Positions 1 through 64,000 of a DNA stretch of 64,000 bases are shown one piece after another. The notes under the pieces are model-generated. The model made no database searches, was not told the DNA's origin, and was given only the letters and a program-made list of their open reading frames with translations. Made by a program: the position numbers and the translations under genes. Numbering within the stretch: position 1 is the first letter of the stretch; each line of letters starts with the position of its first letter. This DNA comes from Octopus vulgaris (lineage: Eukaryota): NCBI GenBank assembly GCA_951406725.2, contig OX597820.1, positions 46,004,001 to 46,068,000 on the forward strand, in the 5' to 3' direction.

Positions 1-109
1 CGGGGCAACGTGAAATGAAGTGTTTTGCTCAAGGACACAACGCGCAGCCGGTCTGAGAATCGAAACCAAAGTCTCACGATCGCGAGTGCAACAACTCTAA
101 CCAATAGGC

Positions 110-118
<9 letters not shown>
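1..118 (-). mobile_element. tRNA-derived SINE 5' head (family C), truncated by the window edge
   Basis: Minus strand reads gtggcctattggttagag...ggtttcgattc (A/B boxes) then tgtgtccttgagcaaaacac; homologous to 59830-59973. Confidence 0.8.
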
Positions 119-189
<71 letters not shown>

Positions 190-324
190 TATATATATAT
201 ATTTTATGAATTTTTGTTGCAAGATTCCTGATGTGAAACCATGTGTTGATACAGGCATTATTATATTTCGGGACGGTCACCCAATTTTTTAGGGGGGGGT
301 GGGGCAAATAAACACACGTACTAT

Positions 325-430
325 ATATTCGTTCTTTATTCGTTTATTGCAGTCCTTATTTTAACTTATGCCCATTGTCCGGAAATCTTTCGTCACACAT
401 CTGTTACCTCTTCAGCGACACTTTCCGTCC
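325..430 (-). ncRNA. Minimal type I hammerhead ribozyme motif with downstream AATAAA (Penelope pLTR-like relic)
   Basis: Minus strand: TGTCG-CTGAAGA-G-GTAAC-agatgt-GTGAC-GAAA-GATT-TC-CGGACA; intact core, stem II 4/5 bp, stem I with one bulge; two AATAAA follow on the same strand. Confidence 0.6.
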
Positions 431-489
431 TCGTGTATGCTCTTGCTCTGCTTAACCCATTCTGTTCGTCTGTAGATAGAAGATAAACA

Positions 490-534
490 CACCAACAAGA
501 AGTGTGTCAACGGTGTGACAAGCACAGACACATA

Positions 535-597
<63 letters not shown>

Positions 598-614
598 ACG
601 CACGCACGCACGCA

Positions 615-655
<41 letters not shown>

Positions 656-819
656 CCGACAGGATCCTTTCAGTTTCCGTCTACCAAATCCACTCACTAG
701 TCTTTGGTCGGCCCGGGACTGTAGGAGAAGACACCTGGCCAAGGTGCCACGCAGTGGGACTGAACCCGGAACCCCGTGGTTGGGAAACAAGCTTTTTATC
801 ATACTGCCACGCTTGCGCC
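490..819 (-). mobile_element. SINE family A (tRNA head, CORE-like segment, internal microsatellite)
   Basis: Minus-strand match to the recurring ...gggttcagtcccactgcgtggcaccttgg...gagtggatttggtagacggaaactgaaag head, with (CA)n inside. Confidence 0.8.
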
Positions 820-844
820 TATTATATATATATGTTGTGTGAAA

Positions 845-1240
845 GCGGTGAGCTGGCAGAAACGTTAGCACGCCGGGCGATGTGCCTAGCGGTATTTCGT
901 CTGCCGTTACGTTCTGAGTTCAAATTCCGCCGTGGTCGACTTTGCCTTTCATCCTTTCGGGGTCGATAAATTAAGTACCAGTTACGCACTGGGGTCGTTG
1001 TAATCGACTTGATCCGTTTGTATATCCTTGTTTGTCCTCTCTGTGTTTAGCCCCTTGTGGGTAGTAAAGAAATAGGTATTTCGTCTGCCGCTACGTTCTG
1101 AGTTCAAATTTCGCCGAAGTCGATTTTGCCTTTCATCCTTTCGGTTTCGATAAATTAAGTACCAGTTACGAGCTGAGGTCGATCTAATCGACTGTCTCCC
1201 TCCCCCAACATTTCGGGCCTTGTGCTTTGATTAGAAAAAA
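845..1240 (+). mobile_element. SINE family B, dimeric copy
   Basis: gcggtgagctggcagaaacgttagc head; body repeated from ggtatttcgtctgccg at ~1076; flanked by the direct repeat atatgttgtgtg. Confidence 0.85.
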
Positions 1241-1455
1241 TAGATATGTTGTGTGTGTGTGTGTGTGTGTGTGAATACTTGACCCTACAAACGAGAAAAA
1301 AAAACCCCATAAGCTATTTAGAGTATGTTACGAAATCAGTGGTAAACCCTTGAGTAGTGACAGAAAGTTCAACACTACAATGGATATACGTTTACGTACG
1401 TACTCACAGGAACACACACATACACGCGCGCGCCACTTACATATATAGGTATATA

Positions 1456-1976
1456 TCGTAAATCCTCGAGTATAATCCGCATTTTTTCCCCAAAATTTAA
1501 AGGTCAAAATCCTTAGTGCGTACTCTATACGAGATTAAAAATGAAAATTATTTTCTAAGCAATGTCCGGGTCTCTATTTGCTGTCCGGCAATGTTTATTC
1601 AGACGCATTTTGTGATGTCGGGCGCGAAAATACCTTAAGCTAAGCCTGAAAGCAATGAAGTCATAAAAGAATCACCCATAACTTGCAGTAAACAACATTT
1701 ATTAAACGTTATTAGTCTTATTACTGTTATTTCTTTATTTTCTGCAAACAAAATCCACAAAAAAGCTACACGTTTGCATTATGTTATATGTACAATAATA
1801 ATAAAGGACGTTACTGTATACATTTTTACAAACTAAGGACGTTATATAGACTTCCTTGACTCAAGTTAGAGAAGAGGTGCGTATTATGCACACGGTTTAG
1901 GTTTTTCAGAGGTACAGCCCCCTAAAAATCCCCTGCGTATTATACTCAAGGGCAGACTGTACTCGAGGATATACGG
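1456..1976. mobile_element. Non-autonomous Tc2/pogo-like DNA transposon (MITE)
   Basis: TIRs TCGTAAATCCTCGAGTATA / TGTACTCGAGGATATACGG flanked by TA; subterminal tgcgta(c/t)t.tatac repeats. Confidence 0.8.
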
Positions 1977-1983
1977 TATCTGT

Positions 1984-2590
1984 GCATGCACAAACATACA
2001 CACCCCTACATACACATAGGTATGTATTGGTGCACACACGCATACACACATCCCCGAGCGCGCGCGCACACACACATTCGTACACACTCACACGCATGCA
2101 CATATACAAGTCTGTATCTGTGCATTCATAAACACACACATATGCATACACACACATACATACAAACAAGCATAGGTACAAGCGCGTGCACACACACACA
2201 CAGGAACTCAATGTTAAATGTACATGTAGGTATGCATAGTGCATGCACACACACATGCATACACACACGCACACACATAGACTCACTCAAACATACACTC
2301 ACCCACACACACAGACGCCCACACACAAGCATACACACAAACGTGCGTAACACCACACTCACATGCATACACGCATATATAAGTATGTATGGTGCATGTA
2401 CACACACATACACACACAAGCATACACACACACGCAGACACACATACATGCGTACACACAAGCATACACACAAACCCACCACACTCACACAAATACACAT
2501 AGGTATATATGGTGCATGCACACACACACATACACACACACACGCATACACACACATGCACTTACACATATACGCATGCACTACACAAGC
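1984..2590. repeat. Degenerate CA-rich low-complexity array
   Basis: Imperfect (CA)n/CATA/CACG with recurring taggtatgtatggtgc-like spacers. Confidence 0.85.
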
Positions 2591-2781
2591 TGATATCTGA
2601 AGATATCGCCTTACGTATTTTCATTCTACACCAAGAAAGCGAGGCTTTGCTTTTAATGATGAAAGAAAGAGAAGTACGGCAGCCGTCCTCTAATTAAACA
2701 TAATTACAGAGAACAGGGACTTATTAAGGTGGAAGTGTTTCAACAAATACAGGGGTATACAGCCCATAGAGCCAGGTAGAG

Positions 2782-2791
2782 GTCACGTGAA
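2782..2791 (+). promoter_or_regulatory. CLEAR-like E-box (GTCACGTGAA), possible TFEB/MITF site
   Basis: 9/10 match to the CLEAR consensus GTCACGTGAC, inside a unique-sequence island ~1.8 kb upstream of the putative TSS. Confidence 0.3.
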
Positions 2792-2919
2792 TATCTGACA
2801 AGGCTCCCCCCCCCCAAATAAAAGTGAATAAAAGCCCTCACTGCTTCGTGAGGGGGTAATGTGGGCGAGCCCGAAAGTAGTCTTGTTCTGCCCTCGTAAA
2901 ATTTCTGTCGGAGGCGCTG

Positions 2920-3277
2920 GGAAGAAGAGAGAGAAAACTGAAGATGAAGAGAAAGAGGAAGAGAAATGAGAGAGGGAGAGAAGGAGGGAGAGAGGAGATA
3001 GGTAAGAATGAAGGAGAAATAGGTAAAAGAAGCAGGGAAAAGCTAATGAGGAGACTGCATTATAGAAATAGACAGACAGAGAGACAGATAGATAGAACGA
3101 CAGACAAGCGGACAGACGACAGGTAGATAGATAAATGGATAGATAGATATAAAGACAAACAGATAAACGGATATAAAGATAAACAGATGGATAGAAAGAC
3201 AGACAGACAGATAGAGGGACAAATTGATAGACGCATAGCCAGCTAGCTAGATAGACAGACGGACAGATAAATAGAAG

Positions 3278-3334
<57 letters not shown>

Positions 3335-3377
3335 GGAGTGAGTGAGTGACTGTGTGTGTGTGTGTCTGTGTGTGTGT

Positions 3378-3450
<73 letters not shown>

Positions 3451-4348
3451 AGCGAACGAGAAGACTGGGGAAAAGCGAATGGAGATCAAGACTGAGCATA
3501 TAGAGAAGGAAAGGTGAAAGGCGGGAAACATAGAGGGAGGAAGATAGAGAAAGGGGAGGAGAGAAGGGGAGAGAGAAGATGAAGGAAAAGGGAGATAGAG
3601 AGAGAGGATCTAAGATAACTAACTCGTGTTTGTCTGGGACACGTGCAAGCACACGCACACAGACACACATACACACACACACACGCACACACACACACTC
3701 AAACATCGCAACACTCGATTACGGCAGAGAGAACAGAGAGAACTGCTAGAGTAAGAGGTAATGGTAATGAGAAAAGAAAGAGATGGAGAACGGAGGGTGT
3801 GCGTGTATATGTGTGTGTGTGAGAATGCTAAAGAGAAAGATAAAGTGAGGTGGAGAAAGAGAGAGAGAAGAGAGAGAGATAGAGAGAGAGGGAAAGAGAG
3901 AGATGGAGAGTGAATGGGGAGAGAGAGAGAGAGAGAGAGAGGGATAGACGGGGGTGATAATGTGTACATGTTTGTATGTTTGGATGTATGAATGAGAATG
4001 TGAAAGAGGAAGTGTGTAATGGGAGGACAGAGAGATTAATTGTTAATGTGTGTGTGTGTGTGTGTGTATGTGCATATATAACTGATTAGAGAGTAAGTAT
4101 GAGTGAAGACAGATTGCGAGAGAGAGGGAATGGGGGGGGGGGCAAAGAGAGAAAGTGTGAGTGAGGGAAAGAGAGAGAGATAGAGAGATGGTGTGAGACA
4201 GTGTTTATGTGTGCGTATGTGTGAATGATAATTAGAGAGAGCAGGAGGGAGAGAGAGAGAGAAAGAGAGATGGGAGGCTAAGTGGAAGGGGGGGGGGGCA
4301 CAGTGATGAAATGAAAAATGTGCGTGCGTATGCGTGTATCTGTGTGTG

Positions 4349-4382
<34 letters not shown>

Positions 4383-4500
4383 TGTGCATATATGCCTGTA
4401 TATGTGCGCGTGTATGCGCGTATGTATGTATTAGAGAACTAAAGGGAGAAAGTAAGAGCGAGAGAAAGAGAGATGGAGCGGAAGGGAGGAAAAGGTGACA
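2920..4500. repeat. GA-rich, (GATA)n, (GT)n and (GA)n compound low-complexity tract
   Basis: Directly visible purine-rich and dinucleotide runs. Confidence 0.9.
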
Positions 4501-4571
4501 GCGTGTTTACCGTCATTGAATTAGAGAGGGTAAGGCGAAGTGAGAGACAGAAGAAAGAGTGAGTGACGGTT

Positions 4572-4604
4572 TATATGAGTGTTATTGAAGCGAATAATTC
4601 AGTC
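4572..4604 (+). promoter_or_regulatory. Candidate core promoter: TATA-like box plus initiator
   Basis: TATATGAG at 4572 (one mismatch to TATAWAAR) lies 29 nt upstream of the A (4601) of TCAGTC, a perfect TCAKTY Inr, which is 78 nt upstream of the ATG. Confidence 0.5.
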
Positions 4605-4678
4605 CAGCACGATATATTTACTTGTGCTTGCCTTCCATTTGTTTTATTCAGTGTTGTGTTGTTGAAAAGCAACCAGCA

Positions 4679-4792
4679 ATGTTGTTGTGGAGAGTATGTT
4701 TGCTGTGTATGTTCACCATTTCGTGGTCGTCTGCTCGCTCGGTGCCGGACGGCTGCCCGAACAAAGATTCTAACGGACAATGTGGCTATCAA
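4679..4792 (+). CDS. MAN2B1: First coding exon of a secreted/lysosomal protein, probably lysosomal alpha-mannosidase (GH38, MAN2B1-like); identity tentative
   Basis: ATG in gcaATG context; 38 codons MLLWRVCLLCMFTISWSSA-RSVPDGCPNKDSNGQCGYQ with a hydrophobic signal-peptide-like N-terminus; phase-0 donor AA|GTGAGT at 4793. Invertebrate lysosomal alpha-mannosidases typically read ..CGY(Q/E)-SC..NVHLVPHTHDDVGW, and as I recall human MAN2B1 exon 1 ends in phase 0 at the equivalent GGYE. I did not find exon 2 in the window. Confidence 0.6.
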
Positions 4793-5189
4793 GTGAGTAC
4801 TTTACTTCCACATGGACTGTTATTTACTTCGTTCTTCGTAATTATTTTAATTTAAGGTATGAATGTCTCTTCACAGAAAAATATCTGTCGGCATTATCGT
4901 CACCGTCTTAATTCAAACCCTGCGTTACCCATCCATCGTTGTTGTTACTTAGTCCCGTTTTAGTATTCAAACCCCGATCGAGCAGGCAGATGTATGATAA
5001 GGATTCCAACCGCAACCATCCAGTCCTTCTAAGGGTATCTACCTAACATGCCCTGTTCTATCTCCTTTATCGTTAAGACAGCAATGTTATTCGAGGGATA
5101 CTAAGGTGCTATTTCTTGCACGTTGGAGCGACTACGTAAATGCTCCCCTCTTCTTTATCTCGTGGTTATTTGTTGTTATTATTTCTGTT

Positions 5190-5395
5190 GCAGAATTGTT
5201 AGCGCATCGGATAAAATGCTTAGCGGTATTTCGTCCGTCTTTACGTTCCTGAGTTCAAATTACACCGAGGTCGACTTTGCTTTTCGTTCTTTGGAGATCG
5301 ATGAAATAAGTACCAGTCAAGTACTGGGGTCGATGTAATCGACTAGTCCCTTCCTTTTAAAAACTACTGGCCATGTACCAAAATTTGAATCCATT
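5190..5395 (+). mobile_element. SINE family B, diverged copy
   Basis: gcagaattgttagcgcatcgg...gagttcaaattacaccgaggtcgactttgc...aagtaccagtc. Confidence 0.75.
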
Positions 5396-5862
5396 ATTTC
5401 GGACAGAGATGGCAGAAAAGGAAACGGTTTAGTAATGGGTCCAATACCAACCGTCATTTAATTTTCGAAACTTTAATGTCCCAAGTTCAATTCCTGCCAG
5501 GGATAGACTTTACTTTCTATCATTCCAGGTTTGACATAATGAGTACACATCAAAATACTATGGGCGACTTATTCGAGTAACCCCTACCCAAAATCTATAG
5601 CGCGTGTCCATGTTGGAAATGTTTATTATTATACACGTTATTGTTGTTGTTGTTATTCTGTAATGTTGTTATGTATGTTATTGCCTTTATGTTATATACA
5701 TCATTGTTTTATATGCGTTATTGATACAGTTGTTAAATATGTCATTGTTGTTATGTATGTTGTATGTATAACATGCACAGCATGTTGTAACATCGTTATG
5801 TAAGCTGTTGCGTATTTTATGTTGTTTTTCTTTTTGTAACGTGTGATAATGCAGTTATTATG

Positions 5863-6027
5863 TAGGAGTGGCTGTGTGGTGTGGTAAGTAGCTTGCTTAC
5901 CAACCACATGGTTCTGAGTTCAGTCCCACTATGTGGTACCTTGGGCAAGTGTCTTCTACTTATAACCTCGGGCCAACCAAAGCCTTGTGAGTGGATTTGG
6001 TTGACGGAAACTGAAAGAAACCCGTCG

Positions 6028-6092
<65 letters not shown>

Positions 6093-6300
6093 ATGTTTGT
6101 GTGTGTATGTTCTTGTGTCTGTGTTTGTCCCCCCAACATCGCTTGGCAACCGATGCTGGTGTGTTTACGTCCCCGTTGTTTAGCGGTTCGGCAAGAGTGA
6201 CCGATAGAATAAGTACTAGGCTTACAAAGAATAAGTCGACAAAAGGCGGTGCTCCAGCATGGCCACAGTCAGATAACTGAAACAAGTAAAAGTGCAAAGA
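5863..6300 (+). mobile_element. SINE family A, full length with internal (TA)n(TG)n
   Basis: aggagtggctgtgtggt head; tail ggcggtgctccagcatggccacagtcagataactgaaacaagtaaaag. Confidence 0.9.
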
Positions 6301-6464
6301 GTATATGTCTATCTGTTTGTCTGTCTGTCTGTATGTATGTATGTATGCATGTATGTATGTATGTATGCATGTATGTATGTATGTATGTATGTATGTATGT
6401 ATGTATGTATGTATGTTGCGGATATGTACGCTTTTACTATTATTCGTCCTTTCGGAGTTGTGAT

Positions 6465-7370
6465 ATAATAAGCGCCAGTTGAGCATTGAGGACGATATCA
6501 TCGACTGGCCCGTCCTTCCAAATTGCAGGCCTTGTGCCTATAATAGAAAGGATCATTATTATTATTGTTATTATGATTATATGTTCCATCAAGGTCAATT
6601 TTGCCTTCCATCCATTAGGGGTCGATAAATTAAGTACTAGTTGAACACTGGGGTGAATGCGATCGACTTAACCCACCCCCTCAAATATCAGGCCTTGTGT
6701 CCATTGTAGAAAAGATTATTATTGTTGTATTTATTATTATTATCATTATCATTATTAATGTCCCCTTGGCTTAGCATTTATGTCTCTGTGGCATAAATGT
6801 TTTGTCCGTCTTTACTTTCTGAGTTCATATTCCGCCGATGTCGACTTTGCCTTACATCCTTTCAGGGTCGATAAATTAAATACCAGTGAAACACCGGGGT
6901 CGATGTAATCGACTAGTCCCCCTCTTCCAAAATTTCAGACATTGTGCCTATAGTAGAAAGGATTATTGTTATTATTACCAAGGTTGCGAGCAGGAAAATC
7001 GATAGCACGCCGGGCAAAACGCTTAGCGTCGTTTTATCTGTCCTTACTTTCTGAGTTCAAATCTCGCTGAGGTCGACTTTGCCTTTCATCCTTCGGGGTC
7101 GATAAAATAAGTGCCAGCTGAGCACTGGAGTCTAGCCCCTACCCACAAAATTTCAGGTTTTGTACCAATAATGGAAAGGATTATTATTATTATTATTGCA
7201 GAAAGGCAACCAGCTGGCAAAATCGTTAGAATCGGATAAATTATTTCCTTCCTCCGACTCCACTTTGGTGTTCATTTACTCCGGGGTTGATAAGATAAAG
7301 GACCAGTCGAGTAGAGGGATCGCACTACATCCCATATTTCTGGCTTTGTGCCCAAATCAGAAAACATTAT
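6465..7370 (+). mobile_element. Head-to-tail cluster of about five SINE family B copies/fragments separated by (ATT)n tails
   Basis: Repeated gtcgactttgcctt(t)catcc...gtcgataaa...aagtaccag and ...ccttgtgcctata.tagaaaggattattatt modules. Confidence 0.8.
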
Positions 7371-7517
7371 CATCGGTGTTGTTGTTGTTTTGTTATATAT
7401 GTTTGTTGTTATTGTTGTAGTTTCGTATGTTATTTTTACGAATGAGATTAATATTATTGTTGTTATGAATGTTCTTGTTCTTCACGGAATGTATCCCATG
7501 ACTGTTTTAAAACCTAT

Positions 7518-7597
<80 letters not shown>

Positions 7598-7608
7598 GTT
7601 TCTATCTA

Positions 7609-7665
<57 letters not shown>

Positions 7666-7765
7666 ATATGTGTATAGATATGTATGTATATATGTATATG
7701 TGTATATATATGTATGTATATATATATATTTGTGTATATATATATATATATATATATGTATGTTT

Positions 7766-8083
7766 TGATTTGGTGGTTGAAAATGCACTTGAGTTTTGAA
7801 ACGAATTTAATTTTTTAATATTTTGTTTTAAATGTAACAAAACTAAATTTTCGAGTATGTTCTATTGCTATGAAACTTTTTCTTGTGCCTTTTCTTTCTT
7901 ATAAAAGTTAATTTTGTTTGTTTTTAATGTTTTTTATTTACTCCTGAAAAACAAAAGCAAACAAAAAAACTGTTTAATCATGTATGGTATTGGAATAAAA
8001 GAAAAATATTTAGGAAAATAATTAAAACCCCCACCAGCTAAAATACGTTTTAAAACCCAAGAGCATTTTCAATCCTCAAACCA
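7766..8083. mobile_element. AT-rich element bounded by ~45 bp imperfect inverted repeats, between TA arrays
   Basis: 7766-7810 is roughly 80% (by eye) the reverse complement of 8039-8083. Confidence 0.55.
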
Positions 8084-8109
8084 TTGCTAATTGTGTAGAA
8101 CTAAATCTT

Positions 8110-8236
<127 letters not shown>

Positions 8237-8399
8237 GGGTGCATATATATATAATTTATGTACATATATATATATATGTGTGTATATATATTATATGTAT
8301 ATATGTATATTATATACGCTATGTGCATATATATATACACGCTGCATTTATGTACATGCATGAAACAAATAAATCTCTGTCTTTGAACTAAGTTATATA

Positions 8400-8441
<42 letters not shown>

Positions 8442-8600
8442 GCATATATACGTTATATGTATATATATGTAAATATATATATATATATATATATATAATC
8501 ATGTGTGCATGTGAGTATGGGTGTATAAGTGTCTGTATGACGTATATCCATAAATATGTATTTCTCTCTCTCTCTCCCTCTCCCTCTCTCTCTCACTATA

Positions 8601-8644
<44 letters not shown>

Positions 8645-8773
8645 TGTGTGCCTGTGTTTGTCTCCCACCATCGCTTGATAAACGATGTTGGTGTGTTTAT
8701 ACACATATGCATTCACAGAAGTCAGTGTATGTGAGTGTATATGAGTACATGAAGATATATTATATATGCGCGT

Positions 8774-8806
<33 letters not shown>

Positions 8807-9011
8807 TAATACGCATACTTACACACTTAAACACTAGTAGTAAATTTGCATAAGTGACTCAAGGGTCTAAAATTTCGTATATGATACTTATTAAACTTTA
8901 GTAAGTTTGACAAGTGCCATGCACTAAAATCTGCTTTATCAATTACTTATGTAGCTTTACAGAAAATAACAAATACATACATATCCGTATCTATGTCTGT
9001 TTTTATCTATC

Positions 9012-9064
<53 letters not shown>

Positions 9065-9299
9065 CTTCATTCTGTGTGTATATATATATATATGTATGTA
9101 TGCGAGTGTACATACATATGTATGTGTATATATATGCATGTGTGTGTATGTACATATATATATATATATGTGTGTGTGTGTGTTTATACATCTATACACT
9201 CTACAAATTGAACAGGTTCCGTTGCTAATGGTTAGAATATGGTCATGTCACTAAGTTTGTTACATAGAAGTAATCACCCCTTGCAGCATTTCTAGTTGA

Positions 9300-10200
9300 A
9301 GAACTTTTGGAAATTATCCGTAGTTCACGATCTGAAGTCCTCTAGAAGATCCTTCTCTTGTTATTCTTATCAGCGCTGTGAATTGCTTCCAGTCATCACC
9401 GCTTTTACACTCCACTAACCCTCAGTAAAATGTGAGATTTGACATTCAACAGATCCGTTTATCCAGCTGTTAGAGTTCTGGGAGCTCTAGGCGGCATTCC
9501 TGGTGCCAAACGCCGAAACTCAAGTTTGTGCTTAAACCGGAATGCATCTCAGTAAAAGAGACGAATTGTTAAAAGACACACCGGACGAACTGAAAACATA
9601 CTCATCGTCGTGCAGGGATCTCTGTCGACGCTGCAGTTTCAGTGTATGGCCGTGCGTTATCAGTGACTGCATCTTGAGACTTCTCTAAAATGGTTGTAGG
9701 TAAAAGATGTTCTTTTGGACTAACTGATTCTGTCTCTTCCACAAGAATCAAAAGAGCATATGGTCCAGTCTGGTCAGATATTTCCTACGGCACGACACAA
9801 GAGTCAGCAGTGATACTCTACAAGTTCAATGTAGGCGTTGGCCACTCCTATTCAACTCATTGGGAACAGCTTCTTGCCAGTACGTTTCTGTTCTCAACAT
9901 CTTCTCAGTTCTTTTTTTTTTTTTCATCTGGAGCTCCAGACCGAACAACATCCTAAATATCTTAACTTGATCTACTCCAGATGCTGAGTTTCAAACCCAG
10001 CTTCTTGTCCTGGTTAATACATTTACTCCTTACCTCTTGGTACTCCCTTCTTCATCATGCCAACCACTTCGATTTCAGAAGTATCAGACATAATGATGGT
10101 GCGTATTCCGTATTTGCATCATGCATAACTAAACTGTATCTCAGTACGAGTGGGAGACCCTTCAACGTCTCCACTTCTGCAACAACGGGTTTAACGCCAA
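9300..10200 (-). pseudogene. Highly decayed Tx1/L1-clade LINE ORF2 fragment
   Basis: Minus-strand pieces (FGLELQM, VANAYI, LTLVSC, HGHTLKLQRRQRSL) are collinear with the better-preserved copy at 28250-29020 (FGLDLQL, EVAN, LTVVPC, SHALRLRHLQRFL). Confidence 0.6.
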
Positions 10201-10336
10201 AACATATAGAAATCTGAGGAAGAGGAAATAGTCGATTATATCGCCCCCTGGTACTTTATTTTATTGAGTCCATAGACGTGAAAGGCAAAGTTGATTTCGA
10301 CATGATTCGAACTCGGCGGGATTATGAAACAACTTT

Positions 10337-10546
10337 CACTACCTCATGAGGAAGGAAAAAGGCAGGGAATTATGTGAATCTTTTTTCCCTTAATTTTTCT
10401 TTTTACTATTCTGTACTCGAAGCAACTGCAGCTACTATTTTGAGCTACTACGATTTTGAACGGATCTTTTTTCGAAAATTTCAAAACTTTACGTTTCGTG
10501 TCCCGCATCCAAAACCCGTGTTCTTTTACATCTTCGTGAGGTAGTG
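10337..10546. mobile_element. 210 bp MITE-like element with 15 bp TIRs starting CACTA
   Basis: CACTACCTCATGAGG ... CTTCGTGAGGTAGTG (13/15 complementary); no clear TSD. Confidence 0.5.
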
Positions 10547-11037
10547 ATAAAATTTCCAAAATTCTTCTTTGAACTCGATGATATACACTGCCTAATTCAG
10601 CAGAAGATTGGCCATAACGGGGTTGTGCACTTGATGTCACTAATTAAGTTTTCAAAAATCAAACAGAAGGCAACAGACCGAAACACATTTTAATCAAAAA
10701 TATGATTAAATTATTGTTAATTAGTTAAGCTATTACTAAGCGATAAACACATCACCATGCACACACACACACACACACTCTCTCTCTCTTTTTCTCTCTT
10801 TATCTCTGTCACACACGCACGCGCGTTCGCTGACACACACCGATATAGACATTCACTGATTAGATATTCTTGTAGATAAGGAAAGGAATATTTGTAATTA
10901 GTAATCAAAGTTGGGTTGCTGATTTGGTTCACTGAGCCGGAACTATAAGCAAATAAGCATCTCTTTCTTACAACTACTTATATATCGCAATTTATACATT
11001 GAGTCTAATCATTCTCATGAAAGTATACAAGTTCAAT

Positions 11038-11094
<57 letters not shown>

Positions 11095-11198
11095 AAAGGG
11101 ATAGAGGGAAAGAGAAAGAAAGGGGATATGTTATGAAAGGTAAGTATGCGTATGTATATATATGTTTGTATACATATGCATACACACACACACACATA

Positions 11199-11316
<118 letters not shown>

Positions 11317-11355
11317 ACTGTCTGTCTGTCTGTCTATCTATCTATCAATCAATCA

Positions 11356-11388
<33 letters not shown>

Positions 11389-11544
11389 ATATCTACACAT
11401 GTATGTATAGATTGTTTGAAGTGGTGTACAGATTTTATGATAAAAAGAAAAGGAGTTAGTCAGAATTTTGGATAATTCTTTATTAGCGCTTTCGTCGCAT
11501 TCATCGAGACTCCTCACATATAAGTTTTACAGAAAATTTCCTTG

Positions 11545-11546
<2 letters not shown>

Positions 11547-11582
<36 letters not shown>

Positions 11583-11872
11583 TATGTATATGTATATATA
11601 TATATATGCATATGTATATGTATATATATATATATGTATATGTATGTATATATAGGTATATATATATGTATATATGTATATATATATGTATATAAGTATA
11701 TGTATATATATGTATATATGTATATATATGTATATATATGTATATATATATATATATATGTATATATATGTATATGTATATATATATATCCATATTTATA
11801 TATATATATTTATATGTATATATGTATATATATGTATATATGTATATATATGTATATATATATGTGTATATG

Positions 11873-11925
<53 letters not shown>
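11547..11925. repeat. Degenerate (TA)n/(TATG) array
   Basis: Directly visible. Confidence 0.95.
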
Positions 11926-11926
<1 letters not shown>

Positions 11927-12082
11927 AATATGTACGTATTTACAAATTTTCTTTGGTGCGGCTTCATTACGGTACATGCAATTCAATCCAGCATTCAAAT
12001 ATATAAAAGAGTTCTTGCCTCTGATACATCATCATTTCTTTGCATGTTTAGAACGATTTCATCTGTCAAGTTCACACACACA

Positions 12083-12171
<89 letters not shown>

Positions 12172-12468
12172 GCGAGCATATAGATATATATATTTATATC
12201 GTTTACTTTCCCGTTCACGTAAGTTCAACAAAAAAAAAGTATTCCATCCAACGAGAGGTAAATATTATTTAATATATACAGTACATAATGATGAGCTACC
12301 AGTAGTTTTATTATACATTGATCTTATCTGGCAGGCTTTAAAACACGCCTAGTGTCTCCATCTAAGAGCTTGAAGATTACTTGGAGACATTAGGCATGTT
12401 TCAAAACACCTGCCTAGATAAGATCTTCGGTGTATAAAACCTTTAGTAACTCACAACTATATACTGTT

Positions 12469-12503
<35 letters not shown>

Positions 12504-12834
12504 ATCAATTCAGCAAGTGAGAGGTGATAAAGTTTATTTATACAAGTTTACATCCATAAATAAACCTATCTTCCCACTAAATGGTTTATGCAGTCCTCAT
12601 TGAAGGGTGTATGAATTTATCGCTCGGATTTTCTGCATTTTCAGTTACACGGACACATTAGATTACACTATACTGTACTACACCGTATTTGATTACTACA
12701 TTGACTGATAACCGATTCCGCATAAGGAACTTATTGTGGTAACTGCACGATTCTCGGAATCTATATTTATACAAAACTTGTGTGTGTGTGTATGTGTATG
12801 TGTGTGTGTGTGTGTGTGTGCGTGAGTGTGTGTA

Positions 12835-12992
12835 TAGTTCAAATTTACAGAAAACAAAAGATGAAAACAGTTGTCGGGACAACAAGCAGGTGTATTAGTT
12901 TAACACTCGGGAAAAATGGAAATGTTTTCGATGTTTCGAGCCTATGCTCTTCGACAGAAAGGATTAAGACAAAAAAAAAAAGAAAAATCGGA
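12835..12992 (-). mobile_element. Hammerhead-bearing short element, family P2
   Basis: Minus strand CTTT-CTGTCGA-A-GAGC-ATAG-GCTC-GAAA-CA-TC (12926-12961); homologous to 47969-48128 and 59404-59570. Confidence 0.65.
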
Positions 12993-13144
12993 GACATGAT
13001 GATATGATATGATATGATATGATATGATATGATATATATATATATAAATAGATAGATATATATATATATATATTTATATATATACATACGTATGTGTATG
13101 TGTGTTTGTCTATGTATGTGCGAGTATAAATATATACATACATA

Positions 13145-13299
13145 GAGTGGCTGTGTGGTAAATAGCTTGTTTACCAGCCACATGGTTCCGGGTTCAGAGC
13201 CACTGCTTGGCACTTTGGGCAAATGTCTTCTACTATAGCCTCGGGTCGACCAAAGCCTTGTGAGTGGATTTGGTGGACGGAAACTGAAAGAAGCCCGTA

Positions 13300-13364
<65 letters not shown>

Positions 13365-13365
13365 T

Positions 13366-13405
<40 letters not shown>

Positions 13406-13565
13406 TTGTGTCTGTGTTTGTCCCCCCAACATCGCTTGACAACTGATGGTGGTGTGTTTACGTCCCCGTAACTTAGCGGTTCGGCAAAAGAGTCCGATAG
13501 AGTTAGTACTAGGCTTACAAAAAATAAGTCCTGGGGTCGATTTGCTCGACAAAAGGCGGTGCTTC
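13145..13565 (+). mobile_element. SINE family A with internal (TA)n(TG)n
   Basis: Same head, body and tail as 5863-6300. Confidence 0.9.
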
Positions 13566-13577
13566 AGGAGCTGACAG

Positions 13578-13630
<53 letters not shown>

Positions 13631-13935
13631 GCCATTTCTGTCATCTCGCTACTACTTGGGCATCTGAAGCAATTAGTGAAAGCAAGGTGCATGCTACCAC
13701 TTGCTTGCAATTATTGATTTGCATAATGGAATATCAATCTTGGAGATTCTGTTTTTGATTCTGGAAATTATCTACCCATCTCAAAATGCCAACATTTGGT
13801 CTAATCTTTCTGGAATTGGATATGATTTTAATAAATCACAAGTTTATCTCGTATGTTATTTAATGCATTCTGATTTGTGTTTTTTTAATTAAATACATAT
13901 CACTGGTCACTGAGGTTTTTCGCTTAGCTTATTTT

Positions 13936-14092
13936 CGTGGCTGTATGGTACGAAGTTTGTTTCTCAACTATATTGTTCCGAGTTCAATCTCACTGCGTGG
14001 CAGCTTGGGCAGGTGTCTTCTACTATAGCTTCGAGCCGACTACAACCTTGTGAATGGATTTGGTAAATGGAAACTGTAAGAAGCCCGTCGTA

Positions 14093-14139
<47 letters not shown>

Positions 14140-14141
14140 AT

Positions 14142-14178
<37 letters not shown>

Positions 14179-14220
14179 TGTGTGTGTGTGTGTGTGTACG
14201 TTTGGTGTATATGTTTGCCA
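13936..14220 (+). mobile_element. SINE family A, 5' part
   Basis: cgtggctgtatggtacgaag...gaaactgtaagaagcccgtcg then (TA)n. Confidence 0.75.
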
Positions 14221-14349
14221 CGGTGAGTAGGAAATAATGTCGCTAAGTATTATGTCCGGCGCGGTAAAGATTCTGCCAGCTTGAAGCCTTAAACCTCTTA
14301 ATATTAAAATGTGCTGAACATTGATTTCAAAGTTTGACACAAGGACACC

Positions 14350-14545
14350 AGTTTTGAGAGAGGAAGCAAATTGACTACATTGACCCCCACCTCCCCATTA
14401 CTCATGGGGTACTTTTTTTTACTCGACCTCGAAAGGATGAACGTCAGAGCCGACCTCGGCGGAATTTGAACTCAGTACATGAAGACGGGCGACATGCCGC
14501 TAAGCATTTAGCCTAGTATGCTAACGTTTCTGCCAGCTTGTCACC
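14350..14545 (-). mobile_element. SINE family B, diverged
   Basis: cgaaaggatgaacgtcagagccgacctcggcggaatttgaactcag...ctaacgtttctgccagc. Confidence 0.75.
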
Positions 14546-15732
14546 TTTAAACTCCTTAATATTAAAAAGTGATGTATATTAAAATACATATGCATGTTTG
14601 TCCTAAATATTAGACGTCTTCCACATAACGATAAAAGGTCTATAGCACGAAATGTCGCATCTTTTCAGCTGTTCACAGCTATCACATATTTTTAGACTAA
14701 CACTCTTCTACTTGGATTAATTGTTGCCAGGACATACTGTCTCTGGGTTTCTGTAGGTTGCAAAACTGGCAGAGTTTTAGGAATGTCGAACAGAAAACTT
14801 TGCAATACTTATTCCATTTCTCAGCGCCCTGTGTTCAAATTCACCCCTCCTCCAAATTAACATTGCGTTTCATATATAAAGTAGTCAAGTATTGAAACTG
14901 ATTATTATCTGACTTTCTGATCCCTCCCAATCTCTTTCTCTGTCTCTGCCTATCTCTCCCTCCCTCTGTCGGAATCGGCTACTTTACCTTGAGAAGGTAT
15001 CGTGGTGGATAACTCACAACGTCTCTTTTTCTTCCTGGAATTGGAGAAAGATTCAGAGATGGATTGCAACCATTTCTGAAAAAAAAATCACATATGCGAC
15101 ACAGGGTCTTTTTAATGGTATTATGACCTACCCACTGGGCAAAGCAATGCATTAGGGATTTAATGTTGGATTATTGGGGATCACTAATCCGTGTGGCTCC
15201 GGGCAACTATCCAGTATGTACATGTTTTAAGGTAATAATGTTGTTCAAGCCGTTTAAGCGCATATCAATGTGCAATACCGTACGAAACGGAAATAAAGAA
15301 GAAAAATAAGAATCAATTATCTATTGTATTATAATAGAAGAGTTTATAGTTCCGTCTGAATGAGCGAAAGAGACAGAGATAAAAATAATGAGTGACTTTG
15401 AGACAGAAAAAGAGATAGAGACGGAAACAGCCCCCACTTAGAATCATAACAAATGCACCTTTGTAGTGTCTTGTTTCTATCTCAACAACTTATTAGTTTT
15501 CCAAAACAATGCTCCAGTCAAAAGGACTCTTTTTAATACATATTTATTCTTACAAGGCATATGACCAGTTTTAGCAGGGAGAGAGGGTGGGTAGAGGTAG
15601 AGTCAATTCAAGCAACTCTCTCTCCACTTCATTTGAAATGCATTTTTGTACGGCGGGCGTAATAGTGTCTTTGGACTATTGATGCTTTCTGTAGAATTCA
15701 CATTGTCACTTACATTTGAACCAGATCTCAGC

Positions 15733-15763
<31 letters not shown>

Positions 15764-15855
15764 TGTATGTATGTATGTATGTATGTATGTATGTATGTAT
15801 GTATGTATGTATGTATGTATGTATGTATGTATGTATGTATATATGTATGTATGTC

Positions 15856-17560
15856 TTCTATTTTTTTAATGATTATAAATCTTCTACTCAGGAGGGAGCC
15901 GGTTTCCAACATGTATGTATGTGTGTGTGTTCCTTTCTGTTTTTAATTATATGAATTTTTCTAACAAAGACGCAAATCTCCATAGTTGGAATATAGATAA
16001 CTAGCACAATGTCACATTTTGTACTTGAATAAGTCTTGCATATTTTAACTCTTCCGCTGACAGATTGTATTCGTAATGAGCGTGTTACCTGGTTGTTTTG
16101 TTTAATCCTAACCTTTTTGGATTGTTATTTAGGCCTTTACTAACATAACCAAATGCACGGGTATAGAAACTGAAGGTTGCGAAGCAACTGTCCATGGTTA
16201 TCCTTTTTCTCTTTGATTCTCGAAGAGATATTCACATCAACATAGCAGCTAACCGCTATGACGGTACATATTTTTTCTTGTATATCCAAAAAAATTGCAC
16301 CCAACCTGTTTTGTTTGCATTTGGTAGGAGTTTTGATTGGAATGTTCCATAATATTCCTTGTGTTGATGTTTATGTATGTATTCAATAACAGAGGATTCT
16401 GTATATTTATTACAAGAACAGTACATTTCTCTGCTGGCAATGTACATTGTTTTCGCAACAGCTTCGTGTCGAATAAGAAGATGGAGGTAGTACCTTGATG
16501 ACATTTTTGGGCAGTTGCTGGTCACATGTATGGTGTCTTCCAGAAATACATTTTCGGCTGCATCTTGAGGCTCCAGGGGTTTCACTGTCTCTTTGTTTCA
16601 TTAGGTATTTTGTAGCAATCTCCTGGTTTTCATAACCTTCGAAATGTGATATAGCGGTAGCGAATTCAAGAAATCCTGCACTTCATGTGGATATTAGTGT
16701 CATCTTCAAGTTCGTCAAGGAAACACACCCTTGCAGAGTATTTCTGTTTTTGGTCTGCTGAGCATTTCACATCCATGTCCTCTTTCAGGTATTTTATTCC
16801 TGCTGTTTTTGGGTTGTATGGAAGGTTACAAGAAAGTATTTCTCGAGGAGCTCACTGCAGACTCGCTGGATGTTGTTCTCTTCACTTTTCGGAATCAGGT
16901 TTATATATTTACTTATGCTGCTGTTGTTTAGTAGGAGCAGTCTCAGAGATGCTATATGGCATTCGAAAACCGCATTGATTTCAAGCCTGTATCTATAACG
17001 TTTTTTTTAATTCTTAGACAGAACCTGTCAATATCATTGTCTCTGAGGAAATTGATGTCCGGATCTAACGAATTTTAATGTCTATGAAGTGGATTCCCTC
17101 TGCGGATCAGTTAAGTATTTTTAATGCATTGGTACTGCATTGAGGGAGATTATTTTATAAGAGGAGAGCGCCGGCTGCCGTATTTTCTAAGTTTGGTCTA
17201 ATATTCTCGAGTCATCCAATCTTTGTTTCCCTTTTCATCAATGCCTAGTTATTTGCAGCATTCTTTGTGTGAAACTGGGGAGAAAGAGAGAACGATGTGT
17301 ATAGGTTTTGGATTTGACGGCAACTGATTTTCCACGTTCAACAGTCAAATATGAACACTTCTGGTCAAATCACGTTCCTGTGTCTGTTGAAAGTGTCGGT
17401 ATTATCTCTATTTTTTTTGCTTATTTTGACATTGTAAACATTTGATGCATAGATCTTCAGGTCATCCACAAGAAAAAAAAATATGAGCTACATCGGTATC
17501 TCTAGCAGTTGCAAACTCTAGAATATAGCCACTGGATTTTGTAAAAGAAATGATATATAT
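15856..17560 (-). pseudogene. 3' part of an RLE-type non-LTR retrotransposon (R4/Dong-like): CCHC knuckle plus restriction-like endonuclease
   Basis: Minus strand SHFEGY..QEIATKYL, C..C...EDTIHVTSNCPKMSSRYY..RHEAVAK, KEYYWNIPIKT...DVNI..RIKEK, with frameshifts; the 3' end abuts (CATA)n. 5' boundary approximate. Confidence 0.7.
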
Positions 17561-17899
17561 GATATTTTTATTTTTAATGACAAAATAAACAGAATTACAG
17601 AAAGTCTATTTCTTTGGAGTATTCCTTTTGAAATATTTAAATACATATAAGGTCGGAGACGATCGTTCCTCTCTCAGCTATAAGTCTCAAGATTGTTGTC
17701 CGGGGTTTGTGAGCCCCTCGATGGCAGTCGTTAAGGTAGTAGGTACTTTTGCCAAGTGGGAAATAAAGTAGACTGCTTTCCTTTCTGCAGCGTTTTCTTA
17801 CTTTGGACAGTACAGGTTTGATTATCAAAAGCATATAAGGACACCCCACATTCCCTTATTTCTATATCATTGGACTAACAATGATTTAGAATGTATTTA

Positions 17900-18870
17900 T
17901 GATATTATTCGCTTTTATTTCTAGATTACTTGCCAATAGAGAATGAGTCAGTTTCTAACCTAGATCCAAGGTTCGTTCATTGGAATTTTAACCAACATCA
18001 ACAACGTATTTGTGCATGCTTGTGTGTACATATGCAATAACTGAAATCTGCATGTGGAGATTTCTATATTTTCTTTTATGTCTGTATTTTCATGCATATA
18101 GTTGCATGTGAAGATGTATGCATATATACTTAAATGCTAAACGTCTGAAAGTTTAACAAATTTTGGCAATTCCATTGATGGTATCTTCTAATTAGCTTTC
18201 TCCTTTCTGATTTTGAAAAGATTGGTGATTAGGCAGTTTGTTATACATCCTAGTTCCCCAATGAATACAGGTATAAATCTTTCTTGATAGTTCACAGCAG
18301 GTGCTTTCTTCTTCTCTGATCTTCACTTTATATTGACATCCGCTGGTTTCCACTACTGAACATAGTTTTCCTTCTGAGCCCCAAATCGCTATGTCTGGTT
18401 CGTAATTTATTGAGGTTACACTGTGACATTCTGCCAGTACTCTTTCATATTATGAGTGGCTATGGCATCTACCTTAACTTTTTGGTGCTTATCTTTTAGG
18501 GGCCTCAGTATTACCTTCTTGGCCTCAGTATTATCTTCTTGGCCTCAGTATTACCCTTTCCACGGATCTCATTGTAAAGTGTCTTGGCTACATCATGTCT
18601 CATCGGTAGATGACATTTTTTGGTCAGTTGCTTATGATGTAGGTGTTATCTTCGGTGTTAACTTCACAAAGTCTGCATCGGTTATCACAGTATGGTGTTT
18701 TTTCTGCGTCTCTGTCCTTTTTGTGCATCGAGAATTTGGTTGCTATCTCCTGTTCCTGGATTGCATATACATACTCTTAAAAGTGAGTTAGTGATCAGGC
18801 TGTTGTACTAAGATAGACTGCTTTGACTATCAATGTTATTCTCATCCGGGATCTTTCTGCTAACATATCC
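17900..18870 (-). pseudogene. Second R4/Dong-like 3' fragment
   Basis: Minus strand QEQEIATKF..RCRLCEVNTEDNTYIISN..RHDVAKTLYNEIR..KEYWQNV..EPDIAIW..FIPVFIGELG. Confidence 0.75.
18501..18560. repeat. 20 bp tandem triplication (ggcctcagtattaccttctt)
   Basis: Three adjacent near-identical copies inside the LINE relic. Confidence 0.9.
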
Positions 18871-18878
18871 ATGCATAC

Positions 18879-18909
<31 letters not shown>

Positions 18910-18965
18910 TGTATGTATGTATGTATGTATGTATGTATGTATGTATGTATGTATGTATGTATGTA

Positions 18966-19001
<36 letters not shown>

Positions 19002-19640
19002 TGTATGTATGTATGTATGTATGTACACACGTATATGTAGAGGAAGGGTAATGTTTCTTAAGCTTGTATGCTGTTGGAAGAAGAGCTTCTCTAGTGTTTG
19101 GTCCCTGCTCTCCTCTGACTAGGTAGTCCTATTATCAAACCTATTCTAGCCACGGCCGTCCCGTCCTTCCCTTGAGCCTTGTAATATTTAGGATAGCAGT
19201 TTCCGATGCATTCCTCTTTTTCCACGAAAGCAGGATGTAATTCGTGGAAGATTTGGCTGCTATTTCTAGCAGGACGTTTTACGACAAAAAGAAACAAAAA
19301 ACTAATAAACAAACAAACAAAAAAACAAACACTCAAACAGAAAACTTCCTCGTTGGATCGTAATAACAGGTGTTGGATCGTAATAAAGTATTTTCAAACA
19401 ATAAAAATGTCTGATTCTGACTTATGTGCCTATCAGTTATAAATATACCGCAGGGCATCTCGGCCAACTTTCTAGCAGTCCCTCCAACTCACCACTGTAA
19501 ACTGGAACTTTTAAAATGTTTTTTGTTTGTTTTTTACCATCTCTAAACAGAGGAAATACAAAGTTAATCACGGTAAGATTTGAACCGAGAAGGGAGACAG
19601 TCCAAACAAATAGTGCGAGGTATTTTACTCGGCGCTATAA

Positions 19641-19642
<2 letters not shown>

Positions 19643-19671
<29 letters not shown>

Positions 19672-19830
19672 CTTCTTCTTCTTCTTCTTCTTCTTCTTCT
19701 TCTTCTTCTTCTTCTTCTTCTTCTTCTTCTTCTTCTCCTCCTCCTCCTCCTTCTTCTTCTTCTTCTTCTTCTTCTTCTTCTTCTTCTTCTTCTTCTTCTT
19801 CTTCTTCTTCTCCTCCATTCCTCCTCCTTC
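19643..19830. repeat. (CTT)n/(CCT)n microsatellite
   Basis: Directly visible. Confidence 0.95.
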
Positions 19831-20013
19831 TTCGTATTCTTATTCTCCTCCTCCCTTCCTCACCTTTTCAAAAGCGCAATAGAAGACAATAAAAGATTCG
19901 GACAGATGGACGATACGAAGGTGGAGAAATAAGTCTTGGGGTCGATTTGCTCTACAAAAGGCGGTGCCCCAGCATGGCCTCAGTCAATGACTGAAACAAG
20001 TAACAGAATAAAA

Positions 20014-20071
<58 letters not shown>

Positions 20072-20280
20072 AGCTTGTAAGTCAGGCTCAAGAATGGCAA
20101 TAAAAACGAAATCAAAAACAAAAGACTTCGAAATGTGAAAAAGCAAATAAACAAAATCGAATAAATACAAAGTATTCCATATTGATGAAATGGTCAATGT
20201 GTAAGTAAACTTTTAATTGCGATTATCCTGCCACTAAAGGATTACAACATGCCGATGGTAATTATTTGTGGTACATAAAA

Positions 20281-20655
20281 GGCGGCGAGCTGGCAGAAAC
20301 GTTAGCACGCCGGGCGAAATGCTTAGCTGTATTTCGTCTGAGTTCAAATTCCGCCGAGGTCGACTTTGCCTTTCATCCTTTCGGGGTCGAGTACCAGTCA
20401 CGCACTGGGATCGATATAATCGACTTAATCCGTTTGTCTGTCCTTGTTTGTCCTCTCTGTGTTTAGCCCCTTGTGGGTAGTAAAGAAATAGGTATTTCGT
20501 CTGCCGCTACGTTCATAGTTCAAATTCCGCCTAGATCGACTTTACTTTTCGTCCTTTCGGGGTCGCTAAATTAAGTACCAGATGCGTACTGGGGTCGATG
20601 TAATCGACTGGTCTCTCTCCCAAGATTTCGGACCTTGTGCTTAGAGTAGAAAAGA
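20281..20655 (+). mobile_element. SINE family B dimer with TSD
   Basis: ggcggcgagctggcagaaac head; body duplicated from ggtatttcgtctgccg; aattatttgtggt at 20260-20272 and 20655-20667. Confidence 0.9.
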
Positions 20656-20744
20656 ATTATTTGTGGTTTATGAAATTTTTTTTGAATCGTAGCTAGTGAG
20701 CGTGGAAAAACTGCATGACTGTGAAAAAGAAGGCGAGATATCTT

Positions 20745-21450
<706 letters not shown>

Positions 21451-21671
21451 TAAGTTAAAAGAGTTTGAGAAGCATTGAGGTAAAAGGAATACTGGGGAAT
21501 CCTGACGTAGAGCTGATAAGACTTGGATTGTCAAAGTTTGATCTCAAGACGGAAGCCACAAAACAACAGCCATAGCAACTAGTAGATACAGCAGATTAAA
21601 TCCACAGCGGTGATTCTCTTGACAGAATTGAATCTTCGCAGTCGTTTAAATCCGACTTCCCACTCATACTC

Positions 21672-21704
21672 ATCACCGTCGCCGCCAGCAGCAGCAGCAG
21701 CACC

Positions 21705-21736
<32 letters not shown>

Positions 21737-21782
21737 AGTCGTCGTCGCCGCCGCCGCCGCCGCAAACACGACGACGACGACG

Positions 21783-21814
<32 letters not shown>

Positions 21815-21845
21815 CAGCAGCAGCAGCCACAACAACAGCATCATA
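21672..21845. repeat. Compound trinucleotide array (GCC/GCA/CCA/TCA/CGA/ACA)
   Basis: Directly visible. Confidence 0.9.
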
Positions 21846-22178
21846 AACAGCCTCCCACGTTGTTTAGTCCGCTTCTATGGCTGGGAGCGCTTGCGTATTC
21901 GTGTATATATATGTTGGTGTATGTATAATGAGTGAGCGTGATTTGCATGTATATGGATATATGAGTGTGTGTGTCTATACAGGCACCCCCACACCCACAC
22001 CCACACAAAATTCTCTCACACACACACACACATATTCAAATATATATGTATTTATGTACATATATACATTCATAAATATATATATGTACATACATACATA
22101 CATGCACTTATTCATACATAAATATATGTATATATGTATATATATTATATATCATATATGCATAAATATATACTTACA

Positions 22179-22227
<49 letters not shown>

Positions 22228-23087
22228 CGAGTATACTTTGCACTTACCATCTTTCCTTCCTGAGATGTCAGTCAGGATGTCAAGAAGAACGACACAAACC
22301 CTGAATACGAGACACCACCACTACTGTATACACACCCACTAACTCACATAACCACCAATCCGACAACTATATGATGTACACGCGTAATCAACCCTGATCT
22401 ACATACAACCCATGCATACATACATACATACATACATACATACATACATACACACATACACACATTCTGACGCACACACACATATAGATACATATATAAG
22501 GATATAGATATATGTATATATAGTTATATACATATATGCACATATAGTTATATACATATATGCATATATACATTATGTATATGTGCGTGCGTGTATATAT
22601 AGATATATACATGTATGCATAATACGTACATATATACATATATGCACACGTACACGCACACACACACACACACATACACAAATCCATCCATACAAAATAT
22701 GTACATAAATGCTTACGTACACATATACACGCCTCTAATACATATCTGTGTTCGCATATGTGGGTGTGTGTATGTGTGTATGTGTGTGTGTGTTTATCTG
22801 TGTGTGTATTTGTATGTGTGTGTGTGTGTACGCGCGTATATCTGTGTGTATGTGTATCTGTGTGTGTGTGTGTAATAACCCCCAAACGGACAGGTTGTCA
22901 TTTACGATCCATTCTTTTGTGTTCTTACTATAATTCTAAATGCCACCATAGGATGGAGTAGGGGGTCACCAGGAAAAAGTCGGTCGAAATTTTGCACGTA
23001 GTAACCCCGGAGCTCAATTACACACACACACTCTCTTACACACACACACTCTCTTGCACACACACACATCCAAATATGTATGTTCAA

Positions 23088-23190
<103 letters not shown>

Positions 23191-24035
23191 CGAGGTCTGA
23201 TCAATAAGTATCCGGACTGTTGTTATAGTAACGACGCTAAAGCACGCAGAGTGAAGCTGCTTGGCACAGATTGACCTTGAACTCTGCAGTGCTTGTGCAC
23301 TAAGTTTTAACGTTCTAGCTCACTCCCGGTGTTTACAGCAGTGCTTGGAAGGAACGTGTGTAGCGTGTGATTGTCGCATTGACCAAGACAAAGTTGTCAT
23401 GGCGATACCTGCTTAGAGGCCTGCGTAAAGTTGTAGAAAGCGTACGGAAAGGAGTATATGAGCCGTATATAATTGTACGAGTGGTTCAGACGTATCCAAG
23501 ATGGCAGAAAAAAAGTCGATACTGACGAACGTTCTGGGAGACCCGCAACTTATAGAACTGAGAAAAGCATCGCAGATGTGCGTACAGCTGTGAGGGGAAA
23601 TCGTCGAATTACCATCCATGAGTTATCAGATGATTTACAGGTTAGTTACGGTTAAGTTCAGTCCATTATAAATGAAGATTAGGGTATGAGACGTGTGTCT
23701 GCCAAGGTTGTGCCAAAACTGCTTACAGCTGACCAAAGAGACGCCCAGGTTTCAGATGAAAACTTTTTGAAAACTTTGCGTAGGTCTCTGAGTAGGTATC
23801 GCCAAGCTTTTGGCAAAATTTAATGCACATTTTCTGCTCAGCCTTTTCTGTTATGGTGAATGCGACGATCACACGCTACACATCTTCCTTCTAAGCACTG
23901 CTGTAAACAGCAGAAGTTAGAACATGGTGTGCATGCACAGCAGAATTCAAGGTCAATCTATGCCAAGCGGATTCAGTTTGCATACTTTAGTTTCGTAACT
24001 ATGGTGACAGTCCGGATACTTATTGATCACACCAA
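23191..24035 (+). mobile_element. Non-autonomous mariner derivative with ~250 bp inverted arms and a transposase HTH remnant
   Basis: TIR CGAGGTCTGATCAATAAGTATCCGGACTGT and its complement; TA flanks; remnant YEWFRRIQDGRKKVDTDERSGRP...LGMRRVSAKVVPKLL. Confidence 0.9.
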
Positions 24036-24195
<160 letters not shown>

Positions 24196-25065
24196 CATAT
24201 ATCCAAATACTTTGATTCTTACATGACACGACCTCTCGAATATGTACGAATTTCAAACAAAAGCAAATGAAAGGTTAAGCTGGCCGACACTGCGAAGTTA
24301 CTGTCACCACTAGTTTGTTAAATGTATTACAAATATGTACTCGACAAAAATATTGAGTAATTCTTCTGTTTAACGTTACACTCTTTTCATTATAACACGA
24401 TATTGTAAAAAAAAACATTAATACACACACACACACTCGACACTGTAAACGAATCAAAATTTACTAAAATTTGAACGTTCACAAATTGCGGGCTTCCAGT
24501 CAATTAATACTTTGTATTTCGCTTACAAGTAGGTTGTTGTTTTGATATTATTCATCTATAGCTTTTGTGTCAGTAAATCATACTACACAAACGACACTCA
24601 ATTCATCTCCATAACGATAGCGGTTTTGTTGAACGTACGCATTCAGAGAAGGATCGAACGAGAGAGTTCAACGGTTGAATGCATTGTCGAAGATAAATAC
24701 GCCACTATGTATTCATGCACTCGACTTTTGAAGACTGGTATTCTGCTAAGATGATTTCAATTTTCGCTCGAGGAAATTTGTTCCGTTTAGATATAAAAAA
24801 AAAAAAAAACGAGTGCTAAAAAATATAAAAGTATTACCCAAATGTGTGGGTTTTGGCTTTGAGAATTGGTCATGATTCCACCTTTACACATCAACTATTG
24901 AAATAAGAATATTCGTAGATTAATGCATTCATGTACTGTACGGATAAATGTGTGTTGTATCACCTGTATAATCCATAAGTTTTGTGTGGGAAAGCTATAT
25001 TGCTTTTTTTTTTTTTGTACTTGTTTCAGTCATTTGACTGCGGCCATGCTGGAGCACCGCCTTTA

Positions 25066-25232
25066 GAGTGGTGAAAGAGTACAGCAGGGATTACCACCAT
25101 CCCCTGCCGGAGCATCGTGGAGCTTTTAGGTGTTTTCGCTCAATAAACACACACAACGCCCGGTTTGGGAATCGAAACCGCGATCCTCCGACCGCAAGTC
25201 CGCTGCCCTAACCACTGGGCCATTGCGCCTCC
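25066..25232 (-). mobile_element. SINE family D, 5' part, abutting a family A tail
   Basis: Near-identical to 54828-54992 (ggaggcgcaatggcccagtggttaggg on minus). Confidence 0.85.
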
Positions 25233-25551
25233 GGGAATTGCTTGTGGGAATTGCTAATAAACGTGACATCTGTTTGACTATAATTGATTTTACATTCGTA
25301 CTACTTAATTTTTTAGCTGTTGCCCACATGTTTAATGTATCTTATTCATTCATATATTTATTTATTTATTTATTTATCATCATCATCATCATCATCATCA
25401 TTGTTATTACTGTTGTTGTTATTATTGTACACCCACACATACACACACGTACACAAAAATATATGTACATACACACACTCATATACACACTCACTCATAC
25501 ATACACTCACTCATACACACACACACAAACTCTCTCTCTCTCTCTCTCTCC

Positions 25552-25585
<34 letters not shown>

Positions 25586-25586
<1 letters not shown>

Positions 25587-25736
25587 GTGGCTGTGTAGTA
25601 AGTAGCTTGCTTACCAACCACATGGTTCCGTGTTCATTCCCACTGCGTGGCACCTTGAGCAAATGTCTTCTACTATAGACTCGGGCCGACCAAAGCTTTG
25701 TGAGTGGATTTGGTACGGAAACTGAAAGAAGCCCGT

Positions 25737-25807
<71 letters not shown>

Positions 25808-26012
25808 ATGTTTGTGTGTCTGTGTTTGTCCCCCCAACATCACTTGACAACCGATGGTGGTGTGGTTACTTTCCGGTAACATCGCGGCTCGGCAAAGAGA
25901 CAAATAGAATAAGTACTAGGCTTCCAAAGAATAAGTCCTGGGACGATTTGCTCGACTAAAAGGCGGTGCTCCAGTATGGCCGCAGTCAGATGACTGAAAC
26001 GAGTAAAAGAGA
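25586..26012 (+). mobile_element. SINE family A with internal (TA)n
   Basis: Same architecture as 5863-6300. Confidence 0.9.
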
Positions 26013-26358
26013 ATATATATATATATATATATTAATAAATAAAATAAAACATATGCACATATATAAACATATATGTACGTACCTACCTCTACATGTACAT
26101 ATTGACGCATATATGAGTACAGGACACCAAAAGGACGTCGAACACAATGAGAAACGAAAACATAGACACAAACCAAAGGAACTGGACATTTATTTAAAAA
26201 CAGCAAAAACATAGAGTACAGGACAATTAACACAAAGAAAAAAAACCCTTCTTCAGTCGCTAAAGGTTTCATCTACTCTACGTTTCGAAGGATATAATAG
26301 AAATATTAAAATTACTAAGTCTCTCTAAAGGAGATTACGGCAGCGTTACTGGAAATTA

Positions 26359-26456
26359 ATAGTTATCGCCATACTTATATGGCAGTCTTATAAATATAAG
26401 ACTAAAGTTTTAGTCTTATATTTATAAGACTGCCATATAAGTATGGTAATAACTAT
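26359..26456. repeat. Long palindrome (48 bp arms, 2 nt spacer) with nested hairpins
   Basis: atagttatcgccatacttatatggcagtcttataaatataagactaaa-gt-tttagtcttatatttataagactgccatataagtatggtaataactat; two mismatches. Confidence 0.95.
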
Positions 26457-26670
26457 ATATATATATATATCTGTCTCTCTCTCTCTCTCACACACACAAA
26501 CATACACATGTAATAAGCAGAAAACATGCATGGTGTTAAGTGCTTGGCAGGACATATTCGGCGAGCTTCATCAGTTATAGAAACACCATGCAATCCTTCT
26601 CCACACCCCGCCGCCAACAGTATCACGCAGGAAATACAACGATATATTTGAAAGCTTTTACTATATAAAA

Positions 26671-26870
26671 TGTGACCTCGTGTGTACCGTTGGCGATTTT
26701 TTTCCTCTGTCTTCCCTTCTCTGGATCTTTCCTTCTCCTATGTTTCCGACGAAGAGCTCCGCTCGAAACCTTAAACCCTCCTTCTTTCTTGAGCGTCCAA
26801 TAATACTATATTTGTTCCACGTCCTCGCGTTGTTGTGTTTTCTTTTTGTATTTTCTTGTTTGGATTAACT
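26671..26870 (+). mobile_element. Hammerhead-bearing ~200 bp element, family P1
   Basis: GTTT-CCGACGA-A-GAGC-TCC-GCTC-GAAA-CC-TT-AAAC at 26742-26776; ends TTTGGATTAAC into (TA)n; homologs at 35911, 50081 and 52068. Confidence 0.7.
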
Positions 26871-26891
26871 TTATATATATATATATATATA

Positions 26892-27421
<530 letters not shown>

Positions 27422-27504
27422 TGCTTTTGTTTTTAGTCTTGTTATTGAAGTTGATATTCTTATTACAGCTGTTTTATTAGTTATTATCATCATTGTTATT
27501 ATTA

Positions 27505-27722
27505 AGGCAGCGAGCTGGCAGAATCGTTAGCACACCAGGGAAAAAAATGCTTAGCTGCGTTTTATTCGGTTTTACGTCCTGAGTTCAATTTCCGCTGAGG
27601 TCGGCTTTGTCTGTCATCCTTTCGAAATCGATAAAAATAAGTACCAGTTGCGTACTGGTGTCGATCTGATCGATTGGCCCTCTCCCCGAAATTTCAGGCC
27701 TTATGCTTATAATAGAAAGGAT
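27505..27722 (+). mobile_element. SINE family B monomer
   Basis: aggcagcgagctggcagaatcgttagc...atagaaaggattatt. Confidence 0.85.
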
Positions 27723-28249
27723 TATTATTGTTATTGATGTTGTCATTTTAGCTTGCTTAATTGTTTTCGTTGATGTTATCGACGTTGTAGTATTGTTCCT
27801 GCACTTGATATTTAGCTATCCATAGTCAGCCATGAATGAGCAAGTAGACCTCAAACCCCATTATTTTGCCAGCCGCTAAGTAGTCCGTCATTTTAAAGAA
27901 ATAATATATCTAATACTACATTATTTTACGTGTCCTTTCTTTTCTAGAAAGCTAGGATAGGAGACGAAATAAATTGGCTGCTATTTCTTGTAGGTTCAAT
28001 GATCACATGCAGTTCCCTCATAGGCTTGTCATTGTTTTGCAGTTGTGACTTGGAATTGTTGGCAATAATACCGTTGATGTTAGTCTCATTATAGCTGCTG
28101 TGGTTGTTATTGCTATTGTTGTTGTTGTTGTTGCTATTTCCGTTGTTGTTGTTGTTGATCCTGTTCTTATTGCTTTTGTAGTTTTGTTGTTGCGGTTGTT
28201 GTAACTGTTACTATTGCCGTCACTGTTGCGATTATTGTTGCTGTTGCTC

Positions 28250-29020
28250 ACCGTCATAGTGTCGAGCCACAGGTATAGACCTGATTGGCGACACACTAAA
28301 AGAATATGAAGCGGTAACAGGAGCAAAAATTAACGCGGAAAAGTCAGTGGGGTTGCAACTCGGCACATGGAGAGGCAAGGCCATGCCGTCCAACAGCGTC
28401 ATGGGGCGCTGGACAGACGGTCCGGTTAAATTGCTCGGAGTCTGGTTCGGTTTAGATCTTCAGCTGGAGAAAAACTGGGACGAGGTGACGAGCAGGTTAG
28501 CCAAACTCGCCCAAAAATAGGTCGAGAAGAAGCTGTCCCTGAAAGGTCGAGCGGAGGTGGCGAATCCGAGCAACGCATCCGTCATCTTTTACCGCTTGAC
28601 CGTCGTCCCTTGCCTCGTTTGCTAGTTGACCAAGCTGGTGCGCTTACCCGTCCGCTTTCTGTGGAAGGGGTGCGTTCCACTGGTCAGGCGCTCCATCTGT
28701 TGGCAACAGCCGCTGACTGGAGGGCTGGGCATGCCGTGGTTGCTGGTGCGCAGTCATGCGCTCAGGCTACGGCACCTCCAGCGATTCCTTCATGGGGAGC
28801 GGGTGTGGTCGCGGTTTGTCAGACTCACTTTTCCACAGCTCGTTTCTTTGACTGAGCTGCAGTCCTGGATTAGGCGTAGACCGACAAAGGGCGCTTGGTA
28901 CCTCAGTGCCGTCAAGCGCTCACAGCTCTCCGCCAGGCGAGCAATGCGGTCGGTCGTAGTTCTACTCTAGCGTTCTAAAGAGGGTTAGTGGAGGGGAAGT
29001 GCGACGACATTCTCGGGGAA
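28250..29020 (+). pseudogene. Tx1/L1-clade LINE ORF2 fragment (end of RT and thumb region)
   Basis: YEAVTGAKINAEKS..VKLLGVWFG..NWDEV..KKLSLKGRAEVAN..FLWKG..GGLGMP; contains a stop and frameshifts. Confidence 0.85.
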
Positions 29021-29024
29021 ATAC

Positions 29025-29296
29025 GCGGAATTTGAACACAGAACGTAACGGCAGACGAAATACCTATTTCTTTACTATCTACAATGAGCTAAACACAGAG
29101 AGGACAAACAAGGACAGACAAACGGATTAAGTCGATTATATCGACCCCAGTGCGTAACTGGTACTTAATTTATCGACCCCGAAAGGATGAAAGGCAAAGT
29201 CGACCTCGGCGGAATTTGAAATCAGAACGTAACGGCAGACGAAATACGGCTACGCATTTCGCCCGGCGTGCTAACATTTCTGCCAGCTCACTGCCT
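29025..29296 (-). mobile_element. SINE family B (monomer plus start of a second unit)
   Basis: Reverse complement of the family B head and body; same unit junction as other copies. Confidence 0.85.
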
Positions 29297-29498
29297 TTGG
29301 TTGATATTCTTGTTACTGTTACTGCTACAACTGTTCCTATATGCGAATGTAGTTGTTCCTCTTGTTGTTGTTGTTGTTTGTTGTTGTTGTTGTTGTTGTT
29401 ACCGCTGTTGTTATTATTGCTAGTGTTGCTATTGTGGTTTTGTGGTTGTGGCTTTGATGTTCTTACTGTTGTATATTACTATTAATGTCGCTGTATAA

Positions 29499-29912
29499 GG
29501 GGCGAGTTGGCAGAATCGTTAGGAAGCCGCTGAAAATGTTTAGCGGAATTCCACCCATCTTCAAGTTCGGAGTTCAAATTCCACCGAGGTCGACTTTGCC
29601 TTTCATCCTTCCGAGGTCGATAAAAGAAATTAATCGACTAGCCCCTTATCCCAAATTTCAAGCCTTTGCCTTCACTAGAAATGACTATTAATGTTGCTAT
29701 TTAGGTGCCAAGCTGACACAACCGTTAGCGCGTCTCACAAAATGCAGAGCATCATTCCTTGAGGATATTTACATTATGAGTTCAAATTCTGCCGCGGTCG
29801 ACGTTGCCATTCATCTTTTCGAGAAAGTAAAGAACTAGTCAAGTAATGGAGTAGTTTTAATCGACTTGCATTCTCCCCACTGAATTGCTGGCATTGTGTC
29901 AAAATTAGAAAT
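29499..29912 (+). mobile_element. Two diverged SINE family B copies
   Basis: ggcgagttggcagaatcgtt... and ggtgccaagctgacacaaccgttagc... both with gagttcaaatt...ggtcgac. Confidence 0.7.
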
Positions 29913-31165
29913 AATTAATTAATGTAGCAGTTGCTGTTAATCCTCTCGTTGTTGTTGTTGTTGTTGTAACATTTGCTGCCAATGTTGTATGATACCATTT
30001 AAGAACTTGTGAAGAAGAACTATGATGCCTACGTAGGTAGGTAGCCAATTGTACGGTTCTGCTTTGCAGATCCAGGAATCTGGATATTCTATGCTTATTA
30101 TACCCGTCTGAAGTTGAAAACGTTGATGTTGTCGTTGATGATAACGATAATAAGAATGATGATGATGATGATGATGATGATGCTGATGATTATGATGATG
30201 ATAATGACGACGACGAGGACGACGAGGACAACGACGTCGACGATAACGATGATTACGACAACGACGGTGATGATGATGATGATGATGATGATGATATGAT
30301 TTGCACTTATTCCTCTCTACATACATACATGCAAACATCCATCCATCCATCCATCCATCCATCCATCCATCCATACATACATACATACATGCATGCATGC
30401 ATACCGTATGTACGTACGTACGTACATACGTACGCACACTCTCCACTCATAACTGCTCTCACAATCCTATTCATCACAAGTCTGATTAATTAGCCTACTT
30501 ACATTTCGAATTCCATCGTTGCTTGTTGGCGTATTTAACGTTGCTGTTGTTGTTGTTGTTGTTATTATTACTGCTGTTTTGTTAATTAACCATTTGTCTT
30601 TTGTGCGTGTTTTAATTAACACAAACCTACGCAAACATTGTACGTCTGCACCCACACACATACTCGCATACACTAGCTAATACATAGACACACAATCGAA
30701 CGCATACATACATACATACATACATACATACATACATACATACATACATACATACATGCATGCAGCTGTGAGCAATGACGAGGTTGAAACAAGGACAGGT
30801 TTTAAAATGGAAGATAGTTTAGTTGACGAACTTCGTTCTTTTGTGTAAGGTGAAGTCATGGTTTTTGTTATGTAAAAAAATAAGTAAGCAACAAAAAAAT
30901 CTCTGAACAAAACAACCATGGAATTCCAAAGAACTGTAAACAAACGAAGAAATAAAATAAAAAATGAAACAATGTATATGTATATAATGTAATATAATAG
31001 AAGAACAAATGTAAAAATTAAATTATATAAAACAATGAAAACAATAACATTTTCGTTATGAATCTCCGACATTAATTTTTATTTTTGTTTTTGCTATTGT
31101 TAGAAGTTAGCTCTGGATTCGATAGATAGACAGACAGACAGACAGATAGATAGACAGATAGATAG

Positions 31166-31326
31166 CCTAGAAATTGGCTCATCTGGGATCCCGGCAAGCC
31201 GGAGGTCAAGTTCACGTTTGAAAATGTCTACATCCACTCCATGGACGCTCCTCAGATGTTTCGGCAGACAGTTAAACAGCTGTGGACCCTTGAAACCCAA
31301 GCTATTGCAGTACATCGTCCTTGCCC

Positions 31327-31330
<4 letters not shown>
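31166..31330 (-). pseudogene. CR1-group LINE 3' ORF2 fragment
   Basis: YCNSLGFKGPQLFNCLPKHLR..FKRELD..IPDEP; homologous to 41500-41800. Confidence 0.75.
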
Positions 31331-31357
<27 letters not shown>

Positions 31358-31866
31358 TCTGTACTAATTTATTATTGATAATAAGTTATAATGAATAACA
31401 AGCTGTCTACAATAAGCTAGTACAAGGCATAAATAGATGAACCCGCTATGTGGTCTCTTGATCTTCTAGAAATAGCAGTCAAAATTCCTTCAAAATAGAT
31501 CCACTCTGATAAATAGGGAAGGACATATTAAATAGTGTTATTCACGATATACCTAAAAAGAGGGTTTCCTCACCGGTGGATTACTTTTGATCCTAGTTCT
31601 GTAAGATTAAACCTGGGACTAGGCTATAACAATATAGACAGTTATAACAATATAAAAAGCTGTAACAATAGAAACTGCATTGATTGAGAAGCTCTAGAAT
31701 CAAAGACGTTTCAATTATGATCGGCCAATCTTATCCCTGACATGTTTCAGCTGATGTAGATTTCAATGCTATTTCTAATAGGTCGATCGACTACGTAGAA
31801 GCTGCCACGTTGTCTCTACACAAATAATTGATCATAAACTAACATTATATGTATGTTTGTTTATTA

Positions 31867-32997
31867 CGAGGGTAAGTCAAAAGTTATAAGCACTCTTGTT
31901 TTTCGGTGCACTTCTTCCAGCGGTACGCAAGGTTGCTTATTCTAGGTGAGCTGGCAGAATCGTTAGCTCGCCGGACGAAATGCTTAGCGGTATTTCGACT
32001 ACCGTTACGTTCTGAGTTCAAATTCCGCCGAGGTCGACTTTGCCTTTCATCCTTTCAGGTCGATAAAATAAGTACCAGTTACGCACTGGGGTCGATATAA
32101 TCGACTTAATCCGTTTGTTTGTCCTTGTTTGTCCTCTCTGTGTGTAGCCCCTTGTGGGCAGTAAAGAAATAGGTATTTAGTCTGCCATTACGTTCTGAAT
32201 TCAAATTCCGCCGAGGTCGACTTTGCCTTTCATCCTTTCGGGGTCGATAAATTAAATACCAGTTACGCACAGGGGTCGATATAATCGACTTAATCCGTTT
32301 GTCTGTCCTTGTTTGTCCCCTCTATGTTTAGCCCCTTGTGGGCAATAAAGAAATAAGATTGCTTATTCTAGCGTGGAAGAAGGATTTCGGCTGGTTGCGC
32401 AACCATTTATGCGCCGTTTCCTGCGCTTCATAGACCGTAGCAAATCGACGACCTCGTAAACGATGTTTGAGCGGTCCACCGAGGTGCAAAGTGTTCCAGC
32501 AATTCAAAACCCAATTTTTTAATGGTTTCAGCGGTGTGAGCTACGAGATGTGGGCGTGCATAGTCGCGCATATTCGTACAACATTAACTCATGATTTGAC
32601 TATAGACCTCGGCGTTTGATGCAAATTGCTGGTTTTAGTTTACTGGCCAGCAGTTCACTGTAGCCTGCACTGATGACTGTAGACACCCTTTTCCTGTTAA
32701 TACTCCAGTTTAGGCCCTTTTGCGTTAAAAAAAAAAACACATTTTTTGTAGAGGGTTGGGTTTCGAATTTAATTTTCATTGGCGATACTGCGTGTTTCCA
32801 TTCCTTAAGTCCGACGAGCGCGCACTACGTGTCTGTACTCTAGGCGTATCAGCCGGAAACTGACGCGACCTACGGGCGCGAAAATATACACGTATGCGCA
32901 GGAAGGGTGGCATAACCAACCATTCCAAAGATTTTGCCCACAGCGCATAAGTTTTGGTGGGAAAAAACATAGTCGGATAGCTTTTGAATGAACCTCT
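31867..32997. mobile_element. Decayed mariner-like element interrupted by a SINE
   Basis: TA-flanked imperfect TIRs CGAGGGTAAGTCAAAAGTTAT / ATAGCTTTTGAATGAACCTCT. Confidence 0.65.
31946..32358 (+). mobile_element. SINE family B dimer with perfect 13 bp TSD
   Basis: TTGCTTATTCTAG at 31933-31945 and 32359-32371. Confidence 0.92.
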
Positions 32998-33124
32998 TAT
33001 AATATATATATATATATTAGACAAATTGATATATAAGTAGGTAGATAGATATACGTATATTATATTATGCATATATACTATATAAATATAATGTATACAT
33101 AATTTACACACACACACACACATA

Positions 33125-33212
<88 letters not shown>

Positions 33213-33213
33213 T

Positions 33214-33252
<39 letters not shown>

Positions 33253-33255
33253 TGC
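33125..33255. repeat. (CGCA)n microsatellite
   Basis: Directly visible. Confidence 0.95.
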
Positions 33256-33403
33256 ACATATACACACACACATACACACAATTGCAAGATTTCTGCGGTC
33301 GATCTGTTCGATTAAACACTTCAAAAAGTTGTCCCAGTGTGGCCACAATGTCGTGCCTGAAACAAGTAAAAGATAAAAAGAAAAAAAGTGTGATGCAGCG
33401 AAC

Positions 33404-33553
<150 letters not shown>

Positions 33554-33603
33554 GCCTGCCTGCCTGCCTGCCTGTCTGTATGAATGTCTGTCTGTCTGTC
33601 TGT

Positions 33604-33706
<103 letters not shown>

Positions 33707-33724
33707 AACTATCTATCTATCTCC

Positions 33725-33757
<33 letters not shown>

Positions 33758-35619
33758 TAAAACATACATGCATGTAGGATGGGCTTCCACGCAATTTTCG
33801 AATGCTAAATTCATTCACAAGGCATTGGTTTACCTGGGCTTACAGTGGAAGACACTTGCAGAATGTGCCACGGATTAGGACTGGATTCGAAACGACGTAG
33901 TTATAAAGTGAGTTTCTTAACCGCACGCTTATGCCTGCGCCTATATGTTCATGTTTTCTAGTTATTCCCGTTAGCTTTCAATTGTTCTTAAGTAGATATA
34001 TAATCAGCTATACTGTATTTCACAATAGAGCTCTAGTCACAAAGGCTTCTACCTCCCTGTATTCGTGGAAGATATAATCTTTTCTGTTCTCTGTGCAAGA
34101 TTTTGGGCGGTGTATTTTAAATACGTGTATTATTCTTCTTGCATTTCTGTGTAGTCTTCCTAGTTATTGTCTGGAACACCTTGAGTATCGATTCGCATTA
34201 AGTTATTGCTTTCGTTTTCAGCTTTATTTTAAGTATTAATCTAACGCGTCTACAACATTACTCCCTCACCTTTTCTTTCGTCTGCGCGTGTGTTGTTTTC
34301 ATTTTAGTTCGTCGGTTACAAATATTTGGATGTCGTTGGTTTGTTTCTCTCTTTTTTTTAAAATTCAAATATCATGCATTTCATTTCAGGTGCACTTCCG
34401 TATTTTGCTTTGTTGTAGAATTTATTTTGATGTTTCTTTATGTTACTCTAGTCTTTTGTGTGTGTTTGTTGTATAAAACATGTGCATTTTAAGTTGTATT
34501 ATTTTGTCGGGTGAGGGCTGAATTTCGTATGAGCTGTGCTGTATGTTTTAGTGTTCGCCTATAATTGTGCAGCTTGTGCTGTGATATTTTATGGATTGCG
34601 TGATTTGTGTTATGGACCGATGTGGCTGTATTTAAATTTTAAACACCTTCCCCACATACATGCATACACACACACATTCTCGTACGCACGCACAGGTACA
34701 TTTGCACAGAAATAAGTTAAAGGTGCAATAAAATACACAATAATTCAAACTAGATATAATTAGCCTAAGTAAATAAAACATGGATGATTATTGATTAGGT
34801 TGAGCTAGAGCACAGCACTACTCTGTTCATTGAACCATTTCTCAGAATATGTACAAGTGCAACCAAGTGTACTCGTAAGCATTTTTGACATATTGCGTGT
34901 TGAAAAACTCTAGCTACTTTGGTGGTATTATTTTTAAAGCTCGGTATGATGTTTTAGTTTTTCTCTGTTAAATAGTCTATTAGATGGTGTTCTTATTCTG
35001 AACTCAACTACCTTTTTGCGTCATTCTAACTTTTTAGAAAGTCCGTGGTACCATAAATGCGTGATTTTATCTATTTTTTTTCTATTATTTTGAGAAATAG
35101 TTAAACCAACAGTGTAGTGGCGTGACCTCACTCAGTCCAAACAATAATCATTCATGTTTTGTCTGTTTTTTTTTTTAAAAAGACGAAGAATTTTAGTTCT
35201 TAGTCTTCGTTTTCATCGTTATTTTCTTGAGATGTATCGTTGTTATCTTGAAGAAATTGTTCCTCCTTACTGTTTCCGTTGTTTTATACTTTATGTGGAG
35301 GAAGGTGGTTTGCATCGTTGGATGCTCTGATCATGTCAATGTGGTAAGCTTCTCACTCCTTTGTAAGTTGGTGCTTATTGTTGTCATTGCACTAAATTTC
35401 CTACCAGTTTCTATATACCATATTCCATTCCCCACCCCACTCATTGCCTACTATATTTGTGGTTCCATATTTTGAAACCCCTTTATGTAAGATGTTATGC
35501 GTATTGCATATAAAGGTCATGCGGACAGCAAAATCAGTTTGTAATTTTCAAGATTTCAAGCGTATGCTCTTCTGTACAACGGTGTTAACAATAGGAGATA
35601 ACTGAAGACATATATATTT

Positions 35620-35833
35620 TTTTCATTTGCTTCAGTTATTTGTCTGCGGCCATGCTGGAGCACCGCATTTAGTCGAACAAATCGACCCCAGGACTTATTC
35701 TTTGTAAGACTAGGACTAATTCTATCGGCCCCTTTAGCCGAACCGCTAAATTACTGGGACGTAAACACACCAAAATCGGTTATCAAGCCGATGGTGGGAA
35801 ACAAGCACAGACACACAAATATATATATTTATG

Positions 35834-35888
<55 letters not shown>

Positions 35889-36275
35889 GTATGTATATGT
35901 ATATATATATAGTTAATCCAAACAAGAAAGCACAAAAAAACACAACAACGCGAGGACGTGGAACAAATATAATATTATTGGACGCTCAGGAAAGAAGGAA
36001 AGAAGGGGGCTCTAACGTTTCGAGCGGAGCTCTTCGTCGGAAATATAGGAGAAGGAAAGATCCAGGGAAGGGAAGACAGAGGAAAAAAATCGCCAACGGT
36101 ACACACGCGGTCACGGGCTTCTTTCAGTTTCCGTCTACCAAATCCACCCACAAGGCTTTTTGTCGGCCCGAGGCTATAGTAGAAGACAATTGCCCAAGGT
36201 ATCACACAGTGAGACTGAACCCGGAACCATGTGGTTGGTAGCAAGCTACTTACCACACAGTCACTCCTGCGCCTA
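35620..36275 (-). mobile_element. SINE family A with a P1 element nested in its internal microsatellite
   Basis: Tail/body 35620-35820, (TA)n, P1 insert 35911-36114, head 36115-36275. Confidence 0.9.
35911..36114 (-). mobile_element. Hammerhead-bearing element, family P1
   Basis: Minus strand CCGACGA-A-GAGC-TCC-GCTC-GAAA-CG-TT (36011-36044). Confidence 0.7.
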
Positions 36276-37307
36276 TAGCCACTTTGGGGATGTAACATAT
36301 AAGATGATAAGGCTGGAAAAAATTGTAAGGTGTGAGCTCAACACAATACAGCATCTAAATTCATACCTCTATGTTTTGAGTTCAATTCCTGCCAGGGATC
36401 TATAAAATATGTGCCGATTCAATCGATTCTACGCCTTCCTCCACCCAATAGGATTGACTGGTTTTACCAGTGTGCTGGAGCTATTGCTCATTGATACGCA
36501 GTTAATATATCCTGTTAACGGATATCAATAAAATATTCTAATAGTGTAATTTGCACTCAATGTCACTTTTGTTTGAATTGTAGATATGCCACCTGACGCT
36601 AGTCATGTTTATATGCTTTCCTTGGATGGATTTTGTGGAAATAGCGTTTTGCTATCAAGGGAAAAAGCACGTACGCGCGCGCGTGCACACACATATGTGT
36701 GTATGTATATATGTACATATATATGTATGTATATATGCATATATGGATTTCTATACGTATATATATGTATACATGTATATATATACGTGTATATATGTAT
36801 ATATGTATGTATATATATATATATTTAAGTATGTATATATGTATATATGTACATGTATGTTTGTATGTATGAATATATTTGTATATACGTATATATATAT
36901 ACTTGTATATATGTATATATGTATGTATATATATATGTGTATGTATATATGTATATATATATACTTGTATATATGTATATGATTGATTTTGATTTGATTT
37001 TTCCAGTTTCAGCTAATGAGCTGTGGCATGTATATATATATGTGTATGTATATATGTATATATATATACTTGTATATATGTATATATGTATGTGTATATA
37101 TGTATATATGTATATATATGTGTGTATGTATATATGTATATATATATACTTGTATATATGTATATATATATACATTTGTGTATGTATATATGTATATATA
37201 TACATGTGTATATGTATATATATGTATGTTTGATGCATGTATGTATGAATATGTTTGTATATATATATGTGTGTATGTGTGTATATTAGATACCTAGACA
37301 GACAGAC

Positions 37308-37384
<77 letters not shown>

Positions 37385-37385
<1 letters not shown>

Positions 37386-38635
37386 CATCCAGTCCGTTGT
37401 CAATGACTGACTGACTGACTTCATGAATCAAATTTCTCCAGACAGAGGTATTATCAGTCAGCTGGTACCCATTGTTAGTTGAGAAAGATACATCTTTTAG
37501 GTTCCCCTTGTTAATGTCCTTGAATTTCAGTTTGGGTTCTCTAATGTTTCTGCAACTTTCAAGCAGTTGCGAGGGCAAGGCTTTCTTTGGGTGTTTATCA
37601 TCGCCAGTTCTGGCAATATGGTCAGTCCAACGGAGATTTCTCCGTATCATTAGATGATGCATGAACTGAACGCCAGCCCTACTGAGGACCTCCGACTGTA
37701 AGATATGTTGCCACCATTTGCTAGCTCTCAGATATCGAGTGACTTAGGCACTGATCCTTTTGGCTTCTGTTTTGTAAAGTGCCCATTCTTCTGCACTCTA
37801 CAGTTAAGTTTAGATCACATGTATACTTCATATTTTACTTTCATTGAACTGTTACGGTTTTTCGATAGTCGTTCTGTTAGACATTAAAACGCAGACGAAG
37901 ATTTACCCATACGATTTTGTAGTTCATTGTCTAGTTTATTGTCACCCAACAACGATGCCAAGATAAGTAAAACCAGTGGCTTTATTTAGTATGTTTCAAT
38001 CTTTCACGTTATTGCGAGCTTCCATATTTCATTGTGGAACGGCTGAAAAACGTACCTCAAAATTTTGTCAAAGTAATTTGTAGGCCGAAGTCACGCGTAG
38101 ACTCAACAAATATGGAGGCAATTTCCTGCATGCTCGCATGTAAGTGTGATACACAAATGATATAGGCTTTTGTCTCTGATATTTTAATTTCTATTTGGAC
38201 GGGTCAAAAAGAGTAGAACCAGGACTTGTAAATACTAATACACCCTTGTATGTATTATGAGATGTATCTTCGATAACTGCAAAAAGATATATACCGAAGA
38301 GAGCAGGGGCCAAGACACAACCCTACTTAATACTATTTGTAACTTCAACTAGTTCAGAGAGATCATTGTTTGTGCTGATCTCCTGCATTTATATCCTGAT
38401 GGAAACCTTCACACACTCAACAAACTTCTCAGGACACCCATAATCACACAACACCTGCCATAAACCCTCTCTGTTTATTGTGTCACATGCTTTCTTAAAA
38501 TCAATGAAGACAGCACACACTGGCATATTCTGTACCATGTATATTTCTTGAATTTCACGAAGGGTAAAGATCAAGTCAATAATACTTCGTTCAGCATTGA
38601 ATTCGCATTGCGTTTCAAAAAGGATTTCCAAGGAA
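37385..38635 (-). pseudogene. RTE-clade LINE RT and C-terminal fragment
   Basis: ETQCEFNAERSIIDLIFTLREIQE..FIDFKKACDTINREGLW..GCPEKF; IK*GCVLAPALF; LRWTDHIAR..PK. Confidence 0.88.
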
Positions 38636-38860
38636 ATGTCGCTGTCACTTAAATTATATTTGATTTATTTTATGGATATATGTTCTTTGTTGAACTTTAA
38701 GAAAGTAATACCTTATGTTACCAAGGAAAAAGAACGCACACACACACATTTATGTATGTATGTATGTATGTATGTATGTATGTATGTATGTATGTATGTA
38801 TGTATGTATGTATGTATGTATGTATGTATGTATGTATGTATGTATGTATGTATATATATA

Positions 38861-39825
<965 letters not shown>

Positions 39826-39868
39826 CATATATATATTATTTATATATATTTGTATTTATATATATTTA

Positions 39869-39920
<52 letters not shown>

Positions 39921-40160
39921 CATATATGTTTATATTTATATACATACATATACATATATATATATATATATATTTACATTTATATACATCTCTCTCTCCC
40001 TATATATATATATATACATACATTTTTATTTATATACATATATATATATTTATATATATACATATATTTATATATGTATATATATATATGTATGTATACA
40101 CATATATATGTATATATATGTATATATGTATATGATTATATATATATATGTATATATATA

Positions 40161-40333
40161 GGCGCAGGAGTGGCTGTGTGGTAAGTAGCTTGTTTCCCAA
40201 CCACATGGTTCCGGGTTCAGTTCCATTGCGTGGCACCTTGGGCAAGTGTCTTCTACTATAGCCTCGGGCCGACCAAAGCTTTGTGAGTGGATTTGGTAGA
40301 CGGAAACTGAAGAAGCCCGTCATATATATGAAT

Positions 40334-40380
<47 letters not shown>

Positions 40381-40590
40381 GTGTGTGTTTGTGTGTCTGT
40401 GTTTGGCCCCCTAGCATTGCTTGACAACCGATGCTGGTGTGCTTATGTCCCCGTTACTTAGCGGTTCGGCAAAACAGACCGATAGAATAAGTACTGGGCT
40501 TACAAAAGAATAAGTCCCGGGGTCGAGTTGCTCGATTAAAGGCGGTGCTCCAGCATGGCTGCAATCAAATGACTGAAACAAGTAAAAGAG
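40161..40590 (+). mobile_element. SINE family A, full length
   Basis: ggcgcaggagtggctgtgtggtaag...gactgaaacaagtaaaagag. Confidence 0.92.
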
Positions 40591-40734
40591 ATATATATAT
40601 CTGCTTTTGTCTTGGTAACATAAGGTGTTGTTTTCATGAAATTGACTAACGTAGAACGTGTAAATATGATTAGTGTCAGTTGGCATAACTATAATTCGAA
40701 TACACACATACACATATATTTAAACACATGTATG

Positions 40735-40766
<32 letters not shown>

Positions 40767-40788
40767 TGTATGTATGTATGTATGTATG

Positions 40789-40845
<57 letters not shown>

Positions 40846-40888
40846 GCACACATACACTCATATATATGTACACACACACACACTGATA

Positions 40889-40973
<85 letters not shown>

Positions 40974-41014
40974 CTCTATATATATTTCTATCTATCTATA
41001 TTTCTATCTGTCTG

Positions 41015-41095
<81 letters not shown>

Positions 41096-41499
41096 TTTTA
41101 TATAAAGTAAAAGGGGTCACTCGGATGCAAGTGGCTTGTACTGTGCTTTCACTAATTGCTTTTGGTGCCTACGTGTTTGCGAGGGGATATTGACACAATC
41201 TCGGCCCTTTCACCTTTGATCCAGTGGACCATCGAGCTCATGCCAGCTGAAAGGAGCGAGAGCCTCCTCAGCAATTTGCTGGTACGCATTTTCAGCTAAG
41301 TAGACCAGAAAAATGTGAAATGATGTGCGATTTCGGTCCAGATATCGAAGCCACGACTTCATAATCGTGAGCCCATCTGCACATTCTCCGTGTTCCAAAT
41401 TATTTTTTATATAGCATTGGGCAAACCAGGGCAACTGTATTAGACATATCCAGTCACAGACGCCTGCTTATCCCATCCGTCGTCAAAAATGCATTATGC

Positions 41500-41800
41500 A
41501 ACTGGTTGGATTATAGGAGACCAATAGCCAGCGTCTCTATTGCTCCTGCCGCGATGTGGGTTCATCCTGTATTGCAGATAAAAAAGCTATCAAGACGGTT
41601 TTTGAAGACTTCCATGTTTACACCTTGCAGATCCCTGATGTTCTGTGGTAGGGCATTAAAAAGTTGTGGTCCCTTCAATCCCAAGTTATTACAATATTAT
41701 GTTCGTATCCTCGATGGAGAAGACGGGACCTTTGGTACTGTGCAGTGCCATCCAGTTCGGAGATTGTTGTAGCTCCAATTTGGAGCTAGACCCTCCATTA
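41500..41800 (-). pseudogene. CR1-group LINE 3' fragment
   Basis: YCNNLGLKGPQLFNALPQNIRDL..FKNRLDSFL..IQDEP. Confidence 0.75.
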
Positions 41801-42719
41801 TTTTTCATATGTATAGTATTGCATATTTCTCACGTCTCCTCTCCAGGGAGTAGAGTCCCAGTTATTCATGAGTGGACTGTAATCCATATGTTGTCGACCC
41901 CAACCGTGTTATTGATTGAAACTCAGTGAATTCATAGATTTGCTGCACACTTTCAACATCGCCATAAAAATAAATCCGGAAACTTGAAAACTAATCGTTA
42001 TTTCAACTTGTAAAAATCTTTAATAACTCTGTCTCTTATTTCTTTGCGATATATCTAAAGTTTTTAATCTTATATTATTTCCGTTTATCTCGCACATTAG
42101 TGCGCCGAAAGAAAATAATCACTTGATTTTCCAATGTTTGCAACAATATACCAAGTGATCAGCTATATTGATGTTAAGGTATGTGTGTGTGTGAGAGAGA
42201 GAGAGAGAGGGGGGAGAGAGCTAGAGATAGAGGGAGAAAGAGAGAGAGGGAGAGCGCGTATAGTCGATTGTATCGACTTCAATATTCGCCTGGTATTTAT
42301 GTTATCGACTCCAGCAAAGTAATTAAAGGATTCTAACGAAACGTCGTGATGCATATGGTCCGAAGCTCAATTCTATTGATTCTATTGTGCCAACCCACCG
42401 CCATTATAGTGTCTATATATGTAATTAATATAATTTTTAAAACTTTCATTTATATGATATAGATTTCTTTACAATTGCCTAATCATCAATGCTAAATGTT
42501 GCGATTAATACAGGGCTTACAAAGCTATATATGATAGGTGGATTATTCCACCATATTTTCAGTACGACAGCCCGCAGATTGGAAATTAATTGCCAATTGA
42601 TAGTTCTTCATTTATGTAATCCAACCGCAATCAGCTGTGAATCTCATTTGCATAAAATTATCTCTAAATAATCTGTTATTTATGTTATGGCTGTGTGTTG
42701 TAGGTAACATACTATGCCA

Positions 42720-43200
42720 TCCGGTCGGGCGACTAGGCTAGTCCAATGCAACTCTTCCACGCCAGATATTCTGATCTTCCATAGCAGTCTTCATATCTCC
42801 AGCCTAATGTCTAGTGTCTTACACAAGTTAATAGATATATGCTCCTCTTGGTCAGCCGATACACGTATGTCCATGCGTGGGTTTCCTGAGAAGGAGATCT
42901 TTGGATATTTCATTCTCTCTTTTCTAACAGCATCCTGCATAATGTTCTCTTCATTCTCAATATACCGAGTTGATAGTAGGAAGACTGTCATACAGGCGCT
43001 ACTTTGTAGGGTGTTTCTACTACGAAGATTGAGAACTGCACAAAGGCTTCTCGTGTATGAATCGTCATGCTTCTTTTCAAGTTTATTGTCCAGTGTCCAT
43101 GTTGAAGAGTTATAGAGAAATTCTGATTCAACGACAGCTTAGAAGAAAACTCTCTCTATGTTTCCAGGAAGGTAACATACACTAAATTTTAAATCCACAT
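42720..43200 (-). pseudogene. RTE-type LINE C-terminal fragment
   Basis: AVVESEFLYNSSTWTL..LEKKHDDSYTRSL..HPTK..LYDSLP..KPTHG, matching the RTE post-RT pattern. Confidence 0.75.
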
Positions 43201-43971
43201 GGAGAGAGATCCTATTTAAATATTCCTTGTTGCTCTCAGAGGTTTGCTTATAATCAAACCTATTCTTATTAATATTTAAATCTATTTTGTCGACATTTAT
43301 CTAATATTACCTCTCAGAAAACATTGTTAACCTATATATTTCCACTTATCTTGAAACATAACCGCTTTACAATACTTCATAAATGGTTTGTACTGTAGGT
43401 ACACGGCTTCAAATTTAGGAGAAGGTAGTTGATTACATTGACATCGATACTTGACTGAAAGTTATTTTATCGACCCCCGGATTAAAGGTAAAGTAGACAT
43501 CATAAGGAGGCAGACGAAATGCTGCTAAGCATTTTGTCTGACGCACTAAAGATTCTGTGAGCACTTCGCCTTACATTGCTTCTTAAATTGTCAATACTTT
43601 TGTATATACAAGTCCTTCCTGTGCAGCCACTAGTTCGTGGACATACTGGTTGTACCCCACCCCTTTATCACTACCTATATACAAAATTTTCCCGATATAA
43701 TTTTTGGAACGTCTCTGTTATATAACAGGTTGGGCCCCTAATTGTTAATGCATAAACCATCTAAGCCACGGGAGTTCTTTTTACACAGTATCCATAAAAT
43801 TTCTAAATATTTGTATTCTCCTATTATTAGTACCAAAAGGATCAAAGGTCCTCCTTTACCTTACAGGCAGCTTCCTGGATTCTGTGGCGTATATATTCCA
43901 CATCCACATTCCTGGACGGGACGCAGGTCCGTCGCAAAATTATTCCTTTTTGTTAGCAGAATTGTCTAGAA

Positions 43972-44103
43972 CAGTGGTTCTCAATCTGGGTTCCGCGGAC
44001 CCCTGGTGGTACGCGAACTAAATTCAAAATTTCATATATATAAGGATAAGCATATTAAAAGAGTCTGGATAAAATGGTTGACAACCACTGTTGGGAACCA
44101 CTG
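43972..44103. mobile_element. hAT (Charlie-type) MITE with perfect 8 bp TSD, inserted in an old SINE
   Basis: CAGTGGTTCTCAA ... TTGGGAACCACTG; TSD GTCTAGAA at 43964-43971 and 44104-44111, fitting the NTCTAGAN preference of Charlie elements. Confidence 0.92.
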
Positions 44104-44883
44104 GTCTAGAACAACGTTAAATGAGGTGTTTTGCCAAAGAGCACAACGCACCACCCGGTCCAGTAATCGAAACCACAATCTTACGTTCATGAGTGTAACA
44201 CCCTCACCTACTAAGCAACGTGTTTCCGATAATGAAACTTCTCTATATATATTACTTATACACAGACATACACTCACCTTCCCCAAATAAATATATATGC
44301 ATATGTAGCATAAATATATGTATATGAATGTGCGTATGTGTATATATATGTATATATATATATGTGTGTGTGTGTATGTATGTATAAATTATGTGCGCGC
44401 ACAAACACGCACACGCATTAACTATTTTATTCATTACTTAAGAAAAAATAAAACATTGAAACTCGAAGCCGAAGCCACTTGGTAAGAGAGAACAGCTTAA
44501 GTTAATATAAATAAATATACAATATTCTACTAAGTTATTTACTACTACGGGAGTCAATAGTAAAGTTGCAAGTTGATATTTTGAGTTATTTTTCGAAAAA
44601 AAACAAAAAAACCCATACTCCGATTTTTATTACACTCACGCACGTACACACACACACGTTTATATGTAATGTAAGAATAACAAGCAGAGACTCATTGTGA
44701 AGCCATAACAACCCATGCCAATGTTTGAAAGACACAGTTGTACAATTAGTGTGTACAGTACCATTCTTGCTATACAAATAAGCATTTAGCTAAAAGGACA
44801 CTGATTGGCAGTCTTTCACTGCGGAACAAAAACACTACTGGGTGATGGAACAGTAATTCCCTTCATACACACACGCACGCACG

Positions 44884-45450
<567 letters not shown>

Positions 45451-45598
45451 AAAGAATACCTAAATATATATGCATAAATATAAATATATACATACAAATA
45501 TAAATTTATATATATATAATACGTATATGCATATATGTGTATGTAGTGTGTATATATATATATGTTTATATATATATATATATACACACACATATATA

Positions 45599-45652
<54 letters not shown>

Positions 45653-45654
<2 letters not shown>

Positions 45655-46906
45655 AGGGTTAGACAAAATAATGGAAACGCCTTAAGATTTCAAGCAAATT
45701 AATTTTTATGTGGGATAGGACCGCCTTTGGCAGTAATTACAGCTTGAATTCTACGAGGAATCGACTCATACAAAGTTTGAATTGTTTCCAAAGGAATTTC
45801 TGTCCATTCTTCAGCTAAAACAATTTCCAGTTCTTGTAGTGATGATGGTGGAGGATATCGACTCCTTACTTGTTTTTCTAAAATGCACCATAAATGTTCA
45901 ATAATATTGAGATCTGGGGATTGTGGTGGCCAGATAAGATATTCAACTTCACTAGAATGTTCCTCGTGCTATTCAGTGACAACTTTAGCTGTGTGAATTT
46001 GGTGCATTATCATATTGAAAGATTGCGTTTCCCTCCGGAAACAGTTCCGCAACCATAGGATGAATTTGATCAGATAAAATGATTAGTCTTGACTATTAAT
46101 TCTGCCATGAAGGGAAACCATTGGGCCAGCGGATTTCCAAGATATAGCCCCCAACAGATCATCACGGATCCTCCTCCTTGTTTAACAGTTGGAAGAAGGC
46201 AGTCTGGGTCAAATGCTTCTTTTGGCTGTCTCCGCATGTATACTCGGCTGGTGGTCGGAAATAAGGTAAAGGATGATTCGTCGGAGAAAATAACATTCTT
46301 CCACTGCTCTAGGGATCAATCCTGTAGATTTTTTTTACTCCACTTTAAACGCTTGGCAACGTTTGCTTTTGAAAGTAGAGGTTTTCTGATTGCAGCCCTC
46401 CCGTGAAATCCGGTTTTGTGCAGGTTCCGGCAAACAGATTTTGTGGAAACTGTGTCCTCGAGGTGGTCATTAAACTGTGCAGTAATTTTGGAAGCTGTAT
46501 TTTTGTGACACGTTCTAACAATTCCGACTGTCACTATCTGAAAATTTTGGCTTTCTTCCGGAGTTTTGTTTCGACAAGGAGGCTTTTCCCTCTTTCTCAA
46601 ATGCTATCACTTTCGGGACGGTACATCTTGATACACAAAACATTTCGGCTGTTTTCGTTACACTAATAATGCCTGCCATATTAGCACTAACAATTTGACC
46701 TCTTTGAAAGTCTGATAGATCTGTCATTTTAATGGATTTTAATAACTTTTTTTTGATGATATGTGAAAAGAAACAGCAATATTAGCAAAACATTAAGCAA
46801 CACTAATAATAAATAAAAAAAAAACAAAAATAACAAGCATTTGATGATTTTATAGATATTTCAAAATTATGATGGTAGGTGTTTCCATTATTTTGTCCAG
46901 TACCTG
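45653..46906 (-). mobile_element. Full-length Tc1 element with disrupted DD34E-type transposase
   Basis: TIRs CAAGGGTTAGACAAAATAATGGAAACGCC / GGTGTTTCCATTATTTTGTCCAGTACCTG in (TA)n; minus strand MTDLSDFQRGQIV..RKPLLS..WKNVIFSDES..GGGSVM..DNAP..WPPQSPDLNIIEHLW; frameshifts and a stop. Confidence 0.95.
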
Positions 46907-46927
46907 TATATATACATATATACATAC

Positions 46928-47005
<78 letters not shown>

Positions 47006-47010
<5 letters not shown>

Positions 47011-47119
47011 GAAATGAAGAAAATGCTGACAAATAATTGAAGTAATTTAAGTAATTTAATTCTAATTAAATTACTTAAATTACTTCAATTATTTGTCAGC
47101 ATTTTCTTCATTTCCTTTT
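47006..47119. repeat. Perfect palindrome (56 bp arms, 2 nt spacer)
   Basis: 47006-47061 is the exact reverse complement of 47064-47119; spacer CT; (TA)n on the left. Confidence 0.97.
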
Positions 47120-47156
47120 TTATATATCACCACTCGTGTTCGACATCTCCTTTTTT

Positions 47157-47201
<45 letters not shown>

Positions 47202-47453
47202 GTATGTGTGTATAAATTCAGAATGATGTCTTGTTCTGCATCCCAGTTATGTACTTATTCCTCGTTGAAAAGTAGCCAATCAAAATCCTTCAGTTAATTA
47301 AATGTTTAATTATATCGCCAGAGTGGTGCCATGCGTACCAACGGTACGTTGTCACTTCAACCATTTGTATTGAGTGTCATTAATTTACTATTGCGCTATA
47401 CTTCCTTTCTCCTGTAACTTTGTTCTATATTACATTTCCTGACCTCTTCACAC

Positions 47454-47492
<39 letters not shown>

Positions 47493-47878
47493 CATGTATG
47501 TATATTAATATTTATTTTTGTATCAAGTCAAAATAAAAACAATTCTGCGTTAAACTGAAGGGTGACTAAATAATTTTCTTAAAGTGCATATTCATTATAT
47601 TTTTAAGTAGCCTAGTGGTGATAGTGACTTCGACGTTTCGGGGTTTGCTAGATTTCGTCGGACATTCTACCGTCGTAGTCTCTAACACAGCTCCTCTTGT
47701 AAAAGTTTAATTACTATATAGTCTTCAAAATGTAAGTAAACTAAGTAGTTCTTCAATTTAATATAAAACTGTACTTAATATATAACTCACATAAAAACAT
47801 ACATACACGCCCCCATATATATATGTAACATAAAATATAAATATATACATATATATGTATATATATATACATATATAT

Positions 47879-47968
<90 letters not shown>

Positions 47969-47972
<4 letters not shown>

Positions 47973-48128
47973 AGAGTTTACGAAAAAAACAAAAACAGAA
48001 GACGAAGACAGGTGGTGTACAAAACAAACAGATGTATTAGTATAACGCTCAGGAATAGAAAATGTCTTTTACGTTTCAAGCCTCCGCTCTTCTACAGAAA
48101 GGGACACAGAAAAAACAAGGAGAGAAAA
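47969..48128 (-). mobile_element. Hammerhead-bearing element, family P2
   Basis: Minus strand CTTT-CTGTAGA-A-GAGC-GGAG-GCTT-GAAA-CG-TA-AAAG (48066-48101) with perfect stem I CTTT/AAAG; ends in (TA)n. Confidence 0.7.
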
Positions 48129-48617
48129 TGTATGTATGTACGTATGTATGTATGTATGTATGTATGTATGTATGTATGTATGCGTGTATATATGTAATTA
48201 TTAGGACTTTGGGTATATGTCTAGTACTATGCTGATTAGTGCACTTTCACCGGTTAGGCTACCTGATGTCATCCACAGTTAAGATATAATTGTCAGTGTT
48301 CGTTGAGTTAATAATGAATGAGAGAAATGGAAAATGGATTTAGCAAGAAACTTTATTTTTAGCAAGAATCTTTATCACATATATATATATATATAAAGAG
48401 TAGAAATTAATATTATTAAATAATATCAATTTCAACTAGTGGTCAGCATACTTTAAAATACCCGAGGACCGTGAATCTTATTTAGACATAAACAGTATGA
48501 GAGATCTCTATATGGATCCTTGTATACTAAAAATAGACGTCAATCCGTCTTGCCACTTAGTCTGTGCTCTCCATATCGTGATCTCTCAGATTGTTTCTGT
48601 TTAAAACACACACACAC

Positions 48618-48676
<59 letters not shown>

Positions 48677-48711
48677 TATATATATATATATGTATGTATG
48701 TATATATATAT

Positions 48712-48751
<40 letters not shown>

Positions 48752-49167
48752 TTATATATATATATATATATATTTAGATGCACACACACACACACACACA
48801 CACCTAAACCAGGTAGAATGTGGAGTTAGATCGCAGAGATAATACCAATATTTTAAATAACTAAATTTAATCAATGAACTTTTATTAATCAAATTTTGCT
48901 AGTAAAATTCATTAAATTTGTTAAATATAGAGCGCAGTGTTGATTGAATCTGATTTTTATTCGTATAGCGACAACTCTAGATACGTTTTGGTTTTATTAA
49001 TTCTCATCAGCAAAGCACATTCATTAACGCAGCTCTCAAAATAACCAAGCAAATAGAATTTTTTTTCATATTGTAAACGAGCAGTGAGTAGTGCTGTAAC
49101 GAAAAATGATTCAGGATGGATGCTGCACTGAAAGATAATAGTTAGGTACTTTCTATACGCGTGTGTT

Positions 49168-49222
<55 letters not shown>

Positions 49223-49604
49223 AAATGCATGCACATGCCACTTTTTCTACGTTCCGTTATCTTCCGTTAGCGCGTCTTCCATCACTCAAAGACTCAAACA
49301 CAAATCTTGCTTTTTGCTTTGTTCTCCAGCTTTGACATGCTTAGAGCAGATACAGTTTTACACGCACGCACGCGCGCGTACACATACACATACGGATTGT
49401 CAGAGATGAACAGTTGCGGTTAATGGCTTCTAATGAATAGTTATATTGTCATGATGTACTCCACCGCCATTGCAATGGGGGAGGGGTTCTTTTTTTTCTT
49501 CTCTCTTCTCCAGAGCGACTGTATGGCACCATCTTTAATGAAATATAAATATATCCCGTTTTTCAAAGAAAGAACATCCCTGTTCAATTCTAGCACAGGC
49601 ATAC

Positions 49605-49685
<81 letters not shown>

Positions 49686-50016
49686 AACCGCCTTTCCTTA
49701 TGATGTAATCAAATCATTCATCAATAAAAAAGGCATCTGAAACAGCTGTAATGAATCTTTAACCCATTTGTGTTCTTATTATACTTTTATACCCATATGT
49801 ACGTATTTGTGTGTATGTGTGTGTGTGTTCTTTTAATTTGTTTCAGTCGTTTGACTGCGGCGATGTTGTGCCGGAGCCCCGCCTTTTAGTCGAAGAAATT
49901 GACCCCAGGACATGTTCTTTGTAAGTCTAGCACTTATACTATCCGTCCCTTTTGCCGAACCGCTAAGTTACGGGGACGTAAACATACCAACATTAGTTGT
50001 CGAGACATAGAAATAC

Positions 50017-50076
<60 letters not shown>

Positions 50077-50080
50077 AATA

Positions 50081-50322
<242 letters not shown>

Positions 50323-50324
50323 TG

Positions 50325-50352
<28 letters not shown>

Positions 50353-50355
<3 letters not shown>

Positions 50356-50633
50356 TCCAGCGCTTTGCGCATTCTGCTACGCAATGATAGAAAGAGCTGA
50401 CATCGAAGGAGCAAAAAGCGACGTCGCTGCGAACGTTTAGCCGCCACAAGCCAGTTATTCGTGTGGTAGCTTTACTGACACCTCTCGGTAGGCGCATAGC
50501 TCGTTGTTGCTCGGAAATGATCGACAAGCATAGCTTTCTCGCTCCGTATTCGCTGAGCTTGCCTTGGGACACCTGCGTTACCTTCTGACAGACATATTGC
50601 CCCAGTCAAACTTCCCCACCGACACTGTTTTCG
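50353..50633 (-). pseudogene. 28S rRNA fragment (domain V region), diverged, with internal deletion
   Basis: Minus strand gtttgactggggc..gtaacgcaggtgtcc..gctcag; agaggtgtcag..ataactggcttgtggcgg..agcgacgtcgcttttt..ccttcgatgtc are conserved LSU motifs. Confidence 0.92.
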
Positions 50634-50867
50634 ATAGCTTAGCTGAAATATGTTTGTGACATATTTCAACTGTTAGAAGGCAAATACACTGCAGTTACCG
50701 TGGAGAATATATCTCTCTTATGGTAAAAATGTGTGAAAACACCGGTTTGTTCAGTATCGTCATCTATTAGGAATCCCAGAATCGGTGTTTCATGACATCG
50801 ATGTTTCAATGAGATGTACCTAAGAGTGGCAACGCTGAACGAACTTATAAAGCCATAGCTTTATGTA

Positions 50868-51163
50868 TCAGGTCATCCCATAAGTTCTGTCCAATTTTAC
50901 CTGTTTTAAAACTGAATGAAATTTAATAATATTTGGGAATGTCTAATGGAATTAAAAATTATGTTTATGCATTTGTGTACATTTAAACTAATTAAATATT
51001 ATTTTACACAATAATATAATTAAAATTTCTTTGATTAAAACCCTTTCTAACATGGAAGTATCCAAAGAGCATTTGAGGCACATAATGCTTTATGAGTACA
51101 AAAAAGGAAACTCTGCAGCCGAAACGATTCGAAACATACACTCAGTTTATGGGAAGGAAAGCC
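50868..51163 (+). mobile_element. Mariner 5' end (TIR plus transposase N-terminus)
   Basis: TA|TCAGGTCATCCCATAAGTTCTGTCC; ATG at ~51052 gives MEVSKEHLRHIMLYEYKKGNSAAETIRNIHSVYG (Mos1-type first HTH). Confidence 0.8.
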
Positions 51164-51829
51164 GTTTCTGGGGTTCATTCATCCGAGTAAAAAATGAATC
51201 TTAATATTCATTTTTAGAGAATGTCTCCTTCATTAGGGAAAAGGTGATATTTACGGTAGATATGCATTCAGTGCATTGCCAAGGTATGAGATAATTGCCA
51301 GCTTTTATAAAACAGATATACCTATGCAAATAATGGAAGTCTTTATAAGGGCTGATGGGAATAAAAATTACGTTACTGAATTTCTTGAAATTTATATTCG
51401 ACAATATATTTTTAAAGGTAATAGGATGTTAAGTTATGCAACGGAAAATTATTAAGGCAATTATTGAGTACATTCCAACTTATATAGTTTCATGAAAGTA
51501 GAGTAGTATATGTGATTACACGAATGAATAGCGTCGGAAAACTTAATATAGTAGAATTATGTAGGCGACAAACTTTGTGTAGGATTCTTTTATACACATT
51601 CTGCATCTACCCATAATGGTATTGTAGCGGGGTGGGGAGCTCATCTATAATAGACCAAGATAGTGTGTAATTCATGTTTTGTTATTTTAAATCATGTATG
51701 TATCTAGCTAGTGACGTTGAGATTTTCTATATCGTCTCTTAAAATCCATGGTGCTTCCCATATATACTCTTGCTTGATGTTTGTCATTTGCCACGCTGCA
51801 TTTATAAATTACGTTTTTACGGAAACAAA

Positions 51830-51916
<87 letters not shown>

Positions 51917-51948
51917 TTGTCTGTCTGTCTGTCTGTCTAGCTATCTAA

Positions 51949-51999
<51 letters not shown>

Positions 52000-52067
52000 C
52001 ATACATACATACATACATACATACATACATACATACATACATACATACATGCACACACACATATATA

Positions 52068-52271
52068 TGCGACCGCGTGAGTATCGTTGGCGATTTTCTT
52101 TCTCTGTCTTCCCTTCCTTGGACCTTTCCTTTTTCTATGTTTCTGACAAAGAGCTCCGCTCGAAATGTTAAATCCTCCTTCTTTCTTTCCTTTCTGAGCG
52201 TCCAATAACACTATACTTGTTCCACGTCCTCGCGTTTTTGTGTTTTCTCTTTGTTCATGTTTGGATCAATT
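52068..52271 (+). mobile_element. Hammerhead-bearing element, family P1
   Basis: GTTT-CTGACAA-A-GAGC-TCC-GCTC-GAAA-TG-TT-AAAT (52139-52173); ends in (TA)n. Confidence 0.7.
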
Positions 52272-53281
52272 ATATATATATATATGTATATATATAACCC
52301 GTGGTTGTCTCGTATAACACAATACGATTTGTTTTAGCCTTTTGCATATTCACCAAATTTTTTTTCTTTTGTAGTCTATTGATTCAAATTCTCTCAAAAT
52401 TCGACTTCATATTATAAAGAATATATAATTTATTATTACATACTCCATTATATTAAGTCGGCAAAGATGAAAATATTCGTAAGAGAAAAGTGCAGTTTCT
52501 TGAAGCTGTCGAAAAAGAGGATTTATACGTAATTATGGTATTGAACTTGGGAAAAGGTGAATGGAGAGCAGATATCGGTTTGGTTTAGTCATACAAATGC
52601 TCAATGAAATGGAATGAAACTAAACGATAAATTATTGAAGTTCAGCTCATCATATTCAATTAACGTTATGAAATTATTATCATACTAAATATTAAAATTC
52701 AATATACTAAGTTAATTATACAACGATCCTTAGTGCAATAATTATATACTAAATACTGTAGGGGGTTAAGACCAACAGATTGCACACTAATGCCTTGCCA
52801 GTTAATCGTCCTTGTGTAATTATATTAAAAATATTAGTAATTATATTAGGTTAAAGGTAATTTGCGGTAAAGTATAAGCTTGAACTTTCATAAATGCCTG
52901 TGTGAGTGAGTGAGTGAGTGTGTGTGTGTGTGTGTGTGTGCGTGTGTGTGTGTGTATGTGTATGTGTGTGTGCCTGTGTTTGTGTGTGTGTATGCGTATA
53001 TGTGTTTGTGTGAGTTTGGATGTTCGTGTATGTGTGTCTGTGTTTTTGTGTTTGCGTTTGGAGATGATATCCGATTAACTGCATTTCCCTGTCGTACCTT
53101 AATTGGGAGTCACTCATTAATTGCGGTGTAAGCTAAATCACATTTTGTTGTTGCAGTTGTTGTTGTTGTTGTTGAGTTTGTTGTTAACGTTGTTGCTGCT
53201 GCTGCAGTTTCATATCAGGTCAGCTCCTGTTCACCAAAATCTATGACGAACAGCAACTTACCAATGACTAAACTGTTTATT

Positions 53282-53441
53282 GGCGTAGCATAGCTTTGTG
53301 GTAACAAGTTTCATTCCCAGTCATATAGATCTGGGTCCAGTCCCACCGCGTGACCCCTTGGACAAGTGTTTTCTACAATAGACTCGGGTTGACCAAAACA
53401 TTTTGAGTGGATTTGGTTGGCGGAAACTGAGAAGCCCATCG
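53282..53441 (+). mobile_element. SINE family A head followed by (TATC)n
   Basis: ggcgtagcatagctttgtggtaac...cggaaactgagaagcccatcg. Confidence 0.75.
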
Positions 53442-53632
<191 letters not shown>

Positions 53633-53637
53633 ATATA

Positions 53638-53716
53638 TTGGAATTTATAAAACAAAACAAAACAAAAGACGAAGACGGGTGTGTAAACAACAAACAGACG
53701 TATTAGTTTAGCGCTC
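53638..53716 (-). mobile_element. Truncated family P2 element (terminal part only)
   Basis: aaaagacgaagacgggtgtgtaaacaacaaacagacgtattagtttagcgctc matches the other P2 copies. Confidence 0.7.
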
Positions 53717-53740
53717 AAATATGTAATGCATATATATGCG

Positions 53741-53771
<31 letters not shown>

Positions 53772-53877
53772 GCATGTATATGCATATATAATGCATATAT
53801 ATAGGTGTATATATTATATATATCTATATCTATATATATATATATATATAATATTATATGTATATAATATATATGTG

Positions 53878-53914
<37 letters not shown>

Positions 53915-54610
53915 AATGTATGCATGCATGTATATATAATGCCTGTATGAATGTATGTATGTGTGTATGTATGTATATATGTATCCCCCCCACACACACA
54001 CGCACACATATATATCCACGTCCTTTAGTTTCACGGAATAGGGTGTGTGATTTAAGATTGATTTGGGTCCTTTTTTTAGTAGACTGATATCCCACATTGA
54101 GGCATTCTTGTTGGATTGTATTCCTATCTCTGCTGTAAACATTGTGTAAGACTTTGAGAGCAATACATTTATATAACACCTGCTTTGTCCAGCCATGGCT
54201 GTCAACAAATCCCGTGCTGAAATTTAAAGTCAATAACAGCTTGCACAACACAATTAAGACTCTCACCTACAATGCCGAGTAGTCCAGAAACAAACAAGAG
54301 CAAAGTTCCCGATTTCACACTAAGGCGAATGTTACTTCGAGATTCCCTTCTCCTAAAGAGATTTCTATACAAAAATTAGGGTTCTCTCACTCCCAGGTTT
54401 TGGTTGACCGTTGTCTCTACTGAGTTCATCTGTCTTTTGATTGGTTTTGTTGTTTTTCATCCCGTTCAATGTGCAACAAAAACGACCTCCCCTTACTAAG
54501 CAGACTTGGTATGGTTGCCAGTTTTGTCGCCGATGGACCGATCATGCAACTGGTTGTACGGTGTCACATGTTACCAGTAGGGCTATGAGTGACCTAACAT
54601 ATACATACAT

Positions 54611-54992
54611 GGAAGCACTCCGTCGGTTACGACGACGAGGGTTCCGGTTGATCCGAATCAACGGAACAGCCTGCTCGTGAAATTAACGTGTAAGTGGCTG
54701 AGCACTCCACAGACACGTGTACCCTTAACGTAGTTCTCGGGGATATTCAGCATGACACAGAGACTGACAAGGCCGGCCCTTTGAAATACAGGTACAACAG
54801 AAACAGGAAGTAAGAGTGAGAGAAAGTTGTGGTGAAAGAGTACAGCAGGGATCACCACCATCCCCTGCCGGAGCCTCGTGGAGCTTTAGGTGTTTTCGCT
54901 CAATAAACACTCACAACGCCCGGTCTGGGAATCGAAACCGCGATCCTATGACCGCGAGTCCGCTGCCCTAACCACTGGGCCATTGCGCCTCC
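54611..54992 (-). mobile_element. SINE family D, apparently full length, flanked by CATA repeats
   Basis: Minus strand tRNA-like head tggcccagtggttaggg...ggtttcgattccc; ~380 bp; second partial copy at 25066. Confidence 0.88.
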
Positions 54993-55057
54993 ACATACAT
55001 ACATACATACATACATACATACATACATACATACATACATACACGTATACACATATC

Positions 55058-55263
55058 TCTTTTACTCTTTTACTTGTTTCAGTCATTTGACTGTGGCCAT
55101 GCTGGAGCAACGCCTTTAGTCGAGCAAATCAACAACAGGACTTATTCTTTGGAAGCCTAGTACTTATTCTATCGGTCTTTTTTGCCTAACCGCTAAGTTA
55201 CGGGGACGTAAATACACCAACATCTGTTGTCAAGCCATATTGGAGGTGCAAACACAGACACGT

Positions 55264-55328
<65 letters not shown>

Positions 55329-55493
55329 CGTATACATATATACGACGGGCTTCTTTCAGTTTCCGTCTACCAAATCCACTCACAAGGCTTTGGCTGGCCC
55401 GAGGCTATAGCAGAAGACACTTGCCCAAGATGCCACGCAGTGGGACTGAACCCGGAACCATGCGATTGGTAAGCAAGCTACTTACCACACAGC
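55058..55493 (-). mobile_element. SINE family A lacking its first ~12 nt, fused to a 5S rRNA fragment
   Basis: Tail at 55058-55110; head starts gctgtgtggtaag at 55493. Confidence 0.9.
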
Positions 55494-55592
55494 ACCTAGG
55501 TTTCCCAAACGGTCACCTATCTAAGTACTGACTAGACTCGACGTTGCTTAACTTCGGTGATCGGACGAGAACCAGTGTTTTCAAAGTGATAT
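55489..55592 (-). pseudogene. 5S rRNA pseudogene (most of the gene, both ends clipped)
   Basis: Minus strand atatcactttgaaaacactggttctcgtccgatcaccgaagttaagcaacgtcgagtctagtcagtacttagataggtgaccgtttgggaaacctaggtgctgt follows invertebrate 5S rRNA, including the box A and box C regions. Confidence 0.93.
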
Positions 55593-56016
55593 ACACATCT
55601 ATTTATATATATGTATATATATATACTTAGATTTAAAAATTATATATATGTATGCGTAGGTGTATAAGTGTATGTATGTATGACGCCGAAATGTGACGGT
55701 CTATCTACATTCCACATCTTATATGTATGACTTTAAGACTAAATGTGTGTGTGTGTGTGTGTGTGTACATACAGACATACATACATTTCGAAATGTTATG
55801 TTATATGTACGTACATGTGTGTTTGTATGTATGTGTATGTGTACGTATGTATGTATGCGCGCGCGTATGTGTGTGTGTTTGTGCGTGCATGCGCGTGTAT
55901 AGGTAATCTGATAATCTGAAAACACGACTATTCATATATAATTACTGCGGTGACATTTTTTCTCTCTTTTCATCCTTTGATCTCTCCAAATTATACAGCT
56001 GTGCAATTCCATACAT

Positions 56017-56635
56017 ATTCTTTTCTACTCTAGGCACAAGGGGCGAAATTTTTTGCGGTGGGAGCCAGTTGATTAGATCGACCCCAGTACGCAACTGGTG
56101 CTTAATTTATCGACCCCGAAAGAATGAAAGGCAAAGTCGACTTCGGCAGAATTTGAACTCAGAACGTTAAGACAAACGAAATACTGCTAAGTATTTCGGC
56201 CGGCGTGCTAACGTTTCTTATTTCTTTATTGCCCACAAGGGGCTAAACATAGAGGGGACAAACAAGGACAGACAAAGGGATTAAGTCGATTACATCGACT
56301 CCACTGCGTAACTGGTACTTAATTTATCGACCCCGAAAGGGTTAAAGGTAAAGTCGATCTCGGAGGAATTTGAACTCAGAACGTAGCGGCAGACGAAATA
56401 CCTATTTCTTTACTACCCACAAAGGGCTAAACACAGAGAGGACAAACAAGGACAGACAAACGGATTAAGTTGATTATATCGACCCCAGTGCGTAACTGGT
56501 ACTTATTTAATCGACCCCGAAAGGATGAAAGGCAAAGTCGACCTCGGCGGAATTTGAACTCAGAACGTAACGGCAGACGAAATACCGCTAAGCATTTCGC
56601 CCGGCGTGCTATCGTTTCTGCCAGCTCGCTGCCTT
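56017..56635 (-). mobile_element. SINE family B trimer
   Basis: Three consecutive bodies; two end in the ccttgtttgtcc..ccttgtggg tail, the last in the cttgtgcctagagtagaaaagaat tail. Confidence 0.9.
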
Positions 56636-57236
56636 AAAGAAATAAAAATCTAATTGGTGACTAGTATTACTTTCTTTTTCGACATGTACGGGAGACAACT
56701 CATCACACGTTTCCCTTTCGTTTAAGTTCTGCGCAAAATAAAATTTAAAAAACAGTTGTACACTGAATTTCTGACGTGTTAGTTTTTTTTTTATCACTAA
56801 ATAAACTTATCAAAATTGTTTTCTAAAACACTGCAGCTCTTGAGTTTGGGTGGTCATCTTGCTCCGCAAACAAATAACAACATAACCGCCCAAAGTCAAA
56901 ATCTTCCGCGAGACAGCACTTTAAGTATGAATGTACTCATGATACAGACTGCAAAATGGATTCACTACAATATGATGCGTAGAATACCACTCATGAGTGA
57001 CAGTAGCAGGATGGGTCGAAACGATTATTGTACACAATAAAGACCAATACCAAATCCATCTTGTTGCATTAATTATCATCTCAACTAATACTGCGGGATT
57101 CCTGAAGTAGATCCAACGGAAATATACCCCAACAGCGGATGACCTTAGGTAGCCCAAGCCGTTCCAGTGCTTTGAAGTGCTTTGCTCTACATATCAACAC
57201 ACTAATTGGCATATACCTATTAGTCCAAAATATTAC

Positions 57237-57280
<44 letters not shown>

Positions 57281-57759
57281 TGGCGACTCCGGCGCTCGGA
57301 CCGTTCGGGCTTAGCCCGAGTATAAATTTAGTAAAGTGAGCATGTATTTGCAAGCCGATTTAATTTCTGCGAACACTGACTTCATGTAATTGTAGCCAAT
57401 AACTCGGGCTCCTTTTATTGAGCCTGGTCGTAGTTCATTTATTTTTGTTCAGCGTCTGACGGTCGTGTTAGAGGTGCCCTATGTCAAAAAATACCATTTG
57501 TAACAGAAGTTCTCCCATCACCGTTCACACGCGCCTGACTCGAGCTCAGAAGTTACATCCCGAGTTGTTATCCGTAATCATTAAAATTAAAAGTTATTAA
57601 AATTTTCTAGAAACAATAAATTTTCATAGAGCTTAGGATTTAAATTCCAATCTTTGAAAAGTTTCCGTTCTACAATATTCTTAAAGGAACGAAATATTAT
57701 CCAGTAACTCGGGCTAATATGAATGAGCCTGGTAGGTGTAAACGACTTACTGGCATTTC

Positions 57760-58000
57760 TTGAAATTCCGCCGAGGTTGACTTTGCCTTTCATCCTTTTC
57801 GGGGTTGACCACTGGGGCGATGTAATCGACTTACCTCTTACCTGAAAATATTTGTCCGGTGCCAAAAATTGAAACCCTTCTTGTACACATATTCAAGCCA
57901 GCGAACTGGCAGAATCGTTTGCACGCCGGGCAGAATGTTTTCGTCTGTATTCACGTTCTGAGTTCAAATTCCACCAAGTCAACTTCGCCTTTCATCCTTC
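57760..58000 (+). mobile_element. Two SINE family B fragments
   Basis: aaattccgccgaggttgactttgcctttcatcc; gcgaactggcagaatcgtt...gagttcaaattcc. Confidence 0.75.
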
Positions 58001-58403
58001 GCAGACGCATGTGTGTATTTTGGAACGTGTGTGCTTACATGGATTACTGTGCAAATGTATATTTAAATGTTTGTATGTAAGTAATTTTTATATGTATGTG
58101 TGTGTATGTGTGCCTGTGTATGTGTGTATGCAAGAATGTATCTGTTATATAGGTCTAAACACTGAATCACTAAATTCTGAGGCGGATCCAAATATGACAT
58201 CATTTTAGACCAATTAGGTCAGGTCAGTGTAGGACTATTAGATTAAAAGGATATTTAATAACTTCGAATACCCAACTATTAGCTTCAACTGCATACCAGC
58301 ACACACATTAACAGTAACATACAAAAACGTACTCGCATTATATGTGAACACTGCCATTTCAAACTTCTCTTATAAGAGTCACTTTTGGCAATGACCCAGT
58401 TTC

Positions 58404-58464
<61 letters not shown>

Positions 58465-58509
58465 GTCTATGTGTGTTTGTGTGTGTGTGCGTATGTGTGT
58501 GTGATTCAT

Positions 58510-58820
58510 AGGCGCAGGCGTAGTTGTCTGGTAAGAAGTTTGTGTTCCAACCACATACTTCCAACTTCAGTCCCACTACCTCTGTGTGTGTGTGTTTGTG
58601 TTTTTTTTTTTGTTTCTGTGCTTGTTCCCCACCGCCACCTGACAACCAGCGTCAGTTTGTTTATGTCCCTGTAACCTAGCGGTTTGATCAAAGTCACCTA
58701 TAGAATTGGCACCAGGCTTTAAAAAACAATTAAAGTACTACAGCCTAGTCGTTCATCTAATATTGTTCAGGGTGGTGACCCAGCAAGGCCGGAGTCTGAT
58801 GACTGAAACAAATAAAAGAT
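58510..58820 (+). mobile_element. SINE family A, internally deleted, diverged
   Basis: ggcgcaggcgtagttgtctggtaag head; gactgaaacaaataaaag tail. Confidence 0.75.
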
Positions 58821-58847
58821 AAAAAAAAAGAAGATATAAAACTATTC

Positions 58848-59273
58848 CAGCGCTGGATTAACCATTGAGCAAAATAAGTACGTGTTTAGGGCATCGAAAA
58901 AGATAGGGTGGCACCACGGAAATGGTAAATGATTTACGGCACAAAGGAAATTACTTTAAACTTGCTAAAATAATATTCGAAGTGGTTTATATGATCGGAA
59001 AAATAATTTCCAAGTGTTTATGGTGTCATAATAAAGATCTGATCAAAGATTTTGCAATGCAAAAAAGGTAGAAGAAAACTTTTCAAATATAAATAAAATG
59101 GAAGTATATGAAAATAAATATTGTTTTCCATGTTACTTTTAGCTTTGTTTCTTTTTGAAAAATAAACGTTTATTTTATGATTTATTATTATTTATATTTT
59201 GAATTACATACATATGGCGGCCACCAAAATCTTTTAACTGCTTAGAACCTCTATGGGTCTTAATCTGGCCCTG
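58848..59273. mobile_element. hAT-like MITE
   Basis: Imperfect TIRs CAGCGCTGGATTAA / TTAATCTGGCCCTG; TSD not preserved. Confidence 0.6.
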
Positions 59274-59305
59274 ATACTCTCTCTCTCTCTCTCTCTCTTT
59301 CTATA

Positions 59306-59391
<86 letters not shown>

Positions 59392-59403
59392 GAGAGAGAG
59401 AGG

Positions 59404-59570
59404 GAGTTAAAATTTACAGAAAAGCAAAAGACGAAGACGGGTGTATGAACAACAAGAAGGTGTATTAGTTTGACACTCGGGGAAGTGAAAAAGTCTTTTA
59501 CGTTTCGAGCCTACGTTCTTCAACATAAAGGAATAAGAGAAAACAGAGAGAGAATTTAAAAAATCTTGTG
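59404..59570 (-). mobile_element. Hammerhead-bearing element, family P2
   Basis: Minus strand CTTT-ATGTTGA-A-GAAC-GTAG-GCTC-GAAA-CG-TA-AAAG (59495-59530), degenerate. Confidence 0.65.
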
Positions 59571-59587
59571 GATTTAGCAGTGAAGCA

Positions 59588-59630
<43 letters not shown>

Positions 59631-59649
59631 GATATATATATATATATGA

Positions 59650-59974
59650 TGAAACCCCCTTCGGTCATGACTGACCATGGGATTGTACCTAGAAAGTTAC
59701 CCTCCCAGGCACAAGTCCGGGCAAGGTTGTTTATGGAAGACCAGCAGTCACCCATACATACCAGCCTCCCCTCTCCACACCACCGATGTGGAAAGGCAAG
59801 GGCTGATACAGTTTGGCACCTGTGACGTCGCAACTCATTTCTACAGCTGAGTGAACTGGAGCAACGTGAAATAAAGTGTCTTGCTCAAGAACACAACACG
59901 CAGCCCGGTCCGGGATTCGAGCTCACCGCCTCACGATCGTAAGCTCGACGCTCTAACCACTGAGCCATGCGCCT
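59650..59974 (-). mobile_element. SINE family C, apparently full length, in (TA)n
   Basis: Minus strand aggcgcatggctcagtggttagagcg..cttacgatc..gagctcgaatccc tRNA-like head; tgtgttcttgagcaagacact CORE-like segment. Confidence 0.88.
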
Positions 59975-60014
59975 TTATATTTATTATATATATATATATA
60001 TATATATTATATAT

Positions 60015-60069
<55 letters not shown>

Positions 60070-60291
60070 TATATATATTATATATATATATTATATATAT
60101 TATATATATATATTATATATATTATATATATATATTATATATATTATATATATATATTATATATATATATATTATATATATATATTATATATATATTATA
60201 TATATATATATTATATATTATATATTATATATATATGTTATATATATTATATATATATGTTATATATATTATATATTATATATATATTATA

Positions 60292-60354
<63 letters not shown>

Positions 60355-60373
60355 ATATTATATATATATTATA

Positions 60374-60446
<73 letters not shown>

Positions 60447-60450
60447 ATAT

Positions 60451-60483
<33 letters not shown>

Positions 60484-60497
60484 ATATATATAAATAT

Positions 60498-60536
<39 letters not shown>

Positions 60537-60558
60537 ATGTGTGTGTGTGTGTGTGTGT
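59975..60558. repeat. Long interrupted (TA)n array plus (TG)n
   Basis: Directly visible; periodic TT interruptions. Confidence 0.95.
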
Positions 60559-61211
60559 GATTTCCTCCAATAAACACAATGGTTGGACTGGAGACCGGAT
60601 TTAGCTATTGCAGGTCGCAGAAACATCGAGTTCTTTGAATTAATCAAAGGCTTGTATAAATTCTATAAAAAGACAAGGAAAAATTCCTAGGTTTATTACA
60701 TGAAACAGATGAAGAATGATTGGGAACTAAAGTACTCCAGGTACTCGAACTTCTGTATCAGACAATTATCAGAACAACGTTTGTTGACAAAAAAGAAAAA
60801 AAAACTTGAATTAACTGTTATCTCCTATAGACTTTCAGATAAGAATAGGACCAGATCAATGAATTCTTTTGGCAAGACTAACAATACGTGCCGTGACCGA
60901 TGTGATAACAAAACTGAAACGAACATGCTGCCATTAATGAGCTTGCAGTAACATGTACAAAGCTAAACAATGAGCGAAGAATATATACAATTGAAAGGCC
61001 CCTTAAGCGAATTCAAATAAAAATTCCGGACAGCGTCCGCAAAATATTCCGGCAGCTTTCGGATGAAACATTTTTAACAGCTGCTTATACGTCCTCGTTT
61101 CAAATAGTTATAATTTATTTGAATATAGCCAAAAGCTATGTTTCAGGTTCATATAGCGGAGTGAACCACTCATAATATTTTAATTTTCATTTTTGACATT
61201 AATGTTCCTTG

Positions 61212-61405
61212 ATGGCAACCTGGGCAGAACGCTAAACGGCATTTCGTCTGTCTTTACATTTGAGTTCAAATACTACAGAACTCGACTTTGCTTTTCATTC
61301 CCTTCGGGGTCTATAAAATAAGTACCAGTTGGACACTGGGGTTGATGTAATCGACTTAATCCTTTCCCCAAAACTGCTGGCATTGTGCCAAAATTTAAAA
61401 CCAAT
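61212..61405 (+). mobile_element. SINE family B, diverged
   Basis: gagttcaaatactacagaactcgactttgcttttcattccc...aagtaccagtt. Confidence 0.7.
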
Positions 61406-61599
61406 GTTTCTTGATGCTAGTATTTTTGATATTTTTCTTTTTCAAATTATTTCTACGTCTCTCATTTTTTGTTTATATGAATTACGTTTGGTATCTGAAC
61501 AATTAGTCGTTGCTCATTTGTTATATTTAATTTGTGTGATTGTTGTTTCTTCATGATTACAATTTAATTTTGATTTTTTTGGTTTTTGCTTTTTATGAC

Positions 61600-63000
61600 G
61601 CTTATTTTCATTTTATTGGACGTTCCTTTGTCATTTACCGTAGTTGGCATTTGTCATTTACCGTAGGTCCTCTCTTTTGAAAGTTTACATCGAGGATTAT
61701 TGATGATAATACCACCTATTTACACTCCTGGAATGTTTTCTACTTCCCTCAAAAATTCTTAGTAGATTAGAGGACAGCACATATCCTTGCTTAACTATTT
61801 TTAAAATTCTGATGATTTTCTTCGTCCAGTTCTTACTATTACTGTTTGCTTCCAACACAATTTCATTATTATTTGGATGGATTTATCTCATATTCCAAAT
61901 TCCAATCGACAGTCAATAATTTTTATATGTATTAATCTGCCAAATAATTTGATATAGTCCCTAACGCATTTGCAAATATGAAGAACTATTTTACCTTTGG
62001 TTCTTAGGTTAAATATTTCTTCACGTTTTCATCCCCGGTTTAAAACTACTTTGGAATCTATTTATTCATTTATTTTAATTTAATTCTTTATTGGACGATT
62101 AGTTTAGTCAAATGAGTCTTTGGGTTTATGATTCTAAACTATAAAATTTTGCGCTTTTGCCTTCTTTGATAATGCAAAAAAAAAAAAAAAAAAGATTATT
62201 TAATCTTGATTGGTAGAAATCCATTCTCAAATATTGTTTAAAGTTGGTTATTAAATCTAGCTGGAAGCTGTCTAATACTTTTATGCTTCTACTGGTATTT
62301 CACATATTCCACTTGTCTTTCTATCTTTTATTGCCTCGATTGCCTTTTCTATTTGTTTCAAGATTTTGTTTCCATTAGCAGCAACAAAATTGGGCACAAG
62401 CAGTTTGTTCTCATCATTATAGTTTTTTTCAATGTTTTCAGCTCATCTATCCAATCGAGATACAATCTATTCTTGATCAAACAATATGTTTTCATTTCTG
62501 TCCCTATTGTTAGCATTTATTTTTTTTTTATTCATGCATTTGTCACTTGTGATCTCATTTATTTTATCATGAATTTCTTTAGATTTGTGCTTGTTATTCA
62601 GTTTTACAATTTCTTAGCATTGATCATCCAACTACTTAGTTTTTGTTTTCTTACTGTCAGAACAGATCTCTTTATTAAGGGTGTTATATTTATCTTGGTC
62701 TTTATTCTCCTATTTCTTTCTTCATCTAATCTTTTGATAGTGTTTCATCCGTCATCCAGTTATTCTTCTTTTCTTTTTAACCTTTCAGGCGGTCTTTTCA
62801 TTAGTGATGTTTGCATGCAAATTCTAATTGCTTTCCATTTTTCTTCTATTTGTTCTCTATTAAAAGGGTCTTATATTTCTTCTTCAGTATGTAAATATCC
62901 ATATTGGTTTCGTGTTTTCACATTATATTTTTATTTGGATTCTGTTTAAACAAGTTTCAGTTTATTTGTTTTTGTCTGTTAACCATTTGCATTTTGTTTA
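61600..63000 (-). pseudogene. Heavily decayed LINE (RTE-like) RT region
   Basis: Minus strand IEKAIEAIKDRKTSGICEIPVE, EIFNLRT and KQGYVLS appear in the expected RT order. Confidence 0.55.
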
Positions 63001-63500
63001 ATTTGATTTGTAATTTAATAACCCCCTGATTATGGTTTGTATTGATATCTGCTCTAGAGTATACAGTTTCTAAACCACGAGTGCAACCGTACATAATCTA
63101 TCCGATTTCTTGTTATGTTTCATAGACTCAACATCTAGCCATTTACTTTCTGTTATTCTCATGATGCCAATATACATTTTTTTCTTTTCTTTTTTTTTCT
63201 CTCTCTATTAGAATTGACAAATTTTCATGGTTGATATAATGCTCCTATTTTTAAGTTCATTGATATACATTTTCAGAGCAGCACAATCAAACAGTAATCT
63301 CCTGTTATGGTTACAGTAATCATCAAGAGTCCTACTCACTGAGGAATTCGTCTCTTCTTTGCTGTACTTAGTATCTGAAATAACTGTAAAGGACCCACGT
63401 TCACTAACCCTTTCTTATCATCTTCTAGTAATATCCAAGGCTAATAAGGGTATATATATGGCAGGATTCCAATCCATTTCACGGTTATTGATCTCTGATC

Positions 63501-63731
63501 GGCGGCGAGCTGGCAGAAACGTTAGCACGCCGGGCGAAATGCTTAGCGGTATTTCGTCTGTCGTTACGTTGTGAGTTCGAATTCCGCCGAGGTCGACTTT
63601 GCCTTTCATCCTTTCGGGGTCGATAAATTAAGTACGAGTTACGCACTGGGGTCGATGTAATTGACTTAATACCTATGTCTGTCCTTGTTTGTCCCCTCTG
63701 TGTTTAGCCCCTTGTGGGTAATAAAGAAATA
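63501..63731 (+). mobile_element. SINE family B monomer with 17 bp TSD
   Basis: ggttattgatctctgat (63483-63499) / ggttactgatctctgat (63732-63748). Confidence 0.92.
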
Positions 63732-64000
63732 GGTTACTGATCTCTGATACTTTTATGTCGGAGGGATGTCCTGGACGTATCACACATCTCGCCGTCATAT
63801 CCCCCTATTCATTAACATCTGATTTAGTTCATCTGCTTCTGCCATTCCAGTTTCTTGTATTCATGAGGTGACGTCTCTCATACAATACTTATTTTGAGAC
63901 CACCTATACCCTCCACTTAATGCAGTCCTCCAGCCAAAGCGAGATAGCATGGTGTGGCCATCGATGTACACAATGAGATCCTTGGAGTCACAGTGAAAGT

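What the first reader, a model, noticed from the sequence alone, without database searches (positions are those of the whole stretch)
55058..55600. 5S rRNA-SINE chimera joined at a 5-nt microhomology
Seen: on minus, ~100 nt of 5S rRNA runs without a gap into a family A SINE. The 5S ends ...ggtGCTGT and the SINE starts GCTGTgtggtaag, lacking its usual first ~12 nt (ggcgcaggagtg). A possible TSD (tatacacat..ct at ~55046 and ~55590) brackets both parts, but it is low-complexity. Established: LINE RT template switching makes small RNA-retroposon chimeras, and SINE3 families have 5S-derived heads. Inference: a single template-switch insertion that adds a 5S-type Pol III promoter, i.e. a possible nascent SINE3.
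Basis: partly seen in the sequence, partly recalled or inferred. Interest (0 to 1): 0.7.

Follow-up and report, generated by a model that had tools for sequence, protein, structure and literature searches.

The report
Recurrent 5S rRNA capture by SINEs
A clipped, decayed copy of 5S ribosomal RNA is fused to a very common jumping element (SINE) inside one 9-base duplication, likely because the copying enzyme hopped between the two RNAs; related genomes hold other such fusions with different joints, so this is likely a single accident of a known kind, not a new element family.

Summary
On the minus strand, 5S rRNA nt 11-114 (55592-55489) runs into a tRNA-type SINE that lacks its first 13 nt. The two share exactly GCTGT, a match found in about 0.4% of possible joins. 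An exact 9-nt duplication brackets both parts (about 0.5% in TA-rich controls), and their divergences are compatible (SINE 6.1%, 5S about 4-5%). One retrotransposition event is therefore likely.

The 'nascent SINE3' reading is not supported. No listed contig piece from five runs crosses this junction, and C-box base 85 is mutated. That test is incomplete: it also failed to show this copy itself.

The same contigs show other single-copy 5S-SINE fusions with different joints. Six shown cases join a complete 5S end, a 6-9 nt trailer and 2-4 T's to a whole SINE head, so precursor 5S RNA appears to be captured repeatedly at its U-tail. This parallels platypus U6-Mon-1 and anole U6-AnolisSINE2 chimeras.

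The main rival is such a U-tail fusion that later lost 32-35 nt between two GCTGT repeats. An empty orthologous site could not be tested. Verdict: new member of a known kind.

The parts
55590..55598 (-). 5' copy of the likely target-site duplication (ATGTGTATA); its last 3 nt (ATA) double as 5S nt 11-13
55489..55592 (-). 5S rRNA retrocopy, nt 11-114; lacks the first 10 and the last ~4-5 nt
   Evidence: Rfam RF00001 77.3 bits; contig pieces and loose ends
55513..55553 (-). 5S internal control region: A box 55553-55539, intermediate element 55536-55531 (private change at nt 67), C box 55523-55513 (private G-to-A at nt 85, 55518)
   Evidence: box limits from PMC8789306; numbering; other letter in 95-99% of depth at 55518 and about 99% at 55536
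55489..55493 (-). 5-nt microhomology GCTGT shared by the 5S 3' end and the SINE A-box region
55341..55493 (-). SINE A head and first body segment, missing its first 13 nt; A-box-like motif cut at its 5' edge, B-box-like motif at 55452-55442 intact (box consensus recalled)
   Evidence: 6 of 151 differences from the window majority
55266..55342 (-). internal (TA)n/(TG)n microsatellite, present in all full SINE A copies aligned
55057..55261 (-). SINE A 3' segment ending in a GTAAAAGA x2 tail (55057-55074)
   Evidence: 15 of 193 differences
55046..55054 (-). 3' copy of the likely target-site duplication (ATGTGTATA), 2 nt beyond the tail

Best explanation
This is a 5S rRNA-SINE chimeric retrocopy, likely made in one insertion by a borrowed LINE reverse transcriptase that likely jumped from the SINE RNA to a 5S RNA at the shared GCTGT, and it has likely not spread. 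Inferred steps: (1) priming at a TA-rich nick from the SINE's simple-repeat tail; (2) copying to 13 nt short of the SINE 5' end; (3) the cDNA end pairs with GCUGU 4-5 nt from the 5S 3' end; (4) copying stops at 5S nt 11 and joins the target at a 3-nt ATA match, leaving a 9-nt duplication; (5) neutral decay of about 4-6%. It is one of many separate 5S captures in these genomes. The form shown most often joins a precursor 5S, at its U-tail, to a whole SINE. Shown: anatomy, duplication, divergences, other joints in related contigs. Inferred: the enzyme, the switch, the order of events and the lack of spread.
For: Anatomy. The duplication brackets both parts; controls 3/625 and 5/859. Ordinary SINE A heads are preceded by (TA)n (loose ends at 55493: 850-1389 contigs per run); here the TA-rich stretch lies before the 5S instead. 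Ages are compatible: SINE 21/344 against 3-5 changes in about 90-104 nt of 5S (Fisher p 0.44-0.81; a weak test). Near-head 5' truncation is ordinary: window copies at 25587 and 13146 lack about 8-10 nt. Joints differ among loci: six U-tail fusions with at least three trailer forms, 2-4 T's and different SINE heads, all near single-copy depth (table 5c), plus five single-contig joints at other positions, one inverted (table 5). No listed piece crosses the focal junction in X1, X2, X5, X8 or X13. Precedent: platypus U6-L2/Mon-1 chimeras are mostly 5'-truncated with 1-9 bp duplications, and anole has six U6-AnolisSINE2 chimeras (PMC4476161, passages).
Against: A microhomology is equally expected from a later deletion, and the U-tail fusions carry two GCTGT repeats 32-35 nt apart. 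The empty site was not seen. The contig test did not show this copy itself, so it cannot prove that the junction is unique. The raw-read run X22 gave no depth on the 5S or the unique flank. The five other joints have short sides (25-48 nt), four have unknown letters between, and all were laid at 80% likeness, which the tool flags as unreliable. No partner LINE was identified (0 reverse transcriptase hits in 18 of 63 ORFs scanned). Human 5S/L1 chimeras are often antisense and truncated, unlike this one.
Confidence: 0.6

Rival explanations
1. The insertion began as the commoner U-tail chimera (precursor 5S, trailer, T-run, whole SINE). It later lost 32-35 nt between the two GCTGT repeats, by microhomology-mediated repair or by a skip during copying.
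For: Six such fusions are shown in X1, X2 and X5 (table 5c). The loose-end consensus at 55489 (30, 45 and 32 contigs) runs through trailer and T-run into AGG-like letters. The predicted deletion product is exactly the focal junction.
Against: It needs two rare events at one locus. SINE cDNAs that stop about 10 nt short of the head are ordinary (2 window copies), and fusions at other internal positions exist, so a direct switch needs only one event.
Confidence: 0.17
2. Two separate insertions. Either a SINE with its own duplication came first and a 3'-primed ('tailless') 5S copy later entered its head at GCTGT and removed the first 13 nt, or a truncated SINE entered a 5S pseudogene with a target deletion.
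For: SINE A is dense (12 head matches in 64 kb), dispersed 5S copies are common, and the 5-nt match could have primed the copying. Unchecked notes e1-8667107 and e1-8670513 describe a LINE that targets SINE heads.
Against: No SINE head remnant lies upstream, no 5S end or trailer lies within about 150 nt beyond the tail, and there is no second duplication. A deletion would have to stop exactly at the first duplication.
Confidence: 0.08
3. It is a member of a small 5S-headed SINE family (SINE3) copied from a master with this junction.
For: The junction removes the terminator: no run of 4 or more T lies in the 536-nt element, so a 5S-promoted transcript could read through. This route is proposed for AmnSINE1-type elements and HaSE3. 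An octopus repeat table lists a '5S' SINE class of 4 families and 9.83 Mb without describing it (PMC13282606 Table S1). Young copies can drop out of contigs.
Against: One copy in the window. No junction-crossing piece among the 8 longest listed per run in five runs, although diverged members would have headed the list. The private changes at nt 67 and 85 are nearly absent from other 5S contigs.
Confidence: 0.08
4. It is one insertion, but the join was made differently: two RNA fragments were ligated before copying (RtcB type), or two cDNAs were joined by repair at the microhomology.
For: RNA ligation is shown for human U6/L1 (PMC6789731, passages), and it also gives same-sense fusions.
Against: Ligation predicts no microhomology, yet the 5-nt match is reached by 0.4% of joins. 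The same paper leaves 3'-truncated 5S chimeras open to template switching.
Confidence: 0.07

Closest known systems
U6-SINE and U6-LINE template-switch chimeras with stringent LINEs: platypus U6-L2 and U6-Mon-1, anole U6-AnolisSINE2 (PMC4476161, passages read)
   Same: A small Pol III RNA lies 5' of and in the same sense as a SINE; the small RNA is 5'-truncated; the duplication is 1-9 bp; the tail is a simple repeat; the events are independent.
   Different: The passenger is 5S rRNA rather than U6, the host is an invertebrate, and the SINE is nearly complete and joined at a 5-nt microhomology inside the 5S.
Human 5S/L1 and U6/L1 chimeric retrogenes (bioRxiv 10.1101/2025.02.02.635956 and PMC6789731, passages read)
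   Same: A 5S segment and a retroposon lie inside one duplication; template switching or RNA ligation is proposed.
   Different: Human 5S/L1 cases are often antisense and cut at nt 46 or 90, and the partner is L1. Here the sense is the same, the 5S covers nt 11-114, and the partner is a SINE.
SINE3 families born from a 5S head on a tRNA SINE: AmnSINE1/OS-SINE1 type (Nishihara 2006, as cited in PMC4824008, PMC4494074, PMC4758252; original not read) and moth HaSE3 (PMC3272025, passages)
   Same: A 5S segment with A, IE and C boxes sits in front of a tRNA-SINE; the proposed origin is the same template switch.
   Different: Those are amplified families with a shared junction. Here no second copy was seen, the C box has a private change, and almost the whole tRNA head is kept.
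Octopus tRNA-derived SINEs OK, OR1, OR2 (Ohshima and Okada 1994; seen only as citations; the name OK is recalled) and the 'tRNA-Deu' and '5S' SINE classes of PMC13282606 (tables read)
   Same: Probably the same animal group (inferred from recall and from unchecked notes); SINEs are very abundant; a SINE/LINE burst at JC distance 0.065 matches the 6% seen here.
   Different: No reference sequence was available, so SINE A was not assigned to a named family, and the published '5S' class could not be compared.

Membership tests
SINE3 (5S-derived SINE family) | Head with at least 60% identity to 5S rRNA over at least 60 nt (SINEBase) | tested here: met
   104 nt, Rfam 77.3 bits
SINE3 (5S-derived SINE family) | At least 100 interspersed copies with the same modules (SINEBase) | tested here: inconclusive
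   1 copy in the window; no crossing piece among the longest listed in five contig runs, which argues against a diverged family, but the copy itself was not shown either; no genome held
SINE3 (5S-derived SINE family) | Working type 1 Pol III promoter (A box, IE, C box) | tested here: inconclusive
   Boxes are present; private changes at nt 67 (IE) and nt 85 (C box); activity not measured
SINE3 (5S-derived SINE family) | No internal Pol III terminator | tested here: met
   Longest T-run is 3 in 55057-55592 minus
SINE3 (5S-derived SINE family) | Diagnostic substitutions shared among copies and absent from the cellular 5S gene | tested here: not met
   The focal letters at 55518 and 55536 are carried by at most about 1-5% of 5S contig depth in five runs; full sequences of other copies could not be retrieved
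SINE3 (5S-derived SINE family) | 3' end shared with a partner LINE | not tested
   No LINE found among 18 of 63 window ORFs scanned; no genome held
SINE3 (5S-derived SINE family) | Transcribed by Pol III as one unit | not testable with these tools
   No raw RNA reads for this organism were listed
Small RNA-retroposon chimeric retrogene (Buzdin type) | Small RNA 5' of, abutting and in the same sense as a retroposon with an intact 3' end | tested here: met
Small RNA-retroposon chimeric retrogene (Buzdin type) | One target-site duplication around both parts | tested here: met
   Exact 9 nt; controls 3/625, 5/859 and 0/19; TA-rich context
Small RNA-retroposon chimeric retrogene (Buzdin type) | Both parts of the same age | tested here: met
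   6.1% against about 3-5%, not different; low power
Small RNA-retroposon chimeric retrogene (Buzdin type) | Both parts absent together from the orthologous empty site | tested here: inconclusive
   The upstream flank is in X1 (0 differences) and X2 (1 difference), but those contigs are too short to reach the 5S
Small RNA-retroposon chimeric retrogene (Buzdin type) | Independent origin: junctions differ between loci | tested here: met
   Six U-tail joints with differing trailers and T-runs; five joints at other positions, weaker

The most novel reading that the evidence does not exclude
These animals may carry a true, undescribed 5S-headed SINE: precursor 5S plus trailer plus a T-run too short to terminate (3 or fewer T's in 4 of 6 shown joints) plus a whole tRNA SINE, copied as one two-promoter unit. 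The focal locus would be a terminator-free derivative. That would be a characterised SINE3 in a mollusc-like genome, caught together with its raw material, and could be what the undescribed 9.8-Mb '5S' SINE class in an octopus repeat table is.
Probability: 0.12. Interest if true: 0.55.

Novelty: new member of a known kind. Interest (0 to 1): 0.3.

Why it matters
The locus itself is probably a dead one-off. Its context is more useful. The step proposed for the birth of 5S-headed SINEs (a switch from a tRNA SINE to 5S rRNA) appears to have happened many times in these genomes, without a family being shown. With a whole assembly one could ask what separates a failed capture from a founder: loss of the terminator, an intact C box, or upstream promoter signals. 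The U-tail fusions also preserve unprocessed 5S ends with 6-9 nt trailers, a fossil record of 5S processing. Repeat libraries that list a '5S SINE' class in octopus should be checked for such chimeras and for plain 5S arrays.

Tried and rejected
No genome is held for this window, so the direct junction count was impossible.

A 30-nt SINE A pattern found nothing in the viral, prokaryotic-genome or metagenome collections, so no full-length related locus could be fetched.

Raw-read run X22 (about 3% read) gave zero depth on the 5S, the short SINE piece and the unique flank; only microsatellite reads were laid. A filter or a different organism may explain it; I did not use it.

Summed contig depth was not used as a copy number, as the tool warns. 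Over nt 29-70 it exceeds the 3' half by about 3-fold in X1 and up to about 20-30-fold in X8 and X13. I considered a high-copy family with a half 5S head. The loose-end lists of X1, X2 and X5 show no large group leaving there (next best 4-10 contigs); X8 and X13 could not be checked, because SINE rows filled their lists.

The raised X1 depth at 55497-55502 comes from 30 contigs with one identical loose end, probably a library adapter (recalled). X1 joints were therefore trusted only where X2 and X5 show the same type. One X1 joint (55493 to 55660) lands in a microsatellite and was dropped. Of 12 rows shown table 5c, six were microsatellite rows of X22, and 9 rows were not shown. Of 12 shown, two repeated X1 joints and ten were SINE-to-SINE; 16 were not shown.

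Folding gave no signal (z -0.10 for the 5S part; 1.19 and 0.43 for SINE heads). ARAGORN found no tRNA. Pfam found no reverse transcriptase in 18 of 63 ORFs (four hits, all below cut-off).

SINEBase supplements were not readable and bioRxiv supplements are closed; either may hold consensus sequences or 5S chimera lists that bear on naming and novelty. Look-ups of earlier findings by sequence, words, relatives and near place were empty.

Full report
Setting. The window is repeat-rich, AT-rich eukaryote-type DNA; GC is 0.25-0.47 in 2-kb bins. No genome is held for it. The repeats look like octopus SINEs from recall, and unchecked notes on the same genome say octopus. I did not test this with a reference sequence.

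Observation. Rfam's only hit in the window is 5S rRNA, 77.3 bits, at 55484-55602 minus. The true match is nt 11-114 (55592-55489; numbering). The first 10 model positions are AT-rich flank. Other 5S contigs have GGCC before this point and AAG after nt 114, so the copy is clipped at both ends. The 5S runs directly into SINE A, which has 12 head matches in the window including this one. Complete copies begin AGGCGCAGGAGTG-GCTGT, so 13 nt are missing. The overlap GCTGT is exactly 5 nt. Of 1640 possible joins between the last 40 nt of this 5S and the first 40 nt of a complete SINE, 6 reach 5 nt (0.37%; theory 0.46%). The SINE is otherwise whole: head, internal microsatellite, 3' segment and a GTAAAAGA x2 tail ending at 55057.

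One insertion or two. ATGTGTATA is exact at 55590-55598 and 55046-55054. With the same slack of 4 nt, 9 nt or more was reached by 10 and 14 of 5486 control sites, and by 3 of 625 and 5 of 859 TA-rich ones. Of 101 non-cognate flank pairs, 7 reached 9 nt, all pure (TA)n; none of the 19 with a focal flank passed 6 nt. Against this, three of the other cognate pairs tested gave only 2-4 nt, so SINE A does not always keep a clear duplication. Ordinary SINE A heads follow (TA)n (850-1389 contigs per run); here the TA-rich stretch precedes the 5S. The missing SINE head is not upstream, and the missing 5S end is not beyond the tail. The SINE differs from the window majority at 21 of 344 sites (6.1%). 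The 5S differs from the depth majority at four listed sites: 55518, 55530, 55536 and 55542. The last is a natural variant, since the other letter holds only 50-88% of depth. A fifth change at nt 18 is inferred from pairing. These rates do not differ (p 0.44-0.81), though the test is weak. One event is the simplest reading.

Is the junction a family? Of 24 listed runs, 20 hold part of the region. I laid one raw-read run and five contig runs from organisms A-E. In one search the stretch was chosen so that a junction-crossing piece would be the longest. The 8 longest pieces per run were all 5S-only (97-105 nt, 12-20 differences, near single-copy depth, some with more than 1 kb of other sequence upstream). 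A diverged family with this junction should have headed the list; none did. The copy itself was not listed either. My guess is that short single-copy links between high-copy repeats are dropped in such contigs, so young copies are not excluded. X22 raw reads showed nothing on the 5S or the flank and were uninformative. The empty site could not be reached: the upstream flank is present in X1 (0 differences) and X2 (1 difference), but those contigs are too short to reach the 5S.

What the contigs did show. Six distinct contigs in X1 (3), X2 (2) and X5 (1) have a complete 5S end, a 6-9 nt trailer, 2-4 T's (sometimes with extra A or AT) and then a complete SINE A head (table 5c; 6 of 12 rows shown, 9 not shown). 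Trailers come in at least three forms: GTCACACA-like in four, GTCTCACAC and AATCTG. The heads differ from each other. Depths (46-79 in X1 and X2, 5.9 in X5) are near single-copy. Loose ends at 55489 come from 30, 45 and 32 contigs; their consensus passes through trailer and T-run into AGG-like letters, with median lengths of 42-47 nt, as expected if many contigs end inside a SINE head. That gives perhaps dozens of fusions per genome; I could not count them. One search adds five single-contig joints at other positions (X13 55454/55491 and 55490/55531, X8 55474/55531, X1 55493/55553, X2 inverted 55495/55572). These are weaker: short sides, unknown letters between in four, 80% likeness. U-tail joints were not among the rows shown for X8 or X13. 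Varied junctions are the mark of independent captures; Kojima uses the converse argument to establish SINEU families (PMC4494074, passages). The trailers suggest that unprocessed 5S transcripts were the templates. Precursor 5S carries U-rich 3' extensions trimmed by Rex1p or Rexo5 (PMC13215694, passages), and extra nucleotides before the T-run are known in some animals (PMC8789306, passages).

Mechanism. Most likely (0.6) a LINE enzyme primed on the SINE tail at a TA-rich nick and stopped 13 nt short of the head, as two other window copies roughly do. It then paired its cDNA end with GCUGU near the 5S 3' end, copied to nt 11 and joined the target at ATA. All of these steps are inferred. The chief rival (0.17) is a U-tail fusion that later lost 32-35 nt between its two GCTGT repeats; it yields the same sequence but needs a second rare event. 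Separate insertions (0.08), a small family (0.08) and ligation or repair joining (0.07) follow.

Promoter. The junction removes the terminator; no T-run exceeds 3 in the 536-nt element. But nt 85 in the C box is A where 95-99% of depth has G, and nt 67 in the intermediate element is also private. The C box recruits TFIIIA (PMC8789306); that G85 is a key contact is recalled, not checked. Retroposed 5S promoters are thought to be weak without upstream signals (PMC3272025, passages). When these changes arose is unknown.

Comparison and novelty. It works like the platypus U6-Mon-1 and anole U6-AnolisSINE2 chimeras (PMC4476161, passages) and meets the testable features of that class except the empty site. 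It is not filed as SINE3: copy number is inconclusive and shared diagnostic sites were not found. [quoted passage not shown] My searches (listings, with passages of selected papers) found no description of 5S-SINE chimeras in cephalopods. However, PMC13282606 lists a '5S' SINE class in an octopus: 4 families and 9.83 Mb in Table S1 (supplement read whole), and 7 recent insertions covering 42 kb in Table 1. The passages I read do not describe it. About 6 kb per insertion suggests tandem 5S arrays, which is my inference. Also read as passages: PMC4758252, PMC3531059, PMC4824008, PMC5804259, PMC6789731, PMC10886601 and bioRxiv 2025.02.02.635956. Earlier unchecked notes report two other 5S fusions with different joints and many precursor-tRNA, U6 and 5.8S fusions in this genome. 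I saw the U-tail joints before reading them; they agree with my reading but are not independent support.

Verdict. A real, probably unique and inactive chimeric retrocopy of a known kind, in a genome where 5S capture by SINEs recurs. Interest 0.3. The boldest open reading, an amplified two-promoter 5S SINE, has about 0.12 probability.

Noticed in passing
window 54611-54992 (-): A second tRNA-like SINE (A- and B-box-like motifs) sits in the (TATG)n array about 55 nt beyond the SINE A duplication; its first 165 nt match 25068-25232 at 95%.
   Followed up: partly
window 56219-56586: Tandem dimer of a 184-bp unit (90% identity) of another abundant repeat; similar multi-unit matches at about 877-1200, 20295-20611 and 31956-32358.
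   Followed up: no
window 55542 and 55530 (5S nt 61 and 73): 5S nt 61 is dimorphic in all five contig runs (other letter 50-88% of depth), and nt 73 has a third letter in X13 (37%), suggesting at least two 5S gene types.
   Followed up: partly
window 55533-55574 (5S nt 29-70): Summed contig depth here exceeds the 5S 3' half about 3-fold in X1 and up to about 20-30-fold in X8 and X13; clipping of short contigs is the likely cause, but a half-5S repeat in organisms D and E is not excluded.
   Followed up: partly
window 55425-55495 (contigs laid): Ten shown joints link a SINE A position to another SINE A position, several at 55490-55495, i.e. SINE-on-SINE fusions or insertions near the same head region.
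   Followed up: no
window 35608-36274 (-): This SINE A copy carries an insertion of about 210 nt just before its internal microsatellite.
   Followed up: no
window 5864-5880 (+): This SINE A copy starts AGGAGTGG and has a short internal repeat of GTGG in the A-box region.
   Followed up: no
run X1 at window 55502: 30 contigs end in one identical loose end, probably a library adapter (recalled), which inflates depth at 55497-55502.
   Followed up: partly
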